From positions 1,612,001 through 1,676,000 of the forward strand of contig NW_025964362.1 of the NCBI RefSeq assembly GCF_023055435.1: DNA of 64,000 nucleotides. The letters run 5' to 3'. Below the pieces are notes generated by a model. That model saw only the letters and a list, made by a program, of their open reading frames with translations, was not told the origin of the DNA and ran no database searches. The stretch's first letter is position 1. Each line of letters opens with the position of its first letter. This document shows, piece after piece, positions 1 through 64,000 of this stretch. Source of the stretch: Haliotis rufescens (taxonomy: Eukaryota). The position numbers and the translations under genes are program-made.

Positions 1-1244
1 AACCGATCGCCCAAACGCATCACGGCAACGGCCATGGTGACCCGATGCACGTGAGTTCCGTGCAAATTGAAATGCACATGCGTTCCCCCATTTCTTGACC
101 TATAAAAACCCACCCAGATCGGATAACATTCATTCATTATTGAATTGCTACCACATGCCAAGATTGACAAGAAATCAGAGTCACCAAGCCCTTGGGCGAT
201 TGCAAGCTGGACAAACCGCCCGGCAAGTAGCTCTTTGATTAGCCCTTTGTTACTGCTGCGGAAACTGCTCGACAGACCATGGGGACACACCAGCGACCCA
301 GTGCGGACACCGTGCGTCGACGATTGACGAACAGACATCTCAACTGTCACAGGCCACGCCGAGGACCCATTCTCACACCACGTCATCGCCGGGCCCGTCT
401 TCAGTGGGCAACACAGCACCAGCATTGACGCCACCAGCAGTGGAGAAGTGTCCTCTTCTCAGACGAGAGCCGTCACTGTATCTCAACAGCAGATGGCAGA
501 GAGAGGGAGAGTCTGGCTACGCCGTGCGGAACGTTATTCGGATGCTTGTGTTGTTGAGAGAGACTCTCATGGGGTGGTACGAGCATTATGGTGTGGGGTG
601 GAATTGGTCTTGCACAGAGGGTCAGCCCTGTGGTCTTCCAGAACATCGGTCCAGGGAGAGGCAATGGCGTCACAGCAGATCGGTACATTGATCAAGCCTT
701 AAGACCAGACGCCATACGTCATTTGGCACGTCGCCGCAACCACGTGTTTCAGCATGATAACGCCCGTGCCCATACTGCGAGAGCAACAAGAGACTTCTTC
801 CATCAGAATGGCATCAGAACCATGCAGTGGCCTGCCCTCAGTTCCGATTAAAATCACATTGAGCACCTGTGGGACGAGATTCAAAGACTGCTGAATGACG
901 TCCGACCAAGGCCGACAACTGCAAGCTTTTAAGTGAACTGCGTCAGGCGTTCGTCAGAGTGTGGGCTCATGTGCCTATAGCCTTCATCAACCACCTCATC
1001 CATTCCATGTTTCGACGTTGCACGGCAGTCATCAATGCACATGGCGGACACACGAGATACTGACTTATGATACCAGTGAGACTAGTGTTGTGTTTCACTT
1101 TAAGAACATTTGACACTTTAATTTCAACCTTGATGATGCCAAGTTTCATCCTTTTAATATCATGTCTTAAAGTATGTTTACAGTGTTTGGACAAATAACG
1201 TTTCTCCTATATCTATCCATGGTGACGTTTCTTTTGCGAATCGG
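1..1244 (+). mobile_element. Tc1/mariner transposon relic with disrupted transposase; left end lies outside the window
   Basis: Fragmented Tc1 motifs spread over several frames, including VFQHDNARAH, WPALSSD* and IEHLWDE. Frameshifts and stops are present. A candidate right TIR (...CGTTTCTTTTGCGAATCGG) is followed by TA at 1245-1246. Confidence 0.85.
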
Positions 1245-1317
1245 TATATTTTCAATGTTGTAGCTGCTCATAGCGTGTTGCAAGGATGAACAAACTGGAG
1301 ATATCGACCTCGTCTTT

Positions 1318-1382
1318 TTGTTTGTTGTTTAACGCCGCACTCAGCAACATTCCAGCTATATGACGGGAGTCTGTAAATAATC
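1318..1382 (-). mobile_element. SINE family 4, 3' tail fragment
   Basis: Reverse complement of the GATTATTTACAGAC...ATATAGCTGGAAT.TTGCTGAGTGCGGCGTTAAACAAC tail seen in other copies. Confidence 0.7.
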
Positions 1383-1388
1383 GTAAAT

Positions 1389-1680
1389 ATTCAACTTATT
1401 TTAACTTAATCCAAATAACTTGTGGCGTTATTGAAATATTTGGCCTATGGGCGAGAACATTTTTCTTTGCTTCAAACTCATGTTTTTCTTTTGGAAATAT
1501 ATAAAGGTGTTTCGAAAAGTATCACGACACATAATTCAACTCATTTTAACTTAATCCAACTACTTTGTGGGGTTATTATACTATTTCGCCCATGAGCGAG
1601 CAAAGTTTCATTTAATCAAAACTCGTGTTTTTCTGATTTGCAAATACATAAAGGTGTGTCAACAAGTATCATAATACTAA
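1389..1680. repeat. Diverged two-copy tandem duplication, unit ~145 bp
   Basis: ATTCAACT(T/C)ATTTTAACTTAATCCAA...AAAGGTGT...AAGTATCA occurs at ~1389 and ~1534. Confidence 0.75.
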
Positions 1681-2724
1681 TTCATGTGCTAATGAGAAAC
1701 CATTTAAGATAAATGGTCTCAAAGATATCAAATTCCAAGTCCATGATTGGTTAGTCCATAGTGATGACCTGATTGTAATTCATTAATAAGTTACACGTGC
1801 AACAGTCAAAATCACCTTCGTCAGTGTCGAAACTTTATGGTTTTAGAGTGCACTAAATGTTTTTTCATCTGTCTAGTTTGCATTATCGCCAGAGCCGTGT
1901 TAATCAACACATGTGGCGGAAACGTTTTTTTATGGAGGAACGAGAAAATTGATTTTCATGACTATATAATATACAGTTAAAAGTTATACATTTACATGAA
2001 CACTGTAAATGTATTCGTAAAAGACCTTCTACCTTCGCGAGCGAGTTGAATGGTCTAGGGCCCAAGGAACGAAATGTAGAAAGGGTGTATAAGTGTTTGA
2101 ATTTGGTAAAATACATGCAGGTTTGTTAAATATGATTATAAAACGAATTTCGTTTGAATTCCCCTTCATTCAAAATGTCCACAGAAATTAAATTCTGCTT
2201 GAGAAATAGAGCTGACTTAATGGGAGATGTGACGTGTGACGTGAGCCAGCTGAGTTTTCACATGTGGACACACAGTTGCACCGATTACAACACACAGGTA
2301 GGTCCTTGTTCAAGCAGGAATATGCAGGAAATTATATATAACAATAACATGTGTGGATGCAATAAGTTCTGCGTTCTGAGATACAGTGATATAGGTATCT
2401 ACTACAGTTAACAATACATGTATATAATAAAATTCAGAGAGAGAAAATGTTTATTATATTCTAAACACACATACACAAACAATAAAACACGTACACAAAC
2501 AATAAAATATATACGGACTAACATGTTTCTTTCAATTTGTTATCTATCATATATTGTTTCTAATTCCATCGTAAAAACCCGGAAAGCCCTATGTATTTAG
2601 TGATAGACACTGCTCCTAGTAGTCTCCTCACAGTACGACTGCCCGACTGAGATGGCTGAAGGTACCCGTCAGCTTCCAGTATCTTATCATCAGTTCTTGA
2701 TTCAATGTCTCTGACTCTTCAGGC

Positions 2725-2862
2725 TGGGCGGTGGGGGAAGCCTAGTGGTTAATACGTTCGCTCGTCACTCCGAAGACAAGGGTTCGAATGTGACAAGCCC
2801 ATTCCTGGTGTCCCCCGCCCCGATGCTGCTAAAAGCGGCGTAAAACCATATTCTCTCACTCA
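2725..2862 (+). mobile_element. SINE family 1 (tRNA-derived), internally deleted copy
   Basis: A-box-like GCCTAGTGGTTAA, B-box GGGTTCGAAT, and tail AAAAGCGGCGTAAAACCATA..CTCACTCA. Confidence 0.75.
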
Positions 2863-3975
2863 AACAAGCGCCAGGCGGCTGTTGTGGTCAGGGGCTTGTG
2901 GCTTGCACTCAACAGAACATGCTATTGGTGAGGAATGTGAGTATTTCATGATTGTTTGTTATTTACTCGCCTGTCTTGAACAAAAGGATAATACAGAGAA
3001 TTACAAGCTGTTCAATCCTGTGATGAAAGTATATATATATGAAAGACATCACCACATATACGATTTGTAAAGCATGAAGATTTATGAAGCATAAATATTT
3101 GTTACCAAAAAAATGTCATCAAAACGCATAAACGACCAATTGTGTTACCGAAATTCCAGGATTGTGAAGGATATCGGACAGTGCGGAACAACTTCAAGAG
3201 GAAGGTTGAAGTTCATTCTTATGCATAAATAACTAAAAAATAATATCTTACTGACGGGCTGCTTATTCAATCACTGACCCCAAAAAGCAGTAGCCAAAGA
3301 TCGAAATCAGTGACATCGTTCAACCCAGTAATGCAACAATAGCCCCGCCCATTCTATTATCAGCCAATCAGGAACAGCTGTCAGGTGATTGGCGTGGCCT
3401 ATTTATCCACGCAAACAAGATTTCTTGGTTAGCCAGTTAAAAGCCTTGGAATCATTTGCAATTTATTGATATAATGAAATGCAATTCATTTGATATACAG
3501 ATTCGTTTTTAAGTTAGGCCCAGTTATGTTTCTCGTCATCGTTGTCAGGTAAAAATCGAGATTTTCAGGTAACCGAAAAGACGAGTTACCTGCCAAATGA
3601 GCAACACAGGTGAGAAAAAAATCAGGCCCAGTGACCTTGTCATGTTGAACACATTATGAGAATTCAGACAAATCTGAAAAACAATACTAAATGTCGAAGT
3701 CGCTCGATGTCCTTAAATCTACACTACGCCACTGTAGACATTTATTTGCCAATTCATTGTTTGGATAAAATCACAGGTCTTTCTTTTGAACGGTATCTTG
3801 TAGGTGCGTGGATGTGTTTGGTATGGGGCTGTGGTGAGTGAGTGGATGTGGTGTGTATTTTGTGTTTATGTTTCGTGTTTGTGTGGATCGGAGGTAGAGG
3901 GGTGAGGGTGTATTTTGGATGGACGGGAGTGAGTGAGGAGGATGGGTGTGTGTGAGTGTTTTCTGTTTAGTTATC

Positions 3976-4027
3976 TGTGTGTGTGTGCGTGTGTGTGTGC
4001 GTGTGTGTGTGTGTGGGTGTGTGTGTG
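3976..4027. repeat. (GT)n microsatellite within a GT-rich low-complexity tract
   Basis: Visible directly in the sequence. Confidence 0.9.
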
Positions 4028-4305
4028 GTATTTTGAGTTGGGTTTGTGAGCAGGGTTTGTATACATGTAGTGTCTGTTATCGTTTCGGTGGTGGATGGTT
4101 TCGAATTATTATCCGAAATACTGTTAATTGGTATGAGTATGTATTTACTTCTATTATAAAACTTCAACAAGGCAGCGCGTCTTCTAATGAATGTCTGATG
4201 TCATTTCTTATCAATAAAACACCTCGATAAAAACGATTTATCAATAAATATCATAGAGCGTGTATATACATATACCGGACACTGACAGTTATTTTTGAAC
4301 ATAAA

Positions 4306-7300
4306 TTATTCAATTTGTTTGTGAAAATCATTATTAAACAGCAAACAGCAGCATATTCTCTTTAGCATGCTTGTTTTATCCTCCTTTGGTGGAACTTGCG
4401 AACGTGTAAATGAGAGGAACACTTGTTCAAGGGTTGTTTGGTGAACTGAATAGTCCTCGACAGAGAACTGCGCCTTGGATTGTTCCATCACCGTGAAGAC
4501 CTGGGCGAGACTGACGGCGTTGTAAGGAACTTGGAAGTGAACGTAGCCCTGATGGTCGTCGAACACCTTGGTTTCTTGATAGGTTGATGTGATGAAGTTC
4601 ACCAGAGGTTCAGTTAAAGCGGGAGCCCTTTCTTCTGATACTCCTGTTTCAACTGTTTTCATCCTAGCTATCAGCGTGTAGCCCTGGCCGAATTTGGTCT
4701 TCAAATGTTGTGGTGTTCCAAGACACACAAATCTCCCATTCACCATGATGGCAATTCTCGTACACAGAGCGTCACATTCTTCCATGCTGAAAATTCATAA
4801 ATCCGAATTAGTTGTAGTATAATTTATAGGATACAATAAATTTTGTAGCAGATTTTTTACATTAAATTGGTTTGAAGCATCGTTTTTACAAACCTGTGAG
4901 ACGTGAGCACGAGGGTCCTACCACGTTCCCGGACCTTTGACAGGACGTTCCAGAGCTGCCTCCTGGCCTTGGGGTCCATCCCTGTGGACGGCTCATCCAG
5001 CATGATGATGGCCGGGTCTCCAACAAGAGCGATTGCAGTGCTCAGCTTACGTTTGTTACCTCCACTGTGAAATAGACGAAAGTACATCAATTTTGTTCTG
5101 AATATACACGATACATCATCAACCATTTTATGTTTATATGATAAGGCCGCAACATGAGAAACCAAAGTACTTCAATATGTAACATGTCCTATGTAAGATC
5201 TCATAAACACAACAATGTGTCCGAAAGTACTGGTATCCGTTCACAAAATTCAAAGTGGTGATTCGGTATATTCATCATGTGTGTGAATGAACTCAACCTG
5301 TATTCCGATGTTGGCTTGTCTGAATATTGCCTGAGCATCATGATATCCAGCAGGTTGTCACAAGCGCCTTTGACGTAGTTTTCCGGCACTCCCTTGAGTT
5401 TGGCGTACATTGTAAGAGTCTCTCGTCCAGTCATCTGATCAATCAGAGCATCAAACTGGGGACAGTAGCCCATGTTCTCCTGCATCTGTTATCAAGAGGT
5501 ATATGAAATTAAATAATACATCCCCACATGGATCTAAAATGTAACAGAAAGATATATGGATCAGGGCAGAGTTTGTTCTTGTGAGCACTTGACATGCCCT
5601 GGCATGTGTTTGTGATGAGTGGCATCAGTGGGCTGGGTATGATAACCTTTACGCGAACTCCTTGTACCATTATTATTCGGCAGTGATTCATAAGCACATG
5701 CTTATGATGTAGTCGGAATCGTACAACAGACTCTGCATTCAACAGATATTGCTTTTGATTATGTCACACTCTTTTATTAAATATTCGATGCCCAGAAATG
5801 TTAACACTGAAACCTCATTTAATTATGTTAAAATGAAACATCTAATACTCAATACAGTCCGAACACATGAAAACAAATTATGATTATCTTCCGCGTGAAG
5901 GTACTCATGAATCTTTGTCAATACTTTTCTTGTAACTGTAGTGAATGAATGAGTGAGTGAGTATGTGAGTCAGCGAGCGAGTTATAAGACGTTTACCAGT
6001 GTGAGGAAACCTACAAGCATGTAAAACCAAGGATCATAATTAGGGCGAATCTTGTAATAAATTCACGAATATACACGCGACAGTGGTCTTCCACCTGTAC
6101 TATCGTCAATATATACAGCTACACTGGGATCTGTTTCTGTCAAATATTGTTTAAAGTGAACAGATGTGCTGCTATCATGAATATTTAGAAAAAAAGTAGT
6201 TTCAACGCACATTTATTTTACATCAAAATCCTCAGCTAATTATTATCCCTCTGACACTGTTTCGGCTTCATTAACCTAAACACTGGCCGAGTTATGGGTG
6301 AGTTTCTCTCCTAATCGACGAATCTCTGGGAACTGTGGTGCCATGGTCGACACCCCGACTGCCATGTCTGCACCCCCACTTGAGTATGTAAGACTCGTAT
6401 ATTTGTAAGTAAAGCCGACTGTGGCGTACAGCAGAATATACATATTCCAATCTGTGTTACATGATAAAAAGACGTGTATTACCTTTTGGGTGTGATTCTT
6501 GATGTCGAAGGACTGTAAGAAGACATTTCCACGTGTCAGCATCACATCGCCAGTCATCATTTTAAAAGTTGTTGTCTTTCCTGCACCGTTTTGCCCAAGG
6601 AGACCAAAGCACTCCTTCTCAGGTATGCCCACACTCAGATGATCAACAGCAACGAAGTTCCCGTATCGTTTGTAAAGGTCCTTCAGGACTAATGCATCTG
6701 AGTTCCCAGCTCCAATGGCAAATTCATCAATGCGTTGCCTCTCACGGAGAACATCTCCATCCTCTGGAACTTGTTGAATTGCACCGAAGGACGGTGCACC
6801 GGGTTGTGGTATTTCTGTTTCCTGTGGTCTGAAGGCATACCAGATTCTCTGCGGTATCTGATACTCAATGAACAGTGTCACAGACATATACACCATAGCC
6901 TGGAACAGCATGAAGACAACATAGCGTCCGACACCCGGAGAGTCCCAATCCAGGAAGTTTTCAGTAAATTCAAAGCAGTAGTCCCCACAAGTGTCTGTTA
7001 CCAAACAATGCAAAAAACATTTAACTCTGATGTCATGTACAAAATAATAAAATCTGTCAAGTTTAGAAGTGAAAGAGGTATACCATTTCCGTGGACATTT
7101 GCTGACGGTTGCAAACAAAAAGCTAAACACTCAGCTTTTACAGAATCATATACGACTTTATCTATAAATATATAAAAGTTATAGAAACCAACCTTTACAG
7201 CAAGGATCTCTCTGTGATATAGCACACATATAGGTGTAGTTTTGCTTTGTACATCCATCGAGGAACATGTAGTTGGTGTACATATCCATGAATGACTTGC

Positions 7301-10300
7301 CAAAGTTGTAGTGAGGAAAAATAAGGAGAAACATCCAATCTGTGGCTTTAGCCTCAGATGTCTTTCTGTACACGGTCAGCATATATACCGATAAAAGAGT
7401 GGCAAGTCCTGTTGGGAGAAATATTAATCAACTGAAATAAAAACCAATTACTCTCATTCACCAATACCATGGCTTTATTTAGAAGCTGTCAATTTACGAC
7501 CAATAATTGCTTTACGCAGTACAGCTGAAAAGTATATGGCAATTTTCGTCTTTCAATTTTAGGACATTTTTTAATACCTCACCTGTAATAATATTCAAGA
7601 TGATGATGACAACCACCCCGGTAGGAGGGGACTTGAACATATTCTGAAGAGCATACATGAATGGCAGAACTGCCAAACCATACACAAGCAGGATGAGGAA
7701 CACGATGCCTAATCTCCCATCTTCTGTATATGCTGGCGACTGGAATCCTGCAAACACAATCAGCAGCAGCAGGGATGGAATCAGGTAGTTGATGTAGTCC
7801 CAGGCCAGGTTGGACAACCAGAAGACAAATGGTCCAACTCCACTAACAATCTGAAGATGTTTGGCGCCCACCTGTCTCTCCTTGATGAGGAAATACACGA
7901 AGGATGAAGCCAGGAAGGCCATGCCAAAGACAATACAATAGGCCACAGAAAAGCCAAGTGCAGATACTGAGGAAATTGTTTGAATTGAATTGTCTGCGGC
8001 TTCAAGGGGAATAGGGTTGTTGATAGTGGTAATGGAATGATCCTGAGATGTAAAATGTTTGAGTATTGCATTCATCATGAAAGACAAAGCTATGGGTTGG
8101 CTATGGTAAGGTTGTCCATTAAAAATACTCATTACTTCTTTGCTAGATTTGAACTGTGCTCCGATGATCATTTTCTTGTTGTATGCACCGATACTAAGCT
8201 CGTTTGCTCTTGATAAGAAATAGCTTGTCACATTATATGTCGATAGATCTATCACCTCAGGTTTGTTTTTAGTTCCTGCAAACTGATCACGGTATGCCTG
8301 TGCAAGTTGCTGTGGTAGTTGTTCTGGACCACCTTCATATGGGACGTAGGTGCCTTTGAATGGTGTCAAGTCTAGAGATAACGGAACCTCGACTACCTCT
8401 CCGTGATCTGCCTCGCTTACAATCAAAGCAGCAACAGTAAAAAGTACTGGTAACAAAAGCTGGACAATGGTGATGGTCCTGTTCCTCCATGTGTGAAGAG
8501 CCTTCTTTACAAACAATCCTCTAAAGCGAGACAGCTCTAACATTATTCCTCTGGTTTTAGTGAAACCCTTATTGAATGCTGAAATAAATACATAAATGTA
8601 TAAACAAAACTGATTATATGAACATGTTGATGACCATAATGTAATGAAAATGATGCTGTCTAAGGACTATACATTGCTTTACAGATAAACAAACCACTTG
8701 TCAATTGACTCAGGCAACTGGCAGCCCTAATCTATGCCTAGATAGAAATAGAGTGGTATGTTCCACTTCAGTTGTTAAATGCAGATAAAAGTCACAATAT
8801 CACACTAACAATTATCATATTAACATAAACAGTTTACGTAAAACTGACTTTTGCTGTGTTGAACAAGTATGTACCTAATATATCAGCCGTTATCATCTCT
8901 CTCATTTCATTGCTCCAACTATTTGTTCCGTTAGATATCAAATTGTTTCTTGATCCTGTTGGGTAATCTTCATCTCCATCCTCCTTTTGCTCCTGCTCTC
9001 CAGCTCTATCCAATAAATACAAATTTGAAGACTTTTATTTTGGTATTGTTTCATAATGTTTGAGCAGAAACAGTTTAAAGAAAATGCATAAATGTAACCA
9101 TATCGCCTGCATGTGAGTACTTAGTAGAGTAAACCTGACACTATTGTATTCCTGAATATATTTATGAAATTGTTGCACTTAAATTTAAACATTGTCCTAA
9201 AATGACAGGGCATCAGAAAACTAACGGTACTTTGTCTTTGTAAACTGAAACTTTATTGATTATACTTGTACCTTCCACGAACTCAATATAGGTTTTGAAA
9301 TAAGAAACACTACTCACTTGAGGAACACTTCCTCCATAGTAGTTGCACTTGCGCCAAAACTGGATATGCCAAGCTCCCCCCTCTTGGTTTCAATCTCCGT
9401 GAAGAGGGCAGCAAAATTGGCTGACTGATCATCAGGCAGCAAGTAGGATAGTTCAGCATTGATCTCACTCTCCGTGACTGCTGTAGGGACGTATTGCTGG
9501 ACAACTGCCGTCACTGATGCCACCTGACAGGTGGGTTCCTTCACCATCACCAGGTGGTAGCCAGCACCTGAAATGTCGAAATGTCCCCAAATGACACGTT
9601 ACAAATTTTGCTTTTCTGCAGCTCTGGGGAAACACAAGAGTATAAAAAAACATGTCAAAATTATTTTCAAGATTAAAATAATTCTATCACGTATAAAAGG
9701 TGCTTTTTTCCAAGTACTGACACATGTTGCATTGCCAGGTTACATTTTCTATCAGCTGTTATGAACAATGTGGAAAATGACATCTTCAAACATAAATGTA
9801 TAAGTTATTGGTAACAACACATGCCATAGAGTTTCTTCAGGAAGTACGATGTCCCACAGCACTTGACCACCCCTTCTGCCATGATGGCGATGCGGTCACC
9901 CAGAAGGTCAGCTTCGTCCATGAAGTGAGTGGTCAGCAGCATTGTCCGGCCCTGTCTGTTTCTCTGAAGGATGTCCCATGTCTGTCTCCTGGCTGCAGGA
10001 TCCATGCCGGAAGTTGGTTCGTCTAAGATCACGATCTGCAATGTGTTTTCTGATCAGACATAGTTCTATTTCTATCATAAATATATCATGGTATAGTGAT
10101 AAAGTGCATTTTTTCAATTTTGTATGAAATGATATATATTGGCCTCATACCTTCGATCCTCCAATCAAAGCAATGCCTACAGAAAGCTTCCTCTTCTGTC
10201 CTCCAGATAGATGTTGAGACTGTGTGAATCTCTTCAGACTTAAGCCAACCTCATTCATCATGGTGGTGACATCAGATTGAACATTCTTGCTCGGACAACC

Positions 10301-13300
10301 TTTCAACTGCAAAAACAGAACTTGTATTGCTTTCCTTTCTGAATTGTAAGTACCATACCCATGCCAACAGTTTTTTAATGGGTAAACACAAGATCTTTCT
10401 TCCATATGAAGCTGATAAGCCATAATACAACAGCAATCCTATTCAAATCGGATTTAACCCTACTCACTCACTTCTAGATTTTCTCACTAAAGCTAAAGAA
10501 ACATTTTTGGGAAGACGATTCGGCGTTATATGCAAGTGTTTGCAAATAAATGGTACATCTCAAATTCGAGATGCTCCACATAATCTAACAAAATTATACA
10601 AGGTTAAGTAAAACAACCTATTGAAGATAAATACACGCAACGTGTCCCTTTCCCCCCAACGACAGAAACAGATATAAGTAAGTTCATTATATGGTGTGAC
10701 TGACCTCTTGATCAACCATAAGATTAATATCAAAACAATCAATAGCTAGAATATATATTTCCGGTGACTTGAGTTGGCCATATCAGAAGCTGATCAACAT
10801 AAACATACATAAATGATCGACCCAGTATCTTTTGACCACCCTATATCATAGTACCTCATTAATTCTTCCGTGAAGATCTGCGTTAGAATTGGTCTTCTGC
10901 AACCCATGCTTGTCGAATGAGGCAACTAATGAAATTGGGTGGTCTTGGCTGATGCATGTCAACGTATCCCAATTGCTTAAATCAATTTACCAACAACATA
11001 ATATTGACACATATTGTTCAGGATTCTGATCATGTAGTCTTATGTAGAAAAACGAAACTTACACTTGCAAAGAACTCCAGATGTTCCTGGACAGTCAAGC
11101 TGTCAAACAGGATGTTGTGTTGAGGACAGAGACCAAGACTCTGCCGGACACTCTGGATGTCGTTGTTGATGTCGTAACCGTTCACAATGGCGGTCCCTCC
11201 AGATGCAGGGATGAAACCTTGAACGGTCACACAAAAATTATAATTAATTTGTAAGAAAAAGCATAATCTGATTGGGCAGTTGCTGCCTTATACAACTCCA
11301 TATTGATATGACGTCACTTGCTTGTCACCTTTGGTGCTCTTCACACTTCGAGTCCGATTGTGGTTGCAAGATAAATCTAATTGTTACAGGCAGATATTAA
11401 GGCAGAAAGAAATCCTGCAACTTGCGACCTTATAATGAGGTTACATGTGTCACTAGCGTACGGGATTTACGAGCTGAATGCCCGTGTTTTCCTACCGACC
11501 TCTGGTCTCATGGTGTACAAGCCTTTCAGCTCGAACATTCGTAAAAGCTCCGCGGGTGACATATGTAACTCACACTCCACAAGGGGAAGGTTTAAAGTAT
11601 ATGTGGCATACACTCCTCCTGACAATATACAATTATTTGTAACGGAAAAAAGTAGCTGCTTCATATTAAGTGATGTAAATGTTACCAACACAATGTTTTG
11701 TCATTTGTCTGACCAATGTGTTATCTCATAACAAATTCAGCGATACTATGCTACCTCGAAAAGTCTGTTACAAGACGTGCAAATCATACTGCGCGTACAC
11801 ATCTTGGACAATAGATGAATGACCAAACATGGACAAAACAGATTAAAAGAATGACACTTCTGTGACTAATTACGGCAACATAAATCCCCGTCAGCACAAA
11901 CAAATATCCAAAATAATTTAAGGAAGCATTCCATCCAACACATGAACACAGTGGTCTGAAACCCAAGCTTGATTTGTTCCTGAAACTAATGGCCCACGCA
12001 TAATGATAAAATTGCAAGGAGACTACGGTCAGCACTCTCAAATTACCTATTGTTTGGCGATGCGACTGCCGAAAACGATCAACAATCTTGACATTCCCCC
12101 AAGTCCCCCGGATGTTCATGGAATGTAACAGTAACAATTACTAAAATTAACCACTGTGAACTATCCGCACGTGTGACGTTCCGAAACTGAGAGCGCGACT
12201 TTGTCTAAATGACTAAAACTGTGAAATTATACCACAGATATAGTGAGATACAAACAGAATGACACGTTATTTATTTAATTACGCTGCAACATATGGAACA
12301 CGGAGAATGGATGTTCCGAAACAGAAGTTATAGAGTTATTTGTTTTGTTTTACACAGCTCTGGGACATATGCACCGCAACACATCATTTTCTGTAATGTT
12401 TCAACAATTGCATATATTTCTAAACGGGAAAAAGTTCGAAATGATAAAGAGATAGAACCACTCTAGTGGTTTAATATGTGAAATATCAAGACTGTGCCGT
12501 TTATAGTTGAAATACTCGGCAAAAAACGATTGATTGATATTAACCATACGTAAAAACGCTCGNNNNNNNNNNNNNNNNNNNNNNNNNNNNNNNNNNNNNN
12601 NNNNNNNNNNNNNNNNNNNNNNNNNNNNNNNNNNNNNNNNNNNNNNNNNNNNNNNNNNNNNNNNNNNNNNNNNNNNNNNNNNNNNNNNNNNNNNNNNNNN
12701 NNNNNNNNNNNNNNCTATACCTGTAAGGACAGACATAGTTGTAGTTTTTCCAGCGCCGTTGTGACCCAGGAGAACAGAGATCTGACCCTCGAACATGTTG
12801 AGACTCATCCCGTCCACAGCTACCTTTTGCTTAGACCCGGAGCCGAAAACCTTCGAAAGACATTGCACTTTGATAATTAACAAAACGTCAGAGAGGGTGT
12901 GTAGAACGTGTATTACCAATGGATGTATTCACTCCCCCCAAAAAGAAACGCATAACCGATTGCATTATAATGAATATTGTTTCTTTAACCAAAATTGCTC
13001 TAAAATTGTTGAAATACGCCATGGATCATGTACATATACGGATATGAGTATTTGGTATTATAAATTGTGCCATTTGACTTGTCTCTGCAACATCCAAAAT
13101 CGCCAAAGGCCCATTTCAACCTGGGGAGTCCCAGATATCAGTTGCTCGTCGTCTAAACGTCGAGCAGACAACAATTTTACGTCTCATTGTACGATTGCAA
13201 CATTCTGGGTCAACCAGAGACCGTCCACGTTCCGGCCGACCACAAGTCACTTCACCCGCCCGAGATTGGTACATCCGGGTGCTTCATTTATGTGATTGGA

Positions 13301-16300
13301 CTGTCACGGCCGAACACACAGCTGCTAATGTGCCAGGACGACGATGGATGTCCGCCTTGACTGTACGGAATCGCCTTCGCTAAGGTTGGATTGAGAGCCA
13401 AGAGACCTCATTTGGACTCCGTATGTCAACGACATCACCGCCTTCAACGCGTTCTTTGGTGAACAAACGTTCAGATCTTGAATCCGCGCCATTGGACGAA
13501 TTTTGCATCAACGCTTCCTTCCTGTAATTGACGTCCAATGTGAGATTTTCCAAAAATGATATCGTCAGGCCGCACACGGGAGCCTTCCCTCCAACAACAA
13601 CGTAAATGTACATTCTTTGAGCATCTTTGGGATGAACTCGGTCGACGTCTACGACAGCGTCAACCACAGTCTGCAACACTTCATTAACTGGTTCGAACAC
13701 TACAGGAGGAACGGAGAAGGTCTCCCCAGGCCAAAATTCAGAGACTAATACGGTTAAGCAGGGACGTATATTGAACTTGACGTCACCACTGACCAACTGC
13801 ACGACATCCGTGTGTTATGAAATCTGGACAAACCTTGTTGCTCTAATTATGTGAAATTTCATCTTTTACGGAAGAAATCTTTTCGTATCATGCTTTGAAA
13901 TACACCCACCAAGGGTTGAATTTTTCAGCCATTTTTTTCTTTTTTTCTTTTTTTCTTAGAGTATATTATCAATCATAGTATCTTTATGATTAACATGTTT
14001 ATATTAGTTTTTGCTGATTTCCCAGGTTTGAGATAATTTATGTTGATATTATATTTCAAAATCAATAAAACGGGTTTTTCTCACAAGCATTCAATTTTCT
14101 CACCTTTTTAAGATTTTGGATGGATATTCCATTCATCATACCACTTGGTTCCCTCTCAAAGTGCTTCTCATCCAAGTGCTGAGTACTTGAACAATCAGCA
14201 TTAGTCTGTTTAGTTCCACACCAGTAAGAGCCCTGGTATTAAAGATTAGTGTGCACATGCAAACGTGACTAACGTTGTGACTTGAATTGATGAGATATAA
14301 ATCAGTTCAAAAGTTCAAAAACCAGTCGTCTAAGGCGCAGCGATTCGCTGTGCGGAGTTGCGTCCCTTGGTCACGCCAGAAACCTATGATTGTGGGTTCG
14401 AATCCTGGTTCGGCCCTGTTATGCTTCTAGGTTGTCAGCACCATACCCGTGCTCGTGGGTTTAACCGAAGTGGTAAACGTCTAAGACTTTCATCACTTCG
14501 GGCTTTCCTCCCACATTAAGCTGACACGCCGCGATATAACTGGAGTACCGTTTAAAGCGGCGTTAAACCTAACTCACTCATTACTAAATATGCAAAACCT
14601 TCACATGAATTAATAAGAGATCTTAAGTAATCAGAATTAATTAATCAGTTCAAAAGCATTACAAAATGTGCAAAACATAAAAATAATTAAATACGTAATA
14701 ACGCAATTACTTTCTCATTTTTGCACTAAAATAGGGTGTGAACTTTGAATCTCTTCAAGCACGTGTGTTGTGTACATGCTATAACAATTACTTACGGTGA
14801 AGGGGAAATAGATTGGTTTCGGCACACCAAACTCCCCTGGCCAAACATTGTCCATATACCAGGTGATGAGGAGGTGGATTGCCGTGTCGCCTAGCAACAT
14901 CAAAATGGCGTCCAGCAGGGAGAAGTTGTCATCCACAGTAGCAGGCTCATGAAAATTAGACCACTGCACACCCGAGCCTATATATTCAACATAGACACAT
15001 GGAAATATTTATGGGAATTGGGACATTGAAAGCATTTTTCAGATGCACTTTATGGGCCAAAGAAAAAAAAGTATTTACGTTGAAGTTCAGCAGCAATTTT
15101 CAAATTTACCAAATTTTAAACCCCATTTGCATTTTAAAGGAGATGAGAACCTATATCCAGTACATTCATATTTAGTAGTGTTTATCCTGTCCATACTTAT
15201 ATTGGAATTGAATTTTCCAGGGTGAGGGGCAGTGGGATAGCCTAGTGGTTAAAGCTTTCTGTCGTCACGCCAATGGCTCGGGTTCAATTCCCCATATGGG
15301 TACAATGTGTAAAGCCCATCCATTTTAGTGTCCCCCGCCAAGATATTGCTGGAATATTGCTAAAAGCGGCCTAAAACCCTGTTCACTCACTTACTCACTC
15401 AAGGATGAAAGAAACATACCAGCTCCTTCATAGAGTGATATGACCTTTGCACCAAACGCCATTCCCACATTGAACAGGAGACAGGAAGCCAGTTTAGCTG
15501 ACCTCGACATGTTCTGGTATATGATCTGCAGGTAGAAGTACGGGCAATAGGATATGAAGAACACGATCCCGCTGACTGCTGCTCCGATGTTTGCTGCAAA
15601 TATTAAGAAAGCCATAAGAAGATGATGTTCTAAATTACCTGAAATATCGTAATAAATGCAATGGATGGTTTCAGAGGACCTTTTTAAAGAACTTTAAAGA
15701 CAAAGAGCCTATTATCAACAATCAGGGGATCATTAACCAACCATCCATACGTCCATATGTGTATTATTTCAATAAGACATGAGCCATTAACGTGGATATT
15801 GATGTTGCCGTCACTTTGAGTGACATCGGCAAATGCATTTCAATATGTTTTTATCTGTGATATATTTTGAAAATATCTTCCTTCAATTTTTCATGTCCTT
15901 CAGTTACTTGAAATGTCTTATAATGTATTTGATGGGCAAATGCTTTGTGGGGGTAACACATAATTCTAAAAGTGTGGTTGTCCTGAATGTTGATATGAAT
16001 AACGAGTTCGATAATCGCCTTAAAGGAACAGGTTTGAGGTTGTCAAATCAAATTACAGATTCCATATCACAGCTGATTGTTCAATCAAGTGGTTCAATCA
16101 ACAAACGGCGTAAGGTAAATTGTGACAAATGCGAGACGGAAAAACACCCGACTTAAATACAATTGCCACTCACTGATAAATTTTATAGATATTAAATTAG
16201 TCTATTGGAAATAATATGTAAATAAATGGTATTGTCATATTGTATTTCAATACTAGGTCTAAAATAATCCATATTTACCCCTTTGAGTGAAGACGCTGAT

Positions 16301-19300
16301 CATGAAGCAGTAGGAGATGATGGAGACGCCGTAACAGAGGAGGAACACAAAGAACAGGGAGGGATCTGATTTAGCCAAAGCAGCCCCATTTCCACTTGCA
16401 TTTACTCCACACAGCAGAACGTACAGGGCCACCACGACCAACACATATAGAAAACTGGTCACGAACCAAGACGTCCAGTGAGCTGCAGCACTCAGACCCA
16501 TCAGCTTCATGGACTCCTGGGAAGTAAGAAATGGATGTAGTCAAGTTTTAACTTTCAAGGGGGTGGTAGGCTGGAATGACGGTTGAAGCGTTAACTTGAT
16601 ACACAGAACATTAAGATTCAATTCCCCACATTTGTACAATATGTGAATCTCATTGTATCCCTCTGTCGTGATATGGCTTGAAGTTTGCTAAAAGCGGGGT
16701 AAACTCTACTCCCATGAGGGACAAAGTTGTAAATGATCGTGTGTGAGTGATGTCCTTTCTGTCTCACCAAAGACCTGGGAATTATCGGGGTTTGTGTAGC
16801 TGCCCAGCAGTCTAAGGGACGTTAATTTGCTCTGCAGAGTTCCATCCTTTTACCATAGCAGGAACCGGTGAATGTGGGTTCAAATGCACTATTTGCTCCA
16901 ATTATGACTCTAGGTCTGTCAAATAGCCCAGCTTAAGTTTACTTTCATTCGTGTTTTGCGTTGAGCTTCAACAGCTACCTGGTGAGTATATTACCCAGGA
17001 TGTGGCGGAAGAAGGTTAACCGCCACATTACCATCTCGTCCTACCGGGTACCCATTCGCTGCAGGGTGAATAGAGGTACATTTCGAAAAAATCACATACT
17101 TGAGGAGACACCCATCCAACTTCTATCCGAGACCTCCACGTTGCTTAAATTCACCTGATTTGTGACCTGTGCGCTGTGGACAGGATCACCTGCCATTAAT
17201 CTAAAAGAGGTTTGTGGCACACACGTGTATTCATGTTGCTTTGTGTGCTGATATCTCGCTGTTGATTAGGAACGAAAATTAGTTGGTCTGATTCTAAATC
17301 CATGATTGACAGGCGATGCACTCCTCTATATAGGTGCACTCCATATTTGAAACCGCGAGGAAAATAACAGCCATTTGAGTCATTACAAAACCTGAAGACT
17401 TACTTTCAGTTTCTTTTCCTTCTCGTAAACAACTCCCTTCGTTGTCTGGATGGCCATCAGGATGAAGCTCAGCATCAGCAACACCGGAAACACGTACTGC
17501 AGCATCGCACTCATAGTGTCAACGATGTAGGGCGGGTATGGCATTCGCAGCATTTGAACCTTTAGGTCTTGCAGTATAGCAGTTGAGTTCGGGTTAAAAT
17601 GTTTGATGATGGCTTCATGAAACATGCGCTGGAGAGCCACAAAGTATTCATAGTCTGAAACAGATAAAAAGAGGAACATATTATTAAGTTATACGCTCTT
17701 ACGACATTACATTACATTTATCATGTTGTTCTGGGTTGTGTCAAGTTGTTCTGGGTTGTATGATGTTGTTTTGGGCAGTTCTATGTTGTTCTGGGTTGTG
17801 TCAAGTTGGTCTGGGTTGTATGATGTTGTTTTGGGCAGTTCTATGTTGTTCTGGGTTGTGTCAAGTTGTTCTGGGTTGTATGATGTTGTTTTGGGCAGTT
17901 CTATGTTGTTCTGGGTTGTGTCAAGTTGGTCTGGGTTGTATGATGTTGTTTTGGGCAGTTCTATGTTGTTCTGGGTTGTGTCAAGTTGGTCTGGGTTGTA
18001 TGATGTTGTTTTGGGCAGTTCTATGTTGTTCTGGGTTGTGTCAAGTTGGTCTGGGTTGTATGATGTTGTTTTGGGCAGTTCTATGTTGTTCTGGGTTGTG
18101 TCAAGTTGGTCTGGGTTGTATGATGTTGTTTTGGGCAGTTCTATGTTGCTCTGGTTTCTGTCATGTTCTGGGTTTTGTCATGTCGCTCTCTGGTTTGTCT
18201 CATGTTGTTATAGGTTCTGTCATGTTGTTTAGATTTGCATCATGTGTTATTCTCGGTCTTTGGCAAGATGTTCTGGTCTGTGTCTTGGGGCGTATCTGGT
18301 GTTGTGTCACGCAGTACCTGATGTAAATCTGTTTCACATTGCTGCGCTTTGTTCTGTGTGGTGTAATGCATCAAGGTGATTTATATATTTATTTCATCAT
18401 GGGCACCTGTGGTACTGATAAAGTTAAAGATATACTTTTGCAGTTCCTTTGTAGCAAATAAACAAAACCGACAAAATCACTTCCATAACCAGCGTCCGCC
18501 CGGAGAGCGGAAGGTCCAGGGTTCGATCCCGGGCCGCGTCATACAAAAAGACATTAAAAGATTGTACTTGTTGTTACCCTGTCTGGCGCTCGGCATTAAG
18601 GGGCTAAAACAAGGACTGGTCGGCTCGGAGTCAGTATACTGTGTCTGAGTGGGGTATTCATGTTAAACTGCGGCATGGTATCTCAGTGAGCTAGCACTAT
18701 AAATCGGCATCAGTCCGGACTAGTACAAGCAGCCACACACACACATACACGTGCATGCACGTCGCTATATAAGTGCAATAATCTTGGACGCGACGTTAAA
18801 CCCAATTTCACCTCACCTCACCTCACTTCCATAACCATTTGGCATTTCTGTTGAAAAACATTGTTCATTGTACGATTCCGACTGTATCATAAGCATGTGT
18901 TTAGGAATCACTACGTTTTCGCAAACACTTAGTAGCATCACCATTTGACTGTGTAACCCAAAAGACAGACAAACATTACTTTTTACTCTTTCGCTGCTGA
19001 TTACGATCTGTTGTTTTGGAAATGAAACAAATAGTATCTAGTTATTTGTGACGCCTTGCACAGGAGCCCCGTCATGCCTTTCGACTGTGCTGAAAGTATA
19101 CCATGGATGACGTTATCCTTGCTGCATGACCTGTGGTGCATTATCTTTTTTTGCCATTTCCATCGTGTGTTCAGACATCAGCTAAAATTTGAAGGCTAGA
19201 TGACAAGCTGTTCTAATGCTATTACAGGGGCGTTCGGGTAGCCTAGTGTTTAAAGCGTTCGCTCGTCATGCCGAAGACCCGGATTCGATTCCAGACATGG

Positions 19301-20583
19301 GTACAATGTGTGAAGCCCATTTCTGGTGTTCCCAGCCGTGTAAGGCTGGACTATTGCTAAAAGCGGCGTAATACTCACTCACTAACATTATTAATCCAAT
19401 GCGTTACCTGGAGTGGAATCGTCTCTTGGTCCAGTAGTAGCCACGAAGGGTGTGGTCTCTCTGGTGTGCCAACCACCACCATAAGCGTTCCCTTTAGGTC
19501 GAATGGCCAATCGCACTTTCTTGGGCAGGATCATCTCTGTCATTGCAACGTTCTTAAATTCAACAGCAAACCTTTTTAAATTAACACTGAAGTAGTCCAG
19601 CATGTCTTTTCTCGATGAAAAACCTTTGAACGTAGGCATGCCTGTATGAATGGTAAAAATGTAAAATAAATATGAAAATGATAACCCAATTAAAGATAAG
19701 AAATAACAAGCAAAAATCACGATGGAGTCGGGAAAAAGAGTACCAAAGACAGATGTTCAATAGCTCACCTTTATTTGATGAATTAATTTTCTCTTCAGAC
19801 ATTATTACACAGAGTTTAACTTTAACACATGTGATACACTTTGATTTTCATTCAATTTGTTAAGTTTTCTGTTGGTTCTATATTGTTGTGTACATACTAA
19901 ATATGCGTTTTAGGTATCATTCGACATCCCAGAATCAGAATTCCCTGATCGCTCTGAACAACACATCTTCAGAAGCATATAATATTTCAACTGCCTTGCT
20001 CTTTTGAGCGCCACAAGAATAATGTGTGCGGCTATATTTGTAATAACACCACAGTCTCATTTCGTGCATGATGTCACCTCGAAAGGATGTTTCGATTATA
20101 TAACGTAGACAAACAATCAATAGTCAACAAGAAACATGATAGATTTACTTTGAAGCAGAAATAATGTTTATTTCGTTTCTTTATTAAGTTGGTAAGAATG
20201 TTAGTTTACTGAAAGCATTTGCAAAAAAGTCTGAATAAATTCCATACGTATAGAAACAACTATTTATACAATGTCAAATATCCATTGTCATCTTGTTATT
20301 CATCATGTTGTGATAATTCAAAATGTAATTTGTTTAAATGTAGAAAAATTCCTGGATTTGTCCGTGAATATCACAATTTCTTCTTTAGACAAGGTGGAAT
20401 ATGCCTCCCGATTAGTGATTAACAGCAACGTAAGCAGTTTGAAAGGCACTTTTTGTACACCACTATTCGGATAAATATACAGAGATTTTACATACACACA
20501 CACACGCACGCATGCACACACAGATACACAGACAGACACAGATACACAGAGAGACAGACACACACACGCACGCACACACAGTT

Positions 20584-20617
<34 letters not shown>

Positions 20618-22835
20618 GCACGTCCGATCAATATTTACCTATTGATTACGGTAATAGTTGAATACACAAACTTATGATCACCGTTACTTTTTGTTGTCTA
20701 AGAAAGTATGCGCAACTGGTCTGGTCCGATCAATGTTTATCTATTGAGTACGGTAAAAGTTATATTCGTCTTGAAGCATATGGTTTCAATATCAATAAAT
20801 GCTGGAAAATCGCCTATCAGTTGTGAAGGGGATGGTGACCCCATGGGGTCCTGTTAACACTCTATGGGGAATTCCTATCTACCGCAGTTTGATTGTTAGT
20901 GTTTTCTGCTTCAGATTGACAATGTGAGTACCAATTAATTCCTATTATCATATTAAAGAAGATATTGAATCAAACGGGGACGGCGGGGGTTACCGAGTTT
21001 CTAACGCTACATTTCGGTGTTCAGACTGGCGTCAATATGTATGGATTCTATGATCGAATTCCAGATAATGATCTTTGGTTCGTAAGCACTGTTACCGTGC
21101 TCGTTGGTAATACGACTTACTCGCCGTGATACAATTCCTGTCAAAGCGGCGTTAAACCCAACTCCCTCACTAAATTGAACGACTCACAATGTTGTGAAAG
21201 ACTATCGGACGTACTCTTCACGTAGAGTTTGTGTTTACTCAACAGCTGATTAACAGGGTTGGGGACAACGTACGATAGTCTTGCCAAATGTTGACACAGG
21301 ACCTTTCATAGCTACAATTACAACAGATATCCAAAACGTCCGTCTATCACTATCGTGTGACTGGCTGTAAGCACTAACATGAGATCGATAGGAATGTAAT
21401 CGGGGTGTACTTATCAGTGAAGGTATGCGAGTTTCACAATACTGCAACGGAACTAGTCAAATAGTGAAATAAGTTACGCAATATTCTACATACAAACGGG
21501 CGTGGTTACTTTTATGACTAAGAAACGCGTGTAACAATATGCTTGGTATTAATATTGATAGGGAGTGTCAATACAAAAGATGATAGGGATTTGTGAAAAG
21601 GTACCCCAAACAAAAAGTAGCTATGAACAAGGCTCATCTATCAAATCTTGTTGTCTTAGATGTCTTAGATGTCACACACGAATTAAAGAGGGGGCACGGT
21701 GGCCCAGTCGTCTAAGGATTCGCTGTGCAGAGTTGCGTCCCTTGAGCACGCCAGAAACCTATAATCGTGGGTTCGAATCCCGGTTCGCCACGATTATGTT
21801 TCTAGGTTTTGTCAGCACCATACCCGTGTTCGTGGGTTTCACCGAAGTGATAAACGTCTGAGACCTGCATCACTTCGGGCTTTCCTCCCACATTAAGCTG
21901 ACACGCCGTGATATAACTGGAATACTGTTAAAAGCGGCGTTAAACCCAACTCACTCACTCACTCACGAATTAAAGAGGACTCCAAGTTGCTTAATTGGGA
22001 CGGAGATTGACCGATGCCATTTCAACGATTTTCAATTTTTCAATTGTGTGTTCCTTACACAAGATACGTCATCTACATTCCCCGTAGGAGCATTTTAAGA
22101 AGAAGATTTTATTTAGGTCTAATTCTTCAACGGTGAAGACTGTTGGTTATAACTTCTGAACTCTCGGCAGGTTGTTTTGTGTTCAACCTTAGACGACGGA
22201 TCAATCCGTGAATGCAAACATAACACAATATTTTTATTATATTTTTTATTAGTTATCATTATTTTTTCTGTCTTATATCCTCTCACAGCCTATTTTCGTA
22301 AGTTAACAGTGCTGACATTTCGAGAGATGAAATATTCATAACTTAAATTCGTCTTCATACCGGTAAGTGATGCCCTCAACAACAGAATTAAGCTATCTAG
22401 CCACAGGAAAAGAACCCCGATAAAAGGCGTGACCTCGAGTACCTCGTATCCCGCTAAACTACCAACCAATCAGGTTTTCGAAAGCAGGTGAGGTAAGTCG
22501 AGTATCGCGTTTACGTTTCGTGAAATATGGGAAATTAACTTACCCAGTGGATGTTTCAGTGTTTCGTTAATACTCGCAACAAGTCCATTGATGAGGGAAT
22601 TGTTAGGCGTGAACAGAACCTCATTGTTGCCAAAGTACGACAATCGTCGAAGCACTTCATCAGGGGAATATACCGTCGCTGTCTTTTGTTCGATCTTTAC
22701 CAGAAATCTCATACTGAAAAATATAACTCCGACCAGAAGAGGTAAAAGAATTTCAAAGACTGTCACACAAATCTTTCTACGTTTTAGAAGGAAATTCTTC
22801 CACATAAGCAGCCGGAGCTGTCGAAAGAAGGCCAT
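4306..22835 (-). CDS. ABCA3: ABC transporter subfamily A, ABCA3-like full transporter, copy A (19 coding exons, ~1698 aa)
   Basis: Exons 5'->3': 22835-22544, 19641-19408, 17654-17404, 16516-16279, 15593-15420, 14977-14796, 14232-14104, 12850-12721, 11217-11063, 10306-10151, 10035-9825, 9567-9318, 9005-8875, 8578-7583, 7408-7193, 6994-6483, 5485-5298, 5064-4894, 4786-4306. Phases are consistent and the total is 5097 nt. N-terminus [17 protein letters not shown]1: [29 protein letters not shown]2: [27 protein letters not shown]-terminal TTLEQVFL. Confidence 0.93.
10868..10985 (+). mobile_element. SINE family 4, partial copy
   Basis: CCGTGAAGATC.G.GTTAGAATTGGTCTTC.GCAACCCATGCTTGTCG is shared with copies at 38240, 41640 and 43752. 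Confidence 0.7.
12563..12714. other. Assembly gap (N-run) in ABCA copy A intron 8
   Basis: Run of n. Confidence 1.
12928..13961 (+). mobile_element. Internally deleted Tc1/mariner relic in ABCA copy A intron 7
   Basis: [11 protein letters not shown]...[10 protein letters not shown] (Tc1 DNA-binding region) and a degenerate [10 protein letters not shown] at ~13620. The left end CACTCCCCCCAAAAAGAAACG resembles the reverse complement of the right end of the 1-1244 relic. Confidence 0.8.
14322..14580 (+). mobile_element. SINE family 2 (tRNA-derived)
   Basis: CCAGTCGTCTAAGGCG...GGGTTCGAATCC...CACTTCGGGCTTTCCTCCCACATT...GCGGCGTTAAAC.AACTCACTCA. At least six copies occur in the window. Confidence 0.85.
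15223..15400 (+). mobile_element. SINE family 1
   Basis: TAGCCTAGTGGTTAAAGC, GGGTTCAATTCCC, and tail GCTGGAATATTGCTAAAAGCGGC...(ACTC)n. Confidence 0.85.
17723..18150. repeat. 60-bp minisatellite (~7 copies, 3x20-bp substructure) with a degenerate tail to ~18300
   Basis: Successive 60-nt lines of the listing are essentially identical: TGATGTTGTTTTGGGCAGTTCTATGTTGTTCTGGGTTGTGTCAAGTTG(G/T)TCTGGGTTGTA. Confidence 0.97.
18491..18826 (+). mobile_element. SINE family 3 (tRNA head, Meta-like central domain, (CACCT)n tail), 5' truncated
   Basis: Near-identical to 25936-26282 and 29621-29971. The Meta-domain assignment is from recall only. Confidence 0.85.
19226..19382 (+). mobile_element. SINE family 1
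   Basis: GGGGCGTTCGGGTAGCCTAGTG...TTCGATTCC...AAAAGCGGCGTAATACTCACTCA. Confidence 0.85.
20490..20620. repeat. (CA)n compound microsatellite
   Basis: Visible directly in the sequence. Confidence 0.92.
21690..21966 (+). mobile_element. SINE family 2, full length with target-site duplication
   Basis: Flanked by the direct repeat CACGAATTAAAGAGG; (ACTC)n tail. Confidence 0.9.
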
Positions 22836-23247
22836 GTTGCTTGATAAGCCGTCCCTCTGTCCACCTTACATTAATGTAAACATGTCACACCTTGATCCCG
22901 TGTGTTACGTGAGATGGCGAGATTGCAAGGTCGCCTAGCAACGTGGCTATGAAGACTGCTCAGTGGATATGTTTGTTGGGTATATGAATCCCATACACCA
23001 CGAGGATGGTCGTTTCTGTTGTTTGTCGAGGTCAGTGTATTGCTCACTGGTGTATATGATCGACCGATGTACCCCTTGCGAAATGCATATTAATCACATG
23101 TCACAACGCCTTCGCAAGCTATTTGCAGAGTTATAGCTGCTCACAGTGTGTTGCCGAACTGTAGACACGCTTATCTCTCCTCTGCTGATAACGACCTGGT
23201 CGGGAATGCGGTCACGGCATTTGTAGTTATTGGATAGTATTGGAACA

Positions 23248-23505
23248 TGAGTGAATGAGTTAGGCTTATCGCTGCTTTGAACAGTATTCCAGTTATATCA
23301 CGGCGTGTCAGCTTGATGTAGGGGGTAGGCCCGAAGTGATGCAGGTCTCAGACGTTTACCACTTTGGTGAAACCAACGAAGACGGGTATGGCGCTGAAAA
23401 ACCAAGAAACAGCATTGTTGCGAACTGGGATTCGAACCCACGACCATAGGTTTCATGTTTGCCCAAGAGACGCAACTCTACAGAGCGAATTGCATCATCT
23501 AAGAC
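23248..23505 (-). mobile_element. SINE family 2, diverged
   Basis: Reverse complement of the 21690-21966 copy. Confidence 0.8.
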
Positions 23506-24090
23506 TTCATGTGGAGGATAGACTTCTGGCGCTTAAGCGAATTGCGGCGCCTTGGATGACAGGAAACTTTGAACGGGGTAATCTCAGATATATGTTTTTG
23601 TAATATTTTCTTATGTGCTACATATGAATCGTTGATGGGTTATTTTTGTGTGTTTTGATAAACATTAATAGTGACTAACGCTGTGAACATTTTCTTCTGA
23701 ATACCGCCACTACCCAATTACACACATCCTAATCACCCGCCACAAATTTGGTACATTGGAATGGGTGAAGTCGGTGCATCTTTCCGCCCGTCGCGTTTGC
23801 GGAGCATAATATAAAGACCAGTTCAATATTTCCTGACCAAACTTTGCACGGATAAAAAAAATCAGTCCAACCAAGAAATTGTAATTTCGGAATATTTCGG
23901 ATTGTTGTACAACCTGTGCTGTAGTTGAGTCTGGGAGCAGTTGTGCCTCACACACATTGTCAGTTCTTGTTATCGAGGGACATAGAGCTTAGCCCAGGAC
24001 CGATAACTACAAGCCAAACCCAAATCCAACATGTCTTTTCAGGGAAAGATGATATTTTAATCGAACTTCGAACGATGAAAAATGAGCTGT

Positions 24091-24775
24091 CCAGAGAAAT
24101 GAGTGAGTGAGTTTGATTTTACGCCGCTGTTAGCAATCTTCCATCAATATCACGGCAGGGGACACCAGAAATAGGCTTCACACATTGTAGCCGACCGCCC
24201 CTCCAGAGAAATGAGTGAGTGAGTTTGATTTTACGCCGCTGTTAGCAATCTTCCATCAATATCACAGCAGGGGACACCAGAAATGGGCTTCACACATTGT
24301 AGCCGACCGCCCCTCCAGAGAAATGAGTGAGTGAGTTTGATTTTACGCCGCTGTTAGCAATCTTCCATCAATATCACGGCAGGGGACACCAGAAATAGGC
24401 TTCACACATTTTAGCCGACCGCCCCTCCAGAGAAATGAGTGAGTGAGTTTGATTTTACGCCGCTGTTAGCAATCTTCCATCAATATCACGGCAGGGGACA
24501 CCAGAAATAGGCTTCACACATTGTAGCCGACCGCCCCTCCAGAGAAATGAGTGAGTGAGTTTGATTTTACGCCGCTGTTAGCAATCTTCCATCAATATCA
24601 CGGCAGGGGACACCAGAAATAGGCTTCACACATTGTAGCCGACCGCCCCTCCAGAGAAATGAGTGAGTGAGTTTGATTTTACGCCGCTGTTAGCAATCTT
24701 CCATCAATATCACGGCAGGGGACACCAGAAATAGGCTTCACACATTGTAGCCGACCGCCCCTCCAGAGGAATGAG
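24091..24775 (-). repeat. 112-bp tandem array (6 full copies) of an internally deleted SINE family 1 plus its target site
   Basis: Unit starts CCAGAGAAATGAGTGAGTGAG at 24091, 24203, 24315, 24427, 24539 and 24651, with a partial copy at 24763. Confidence 0.95.
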
Positions 24776-25935
24776 AACATCGAAGCGGATATCATGAAAT
24801 TAAACAGGTGTATGAATGAGATACATATTGACATATATATTATCAGCAAATACTACGCCTCGCCTTCACGCTATAATTGTTGAACGAATAGATGTTATTG
24901 AAAATAACTTGCTTATGACCTTACTAAACACAGAGATACATGTAGGTGCAACAGAACCTGCGACTCAGCAATAAAAGAGGATATTGTAAAAGTGGACAGT
25001 TGGTGAAAGAAAAGAATCCGAAACGAAAAACGCCTACCCATGCCCGGGACAGAATCCACCTTCCGCCTGCCCGTGACACAGAGACACCACCACCAACCCC
25101 AACGAGACTAACAGTGCATTGGGGTATGGCCACGGACCTGAGCCAGAACAAACGCGCAGACGTCCTCTAGATTTTATCTTCTGAATGTTTCTGGAATTGA
25201 AACTAAGATGAAAAAATCTCAAAAACACGATCACGGGAGAGCCTGACGCCGGAACACACTAACGCTAGACTACCAGTTCGAAGTGTCATTTTGACTGACC
25301 TGCATCTTCGGCTGCGGCGTCAATAGTGCCAAGACATAGTATCAAGTCATAGAGAACAGATGACCTTCACCTTGAAAATCAACTGTTCCATGTGTGCCAT
25401 ATGGAACCTGGGTCAATGACAGTGATGTGTGACAGTTTTGAACAATCGATTACCATCTCTTGATAATTCATATGATCTATAAAATCTAAAAGTAAAATCA
25501 CTTTTACGTTTTCTTTTTTAGGGTATACATTGCTTGAAACACTGCTAGATTTAATACAAAAGTTTGGGCATCTTCATATCCTACTTAGTGGAGATTTCAA
25601 CGGGCGAACAGGATCATCGCTGGTGTGGTTGATGATGATGATGATGATGATGCCCATCGACTTAAAATACAATATCTTTCAGCATTATGTGACAGTATGA
25701 ATGTTAAAAGGTCCTCCTGTGATAAAATGGTGAACAAGTATTGGAACCATTACTAAATACTTGCAATATTTCGAATTTATTCATATTTAATGGACGCTGT
25801 GGTACTGACGTCTGGATAGGTGACTTCCTGTGTCTGTGATGCACGGTAACCAGGTGACAGTTACCGTGTTGTGTGGAGCGAGGACAAGGTAGGTTTATTT
25901 GAAGACTTTTTACTCTTAGTAGACTCTGTATCCAG

Positions 25936-26282
25936 ACCGCCTCCGTGGTCTAGTGGTAGAGCGTCTGCCCGGAGAGCGGAAGGTCCGGGGCTCGATCCCC
26001 GGCCGCGTCATACAAAAAGACGTTAAAAGATGGTACTTGTTGTTACCCTGTCTGGCGCTCGGCATCAAGGGGCTAAAACAATGACTGGTCGGCTCGGAGT
26101 CAGTATACTGTGTCCGAGTGGGATATTCATGTTAAACTGCGGCATGGTATCTCAGTGTGCTAGCACTATAAATCGGTATCAGTCCGGACTAGTACAAGCA
26201 GCCACACAAACGCGTACATGCACGTCGCTATGTAAGTGCAATAATCTTGGACGCGACGTTAAACCCCATTTCACCTCACCTC
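25936..26282 (+). mobile_element. SINE family 3, full length
   Basis: tRNA head CCGTGGTCTAGTGGTAGAGCG...GGCTCGATCCCCGG, tail TTTCACCTCACCTC, and flanking repeat CTCTGTATCCA. Confidence 0.9.
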
Positions 26283-27688
26283 TGTATCCATACTTGATAC
26301 TTGTTCTGAAGTAATATATTTGAATTCCCTGTATGACGCAGTTATTTAGCTATATAAAGTATTCTACTGCAAGCTGTATTACAAGAAGTAGATTTAGTGT
26401 TCCTTTAAGAACCTTGGTTTGATAATAAATGTTACTATTACCGTTGCGAGAAATTAAGATCATTGAAGGCATTTAGATTACATCAAAATAAACAATCATT
26501 AGCTGGTTATATTCTGTTAAACAGACAAAAACTTCGTGAGGAGAGGAAGATTTATCAGGATAATATTCAATGTAAAATATTGAAGAACTTGTAGATAGTA
26601 AAGATTTTTGGTTCATTGAAACGCCTATCAATAGGTACTGTCAAACATAAACTTAGTATTAGTATGAAGCTAGTTATGAGTACTTTGATTTTACTTGATT
26701 CTGAATCCGAGGAAATTGCAGACGAAGAACATTGTATTGATAATACAATCTCATTAAAATCAGGCGACTACGCTTCGAAACATATTTTGACAAATTCTCG
26801 ATTAAAAATTTGAAACCTGAACAAAAGAACATTCTCGAATAGCTAATAGATGGTCTTGATTCCATTGTAGTCGTTAAGCCCGTAACTATCGTTCGGAATA
26901 CCCCCTGTTAAAGTTTTCGAGGTTTAGAAACTACATTCCGATTAGATTAGAAATCACATTCCGAGTGACGCTTTCATGATCTGGTAAGGGACGCTCTGAT
27001 TGGTCGGATAAAAGGTTGTTCTGACGTGACCCCTAATGGGATGTCCTCAGATCTTTGTTTTGCGCTAGTGCGAACTAAGATATGATTTTAATGAGATTGA
27101 TTGATAGTATAAGTCGGGATGATGTAACACAATCCATCTTAGACTTTCCTATTGAACAAGTCGTTATGACGTCTTAAAACTAGAAAATCAGCGGGTGATG
27201 ATAAGCTAATTGTAGAAATGTTCAATCATTCGTCTGACATTATTGTTCTTTTTTCACATTCCTGATTAACAGTATGTTTGAATCAACTGTTTCCAAATTC
27301 TTGGACAGCTGGTTACATTTCTCATAAAAAAGGGGGAAAAACCAGGTTGCCAGTTAAAATTGCAGAGGTATAACAATATTGAGTGTTTTTAGTAAGCTAA
27401 ATACTCATATTATCAACAAAAGATTACAGTCTTGGAGTCAAAATGTCAGAGTGTCAGGCGGGATGTCGTTGTGGACACTCTTGCGTTGACATTTTGTTTA
27501 CTTTATAGGCTATCATCCAGAGATACCTTTCACAGAAAGTATACTTTATTTGTTGATTTCTCAAAAGCGGTCGGCTCTAATGGATTGTGCTTAAAAATTG
27601 GCATTATGGTGTTTCACGAAAGGTGACTGAACGTTTTGTTTGATAGGTATTCCTTAGAAGTTGACGGATGACAAAGTAGACCCAATTT

Positions 27689-27760
27689 ATGGATAACAAC
27701 TTCTTTAATACTGTTAAGGCGACGTTTCGGTATAAATCCTTATACCGTTGTCAAGCAAGA
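27689..27760 (-). ncRNA. Minimal hammerhead-ribozyme-like motif of Penelope-like element type
   Basis: Minus strand reads TTGACAA-C-GGTATAA-GGAT-TTATACC-GAAAC-GTC, followed by ATTAAAGAAGTTGTTATCCAT. Confidence 0.5.
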
Positions 27761-28273
27761 CTGAATGAGGAACATTGTACAGAATATATGTAGTAGTTGA
27801 GAATTCACAGTTAGGGATTAACAGGTACAACAATTGCATACATGAGTGGGATAACACCAGTAAGTGATGACAACAGAAGGATAAAACTGTAACAACATGA
27901 TAGGCAGAGAATTGATAGGAGGAAGCCAATGGGACACGAAGCCAGTTAAACAGGATATGTTTATAGGTGTAGTGATTATTGCTTAATGAGTCGGCGGATG
28001 GGAAGATCAAGGGGGTTGAAGAATGAAGTCAGCGTAACTTTCTTTGCTGACTCAGTCTCTCATCTTCTCAAACTGTCTTAATTGCCCATGACTTTTGTGA
28101 ATCTTATATGTACGTCATTTTGTACATATACATTCAAATTATTTGTAAATAAATCAATATTCCACCCTAATTGTCTTTCTTTCGTTCGTTTCAAATCCAA
28201 TTCCACGTTTTTACTTGCTCAAGTTGTTAAAATACTCGATACCCATTGTTTAATTAGATCTGCGAATTAAAAT

Positions 28274-28345
28274 ATTCGCAGGACGACGACCTCACTTTTT
28301 GCTAGTTTGTTTTCATACGACACAGGGGGTCGTCGTCCTGCGAAT
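28274..28345. repeat. 72-bp foldback (18-bp perfect inverted repeat), probable mini-MITE
   Basis: ATTCGCAGGACGACGACC ... GGTCGTCGTCCTGCGAAT. Confidence 0.75.
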
Positions 28346-28983
28346 GAACCGATCAAGGCTATTTAATCCCATCCGCCTACTGTAATATTAAGTAATCTCG
28401 GAGTCCGACAAAGGTGCATTTTAAGCCCGTTTCTTTTTAGAGGATTTATTGATATCTAGCAAGAGATATAGAACAGAACTCTGGACCTGGTGTCCAGTTA
28501 CACCCACATGCCATACAGCTTGATATGTGATGATAATGGGGTAGATATCCACTTTATATAGTGGCGTTTAAAAGTTGTATTAAATATTATTGTGAATTGT
28601 TATAAACGCCAGGTTCACGGTATCCAAAACAATGTTTACCCAATGAAATGTTATATCAGGCATTTAACAATGGAAAAAAACAACTTGACATCAAAGATTA
28701 AGTCCCTCCTTAAAATATATATTTATTTGGGAAAACCATAAAGTTGACAGTCAGGAATCGTTCACAGCAGAATTTATTTGTAGATTAAATGTCACCCACC
28801 AACAGGTCTGGCATACTGAGATGTGGGGTAGTTCTCAGATCTTTCATTATTTATTGTTCAAAAATCAAATTTCTTTTGAGCCTTATATCAATAACAACAA
28901 GTAAATTCGGATATGCTATTGCACAGTTCCGTTGTTGCTCACATCAGTTATCTATTGAGACAGATGGGTGTATACCCATACCG

Positions 28984-29100
28984 TGAGTGAGTGAGTGAGT
29001 TCGGTTTAACGCCGCTTTTAACAGTATTCCAGTTATATCGCGGCGTGTCAGCTTAATGTGGGAGGAAAGCCCGAAGTGATGCAGGTCTTAGACGTTTACC
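28984..29100 (-). mobile_element. SINE family 2, 3' part, cut by the assembly gap
   Basis: (TGAG)n followed by the reverse-complement family 2 tail. Confidence 0.85.
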
Positions 29101-29320
29101 NNNNNNNNNNNNNNNNNNNNNNNNNNNNNNNNNNNNNNNNNNNNNNNNNNNNNNNNNNNNNNNNNNNNNNNNNNNNNNNNNNNNNNNNNNNNNNNNNNNN
29201 NNNNNNNNNNNNNNNNNNNNNNNNNNNNNNNNNNNNNNNNNNNNNNNNNNNNNNNNNNNNNNNNNNNNNNNNNNNNNNNNNNNNNNNNNNNNNNNNNNNN
29301 NNNNNNNNNNNNNNNNNNNN
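29101..29320. other. Assembly gap (N-run)
   Basis: Run of n. Confidence 1.
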
Positions 29321-29423
29321 ACCACCCGATCCCGTTAGTCGCCTCTAACGACAAGCAAAGTCGCCTTTTACGGCAAGCATGGGTTGCTGAAGACCTATTT
29401 TACCCCGGATCTTCACGGGTCCC
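29321..29423 (-). mobile_element. SINE family 4, 5' part, cut by the gap
   Basis: Reverse complement of CCCGTGAAGATCCGGGGTA..ATAGGTCTTCAGCAACCCATGCTTG...GGGATCGGGTGG. Confidence 0.8.
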
Positions 29424-29620
29424 CAAACCTTGAGAACAGGTGATCAACGAAAACTAGAGTCGAACAACACTTTTATTATAGATTGCTTCATAAATACTTT
29501 GAGAAAAGTTGTTTGTGAAGAAGCATTATTTGTATCAAACTATATTATGGTAACATATTTAAGAATATTGCCCATTTTAGACTCACCAACATGACATACA
29601 CAGTTATTTCTCAACATTAA

Positions 29621-29971
29621 GTGAGGTGAGGTGAAATTGGGTTTAACGTCGCGACCAAGATTATTGCAATTTACATAGCGACGTGCATGTACGCGTTTGT
29701 GTGGCTGCTTGTACTAGTCCGGACTGATGCCGATTTATAGTGCAAGCATACTGAGATACCATGCCGCAGTTTAACATAAAATACCTCACTCAGACACAGT
29801 ATACTGACTCCGAGCCGACCAGTCCTTGTTTTAGCCCCTTAATGCCGAGCGCCAGACAGGGTAACAACAAGTACCATCTTTTAACGTCTTTTGGTATGAC
29901 GCAGCCGGGGATCGAGCCCCGGACCTTCCGCTCTCCGGGCGGACGCTCTACCTCTAGACCACGGAGGCGGT
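29621..29971 (-). mobile_element. SINE family 3, full length with TSD
   Basis: Reverse complement of 25936-26282, flanked by TCAACATTAAGT direct repeats. Confidence 0.9.
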
Positions 29972-30713
29972 TCAACATTAAGTAAGAACATTTACAGTGT
30001 AGAACAGGAGCTGAAGTGTAGGCAACAATGTGGTTGACTAGTACAGTTTTGCATGATTACATTTCTTGTAATTTCTAAATATAATTTCTAAATTGGTTTT
30101 TATTCAAGAACATTTATTAATAATGTGATATTGTGATGCTGTGAGAGGGATACAGTCATTTAATATAAAACTTCCCTGTTTACTTTCAAATGTTTGTTTT
30201 CTTATGGCATTATCTGATATTTTTCATTTCTTTCTTCTAGATACTTATCTTATGTTTAATTGTCATTGGAAACTTTAATGAGAATATGTGATAATTACAG
30301 ATTGTTTCTAAATAGTTCATAACAATAGTAACTGAAAAGAAATTACCATCCCTTTTGTCTCATACATGTCATGTCATGTCGACATACAAAGAGGCATATT
30401 CATATGCTGACAGAATGTCTGTAATGTATGTATGAGGTAATACATTTTGATGCAAATGTGAAAAAAAAGAGTTAAACCTTGACATTAAATGCCTTCGTTT
30501 AACTACATTGGAATTTATAGGTGGCATCCATGGAATGTTGATATGTCACTCTCTGTACCAGGAAACAAATGTCTGGACGAGAAAACATTTAAGCTATGAT
30601 CTAGAGTACTTAGGCATCACATGACCAAGTCTCTACACCGGATGTGTTGTAATAATATAACAGATAATACTTCTCAACTGTGATGTTATTCCCCATACTC
30701 TATAATTATATTT

Positions 30714-33700
30714 TTAACAGCAGCAGCATAGTCTCTTGCAACGGCTTGTTTTATCCTCCTTTGGTGGAACTTGCGAACGTGTAAATGAAAGGAACACTTG
30801 TTCAAGGGTAGTTTGGTGAACTGAATAGTCCTCGACAGAGAACTGCGCCTTGGATTGTTCCATCACCGTGAAGACCTGGGCGAGACTGACGGCGTTGTAA
30901 GGAACTTGGAAGTGAACATAGCCCTGGTGGTCGTCGAACACCTTGGTTTCAGGAAAGGTTGCTGTGATGAAGTTCACCAGAGGTTCAGTTAAAGCGGGAG
31001 CCCTTTCTTCTGATACTCCTGTTTCAACTGTTTTCATCCTAGCTATCAGCGTGTAGCCCTGGCCGAATTTGGTCTTCAAATGTTGTGGTGTTCCAAGACA
31101 CACAAATCTTCCATTCACCATGATGGCAATTCTTGTACAAAGAGCGTCACATTCTTCCATGCTGAAAGGTCAGGAACCCATGTTAATTGCAGGGTAACTT
31201 TTAAGGTCTACAGCAACTTTACATCAATTAAAACCTTTTTCACTAACCTGTGAGACGTGAGCACGAGGGTCCTACCACGTTCCCGGACCTTTGACAGGAC
31301 GTTCCAGAGCTGCCTCCTGGCCTTGGGGTCCATCCCTGTGGACGGCTCATCCAGCATGATGAAGGCCGGGTCTCCAACCAGAGCGATAGCGGTGCTCAGC
31401 TTACGCTTGTTGCCTCCACTGTATCAAACAACGTTTGTTATATCATAAGGTAGCAAGTTAAGAAATAAAAGAATTTCAACATGTTTGGCTTGAGTATGAT
31501 CTCATAAATTATTACAAAGTGTTTCGGAAGTGTTTGTTCACAAGACTCAAGTGATGATTGGATATATACATAATGTGTTTGAATGCAATCAACCTGTACT
31601 CCGATGTTGGTTTGTCTGAATACTGCCTGAGCATCATGATATTCAGCAGGTTGTCACAGACGGCTTTGATGCAGCTCTCCGGCACTCCCTTGAGTCTGGC
31701 GTACATGGTGAGAGTCTCTCTTCCTGTCATCTGGTCAATCAGAGCATCAAACTGGGGACAGTAGCCCATGTTCTCCTGCACCTGTCATCAATAAGAGAAA
31801 CATATGTAGCAGATTCTTTGCCCGAATGTAAAAAGTGAACATATAATTTAGTCAGAAGTATACCATCATGTATACTAAAAATGTATCTTATGAAGTGTGC
31901 AAACTTTTGAGTTCGATTCTTGAATACTTTCAAAATGCTGCCGCAAGAAAACATTTTAATGAGTGGATTGGCAATTTTGATTACAGGCATCGGTGATATA
32001 GCTGGTCTGATGCTGACAGCGTCATAAAGCACAATTCACTAATGGTATATACTGCAGTATGAACATAGAATCTCATCCTCGTGTCAAACGAGATCAAACA
32101 TATCGACATTGAGTTGTCATATGTTACAATGTATCAACGAGTCTTGATATATCTGAGCTTGGTAGACATGAGGGTGAGATTCTAGTTATTATCTAAAATC
32201 ATTCCTCCATCCCTTGTCTGTTTGTAAACATCAATAACGAGTGTCGTGCGTGTAAATAATACAAAGTCAGTGGCAGATTTATTAGTGGTGTCATTAACGT
32301 CACAATGGCATGCAAAACACTGAGAACATTGTTACCTTTTGTGTATGATTCTTGATGTCATAAGACTGCAAGAAAACATTTCCATGTGTCAGCATTACAT
32401 CTCCAGTAATCATTTTAAATGTGGTTGTCTTTCCTGCACCGTTTTGTCCAAGGAGACCAAAACACTCCTTCTCTGGTATGCCCACACTCAGATGATCAAC
32501 AGCAACGAAGTTCCCGTATCGTTTGTAAACGTCCTTCAGGACCAGTGCATCTGAGTTCCCGATTCCAATGGGTAATTCATCAATGCGTTGCCTCTCACTG
32601 AGAACATCTCCATCCTCTGGAACGTGTTGAATTGGACTGAAGAACGATGCACCGGGTTGTGGTTCTTCCGTTTCCTGTGGTCTGAAGGCATACCAGATTC
32701 TCTGCGGTATCTGATACTCAATGAACAGTGTCACAGACATATAAACCACTGCCTGGAACAGCATGAAGACAACATAGCGTCCGACTCCCGGAGAGTCCCA
32801 ATCGAGGAAGTTTTCAGTAAATTCATAGCAATAGTCACCACACGTTCCTGCAAAAACAACAACAACTATTCTGTATGTTCCATATTGCGCAGACAGTACA
32901 CTCTGACATTTTAAACATTTGTTATTTACAAAATGTAGGCCTCTATCACCAGGGCCTGATAGAAATTATAGCTTGTGAATAGGTAAAACATTATTGGCGC
33001 TTTCCGATAATCTGTATTAAGCCCTTTCTTAATTACACTTTTATCTGTATTTCTGCCTAGCAAGCACCTCACTCACCAAATTATCCTCGTCTGTTAAAAG
33101 AGTAAAAATGCCAATGCAGCAGTAAATTGTAACTCACTTTCTAAATCTTGCATATCAAATATGGAATGACTATATTAACCCACCGTTGTGTATGCAACAT
33201 GGATTACTTGGCGATGTCACACAAAGGAAAGTGTAGTTTTGCTTGGTGCAACTATCCAGGTACAAATAGTTGCTGTACATGTCCATGTAGGACTTGCCAA
33301 AGTTGTAGTGAGGAAATATCAGTAGAAACACCCAGTCTGCAGTATCAGCTTCTGCTTTCTTTTCCACTATGGTCAGCATGAATACTGTCAAAAGTGTTGC
33401 CAAGCCTGTTGAAAACAAAATGATAGAGACATGAATAAACATAACGCCCACAGATCTAAAAAAAGACCGTTTGATACAGTCGAGACGTTTGGTTTCTTTG
33501 AAGCAACATAAGATTATACTTAAAGCCTAGTGCTAATGCACTACATGTTTTGTAAGGGCAACATTTCTTTACGGTTTCTATACAATATAATAACATGTTT
33601 ACCTGTGATGATATTCAAGATGATGATGACAACCATTCCGGTAGGAGGGGACTTGAACATATTCTGAAGAGCATACATGAAGGGCAGAACTGCCAAACCA

Positions 33701-36700
33701 TACACAAGCAGGATGAGGAACACGATGCCTAATCTCCCATCTTCTGTATATGCTGGCGACTGGAATCCTGCAAACACAACCAGCAGCAACAGGGATGGAA
33801 TCAGGTAGTTGATGTAGTCCCAGACAAAGTTGGACAACCAGAAGACAAATGGTCCAACTCCACTAACAATCTGAAGATGTTTGGCGCCAACCAGTCTCTC
33901 CTTGATGAGGAAGTACACGAAGGATGAAGTTAGGAAGGCCATACCAAACAGGAGACAAAAAGCAATAGAAAAGCCAAGTGTAGTTGCAAGTCCCTCTATG
34001 TCATCCGATGATCTCTTTGCATCAAAAGGAAGTGGGTTGTTGATTGTGGTGATCGAATGATCCTGAGATGTAAAATGTTTGAGTATTGCATTCATCATGA
34101 AAGACAAAGCTATGGGTTGACCATGGTAAGGCTGGCTATTAAAAAAACCAATTACGCCTTGGCTAGATTTAAACTGTGCTCCGATGATCATTTTCTTGTT
34201 GTATCCACCGATGCCAAGGTCTCTTGCTCTTGCTAAGAAATAATTTGTTACATTGTGATACTTTGACAGATCAACTTTCTCGACTTTGTTGACAGTTCCC
34301 CTGAACTGATCACTGTATGCCTTGGCATACTCCTGTGGCAGCGATCCCAGGTCTCCTGTCGTTGGACCATCAAGATATGGGACAAATGTTCCTTTGAATG
34401 GTTTCAAGTCCAGAGTCAGTGGAACGTCAGCCTCTCTTCCAAAATTTATCTGGCCGACAACCAGAGCAACAATAGTAAATATGACAGGCAACAGAAGCTG
34501 GACAATGGTGATGGTCCTATTCCTCCATGTGTGAAGAGCCTTCTTCACAAACATTCCTCTGAAGCGAGACAGCTCCAACATTACACCTTTGGTTTTGATG
34601 AACCCCTCATTGAATTCTGGACCAACAAAAAATATTACATGCGAGTGATTATTTATCGTATTCAGGGGAGACAACTATTTAATAGAATGTTCATAGGGTG
34701 ATGGAAATGTTCTGAAATGTGCATTATATGTATTATTGATCACAACATGTAAGTTACTGCGTCATTTACCTATGCATTTGGTTTTCATAATTGAATTTTC
34801 ATCCCACGTAAGCCTCATTCAATCAGCTGTTAATCATTCTCTTCATTAGAAAAACAATAAAACACGAATTAAAGCTAGATCCATTATCTATGAAGGGATA
34901 TTTTGTGAAGTAAAATTTACCTTCATTGCAAAGTCTCGTGTAGTCGCAACATCATAAATTGTATGAAGTATGGATTCAAAAATTCCACAATGCCTGCCAC
35001 ATTGTTCCCAGGTGTATTTGTTAAAAAAAACCCTGTATGCTCAAAGATTAAAAAGAATATCTGATTTTGTAGCTGCAGATGAAAATAAATCTAATCTCGA
35101 TATGAAATCACAGCCCCTTCCCATCATCCCCACCCCAATTTGATATCCCCCAAGGACCCCCCCCCCCCCCCCCCTCGAATATCTAATGGTCCTTCCATTA
35201 ATATTTGTAAGAGACGACTAACGTGATCGGGTGGTCAGGCTCACTGACTTGGGTGATTGTGGATCTATGCTAATGCTATCAATCACCGGATTGTCTGTTC
35301 CGGACTCGATTATTTACAGACCTCCGTCATATAGCTGGAATATTGACATGCGACAGTGTATATTTATATACCTAAAATTCCCGCCAACCCTGTAGCTTGA
35401 TGATTGTAGCCGCCGTTACATAACAAGTTGTCTGTGGATCCCACTGAGTCGTTGTCATAACCTTGCTCTTCAACTTGCTCCTCTTCACCAGCCCTATCAA
35501 AGAGGAAAATTCAGTGAAATATTTTCCATACTGAGCTAATTTAAATTAAAGCTTGTATTTATACATGTCTTTGTATACTAATAAAATATAAGTTTTTAAG
35601 ACACATAACCTCTGCTGTTATGTATGACATAAATATTCATATCCATTACAGTGAAGAGCAAAAATAATATGACAGGTGATCCTTCCTTTTTTTCCCAAGA
35701 ATATGCCCATAGTTAATAATGATGGTAGGATATTTGCAATGTGTTATTTAGTTTATTGAGTTTTACCCTACTTGGTTGAACGCTGATCGTCCTGTCAACG
35801 ACAGGTCTGACCGACACTATTATTTACATATTTACTATTTAAAATAACATAGGCAGACAAAAGCTGACTGCAGCCTTAAACAAAATTCACTTGGTCACTT
35901 ACTTTAGAAACACCTCTTCCATGGTTGTGGCGGATGTACCGAAACTGGTAATACCCAGTTCCTTTGCCCGACTTTCAATTTCTGTGAAGAGAGCAGCAAA
36001 TTTGGCTGACTGGTCATCAGGCAGCAGGTAGGAGAGTTCAGCATTGATCTCACTCTCCATGACTGCTGTAGGGACGTGTTGCTGGACAACTGCCGTCACT
36101 GATGCCACCTGACAGGTGGGTTCCTTCACCATCACCAGGTGGTAGCCAGCTCCTGAAACGACGGAATGACACCTTAGAAAGTTTGTTTTTCTGCAGCGCT
36201 GGGAAACACGTGGTAGTATATTACAAACACGTCATAAGTAAAATAATTCTATGTTCTATCACAAACGTAACCCGACATAACGTTATAACAACTGTACAGA
36301 CGGTGTGTTTTTTCAAGTACTGATACATGTTGCAGGTAGGTCAGGTTACATTTTGTATAAGCTGTCATGAATAATGTGCAAAGTTTTTTGGAACATCACA
36401 TGCCATAGAGTTTCTTCAGGAAGTACGATGTCCCACAGCACTTGACCACCCCTTCTGCCATGATGGCGATGCGGTCGCCGAGAACGTCAGCTTCGTCCAT
36501 GAAGTGAGTGGTCAGCAGCATTGTCCGGCCCTGTCTGTTCCTCTGGAAGATGTCCCATGTCTGTCTCCTGGCTGCAGGATCCATACCGGAAGTAGGCTCG
36601 TCTAAGATCACGATCTATAATCATATATCATACACAATAAATAATTTGGTACAAAGACAAATGCGTTTACACAGGAAGCTTTGCGTGTGCTTTTGATGAC

Positions 36701-39700
36701 ATACCTTCGAGCCTCCAATCAGAGCAATGCCAACAGAAAGCTTCCTCTTCTGCCCTCCAGATAGATGCTGAGACTGGGTGCGTTTCTTTAAACTCAGGCC
36801 AACTTCATTGATGGTAGTGTCAACTTCGGTTTTAACATCGGTACTTGGACAACCTTTCAACTATAAAAAAGATTGTGCAATAAATGTTGACTGTTGACTT
36901 GGATGTCTCGTTTACACAATAATACCTCTTCTACGAACAAAATCTCGTTCGTTCAATCATAATGTATGTCTATTCTAAGGATAAAAGTAAATGCACTGTG
37001 CTGACATTCTGCCAATATAATTTAATCATGTCTAACCAGCACTTAAAAAAACACCAAGTTTGAAATATTCAACCAACCAAAAAACTTTCAACATTCATCA
37101 GTTATCTTTCCACGAGAATGAATACGATCTCTTATATCTTTAACGGTACATGTTCAATTTTCATATAAATAGTACTGAACATAACGGACCTTGTATTTTG
37201 AAAATACCTCACATGTCATACCCCGACAGAAAACAGTTTAAACTTACACAGGCAAAGAACTCGAGATGTTCCTGAACGGTCAGACTGTCAAACAGGATGT
37301 TGTGTTGAGGACAGAGACCTAGACTCTGTCGGACACTCTGGATGTCGTTGTTAATGTCGTAACCGTTCACAATGGCGGTGCCTCCAGAAGCAGGTATAAA
37401 ACCTTCAAATTATAAAAGTGTCACTTTGTTTCTTATTCCAGTTAAGAAATGAGGATGCACCAAGTGATGCCTAATACGAATGCGGAATGGTAATGGTTTG
37501 GATTGATTACCAAATAATACTATATTTAACCTTCCTGTCAGATTACATGGACAGGTTTTGTGTACATTTCACGCAATATAAAGTATCCATACCAGCGTGA
37601 AATCACAGACGACATAAACACAATTTTATAAGATATTAAATTCACACGAGGTCACAAGGAATGTAAGTATTATCTGAAATTTCAAGACATAATTTCTTGA
37701 CAGCAAAATCAATGTTCCATTATTACCTGAAACAACTGATATGTTTTAAAAAAAAATCCACTGAACTCAATATAAAATACAAGTACAAACACAAACACGG
37801 ATAACAGGCGCACAGCTACAAGAACTAAAACAAGACCAGCTATTTAAACAACGAGTTAGAGATTGTAATTTTCAAGATTAGCAGTAATCAATGGTCTCGA
37901 ACCCCTCTTTATGATTTTATACACAATTTAAATCACGTTTTCGACGTGGGAACTATAATAATATTTCTAAGTATAGAACTGCATTATTAAAACTTAAATT
38001 GGTAATAATATACTTGGTGTCCTGAAATACGTAAGAAATACTTCTCTGATAATTTAGATGATTGAGTCCATTATGTAATTTGCTTAAAAATGAAGGGCGC
38101 AGAATCTTCAGTTGTCCTCTAAATAAGTAAATATTTGTAAACATATTTTTAAACCGTGACATGAGATGAATTTGAACATTGCAACATATGCTTATCATTT
38201 ATTTCAAATAAGAAATCACCTGTGAGCTTAATATACTCAAGGCCCGGGTAGAATAGGTCTTCAGTAACCCCCCATGCTTGCCGTAAAAGGCAACTATGCT
38301 TGTCGTAAGAGTCGACTAGTGGTCAGGCTCGCTGACTTGGTTAATGCATGTCATCGTATTCCAATGGCGTGGATTGATGCTCATGATATCAATCACTAGA
38401 TTGTCTGGTGTAGATTATTTACAGACCGCCGTCATATAGCTGGATTGCGGCGTTAAACAACAAACGGACAAAAGAGATATCAAGTGAACATTTATATTTA
38501 CAACAGTTGATTTGTGTAAAACAATTATCTTCACACAAACGTAATAGCTGTATCATTGCTAAGTGTGGCGTTAAATAACGAACAAACCAATCTTATCTTA
38601 CCATGTGTGCTGCTAATGGTCTGCGTTGTTGTGAGTCATGTGACCTTCAACATGTATGTACTTTGGGTCTTTTGGCCTTTATGACAATATATCCTTGAAT
38701 TCTAAAAGAATCCTAAATATGAAAGGGTCAGCCCGTTATCCCACAAAATACCTTAATATACAAAAACCCTACTCAATTGAGTGTGTGATGAATCTGTTGC
38801 TAGCAGTGTTGAATGTATTTCATATACCACTGTGTAACTTTGCTACATAGCACAATGAACAAGTTTCTTTAATGTACCTGTCAGAACAGACATGGTTGTA
38901 GTTTTTCCAGCGCCGTTGTGACCCAGGAGAACAGAGATCTGACCCTCGAACATGTTGAGACTCATCCCGTCCACAGCTACCTTTTGCTTAGACCCGGAGC
39001 CGAAAACCTTCCAGGAAATATATCATATAAATGTAAAACAGTTCAAGACATCAAAGTAACAGAGCAGGTGCATATCAATCAACATGATGGTTGGTGGTTA
39101 CTTAGCAACGGTAAAACACATGAAAAATAGTGAGTGCGTGTGTGAGTGTGTTTTTATGCCGCTTCAACACCATTGCAGCAATACGGCGACGGGGGAAGAC
39201 CAGAAATAGGCTTCAGACATCGTACCCATGTAGGGAAAGGAATCTGGGTCTTCGGCGTTACGAGCAAAGCTTTAACTACTACACAATCGCCCACATAGGA
39301 TAGGTGGGGTGGTATATGATGAATGTGTTTCCGGTGTACATCGAATACATGTTCAGTCTTGAAAATTGTAATATTAATATCACAAGAACAAATGTTATCA
39401 ATCCGTACGACCTTTCACCGTCCTTTTTATACATACCTTTTTTAGGTTATTGATAGATATTCCAGTGGTCAATCCACTTGGTTCCTTCTCAAAGTGCTTC
39501 TCATCCCAATGTCCAACAGTCGAATAATCATCTTTTATCTGCTTTGTTCCACACCAGTATGTTCTCTGGTTCAACAAATAATATTTGAATATACAATATA
39601 CTACGTTTATAACGAACACTCTTATAACGAATTGACCGATATAACGAACTTAGTTTTCAGTCAGGCCATTTGTTGAATATAATCTGTATATATGCTTATA

Positions 39701-42700
39701 ACGAACTACGGCTATTACGAACTAAAATTAGCAGTCCCTTTGAGTTCGTTATAACCGTAGTTTACTGTATTAGAGATACCAAATGGTGTCTCTCAACTCA
39801 GTGTTCAGGTATGATCACTCAATATTGTGATGGTGCTTTCAGATATGTAATAAGATGGTCATATTTCCTGGTGGATATACATCATATTTCCTGGTGGATA
39901 TACATATATACCACAGGACCTTTCAATCCCCATCCTCCCGAGGCAAGAGAGTTAACTGACTTTAAAAGTCCAGTTTCCACCTTTGCCGAACTAGACTTGA
40001 ATTCCTGGGCTCGATCGTAGCGCCCCCAGTGACTATTACCGGTTATGTCCCTTCTCAGCCTCTCCTATGGACCAATCCGATTCCATCACTTGCATTTGTT
40101 TCAACCAAAATGGCGGCGCCCAGTCAAGACGATCTGATCGATCGAAGATCTATATCGTTATAAAAGGGGTCTTATATCGCGAAGTACATCAAATCACGCG
40201 AGCACCTTGATTAAAAACATGAAAAGGTTTGGAAAATATCTGTTGACAACGAGTTGGCGGTGCACTTGCTTTGCAAATCCCGCACTCGACCGAAATCTGC
40301 ACGACAGTTTACGAACCGGATTCCGATTTCGTTGCGCGATTTTGATTGGACTATGCATAGACTCGTTAGTCCAGCCAAAATGTAACTCCATAATACCAGC
40401 CTAGTTCGGCAAGGGTGGGAACTGCACTTTTATAGTCAGTTACCTCCCTTGCCTCGGGAAGATGTCCAATCCCCGAAATTACAACTGTTGCATGAAACTT
40501 GGTAGAGTTGCTCAAAGTTCTATTGATTTCGGTTGGGCTAGTTGTTTGTACTGGTAATGCCTCAGTGGCATCGTACTTCAGGAGTACTGGTGTGCGACAT
40601 CACGCAACAAACAAACCAGATGTGCGAGTGGCGGGTGTAACCGGTATGGCAGGACAGTCTGACCCTTTTCGTGAACACCCGGTGTTAATTCGCCGCCAGT
40701 TACCCGTTAACGCCCAGTGGAAGATAATCGAGACTGATTATCTGGCGTTTTTTTATCGTGACCATGCCTCAGGTTGTTTGAATTGATTCAGAGTAGTATA
40801 AAGTAGGTCATTCCTACAGTGATGTATGTTGCTTGAAATGCTTCATGTACTTACAGTGAAAGGGAAATAGAGTGGTCTCGGTACACCAAACTCCCCTGGC
40901 CACACATTGTCCATATACCAGGTGATGAGGAGGTGGATTGCCGTGTCGCCTAGCAACATCAACATGGTGTCCAGCAAGGAGAGGTTGTCATCTATAGTGG
41001 CAGGTTCGTGAAAATTAGACCACTGCGCACCAGAACCTGCAGGAAATGAAATCTATATGTCAAGATGGTTTAAAACACGGTATGAAAGCAATTTGACAGA
41101 TCACAGAATGTGCCCCTGTCAGATATTATATGTATGGTATGTTAAACTATCTGACAGATATAAGACCTTTTCAATTAAGATTCACATCGATGACATATTT
41201 ATATTTTTGTAGTGTAACAGTGTGAGATATTAGATAGTGCCTCTTAAATATTCAACCAGATCGGAATATAACTACCAGCTCCTTCATAGAGTGATATGAC
41301 ATTTGCACCAAACGCCATTCCCACATTAAACAGGAGACAGGAAGCCAGTTTAGCTGGCCTGGACATTGTCTGGTATGTGATCTGCAGGTAGAAGTACGGG
41401 CAATAGGATATGAAGAACACGATCCCGCTGATTGCTGCTCCGATATTTGCTGAATTATAAGGAAGAAAAAGATTTAGTATGTTTTATTACATTTCCGCGT
41501 TCATTCAAAACGTTCACGTCAATGCCTTGCAGGAAATTGAAACGCCCTCTTGTGACAATCATACCAGTCAAATTATTTGTTAAGAGTTTTCTAAGGAGCT
41601 TTTTCAGGGTACATTTATATCTTTATATCAAGATATCCGGCCCATGAATATCCGGGTTAGAACTGGTCTTCAACAACCCATGTTTGTCGTAACGGGCAGA
41701 CTTCTCTGCCTTGGTTGATGCATGTCATCTTATGTAATAATCCCAATTGCATTGATCATGCTCATGATGTCAGTCATTGGATTGCCTGGTAAAGACACGA
41801 TTATTTTAAGACCGCCGTCATATAGCTGGATTGCGGCGTTAAACAACAAACGGACAAAAGAAGATATCCAGTGAACATTTATATTTACAACAGTTGATTT
41901 GTGTAAAACAATTATCTTCACACAAACGTAATTCAAACGCTACGATCCTGTACTTTGAACGTAACGTATAACCAATAACTACTGAAACACATTTACCTCT
42001 TTGAGTGAAGACGCTGATCATGAAGCAGTAGGAGATGATGGAGACGCCGTAACAGAGGAGGAACACAAAGAACAGGGAGGGATCTGATTTGGCCAGAGCG
42101 GCTCCATTTCCACTGACATTAATGCCACACAACAGAGCGTACAGGACCATGACTATTACCACATATATAAAGATGGTCAGGAACCAAGAAGTCCAGTGAG
42201 CTGCAGCACTCAGACCCATCAGCTTCATGGACTCCTGTGGAGAAATAGATGATGTGGTCAAGTTTTAATATTCGAAATTGGATAAACTGGTGAAAGATCC
42301 ACGATCATTGTGTTACTTCATTGTGTTGGTCCATCAGTTTCGTGGATGCCTGCAGTGACATAGATGGATGAAGTCAAGTCTTGACATTTGAATAAGTAAA
42401 AGGATCCGCTGGGTATGAATCTTTGATTCTCCCGATTATAATTGTTGATCAAGGGGCGTTGGACCCCAATACAGCCAGTTATAATAGTTGTGACTCACGT
42501 GACGTTTTCCTCGTGAAGTAAATCGTTCTTAAACTTAGGTTTCTTTTAGGTCTTTGAAAGGCATTTAGACGTGATTCACATAAGGAAGAAAATATATGGA
42601 TGTCAACTTGTTTATTATGAGGAACACATCATTTTCACCTGATGAAGGAGTAAGCAAATACTCCGATACGTTGTGTTCCTCATAATAAACAAGTTGACAT

Positions 42701-45700
42701 CCATATAATCTCTTCCTTAGGTTTCTTTTAGTTTTATTCAATGATAAACCATATATCTATCTATCTATCTATCTATGGGGGTGGTCGGGTAGCCTAGTGG
42801 TTAAAGCATTCGCCCGTCACGCCGAAGACCTGGGTTCGATTCCCGACATGGGTACAATGTGTGAAGCCCATTTCTGGTGTCGCCCGTGGTGATATTGCTG
42901 GAATATTGCTAAAAGCGGCGTAAAACCATACTCACTCATTATCTATCTATGGCTGAAATAATGCCGTTTAATAATGTGAAATAATGTGACGTTTAACTCA
43001 CTCAGGCTCTATCCATATATGTCCGATTTTTAGCATAGAAACTGCGGTCGTAAGCTTACTTTCAGTTTTCTTTCCTTCTCGTAAACAACTCCCTTCGTTG
43101 TCTGGATTGCCATCAGGATGAAGCTCAGCATCAGCAACACCGGAAACATGTACTGCAGCAGCTGAATCATGGTGTCATCGATATAGGGCGGGAATGGCAT
43201 TTGCATCAGCTGAACATTCAGCTGCTTGATTACATCAGTTGAGTTTGGGGTGAGTTGTTTGATGATAGCTTCATATAGAAGAAGCTGGACAGTCATGAAG
43301 TTCGTGTAGTCTGAAAATAGGAACATGAATTTTGATACAAGGAAAATACAAGGATACATCTGTTGATGGAATGTGGTATGTTTCAAAAACTGGGTATGAT
43401 TTTAAAGACCGTCAAAAGTTGTTTGCGGGACAGCATTGAAGGCCTAGAAAGGGCTTTTAAAGTGTTTTAAGGTAAACATGTGGAGGACTTGACGCATCAG
43501 TAGCCACAATGCGTGCGATGCAATACCCTACTGTATGTTCGTGTGTTCAAGGGAACATTTGACTTGCCTTTGCATGTGTCTGTGATGAATGCCACCGGGG
43601 CAGGATACGCTAAACCTTTTGCGAACACGTATGATCATTACTAATTAAACGTGCTCATGATGCAGTCGTAATCGTAGTTTGTACTCTTTTGAATTATTAA
43701 GGTAATGGAAGTGGCTTTGTTGCTTTTAATTGCGAAGGTTGTGTGGAGGCAAGTCTTCAGGAACCCATGTTTGTCGCAAAAGGCACTAAGGGGATCGGGG
43801 GTTCAGGATCGCTGACTTGGTTGATGTATGTCATCGTATTCCCCCAACTGCGTGGATCGATGCTCAGGGTTTCAATCACTTGGCTGTCTGGTCCAGACTT
43901 GATTATTTATAGTCCGCCATCATATAGCTGTAATATTGCTGAGTGCGGCGTTAAACATGCACGTCGCTAAATAAATGCATTAAACTTGAACGCCATTTCG
44001 TTAAAACCCGCCTCTCCTCACCTTTGATGTGAATCACGATGTTATAAGTGTTATGTGTCGTGTTACGTGTAATGTTCATCGTCGTTGATGTGTTTGGAAC
44101 AATGATGTAGTGGATTTGTGTCACGTGTTTTGCGAGGCGGTAGTATTGCCGTTAAATGTCTGGGTTATGCAACATCCATATCCTGTGCCTCGAAGATTCA
44201 CGTAGTTGAAGCTCCAATTAATAATTAATATCAAAGTTAAATGTACATAATCAAAAATTACATTTACAAAGTAATACAATATGTTTTACCAAAGGTACAA
44301 TATTTTTACACATTATTTCCCCGGATTGTTCACGAACGGGAAGTCGTGGTTTCGATCTCCTTGCCTCGTCATGCCAAAGACGTTAAAATGTATTTGTTGT
44401 TACCCGCGCCTGGGGCTGGGAATTCAGAAGATAAAATATAAACTGGCCGGCTCGGAGTCAGAATACAATGTTTAAGTGGGGTATTCATGTTAAACTGCCA
44501 CTTGATGTTACAGCGAGGGGGCACGGGTGGCCCAGTCGTCTAAGGCGCCGCGATTCGCTGTGCAGAGTTGCGTCCCTTGGGCACGCCAGAAACCTATGAT
44601 TGTGGGTTCGAATCCCGGTTCGCCCCGATTAGGTTTCTAGGTTTGTCAGCACCATACCCGTGCTCGTGGGTTTCACCGAAGTGGTAAACGTCTGAGACAT
44701 GCATCACTTCGGGCTTTCCTCCCACATTAGCTGACACGCCGTGATATAACTGGAATACTGTTAAAAGCAGCGTTAAACACAACCCACTCACTCACTGATA
44801 TCACAGCGGACTAACACTATAAAAGCGACATACGTTCGGACTAGCACAAGCAGCTAAACACACGTGCATGAACGATGCTGTATTATTTCAATAATCTTGA
44901 ACGCGTCGTAAATCCCCATTTCACCTCCCCTTTGACGTGTCATGTCGTGTGCTCTTTTTTTTTGTTCATTGTTTGTGTCGTGGAAAAAATATTTTGTTGA
45001 TGCGTTGTTGTTTTGTAGCCCTATGGCATTGTGTCACCTTTTGTGTGTGACGGTAGTATTGCCGTTCAATGTCTGGGTCTTGCCACATCCATGTCCCGAA
45101 CCATGAGTATTCACTGGGTGATTGAATGTAGAACTAAAGCTCCAATTCATAAGTAGTTTTGCATCAGGAATAATTAAATTTACCAAATAATACAGATTTT
45201 GACGAACTACTTACCAGGATTGCCGGCGTAACGTGGTGTTCCTGAATCCATGAAAGGGAAGGTATCTCTTGTGTGCCAGTTGTCGTATTCATACGATATG
45301 GGGCGTATGGCGAGCAGCACTTCCCTGGGCAAAACCGTGTCTGTCTTTGCAACGTTCTCAAACTCAACAGCAAAGGGAATATTGTTAGAATTCATGCTGA
45401 AGTATTCCAACATGTCTTTTCTGGCGGAAAACCCTTTGAACGAATGTGTATCTGAAACAAGACCGTCACCTTAATGTTTATGTAACATATGTATATGGTT
45501 GAATGAAGCCCATTGGGATTCCTGGAGAATAGGTCCCCAGTTAGTCTCATGCTCATGCCTGGCCCAGATTCGACCGCTGACGGTGATATAGCTTGAATAT
45601 TACTGCCTGTGGCGTCAAACACCCTTCAGTATGACATAGTGGATCTAAAGACACCACGGAGATTGGTAAGTGAGTTGGGTTTAACGCCGCTTTTAACAGT

Positions 45701-46903
45701 ATTCCATTTATATCAAGGCGTGTCAGCTCAATGTGGGAGGAAAGCCCGAAGTGATGCAGGCATCATACGTTTACCACTTCGACGAAACCCACGAGCACGG
45801 GTATGGTGCTGACAAACCTAGAAACATAATCGGGGTGAACCGGGATTCGAACCTACAATCATATGTTTCTGATGTGCCCGAGGGACGCAACTCTGCACAG
45901 CGAACCGCGGCGCCTCAGACGACTGGGCCCCCCGTGCCCCCCGGGGCTAGGTATGCTACCACCTGTGTGTGTGGCTGCTTGTACTAGTCCGGACTAATGC
46001 CGATTTATAGTGCTTGTCACTGAGATACCATTCCGCAGTTTAACATGAATATCCCACTCAGACTCAGCCGACACTCGTTGATAAAAGTCGCAAAAATCCT
46101 CGGCAAGCCTCGGAATTTTTCCACTTTTATCAACTCGTGTTGATATATTTGATATCAAAAGACACGAGGGTGAGATTCTCTATATACTGCTCGACAGGAA
46201 AAAGACATTCCATGGATGACAGGAAATACGAGTCATGGCTTCTTGACTTTACAAAGCCGATACACAAATCCCTTGATTAGTGCACTGCCCTGTGTTAGAA
46301 CATTTGAATATTACAATCAAGGGAGGTAAATCTTAACGGTATATCGTCCTTCTATCGGTAATGTCAAATGCTCACTGGTGTATTTTTTTCCTTCAGCTTA
46401 AGTTACTTTTTTAATACTCGAATACTTAAATGTCTCCTTGACATTTAATCCCTGCGTATAGCATTCCACTGTGTCAGCAGTTTTATACATTGAGCAATAA
46501 TCCACCATCAGGACAAAAGTCATGAATTTTTCATTTTTTATTACATAGTTCCAATTTTGTCAGTTGAAATAGCATGGTAATACTTCAGGCTGTACTTACG
46601 TTGATAATGTGTGTTGTTAATTACAGTAGCATTCACGTCAGTCATCAAGCCATTGATGAGTGTATTGTTAGGCCAGTACAATATCTGAGTTCCCTCATAA
46701 AAATCGTCGAAGCCTCGGGCCACGACCGAAGGTGGGTAGATACTTGCCGGTTCGTGTTCTATAGGAACTAGAAATCTCATGCTGAAAAATATTCCCGCAA
46801 AAAGGAGAGGTAGAAGAATCTCAAAAACAGTCACACAAATCTTTTTGCGTTGTAGAAGGGAATTCTTCCACATAAGCAGCCGGAGCTGGCGAAAGAAGGC
46901 CAT
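30714..46903 (-). CDS. ABCA3: ABC transporter subfamily A, ABCA3-like full transporter, copy B (19 coding exons, ~1697 aa)
   Basis: Exons 5'->3': 46903-46600, 45451-45215, 43310-43060, 42234-41997, 41449-41276, 41036-40855, 39565-39437, 39007-38878, 37402-37248, 36860-36705, 36614-36404, 36152-35903, 35493-35372, 34616-33603, 33405-33184, 32847-32336, 31781-31594, 31418-31248, 31161-30714. Total 5094 nt, same phases as copy A. Both Walker A, signature and Walker B sets are intact. Confidence 0.93.
32067..32182. mobile_element. Palindromic MITE; a related partial copy lies at 46070-46182
   Basis: Inverted termini TAGAATCTCATCCTCGTGTC ... GACATGAGGGTGAGATTCTA. Confidence 0.7.
35205..35346 (+). 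mobile_element. SINE family 4, partial copy
   Basis: GTAAGAG.CGACTAACG.GATCGGGTGGTCAGGCTC...GATTATTTACAGACC.CCGTCATATAGCTGGAATATTG. Confidence 0.75.
38240..38588 (+). mobile_element. SINE family 4 carrying an inserted copy of intron-4 sequence
   Basis: Family 4 body in which 38423-38545 duplicates 41809-41932; the original tail resumes after 38545. Confidence 0.8.
39131..39290 (-). mobile_element. SINE family 1, diverged
   Basis: Reverse complement of the family 1 body (CCAGAAATAGGCTTCA..CATCGTACCCATG, GGGTCTTCGGCG). Confidence 0.7.
39594..39767. mobile_element. TA-flanked pogo/Tigger-type MITE
   Basis: TA|CAATATACTACGTTTATAACGAAC ... GTTCGTTATAACCGTAGTTTACTG|TA, with internal TATAACGAA repeats. 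Confidence 0.85.
41640..41851 (+). mobile_element. SINE family 4
   Basis: CCCATGAATATCCGGGTTAGAA.TGGTCTTCA.CAACCCATG ... GCGGCGTTAAACAACAAAC. Confidence 0.8.
42550..42719 (+). mobile_element. Penelope-like terminal fragment: ~48-bp inverted arms enclosing a hammerhead-like core, with a 16-bp flanking direct repeat
   Basis: Arms at 42581-42628 and 42672-42719. Core CAC-CTGATGA-A-GGAGTA-AGCAAA-TACTCC-GATAC-GTT-GTG. CTTAGGTTTCTTTTAG occurs at 42534-42549 and 42716-42731. Confidence 0.7.
42777..42938 (+). mobile_element. SINE family 1, full length, inserted at an (ATCT)n tract
   Basis: A box and B box, (ACTC) tail, and TSD TATCTATCTATGG. Confidence 0.9.
43752..43956 (+). mobile_element. SINE family 4
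   Basis: GTCTTCAG.AACCCATGTTTGTCG...GATTATTTATAGTCCGCCATCATATAGCTG...GAGTGCGGCGTTAAAC. Confidence 0.8.
44320..44930 (+). mobile_element. Old SINE family 3 copy interrupted by a younger family 2 copy (44517-44795)
   Basis: Family 3 sequence resumes after the family 2 tail. Imperfect TSD TGAT(G/A)T(T/C)ACAGCG. Confidence 0.85.
45669..46065 (-). mobile_element. SINE family 2 (45669-45942) plus an adjacent family 3 fragment, both on the minus strand
   Basis: Reverse complements of the 44517-44795 copy and of the family 3 central region. Confidence 0.85.
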
Positions 46904-47388
46904 ATTGAAAGAAGTCGCCGTTACCTGGTCGGCGATGTGGTAAACAGACACGCTACTCAGGCGAAGTACACTGTCACAAGCGTATTCGTAATAGTCGTGC
47001 TAATGATCATGTGGTTAGATAGCTCAGATTACGCGGTCTAATAGTGTATACACATCCCACTTCCTGAACAGGTCCATACAACGTGAGAAACACGACAGCG
47101 CATCACGAAGCTTTCTGTACCCGGAACAAATGTCACGAGTGTTGAGTCACCTGTTGTATTGTAAGAAACTGTTGACTGTGACGATGTTTTGACCTACTTT
47201 CACAAAGGATACTATGAACTCTGACCTCTTGAAATTGAGTCCTTAACTTTGGCCAACATTCCTCAGTTATGCCCCTTTACTACTTCGCCAATAGATGGCG
47301 CCAAACGCTACGGTCCTGCGCGTACTTCCGGTATATTACGCGTTTCATAGATATTTGCACGACCAACAACTACAACGAAGTATTTACG

Positions 47389-50300
47389 ATGCCTTCGACG
47401 TGCTGCTGTGTCCCGGGATGCTGCAATCGAGGTGGTTTGTCGTTTCCGAGAGAACCTTTGTTGCTGAAACGATGGTTGATTGCTATTCGGAGGAGCGACG
47501 AATCAAACCAAGGCAAGATGTGGAAACCGTCACCTCACAGTGTTGTGTGTCATTCCCACTTCAGACCGTCTGATTTCATTGCTGTAACTAGTTATGGTAA
47601 GATATTTGGGTAACTTGTTATGTTTCTATTCGTTGGCAGATTTAATTAACGTGCATGCCAATTATATTTGTTATATTTTCTTGCATTGAAATTACGAAGA
47701 GGGTTTTACGTGACTCAGAAATGTGTATCCAGTATGCAGAAATGTGAAGAATGGACGCAGACAAAATAGAATATGTTCCGTCCCGCGGGACACACTTATT
47801 TTCACAGATAGTTTGATTTTGTCATTGAGTTAAATTGAGTTCAGATTCTTAAAACTTCGAAGTGTGTGATTTTTTTCACAATAATTTTAGTTCCCTCCTG
47901 TCAGAGTAGGCGAGTAAATTTGAGTATTGGCTAATTCTAATGTAATCACGTTTGTGTGTGTTTGCATGTGAACCTATGAGTATATTTCATTGTTTTTTTA
48001 AAACCAAGATAGAAATAATGTGTCATTTAGGCCCTACTATAGTAGCCATTTTTTTGCCAGTCAGTGATCATGGTGATGTTTAGGTTTGACCCTCATATAT
48101 TTCATGCACGGGCCTTTGAAATCAATTACTGGGGGTCTAGTGCATACCCAGTTAATTACGGTAAAACCCTGTTTACCACCATTATATTCCTGTTTATGAA
48201 GTTGTTGATGTTTGACCATAACCCTTCTTAGTTTTCTTCTTTTATTTGTTGAATTGATGATTACCAGGAATGTCAACACATATTTGACGTTTTTGCCTTT
48301 AACCCTCTGGCTGCCACCTAAAAATAGCCTGTGTACTATCGCTGTGCCGAGTTTATTTGCGAGTGACGTTCTGGAAACTGCACACTTTCGTCTAAAAACG
48401 ACGTAACGTAACAACGATAAAACCCACAATTTTCAAATTTCACACTATAACAGCACAACCATTTCCCTAACTGTCTATGTAAATATTGTAAAGCATTAAC
48501 GTTATTAACAGTAGTTTATAGCTCGGCAAACGTATTGAATATGCGATTTTTTACAAAATGTCCATGGCGGCTGTTTTGTTGACATTGCGCACTGGATACT
48601 TTGAGCGTCTTGTCAGGTTGTAAATCTCCACCAATGTAAAAACCAAAAACATTATGCGAAAGCCCGTTTGTTTCCCGATTACCGTGTTGAAAATGAAACA
48701 TCTCGGTGGAAAATCGTCCGCGAAATCGTCGATTACGAATTTGTTCAAATATGTGTGACGCCATTTTGTCTGTAAATTAGTGAAATTGTAACGTTATCGT
48801 TTGCATATCATGTCGGAAAAAGCATATTAATGAAAAAACTATTTATGAATAAGGAATAAAATCTTATCCCTAAAATCTGTGGTTTATTACCTACATGCTG
48901 ATATAAATTGTAACGTGTAACCTTAGCTATGAAATTCAAAATTACGTACTTTTAGAAAGAAGAGAACGAAATCGCATTTCAAACTAAAACTTATACGCGG
49001 TGTTGTGTTTTCTTCATTGCAATAAATGATTTTTCTTTTCGGTCATTATTCATTTTTTAGTAAGAAAATCATACCATGTAATCTGCAAAGAACATGCCCT
49101 TATGCATGGCATATTTTTACTTTTCTTGCACCGAAAGGTATTCCTCACGGCCCATGTCAATCAGTTCACTGTAAATACTCCTACCAGGCGATGGCGGACA
49201 TGTCCATTTGCACGTCGACAAAATTTGCATACAGACGATTGAACGAGTTAGTCTCGTATCTTTATGAATCCTTAATAACGTTGTTTTATTTTCATTTTTA
49301 ACTAATAACGATTATACAAACACAAAACAATAAAAAAAATCACATGAAGTAGAAACAATACGAAAATGCCTTTTGTGTTGTCGACAGCTTTAGTTTTGAA
49401 TATTTCAAAATGTCGTCGACCGTGTTCAGCGGTGTTTGGGATTTTGGATTTACTATAACATCTTTGACAGCAACCGAGATAGTAAGTACATTTGAACATC
49501 ATTCTGTAAGCAAACCTTAGTGTTCTAGTGATGGTCTGAAATCTGTCGTAATTTGGAGATGATAAACGCATTGATTCATCAAAGATTCAAACGTTGCGAT
49601 CTGGTCATATTTTCCCGATTTCCATCTCCGTCCCTGCTTACATCAGCAGCCACTGAGTGACCACCAAGCAGTATTAAAGACATGGATCCACTGATCACAA
49701 ACCCAAAGGAACTGTATTAGCTAACATTTATTACAGTCAGATGGATGTATATGCGATTTTTGTCATGAAATGTTCAAAGTATAATCAAAATTGATCTCGA
49801 TAATTAATCTTTCTTTCGGGAACTTTTTGACGAATGATTTCCATGGCGATGTGGTAGACTAGCTGTTATGAATACCATTATCCGAAGTATATTTCAACGG
49901 ACATTTAATACAAATCAAACCATGTATTCCTGGTACTGTTTGACGAATTTGAAAAAAAGGTAATCTATGAAGAATTTGTAAACACCAAAAGGCACAGGTT
50001 ACCCGCTCGAAAAAAACGGGCATCATTTCAGATTTGCGCAAGCCGTAACAAATACGTTCACGGCTTGCTGTCTTCTCTCACGTCCGCGCTTGCTCGTGGC
50101 ATTTACCGCTAAAATTTATGGATAACATTATGTCTGTTGAGCGAACTTTATCAGAATACGTTACGGCAAAGACGTGGCAATTGTCCAATAGTCCTTGCCA
50201 AACTGACCAACAGTTAAGGTATAATACAGACAAGAAGAAATTTTCAATTTTTAAGGGTTTATCATAATATGGACTAGAAGTAAAAAGTTTCTTTAGTTGT

Positions 50301-53300
50301 GTAGATGTATGTAAGTCATTGGTTATGATAACATTGGAGAATCGATTTCCATATATCAATTAATAATTAAAATGTATGCTTACATATGCATACATGAATA
50401 ATCTGTGAACATTTTTGAATATTTTGTTAATATTCCAGGGGAACAACCACACTTTCATATGGCTGTAATTTGAAATACTTTAGAAAATTAATTCTTATTC
50501 CAAGGTCCTTACTGTTATACTTACTGTCCTTAATGTCCTTTATTTAATATTTTGAAAAGTATCATCAGTAAAAAATCGTGTAACTGTTTAAATGAGATAT
50601 ATAAGACAAATGTACAAATCTCTCAATCTATACATATTTATTGACAGTATTTACATGTGAATAATATATAAACTTTGTACAATAAAGTTTTAAAAAAAGG
50701 CCGCATCTTAGCTGGAATACTGCTGAAAGCGGCATGAATCATACTCACTCTATTTACATGAAGTACATAATTGTGAACAAAAGATCAATAATCCATATAC
50801 AATGAATCGCCACGAATTAACTGGAATATTGTAAATGTGGCGTTGAATCATACTCACGCACCAACATGTCCTTTTATATATACACAAATCCATTTTCTAT
50901 TTACAGTAAATATATATAATATATATCATTAATGGAATTTAATCTATTTACAATTAATCGCTGTGATGTTGCTGCTATATTGCAAATACAGCATGGAGTC
51001 ATACTCTCACAGATATATCCTGAAATATACAAATAGAGTATTTACAGTAAGTACCAATATACAATATATACAATCTATTTACAAAGATTCGCTGCGATGT
51101 TGCTGGAATATTGCAGATGCAGTGGGAAGTCCTACTCATAAACAGATCCTTACATACACACAATAATTACATGTACAATAAATAGAGAACATAATATGAA
51201 CATATGTACCTTAAACTGCCATATTTTTGCGGGAATATTGCTAAAAGAGGCATAAAACAAACTCACTTCTTTACAATAAGTACATAATCATATACAATAG
51301 ACAATGATCTATTTACAATAAAATCGCCATGATGTTGCTGTTATATTGCAAATACGGCGTTAGGTCATACTCTCTCACAAAAACATCCTTTAATATATAT
51401 ACACACATATGAAATATTTACAATAAGTACATATATACAATATATTTTATCATCTATTTACAAAGATTCGCTGCAATATATTTTATCATCTATTTACAAA
51501 GATTCGCTGCAATGTTGCTGGAATATTGCAGATGCAGTGGGAAGTCCTACTCATAAACAGATCCTTACATACACACAATAATTACATGTACAATAAATAG
51601 AGAACATAATATGAACATAAGTACCTTAAACTGCCATATTTTTGCGGGAATATTGCTAAAAGAGGCATAAAACAAACTCACTTCTTTACAATAAGTACAT
51701 AATCATATACAATAGACAATGATCTATTTACAATAAAATCGCCATGATGTTGCTGTTATATTGCAAATACGGCGTTAGGTCATACTCTTTCACAAAAACA
51801 TCCTTTAATATATATACACACATATGAAATATTTACAATAAGTACATATATACAATATATTTATCATGTATTTACAAAGATTCGCTGCAATGTTGCTGGA
51901 ATATTGCAGATGCAGTGGGAAGTCCTACTCACTCACTAGTTATTTACAATGAAGCACACAGATGGGGAAACTGCTTGAAGGGTTGATATGATGGAACATG
52001 AGTCATGTTCCATCATATGCCAGTACACACAGCCTTTCACTCTTCAATGTGATCAGCTGTGTGATACTGACGGAAACAGCGTGCACAGAGGCCAATGTGG
52101 CAGTCAGGACACCAGGTCCTGACCTTTCCTGCAGAGCCATCGATGGCCCTCTGTCTCTTTCTGCAGAGAACACACTGTTTCCTCTTCCCTTCAGGCAGCA
52201 CTTCTATGAAGTGACGTCCAGTCAGTCGTCGGGAAGGAGGCTGGGTCCTGGGCCTGCCAGTCCTCCTCTTCACCTGAGTGTTCCCGACGAGTGAGTGGAG
52301 AAGGGACATGTGGAAGTCCAGACGGGAGGTCGTTCTACCATGGGTGTTCAAGAATGTCTGATAGGCATTAACTGAAATGAAATGAGTATGAAACATTAAA
52401 ATCAAACATTATGAAATAGCTGTTCAGAAGATAAGGTTCACGTTGATTAATCAGTACAATGAAAATACAATGGAAGTGGTACCAGATGCGAAATTATTCT
52501 GTTATTGTATTCAGTTCATGCCATTTGTTACATATTGGTTGATATTATCAGGATAATGACTGTATAGTTGGTAGTAATGACATAGGTCTAGAATTATAAG
52601 TTATTCCTAAATTCCTTGATACCTAATTATTTTATTCTGAATTTCATATAAATAAAATAATTCTTACCTGATGCTGTGAGAAGAAAGTTGATTAAAACTT
52701 TCTTCCACAGCTTCACGGAGCGGACTTGGGGATCATAGACACCAATGAGTTGATCCCCAAGGTCAACTCCCCCCATTAGGGTGTTGTACAGTCAAACGAC
52801 TGAGGGGAGAGTGACAGACCGGCCCCGTGAGTTAAGCCCATCCTCCATTCTGTAAATAAAATATTTCATATTAATTTTTTCAGAAACATGCACATAGAAT
52901 CTCTATATTCTTTTCATCTTTATGAAAAATTTAAAGTAATTGACACTCATCAAAGCGAACATGTATGAAAGAAAATGGACACTTGGAGTAGGAATCATAC
53001 TGACAGCATTATAAATTGGCACTAGTCCTATAAGGACTATTAGAAATGTGCCTTCTTTAACAATGTTTAAGGGTTTTGCTCTATGTTATTAGTATGTGAC
53101 TAGTGGACTGAAACTGTTAGTTTCTAACGCTGCTGAACAATGAACAGGATATTGAGCAGTATATTACTATTTTGAATTTACCTTGGACTACCCATGGTAG
53201 AAAGGATTGTGAAGACCTTCCTGTCTGAAAAGAGCACTGCCAGCAGTGGACCCTGTCTTCTCACATGAGAGTTTGATCCATTCACAAGATCAAGAACCGG

Positions 53301-56300
53301 CCTGATCTTGTGGAGGGGGTCATGATCTGGCTGCCCTCGGGGCACTGCAACAGAGTTGTCGTTGCAGTGGAGGAACCGCATGATGACTTGGAAGCGATTC
53401 CTCGGCATGATCCCCCCGAAGGAAGGTGTTGATGCCAGCCAGTTCTTGTCCCCCTCATTCCAGTAGGAAGCGATGGTTGGCTTCCTGACGACACCCATGG
53501 CCAACAAGAGTCCAAGAAATGCCCGCATTTCTTCCCGGTCAACGGGTCTCCACGCCCGAGCCCTGCTCTGCGGTGATAGAGTGCGGCCCTGCAGGTACTG
53601 CTCAGCATACCTGTTTGTCTCCCTGACCAGCAGGTCGAACAAATCAACACCTCCATCCCCTCCTCTGAGTTGCTGGTCGAAATAGCTTATAGGAGGGGCA
53701 TGGTAATCTGAAACATATATCATAATGTATGACCACATGAATTATTATTAATCGTGCTGACACATATCATCATACATGTACATATAATGATAATCGCAAT
53801 ATCATACAGCTTATATCCACATTTATAACTAAACATCTAATTAACCTTGTGAAATATAATATGAAACAATTCCTTACTCAGTTTTGGATGACAGGCATTG
53901 TCTATGTTGATTATTAATTCATGCACTTAATGATATGTTTATTTATCAATTCCTGTTACCTGGAGGGTTGACAGGGCCGCACTCCTCGGCAAAGTCAATG
54001 CTGTTGCCGAGGTCAAAGCTGTCCGTGTCCAGCACGGGCAGCCAGGGGCCACGGACCATTGGTTTGGCCCCTGCCTCTTCTTCAGTCTCATGATCTGAAA
54101 TTTGAAATAATGAAATTTGAAATAATGTTTCTTATTAATAACAATCACATATAACAGTGCTAAGGGAAAGGATTCCTTATTATAGGGTTTTGCTTTACGT
54201 TATCATTATAATATATGGACTAGTGGACAGGGGTAGAAACTAACAAGTTTTGTCCATTAGTCCTCATGATGATAACATACAGCAAAACCTTAAAATTGGC
54301 CAATTTCTACTAGTCCTTAGGATACCTTTACCATTGGGCAGTTTGGTGAGGACTACAGGACTAGTGCCAATTTCTAACGCTGGTGGACTAAAATGTTTTT
54401 TTCTATCGCTGCATTTGCAAATTTTCATGGATGTTTCTTATCATAACTGGAACTCACCAACTGCTGACTCATGTTTTATTATAATTTATTGATCAAGGGG
54501 AGATAATTTGATTTGTTAATGTCCCTCTCCCTTGAATGTACTCCCATTTTGCAAATTGCTTCATGGAAGTTTGTCATTTCTCCAATGTATTTTATGTTTG
54601 TTATCAATCTTAAATTTCAATAAAAATATATTATATATATACACATAGACCTATAGACATATATTTAGTTTATTGAAGGAACTTTTTCAGACCCTGTAGA
54701 TCCAGTGCATATTTTACAACACAGTATCAATAATCATGTGGCAACTTTATTTTCATCAAGACTAATATTTTGCTTTTAATTAATATGTATACCCTTTGAC
54801 CTTTTTAGTTTCAGTACAGATTGAACATGTTGAAAGACTTATTCTTCATTACTACTAGATAAAGATAAGATTAGGATAATCATATCATTATGTGCACCAC
54901 ATGAATTTATTAATGACAAATGAAGGGCTTCCTTGAGTAGTCACAGGGAAACAGTTGTGTAATCATGACACAAACATTTTCAGGGTTAGAACTAAAATCA
55001 AAAGCTTTACAATGATGGTAAATTTTCATAAAAAAATTGGCCATAGCTTCCGCGGCTCCGGGCTACCTGCCCGGTGAGGGAAAATTTGTTCAGTGCGCTG
55101 ACCCCCCAACCCATTGGCGCAAGGACAACAGTCACTTGGTGCAATGCCACTCCCCTTTCCCCTTAGTAAGTTATAATAAATATTAATCTACATCCTCAAT
55201 GATATATCAATAACAATTTACATTTAAAATGTATGACACATATTCATTTATTTTTAATATTTCAAAATAAGTAAGACCTTTCAGATTTATGAGGACTGAC
55301 ACATTATACTCCTTTAAAAATATGGCTTCAGGTCCAAAGTGTGAACTAGTGTGTCCTTCAAGATAAATTTAATTTTTAACAAAGACATTTTTCCATTAAT
55401 ATTACTGCTTACTGCACTTTAGCAAACGCACGTGTAGGCCACATATTGACATGTTAAAATTTCACTACCATGAGAGCCTTTCTTTCAACATGTTCAAATC
55501 ATTTCTAAGATTCATATTTCATGAAATACTTAACAAGGAAGTTGGCTGTTTCTACTATGTCGATCATGGTATGGTAGATATTTTTAACATTTGAAACATC
55601 ACAACTGTCAAGAGTACATCTAGCCATACAATTTCGAAAATTGCAAAAACATAACAAATTCCTATTCCCGCCATTGGTTTGGCACTGACAGTACACCTAC
55701 TCAATTATTAATGAAACTGAATTAATGTTACTTACCGCTTATCTCTTCCTGGGAGTCGGACTCGGAGTCGGAATCGAGAGAATCGACTGATATGTCCGAC
55801 TCGAAGTCCGACTCCCCCAAATCATCGTCGTCTCCAACACCAACCGCTGACATGATCTTTGTTGAAGGACAGCTTCGATCGCAATGTTGTCGTCTGTCAC
55901 ATGGGGCTATTTTTATCCCGATGAATATTCATGCTCTCGGCGGGAGGCGAACGTTTTTTAAAATTTGATTTGTGTTAATCGCGCTGATTCGATAAACAAA
56001 GCACGAAGATAAAGATTAAAGCATATAATGTATAAATATTTACATTGGATGTCATATTTAACACTGTTGGTGATTTCAACATCGAACTTTGTTTTGTTTT
56101 ACTCGGGCACCTGTAACCTCTGTGACGTGTCATGTCAAAGGTCGCGGGTCACGGTATTTCGTTCCAGACGAACAATCGGAAATTTGCCGCTCTTGCCAAC
56201 CCCGTTACGGTGGATGATTGAAACCAAATACTGTCGATAACCGTAACAGCTTCATTTGTTTTCGTGAAATAAAAAAACTTAGTCTTGCAATAATAATAAG

Positions 56301-59161
56301 GTATTTAACAATAACAAACCGCATGAATACAAAATTTACATACTTACATTAAACGAAAGATTATTAATAATTTAGTAATGAATTCTACTGTCAAAGAGCT
56401 AGCTATTTATATTTAGACAAACGAACTAATAATAAATATATAGATTCATCGGGGACCGGTATTCAAGTAATTTTAACTGACATTTACACGTTCATACTTC
56501 AACATCAAATAGTTCTTGTTTATATACTTATATAACCAATAAATTATAAATATATTCGACACTGCATAAATTCCTATGTGCCGTTGCTACCAACCTACTT
56601 TTCAACGTCTTTTAATAAATTGACACGCCTCATTAAACATACGAAAACGTGACTTACATATAATCAGTCACAAAGCATGAACAACACAGACCCAAAAGGG
56701 TGTGTCAACGTTTATCATGTGCGTTTTCGTTTCTTCTGGGAGACATGCTTTCGACTTTTTTTCTCTCATGAAAAGTACCGCTAAGCGACCTTCAACTTCG
56801 GTCGCCATTTTGTTTTAAGTTTCGGCTAAAAAGTTGCGGTACCTTTTCTGTGTTTTTGCAGAATTTGAGGTTCAGGAAGCATGAATGGAATTTCTAAGTA
56901 TACGTATGAATATGAGAAGTGGCACATTTTCACACAAACTGTTTTTTACAGATGACAGTAGGTATGTATAACTGTATGAATGTTTTTGAATACGCTTTGA
57001 TATGAATGTGATGTACGAGGCCTTGAACAAATACTGTAAAAAAATAATATACACTCCATTCACCATCGATAAACTGGGCATTTAGTTGGTTTCATTAGCT
57101 AATTAATACATAGATGCGTAGATATTTGACCATTTTCAATCTTTTAACCAAAATATTTATGAAGGTTTCAAACATTCCTTCGCATGTGGATTTTCAATCA
57201 GTCGGTGCAATTTGTTAGAAATGAAAAATATTTCAATGGCGGCACATTTGAACGAAAGTGTAAACAAGGGGAATTTGACTAACTCCATATGCGTTATTTA
57301 TTGACAGTAGAGTTGTGAAAATGACACAGATGTGTTGGAAATTTACTGCTTTTTGCGATGTTGCAATTGCTATGGGCTTGGGGTAATCCAAAAATATTTT
57401 ATTTCAATTCTTTCAACATGATGTTTCAGAAGGACATATATGTCCCTCTGGCACAGCAACTGCGTTTTGTGTAGGGACATATATGTCCAAATGGCATCCA
57501 GGGGGTTAATGCATCATGTTACATTTTCCTGCAGGTGCTTGTTTTCCACAGAGATGAGGCACAGATGATTCAAGAATACAGGTTCATGTTTGTTCACTTT
57601 TGATATGTATTTGTCAGAACAGTGTCATGTGTACGTGTTGAACTTGAAGACACTTCTCTGTATCAGGCATTATATGTATGTAATGTTGAGACTATATCTA
57701 CGAAAATTGTCAGCTAATTTATATCATAATTTTCCTTAATTTAAATGTTTGTTTACTTTTCTAATGTATTGATGTGTATCACTATTATGTTCATAATGTG
57801 ACAAAACATATCGTGCCCATAGAAATTTTTTCTTTCCCTGCAAATTAACTTAAATCTAATCATAAAAAGCTATATCACAACTGGTAGTAAAAAGATTGCA
57901 CAATATCTGTTTGGAAAATAATAATCTACTGCTGTTTTCCCCAGGGTGTACACCTCTGAGGAAACAGAGAAAACCAGATGCTGTACCATCAATCTTTCCC
58001 TGGACTGCATCAGCCAACGCACTTGAGGCCGATGGAGGCTTAAGGAAATCCCGCATTGAAAGACGTGAGAGTCAAAAGAGGACATTTAAAGCAATGGATA
58101 CAGATTGTGATATTGAATGTGATATCAGTAAGGTAGCTGGGGAGGAAATAATTGACAATGTTGAGTTTGATGACATGAATACCGACTTAAACATTTGTTC
58201 TGCAGATAGTGCAGAGGTTGAATATGAAAGTACATCAGCTCAGACAGACAAATTTCCAATGCTTTCAATACAAAGTATTATGTTTAATGCTGCAGCAATT
58301 TTGTTTTATACAGGACTGTCAAACTATACAGACTTCACCTTTGTACTTGCAAGTTTGGGTCCGTGTGCATATCACCTAAATTATTTGTACAGCAAAGTTG
58401 ACAGTATGACTATCAGTGTGGAAAATCAATTGCTTTTAACACTTATGAAACTGCGCCGACATAAGACTAACTTTGAACTTGGTCTTCATTTTGGAATTTC
58501 AGAGAAAACTGTATTAAATGTATGGATCACCTGGGTAAATTTTATGTATAGACAGTGGAGTGAGCTTGATAACTGGCCAGAACGAGACTTAGTGCACTAT
58601 TTTTGTCCTTCTGATTTCAAATCCAAATTTCCATCCACACGAATTATCATTGATGGTAATGAATGCCCTATCCAGAAACCAAAACGCCCCATAGCTCAGC
58701 AGTCTACCTACTCAACGTATAAAAATCGAAATACTATCAAAATACTTGTTGGATCCACACCAGGTGGTCTTGTGTCGTATGTGTCTCCTGCGTATGGTGG
58801 CTCCACGAGTGATCGTCAAATAGTAGAGCGTAGTGGTTTGACAGTGATGTGTGACCCAGGAGATGGTATTATGGCCGATAAAGGTTTCAACGTACAAGAT
58901 ATTTTTGCATCAAAAGATGTTACCATTAATATGCCAACATTCTTCTCAAAGAAAAACCGTATGTCTGGCAAGACTGTTATGCATGATAGGAAAATATCAA
59001 GCAAAAGAGTTCACATTGAACGTATTATTGGTCTGGCAAAAACATTCAAAATACTTACTGAACCTCTTAACAGTTCAGAAACCAAATTAGCCACAGAAAT
59101 AACCACGGTTTGCTTCATGCTTTGTTCTTTCAAAAAGTGCATTGTTCCCTCTACTTGCTAA
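47389..59161 (+). CDS. THAP-domain Harbinger/ISL2EU-type DDE transposase (2 exons: 47389-47596, 57945-59161; 474 aa)
   Basis: Exon 1 encodes MPSTCCCVPGC..FP..W...I.R...VCHSHF (THAP C2CH). Donor G|GTAAG and acceptor TTTTCCCCAG|GG join in phase 1 and restore the THAP AVPSIF motif. Downstream are the HTH (QLLLTLMKLR...FGISEKTV) and the DDE motifs IIDGNE, GGSTSD, MADKGF, RVHIERIIG. Confidence 0.9.
50690..51950 (+). repeat. Higher-order tandem repeat inside the piggyBac (~130-bp SINE-tail-like monomers arranged in ~380-420-bp trimers)
   Basis: TATTTACAAAGATTCGCTGC.ATGTTGCTGGAATATTGCAGATGCAGTGGGAAGTCCTACTCA recurs at ~51075, ~51491 and ~51869. Each monomer contains a GCTGGAATATTGC...GGCG...ACTCAC-like motif. 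Confidence 0.85.
52037..55853 (-). pseudogene. piggyBac transposase (PGBD4-like) pseudogene, 5 exons
   Basis: Exons 55853-55736 (acidic N-terminus, start tentative), 54094-53960, 53707-53182, 52849-52668, 52371-52037, all with GT-AG junctions in phase. Motifs: ETNRYA, EMRAFLGLLLAMG, MPRNRFQVIMRFLH, YN..MGGVD, and the C-terminal Cys-rich domain CVLC...CPDC...LC..CF..YH. The catalytic core is deleted and there is a TGA at 52792-52794. Confidence 0.88.
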
Positions 59162-61219
59162 TCATATTGGTTAGCAAATCATTAAAAATATCTTTCATTC
59201 CAGTCGGACGTTAGTCAGACGTAGAGTATGGAGATTTGTTTCTAATTTCTTTCAAAAAGGCCTGTTATTTGCGTTTGCTACATGATTAAAGATAATTGTT
59301 GCTAAATATTCATGAGGATAAAGTTGAATGTAACATGTTATCGATTATGTATCATGTTGAGACTAGAATGGGAATCTGTGGTCAAAAAGCAAGTTTGAAG
59401 CAAATTTACCATTTGTGCAGCCACAATCAATCATACTCTTTTGTCAAGGTACAAACATAAATGTGTTAGTATCAGAGATTATGATAATGTAATGCTCAAC
59501 TTCCTGTTCAATGTGGTGTTAAACCCAACTCACTCACTGAATTTGTTTTAAATTTATGACATCAGTAACATGAATTTAAGAATGTTGACATTGTTTGGTG
59601 CGTACTGTTACATTATCCCCTGCCACAAAGTGGGAGAGACACATTTCTTGTCTGAGCATAATTCGGAAACTGTTTCATATGTTATTATGAAACTTGGCAC
59701 ATGTATCAAACACAAGTTGAACTGGTGCCCTTTCCTGTTTTCCATGGCAGCAATTTGGATTAAACCCAAATACTGGTTGCTTTTATTTCACGAACTTAAA
59801 ATCTGAATAAGTTGAAGTGTATATTTCTGGATCATATATCCATTATATTTTCAATGGATACATGTTTACTGAGAAACAAATTGTAATTAATTGTCCTAAG
59901 TTAGGAGGACCATGTTTAAATCTGTTACTTTGTGCATTGTGGCTGTAATGAGGACAAAATTCTAATGTGTCCCATGGCTGTGTATTCTTCATATGATACT
60001 GGCAGCAGCTAGACCTGTCCAGATATTTGGCACATCTTAGTGCTGTTGCTTCAGCTCTCTCAGATGTTATAAAAGGCAATCATGACAAGCAAGAAGTCAA
60101 TGACAATGTTTTTTTATCATTCCCTCAAACAGTTCAGCTGCAGATAATAATCACATGACAGTTGTAATTCCTCAGATATAGAGCTGAAGGAGTATGCTTC
60201 AAGCAGTGATGATATTTATGAGTATGGACACTGAATTGTGATTATGTATTGCACTGTAGCTTCATCTATATTTAGATCTTCCAACTATTAACTACTGGAG
60301 TACTTAACAGATGGTTGCCATTGTCACAAAAGGAGTTAAAAGTTAATGTCACATCAATACTATTTCAGCCATATAGCGACGAGACCAAGTTGATATACAC
60401 AATTTACTCATGAATGCAAAGGTATATTTAACAATATCATTTATACAGTTTTAAAACACAGGTTATAGGCCATCAGAAACCAAAGCTAGGCCACCTCGCC
60501 GGGGATCATGGGGACTTACGGTGCCTCTGCTTCCTGCACGATACCCCAGCAGGATTTATGTCATTAACTAAGCCACTGGTGGTTGTGCTCAATACTAGCC
60601 AGTCAGCAATGATGTCAGTTGATTATAGCATCACATCAAATTTAAAAACAGGCAATTAATGATTCACATACATATTTAGATTATTTTTTTTTACAGACCA
60701 TTTTTTCTTTCAAGTAGTTGATAATGAGGTGCCTGGTCATATAGTACTGTAACAGTAAGTACGAACTGACATCTGAGATTGTATTTATTTAGACTAGTGA
60801 ATGCATCCATGTATGGGACCAGTGTGTACGTTGTGATTTTTAGATTATCCAACTTATAACTACTGGAGTGATTAAGAGATGGTTGCCATTGTCACATAGT
60901 ACTGTAACAGTAAGTACTAAATGTCTTAATAAACATCTGAGATTGTATTTATTTACACAAGTGAATGCATCAATGTATGGGACCAGAGTTCAACCTGGTT
61001 TTGTCTGATGCAACTCTTTTCACGTCAACATGCATCTGGTGAAATATCATCCTTAAATGGAGCCCTGCAAGTTTTTTCATAACTTTTTGTTTGTGAATGT
61101 CCATACATGTATATGCAGAATATAATATGTTCAGCATTAAACATTGAGACTACAATTCTGTCTTTCTTGTTTATAGGGCTGATGACCATTGACACATGAG
61201 TATCAGCAGTAACTGAAAT

Positions 61220-62654
61220 TTACCAGGAATACCTGTCATAATCTCTGAAATAGAATTTGTCAAGTAGTGCCTTTTTGAAAAAGGTGTCATAAAATGCCAC
61301 AAGTTTTTCAACCATAGATTCAATGAAATGGTCATCTCGGGATACAGTAAAATATTTCAAATCCTTCATCGTGTATACAATAAAAATGCACTGTTTTCTA
61401 CCAGTACAGTAGAGCTGCCCTTGCACTTGAAAGAAATATGGCTTGCTTTTGTCAAGGGTAAGTTTTCCCTCAGATACCTTCAAATAGGGAACAGTTATCT
61501 CAGAGATTAGACGGTCTTTAGATGCAAATGGACATTTCGCTTCAATGGTAGTATCATCACCGAGAAGTGAATCTGGTGAAGCTGCGAGAAATGGATGAAC
61601 ATCTGACACAAACATGCCACATGGTGAGGTTTTGAAACCACTTGACTTTTCAAAAGCTTTTATTGCCACCTTTTCATATTTTCTGCCATGTCTAAGTGGT
61701 GGACTTTGAATGTCCTCGAAAGGCTTAGTCATTGATCTAGCAAGTTTATGAAAATCAGTTTTGTCTGTTGCCAAACAAATTTTCCCAAAATTGGAAAAAG
61801 AAATTCTCTTTGTGTGTTCAGTTTTCCATTCCTCGCTCTTTGACTGTTTATGGGTTATTATTTCAAGGTTGGTTTTGTCCATATCTGATATTTCTGATAT
61901 ATTCTGGGATTTCAGGTATTGGTCAGCTAAAGATAACTTAAGATAATCATGATCATGATTAACAGCAAATGGATTTGCTGGAGGAAACATTTGAGCAACT
62001 GGAAATGTATTGACACTAGGGTGGTTCAACCAAACATTGCGGAAAAAGTCAGGGTAATTTGGCACTTTGCGATACTGAACTGGTCGTGGGTCAAATATAA
62101 CATTCAGTTCACTGTTGCATAAATCAAGGTCAGTCGCCTTTATGGGACTGCCCCTATAGGGTTTACTTTTATGAAATGTTTGCAATCTTTGAGTACATGT
62201 TTCTTCAGTTAAAACATCGCCAGTTGTTGAAAACTTGTGCATAGCATATAACACTGCACAAATATGTTTGCAATGTCCTGATGGACCCTGGCCTGCAGCA
62301 CACTCACACTGCCCCTCCACAACAGAACCATCGTCATCAATTGCAACATCGACTTTGTAAGTCACATGCTTCTTCATTTCAGCACAGCACTCAGACTTCA
62401 GGAAACACATGTTATTAGGTTTTGAATAACGGAAAAATTTCAAAAACCTACTGGTGTACAGATTCTTTGAACTTGAACCAAGTTTCTTCTGAAAAGGCTG
62501 TAAGTAATAATTTATAGCTTCATATGCTAAAAAAGGAAGATGACTGTCACCATTTACATCCCTATAAGTTTCAACTAGGGGCAGTGTCATTTCAAACTCA
62601 GCTTCAAGTTCTGGCTCTCTCCCAAAATTGCAGTTTCGGTCATAGCTCTCGAGT
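61220..62654 (-). CDS. SWIM zinc-finger + YqaJ/lambda-exonuclease-like PD-(D/E)xK nuclease; large terminal exon, upstream exon(s) not identified
   Basis: SWIM motif CECAAGQGPSGHCKH. YqaJ motifs QSKSEEW...RIS.S.F, G...E, FLAASPD, IEAKCP, YFFQVQGQL. Likely acceptor TTTTTCAG at 62655; the provided ORF extends in frame to 62827 through AT-rich intron-like sequence. Confidence 0.9.
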
Positions 62655-63200
62655 CTGAAAAACATTTGAAATAAACAACTGTAAAAGAAAAAACCTAATT
62701 GAAAAAAATCACTGCAAAATATATGGACTATTAAATTATTTTTGGAGTACACAAATGTCTTAGTTTCCATTTTGTCAAAAAGTACAATTATTTTAAGAAC
62801 AGATCCCTGTAACTCCAAAGTCAACAAATCAGTATTTCTGTCAGTAAGGAAGCTTAAGCCATCTCTGTATTGTTATCAGTACTAAAACTTGACTTTTGTA
62901 CAGTAATAATATCTTTACTTGCACTATAGTAATTGTATATAATTTTTTTTGTTAGAAAACAAACAACATATAATAATACGGATATTAATTTTAACACAAG
63001 AATAAGACATTGTGTCACAAAATAAAAATACATGCAGTGAATAAGGATTCTTGATGTGTTTGCCTTCGACCGGAATCGAACCGATGTCTAAAGATTACTC
63101 TGTTAGACTACCATTCAAAAGCTTCATTACATCTAATTTTAATATTAGAAATATAAACGCTGTTATGCACATCAAAGTATGGACCCATCATACTTGTGAA

Positions 63201-63360
63201 GAAATAATAAATGTGTGAACCTTTCACACCTGTGGATGAAATAATAAATGTGTGAACCTTTCACACCTGTGGATGAAATAATAAATGTGTGAACCTTTCA
63301 CACCTGTGGATGAAATAAAAAATGTGTGAACCTTTCACACTTGAGGATGAAATAAATGTT
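63201..63360. repeat. 37-bp minisatellite (~4.5 copies) with further scattered copies at 63640-63745
   Basis: Unit GAAATAATAAATGTGTGAACCTTTCACACCTGTGGAT at 63201, 63238, 63275 and 63312. Confidence 0.92.
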
Positions 63361-64000
63361 CTAGGTGAAACGATACAGGGAGGTCACATCACAGTACATT
63401 AGGTCACATTTTTTTTGTCAAATTGTGTTGAAACTTCTTGACTAAATATTTCAGAGCAGGTTCAAAAGTAAATTTCTAGTAGTGAATTTGAAATGCTAAT
63501 TACATCATATTTGCAGTACTTGACTGACACTTGGGTGTCATAAAACAAGTAGTAAGAAACTTAATTTAGCAAGTGTAAAAAAGTACTGTGTATCATGCAT
63601 GAAAACTTGATGCACCAGTGCACCAATGTATCGTTTCAGCCCTAATAAATGTGTGAACCTTTCAAACTTCTGGCTTTAATAATAGATGTGTGTACCTTTC
63701 ACACTGTTGAAATAATAAATGTGTGAACCCATCACACTTGCTAAAATAAATAAAACTATATGAAAATCTAAAAGGCACTCCCTGTAAAGGACGATGAACT
63801 TGATAACCCTCAGCCTTTCTTCAGCCATCGGATGGTGCAGAGCTCAAGCAATTGTAATGTTTTACAAATATTTCAGTACCTACCTCACGCTTTGTTACAT
63901 CATGTTTTGGCCACAGATGAATCACAATTCCAAATATGTGTATAGAAACGAAGAAAGGGACGGGGGCATTATGATTATTTAAGATACATTTTTGGGGACT

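Follow-up and report, generated by a model that had tools for sequence, protein, structure and literature searches.

In the available text of the published descriptions, the ISL2EU (IS4EU) group of PHIS transposons is reported to carry a pair of genes, with examples such as ISL2EU_DRer (475 and 515 aa, 14-bp terminal inverted repeat, TIR) and the oyster ISL2EU_CGig families (PMC4482050; PMC4122938; PMC9179366). Its hallmarks, as given in the part of PMC4482050 at hand, are a 2-bp AT duplication within A|AT|T, GG-initial TIRs of 6-259 bp and a second ORF (ORF2) of the YqaJ type; further background on classification is found in the accessible portion of PMC12730594. Within PHIS, Spy has been identified as the sister group of ISL2EU, which stands apart from PIF/Harbinger (PMC4122938, in the excerpts consulted). 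A precedent of another kind, described in the available sections of PMC7776569, is the IVS3 control of the Drosophila P element, whose THAP transposase pre-mRNA is mostly spliced unproductively, which limits the active enzyme.

The window analyzed here, a stretch of 64,000 nucleotides from Haliotis rufescens, contains most of an element that is almost certainly an ISL2EU-type DNA transposon of the PHIS superfamily, as proposed in a preliminary description made from the sequence. The assignment follows from the TIRs, the AT duplication, the gene pair and the orientation of the genes, each of which was tested and each of which was found. The kind of element is therefore already described, and the family itself is a new abalone family, represented in the window by a damaged copy. 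Its features are the following, with coordinates beyond the window given on L011.

47251..64000, then 852 bp past the window to G000:C584:1676852, plus strand: the ISL2EU element, delimited where the alignment to its siblings breaks at both ends.
47251..47263, plus strand: left TIR, GGCCAACATTCCT, 13 bp, GG-initial, found by comparison with the siblings.
47389..47596, plus strand: transposase exon 1, with most of the THAP zinc finger (Pfam THAP, E 2.4e-11).
48299..57509 (element 48303-57505), minus strand: nested piggyBac with its TTAA duplication; a single TTAA stands at the siblings' empty site.
57535..57581, plus strand: 47-nt cassette exon with a stop in the THAP frame (candidate poison exon), with GT..AG joints on both sides in probable-RNA contigs.
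57945..59161, plus strand: last transposase exon, with the THAP end, HTH and DDE core (D306, D381, E428), from Pfam and alignment.
61220..62654, minus strand: nuclease exon 2, with a SWIM finger (C148, C150, C160, H162) and a YqaJ/lambda-exonuclease domain (D393, E403, K405), from Pfam, profile and alignment.
62655..64000, minus strand: part of the 1.9-kb nuclease intron.
L011:2688-2594, beyond the window, minus strand: upstream nuclease exon with a SAP domain (Pfam SAP, E 1e-8).
L011:2840-2852, beyond the window: right TIR, identical to the left TIR in 12 of 13 bases, with AT next to it.

The element boundaries were set against 12 full-length siblings (7.9-8.7 kb each) read in the same genome. 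The alignment puts the left end at 47251 instead of the 47271 given earlier, and breaks on the right at extended position 64852 (L011:2852), outside the window; following the sequence past 64000, as had been suggested, thus recovered both the right TIR with its AT and the additional upstream nuclease exon that had been expected there. The element measures 17.6 kb including the piggyBac and about 8.3-8.4 kb without it. A GG-initial 13-bp TIR is present at both ends in all 13 full copies, with one mismatch in the window copy. Counting only once four C57 copies with common flanks, the 12 siblings represent nine independent insertions; AT stands on both flanks in 9/9 of these, and the outer base fits A|AT|T in 16 of their 18 flanks. 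The window copy is flanked by TT on the left, where all 12 full siblings have AT, and by AT on the right, and its target duplication is imperfect. Its insertion site lies upstream of an ABCA3-like gene.

When the transposase, the nuclease and each end were used as DNA queries, they led to the same dispersed loci at 96-100% identity, and such near-identity among dispersed copies implies recent mobility; the search turned up no more than 13 full copies of the family. Two independent ORFs, or a single-copy host gene, which the preliminary description had named as ways in which it could be wrong, are ruled out by this distribution, as the genes co-occur, both are multicopy and dispersed, and the copies have common TIRs. 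Its third caveat, that the nuclease might belong to another element such as Kolobok, fell as well, because the YqaJ ORF lies inside the same TIRs. The nearest named proteins in a protein search were from Haliotis (97-98% identical), in line with the animal hosts of ISL2EU. An automatic TIR search of 27 other loci, many of them probably covered by too short a stretch, detected A-AT-GG ends in only four, all from one family.

Elements of the piggyBac type are recognized by a TTAA duplication, CCC-initial TIRs, a DDE_Tnp_1_7 transposase and a C-terminal cysteine-rich domain. The 9.2-kb nested element (Pfam DDE_Tnp_1_7 and zf-Tnp_2) displays its TTAA duplication, CCC-initial TIRs, DDE_Tnp_1_7 and cysteine-rich domain, and each of its ends matches at least about 40 places in the genome. 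Because about 750 bp of its catalytic core, present in 3/3 full-length relatives, is deleted at 53265-53274, this copy is non-autonomous. Its location within the transposase intron accounts for the 10.3 kb that separate the transposase exons in the window copy.

Direct joining of exon 47389-47596 to 57945-59161 generates, as a conceptual splice, an open frame of 474 aa, in which HTH_Tnp_4 (E 4e-13) and DDE_Tnp_4 (E 3e-36) accompany the THAP domain; the GT donor after exon 1 is kept in 12/12 siblings, and bivalve transposase homologues are collinear with the direct join. The catalytic residues D306, D381 and E428, correctly read as retained in the window copy, are conserved in 94, 94 and 93 of 94 aligned transposases, respectively. 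The earlier proposal of a 474-aa THAP-HTH-DDE ORF hence stands for the open frame and its three Pfam domains, but the spliced form is conceptual, and RNA-like contigs show a splice that contains a stop.

The data on splicing come from contigs of three runs (X1, X5 and X9), guessed to be RNA and of unknown tissue, which were aligned to the intact sibling L089; they match the family, and their reads are not assignable to the window copy. The joint between exon 1 and the 47-nt exon was seen in X1 and X5, and that between the 47-nt exon and the last exon in X5 and X9. Both joints reach a depth of 92-94 in X5, equal to that of the last exon, while an unbroken 1,825-base contig of X1 extends from the small exon across the second intron, which is retained. 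A direct joint from exon 1 to the last exon, required for the 474-aa product, was absent among the 15 of 25 joints listed, and may nevertheless be present because contigs drop rare forms. Seven codons into the 47-nt exon there is a stop in the THAP frame, before the THAP domain is complete; the next junction is 24 bases away. Junction-dependent decay usually obeys a 50-base rule, so this stop is too near the junction for such decay. The sequence was also considered as a missing coding exon and rejected, with stops in two frames, an unrelated short frame in the third and bivalve homologues collinear with the direct join. The 47-nt exon is real and lineage-specific.

Whether the exon serves the element was approached through its conservation and its products. 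There is about an even chance that it is a functionless cryptic exon, picked up where the element is loosely transcribed. Many distant elements possess an intron at a similar point of THAP, and no sequence similar to the exon was found in the matching intron of 24 of 25 of them, the one exception being marginal, which agrees with a cryptic origin. So do the reliance on three guessed-RNA runs of unknown tissue, where the direct join may be among the 10 joints beyond the 15 listed, and an 85%-identical copy in which 4 of 22 intron windows equal the exon in conservation. Against a cryptic exon, the 47 nt are identical in 12/12 siblings and, with three of the four duplicated C57 copies dropped, contain no variable column across nine independent young copies, while each of 22 non-overlapping intron windows has 1-25; of 23 windows compared in the decayed C46 copy, the exon shows the fewest differences, and both its splice sites are kept. 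The depth of the exon-containing path in X5 also speaks against it, as do the eight models of the database transposase cluster (200-355 aa, from two abalone species), none of which is long enough for a product that includes THAP; the four examined start after THAP. A protein search with the THAP exon returned one 71-aa contig product and no stop-exon peptide, and a 2026 small-RNA run placed 2 reads on the stretch, neither of which tips the balance.

The alternative, which we consider rather unlikely, is that the 47 nt in the THAP region constitute a selected poison exon that silences the transposase in most cells without stopping production of the SAP-SWIM-exonuclease, with skipping in the germline or under stress freeing transposition. 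Inclusion of the stop exon, or retention of the intron, would then hold the transposase down, and the 474-aa enzyme would be made only when the exon is skipped. By analogy, these patterns hint at a splice control of the transposase like that of the P element. If true, P-element-style control by splicing would have arisen a second time, independently, among THAP transposons, and in a different superfamily. The literature searched, which left out most subscription papers and the Repbase entries, yielded no ISL2EU-type element described with a poison exon.

On the opposite strand, exon 62654-61220 is an open frame of 477 aa with SWIM (E 5e-4) and YqaJ (E 4e-14) domains in Pfam, in agreement with the SWIM and PD-(D/E)xK nuclease exon of at least 477 aa that had been described, and all five domains proposed for the pair (THAP, HTH_Tnp_4, DDE_Tnp_4, SWIM and YqaJ) were matched in profile searches. 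The stop codons of transposase and nuclease lie 2,058 bp apart, tail to tail, so that the convergent layout at about 2 kb was also right, and both frames are open at their stated sizes, free of stops and frameshifts. The SAP exon splices in frame to exon 2 to give a 509-aa SAP-SWIM-YqaJ protein, a predicted join placed from Pfam, splice signals and database models; 6 of the 10 members of the nuclease database cluster are 509 aa long. The intron between them harbors a 37-bp tandem repeat of variable copy number (63198-63382). No mention of SAP or SWIM for ISL2EU was found in the literature searched, and the Repbase entries, outside its coverage, may describe both; nor was any functional experiment on an ISL2EU nuclease found in that literature, which leaves out most subscription papers.

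In an alignment of 100 nucleases, drawn from 118 homology matches plus the siblings, D393 is present in 98, E403 in 98, K405 in 99 and the SWIM ligands in 97-99; homologues from bivalves, gastropods, annelids and moths also have the SAP domain. The last two observations would suit a protein that acts mainly as a DNA-binding or scaffold partner through SAP and SWIM, like the Myb/SANT protein of Harbinger, with nuclease activity as a secondary trait. Such a role has a parallel in the Harbinger partner, which binds TIRs and transposase in a system where both genes are needed, according to the available text of PMC9179366. However, the catalytic D, E and K match the zinc ligands in conservation, and a purely structural role would call for no such constraint; we regard this reading as improbable.

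The best solved relatives of the nuclease in profile searches were LHK-Exo (E 3e-22) and lambda exonuclease (E 5e-17), and the same two led a fold search (E 3e-10 and E 2e-9, respectively) run with a predicted model of an intact sibling nuclease (pLDDT 90, pTM 0.67). Among the weaker profile and fold matches (E about 1e-3 to 1e-4) were herpesvirus SOX/ORF37, in one case as a complex of SOX with RNA, and the EBV alkaline nuclease. Herpesvirus alkaline nucleases, which have the same fold, also cut RNA, and these matches raise the idea that the nuclease works in counter-defence or self-limitation by degrading RNA or excised linear elements. We find this quite improbable, because the herpesvirus matches are far weaker than those to the phage recombination exonucleases, and because SAP modules bind DNA. 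Where lambda exonuclease has Arg28, the abalone family has His312 in the alignment, and 92 of 100 aligned nucleases have Arg. According to the accessible part of PMC3118119, lambda Arg28 binds the 5'-phosphate and supports processivity, and SXT-Exo, a relative, digests dsDNA 5'->3' processively as a trimer. The replacement of this Arg by His312 makes long processive resection less certain for the abalone lineage.

The two genes travel together. A transposase match lies within 15 kb of 64 of 76 merged nuclease loci (60 convergent, 4 scored as divergent, 12 without), where the chance of a transposase neighbor is about 0.3% per nuclease locus. From the side of the transposase, 65 of 117 transposase-like loci have a nuclease match nearby and 52 do not; the latter include fragments and distant families. 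All these locus counts are lower bounds, as the genome protein searches scored 89 of 228 and 133 of 251 candidates. Among 77 metagenome loci, 23 extend at least 2 kb downstream, and 17 of these 23 carry the nuclease, 16 on the opposite strand.

Estimates of dN/dS, proposed in the preliminary description together with the count of co-occurrence, were obtained from three related metagenome elements; frames that had stops or short matches were left out, as were pairs whose transposase synonymous sites were saturated. At dS 0.9-1.4, dN/dS was 0.04-0.05 in the transposase and 0.16-0.20 in the nuclease. Of the 16 transposase changes common to at least two of 10 young abalone copies (three C57 duplicates dropped), 11 were synonymous and 5 were replacements (P 7e-5); of the 16 such changes in the nuclease, 8 were of each kind (P 0.009), with about 21% synonymous expected; private transposase changes of the C25 copy were dropped, as a 0.4-kb deletion was mis-mapped. 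Both genes are, on these estimates, under purifying selection. Because of this selection and of the genome-wide co-occurrence with the transposase, the nuclease is likely needed by the element.

As is general for DDE transposases, the THAP-HTH-DDE protein would bind the TIRs, excise the element and insert it, in this case at A|AT|T. We propose, with slightly less than even confidence, that the nuclease resects the ends of the donor-site break after excision and that homologous repair copies the element back. The SAP-SWIM part would keep the nuclease on DNA or near the transpososome, the lambda-exonuclease fold would digest 5'->3' from the double-strand break, and the resulting 3' overhangs would promote repair from the sister chromatid or homologue, so that cut-and-paste yields a net gain of copies. 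Resection fits the fold and the selection data, and is favored because of the co-occurrence, the selection, the kept D393/E403/K405, the phage-exonuclease fold and the likeness to SXT-Exo. Pointing the other way are His312 at the Arg28 position, the 52 of 117 transposase loci without a nuclease match and the 13 full copies, which give no sign of unusual amplification.

A different role, which we hold to be rather unlikely, would make the nuclease a part of the transpososome that trims the non-transferred strand or flanking DNA, or processes an integration intermediate, in which case transposition would fail without it. The tight co-inheritance of the two genes is consistent with this, and the comparison with KolobokE (PMC9587614, in its accessible portion) was counted in its favor; a nuclease with His at the Arg28 position would lend itself to short trimming that is not processive. 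Trees of 16 paired transposase and nuclease proteins, with six near-identical rows dropped, have their main clades in common and differ in some branches, a weak argument for such a role, as relatedness alone could give matching clades. The precise 2-bp duplication in the nine independent siblings argues against it, because a DDE enzyme alone makes such duplications. So does the sister group Spy, in which most elements have one ORF (PMC4122938) and native transposases are active (PMC11304231), as stated in the available text of both sources; PHIS chemistry can thus probably run without the nuclease, whose role would lie beside the core cut-and-join reaction, as resection of the donor site does.

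The window copy itself is one of 4/13 in which both frames are open, and the nuclease frame is open in 7/13; both frames are whole in two siblings, the G000:C112 copies. It carries four private replacements in each gene, among them T308N in the transposase, at a column that is Thr in 94/94 aligned transposases, and S318F in the nuclease, a bulky residue at a column that is Ser, Ala or Thr in 100/100 nucleases; its transposase also has G377 where 91 of 94 have Ser. Drift had been suspected from IDGNE, SPDS and RISFS. T308N and S318F, private and at conserved sites, agree with that suspicion, and in comparison with the frames of equal length (5 transposase, 6 nuclease) IDGNE and RISFS are private to the window copy, as is EAK, which is present in 2 of 100 nuclease homologues; SPDS, on the other hand, is common to 6/6 nuclease frames and to database relatives, and so does not reflect drift. 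With T308N, S318F, the piggyBac in its intron and the imperfect left duplication, the window copy is probably impaired.

Because the ends, the target site and both gene models are defined, and the G000:C112 siblings offer whole frames, the abalone family is a clean system in which to test what a transposon gains from its own lambda-type exonuclease. A naive test of the genomic element could fail, since transcripts appear to splice in the stop exon, and should the 47-nt exon prove to be a regulated switch, control by splicing would extend to DNA transposons other than the P element.

Compared with known systems, the element resembles PIF/Harbinger in its DDE_Tnp_4-type transposase and its two genes, but those elements have a 3-bp TWA duplication and a Myb/SANT partner, whereas the abalone element has a 2-bp AT duplication and a nuclease partner, and membership was rejected. 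The earlier wording, a PIF/Harbinger group in which YqaJ replaces Myb/SANT, was right about the ISL2EU gene pair and loose about its placement, which is beside Spy and apart from PIF/Harbinger in the text available from PMC4122938. With Spy it has in common an AT-rich target and, in the transposase phylogeny of the same source, a sister-clade position; Spy differs in having mostly one ORF, mostly no zinc finger and no duplication, and assignment to Spy (no duplication, AAA|TTT target, single ORF) was discarded. KolobokE, in the available part of PMC9587614, likewise bears a lambda-exonuclease-like nuclease, and a Kolobok identity was dismissed, the sole TTAA duplication here being that of the nested piggyBac.

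The abalone nuclease has the fold and PD-(D/E)xK site of lambda exonuclease, LHK-Exo and SXT-Exo, and differs from them in its fusion to SAP and SWIM and in the His at the Arg28 position; unlike them, it has no annealing-protein partner gene in its element. For the splicing, the nearest precedent is P element IVS3, which, in the accessible sections of PMC7776569, belongs to another superfamily, retains the third intron and makes a 66-kDa repressor, whereas the stop in the abalone cassette exon would end the protein within THAP; regulation has been demonstrated for P, and for the abalone element it is a hypothesis. From ISL2EU itself the family differs in its length of about 8.3-8.4 kb, against a mean of about 4.8 kb, and in its long introns, and no mention of SAP, SWIM, an intron inside THAP or a 47-nt stop exon was found in the available text of the ISL2EU descriptions compared. 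It has in common with ISL2EU the A|AT|T duplication, the short GG-initial TIRs, the THAP-HTH-DDE transposase, the YqaJ ORF2, the animal host and similar protein lengths, and the end of ISL2EU-2_Pxyl matches 10 of the first 13 bases of the abalone left TIR.

The left terminal inverted repeat of the ISL2EU copy lies 347 bp from the start of the first coding exon of a neighbouring gene, an ABCA3-like lipid transporter, with which the transposase gene is oriented head to head.

46903 downward, minus strand: first coding exon of the ABCA3-like gene, whose structure-bank match to ABCA3 has an E value of 6e-11

Because of this short distance and the head-to-head orientation, the ISL2EU element was probably inserted in the promoter or 5' region of the ABCA3-like gene.

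Within the transposase intron, the nested piggyBac (48303-57505, minus strand) belongs to a family for which about 40 matches were listed per end, some at 100% identity; by these sequence matches the family is young and abundant. Its full copies are near 9.95 kb in length and carry a multi-intron transposase gene. The 3' part of the nested copy contains a repeat array.

50666-51964: degenerate array of 110-150-bp repeats with a 415-bp duplication

From the piggyBac insertion point to the poison exon downstream of it is a distance of 25 bp, which puts the insertion in the likely branch-point region. On direct reading, ATGA occurs twice in the poison exon, each time as a start codon overlapping a stop codon, with 11 bases between the two motifs' positions (57554-57568). 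These motifs chain three short reading frames, none of the three running on into the transposase.

Duplications were found among sibling ISL2EU copies. Four broken copies with identical flanks, located at 21.83-22.15 Mb of contig G000:C57, are a segmental duplication, and another copy, at 206-218 kb of C357, has its 5' half partially duplicated in tandem.

Other ISL2EU-like elements were observed in the genome. At locus L197 (2341-8434; G000:C117:66001-76000), a YqaJ exon (minus strand) sits between a THAP-like exon and a DDE exon (plus strand), and the DDE exon is in turn enclosed by the nuclease's SWIM exon on one side and its YqaJ exon on the other, so that the antisense genes of this family appear to be interleaved, as read from the DNA sequence of this one locus. 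Similar exon spacing was detected at C2:32729315, C334:24761481 and C556:23024659. Members of a second ISL2EU-like family in this genome (loci L181-L184; 4.9-8.2 kb) possess perfect, GG-initial 14-bp terminal inverted repeats flanked by AAT.

A 433-aa database model of the nuclease, P0248, includes the private residues of the window copy and the SAP exon; past about residue 424 it ends in a short tail of different sequence, which suggests alternative splicing or a modelling artefact. Throughout the abalone family, nuclease residue 312, aligned with the 5'-phosphate-binding Arg28 of lambda exonuclease, is His, a residue found at this position in 6 of the 100 aligned nuclease proteins. His312 constitutes a natural variant of the lambda Arg28 position for testing 5'-phosphate dependence.
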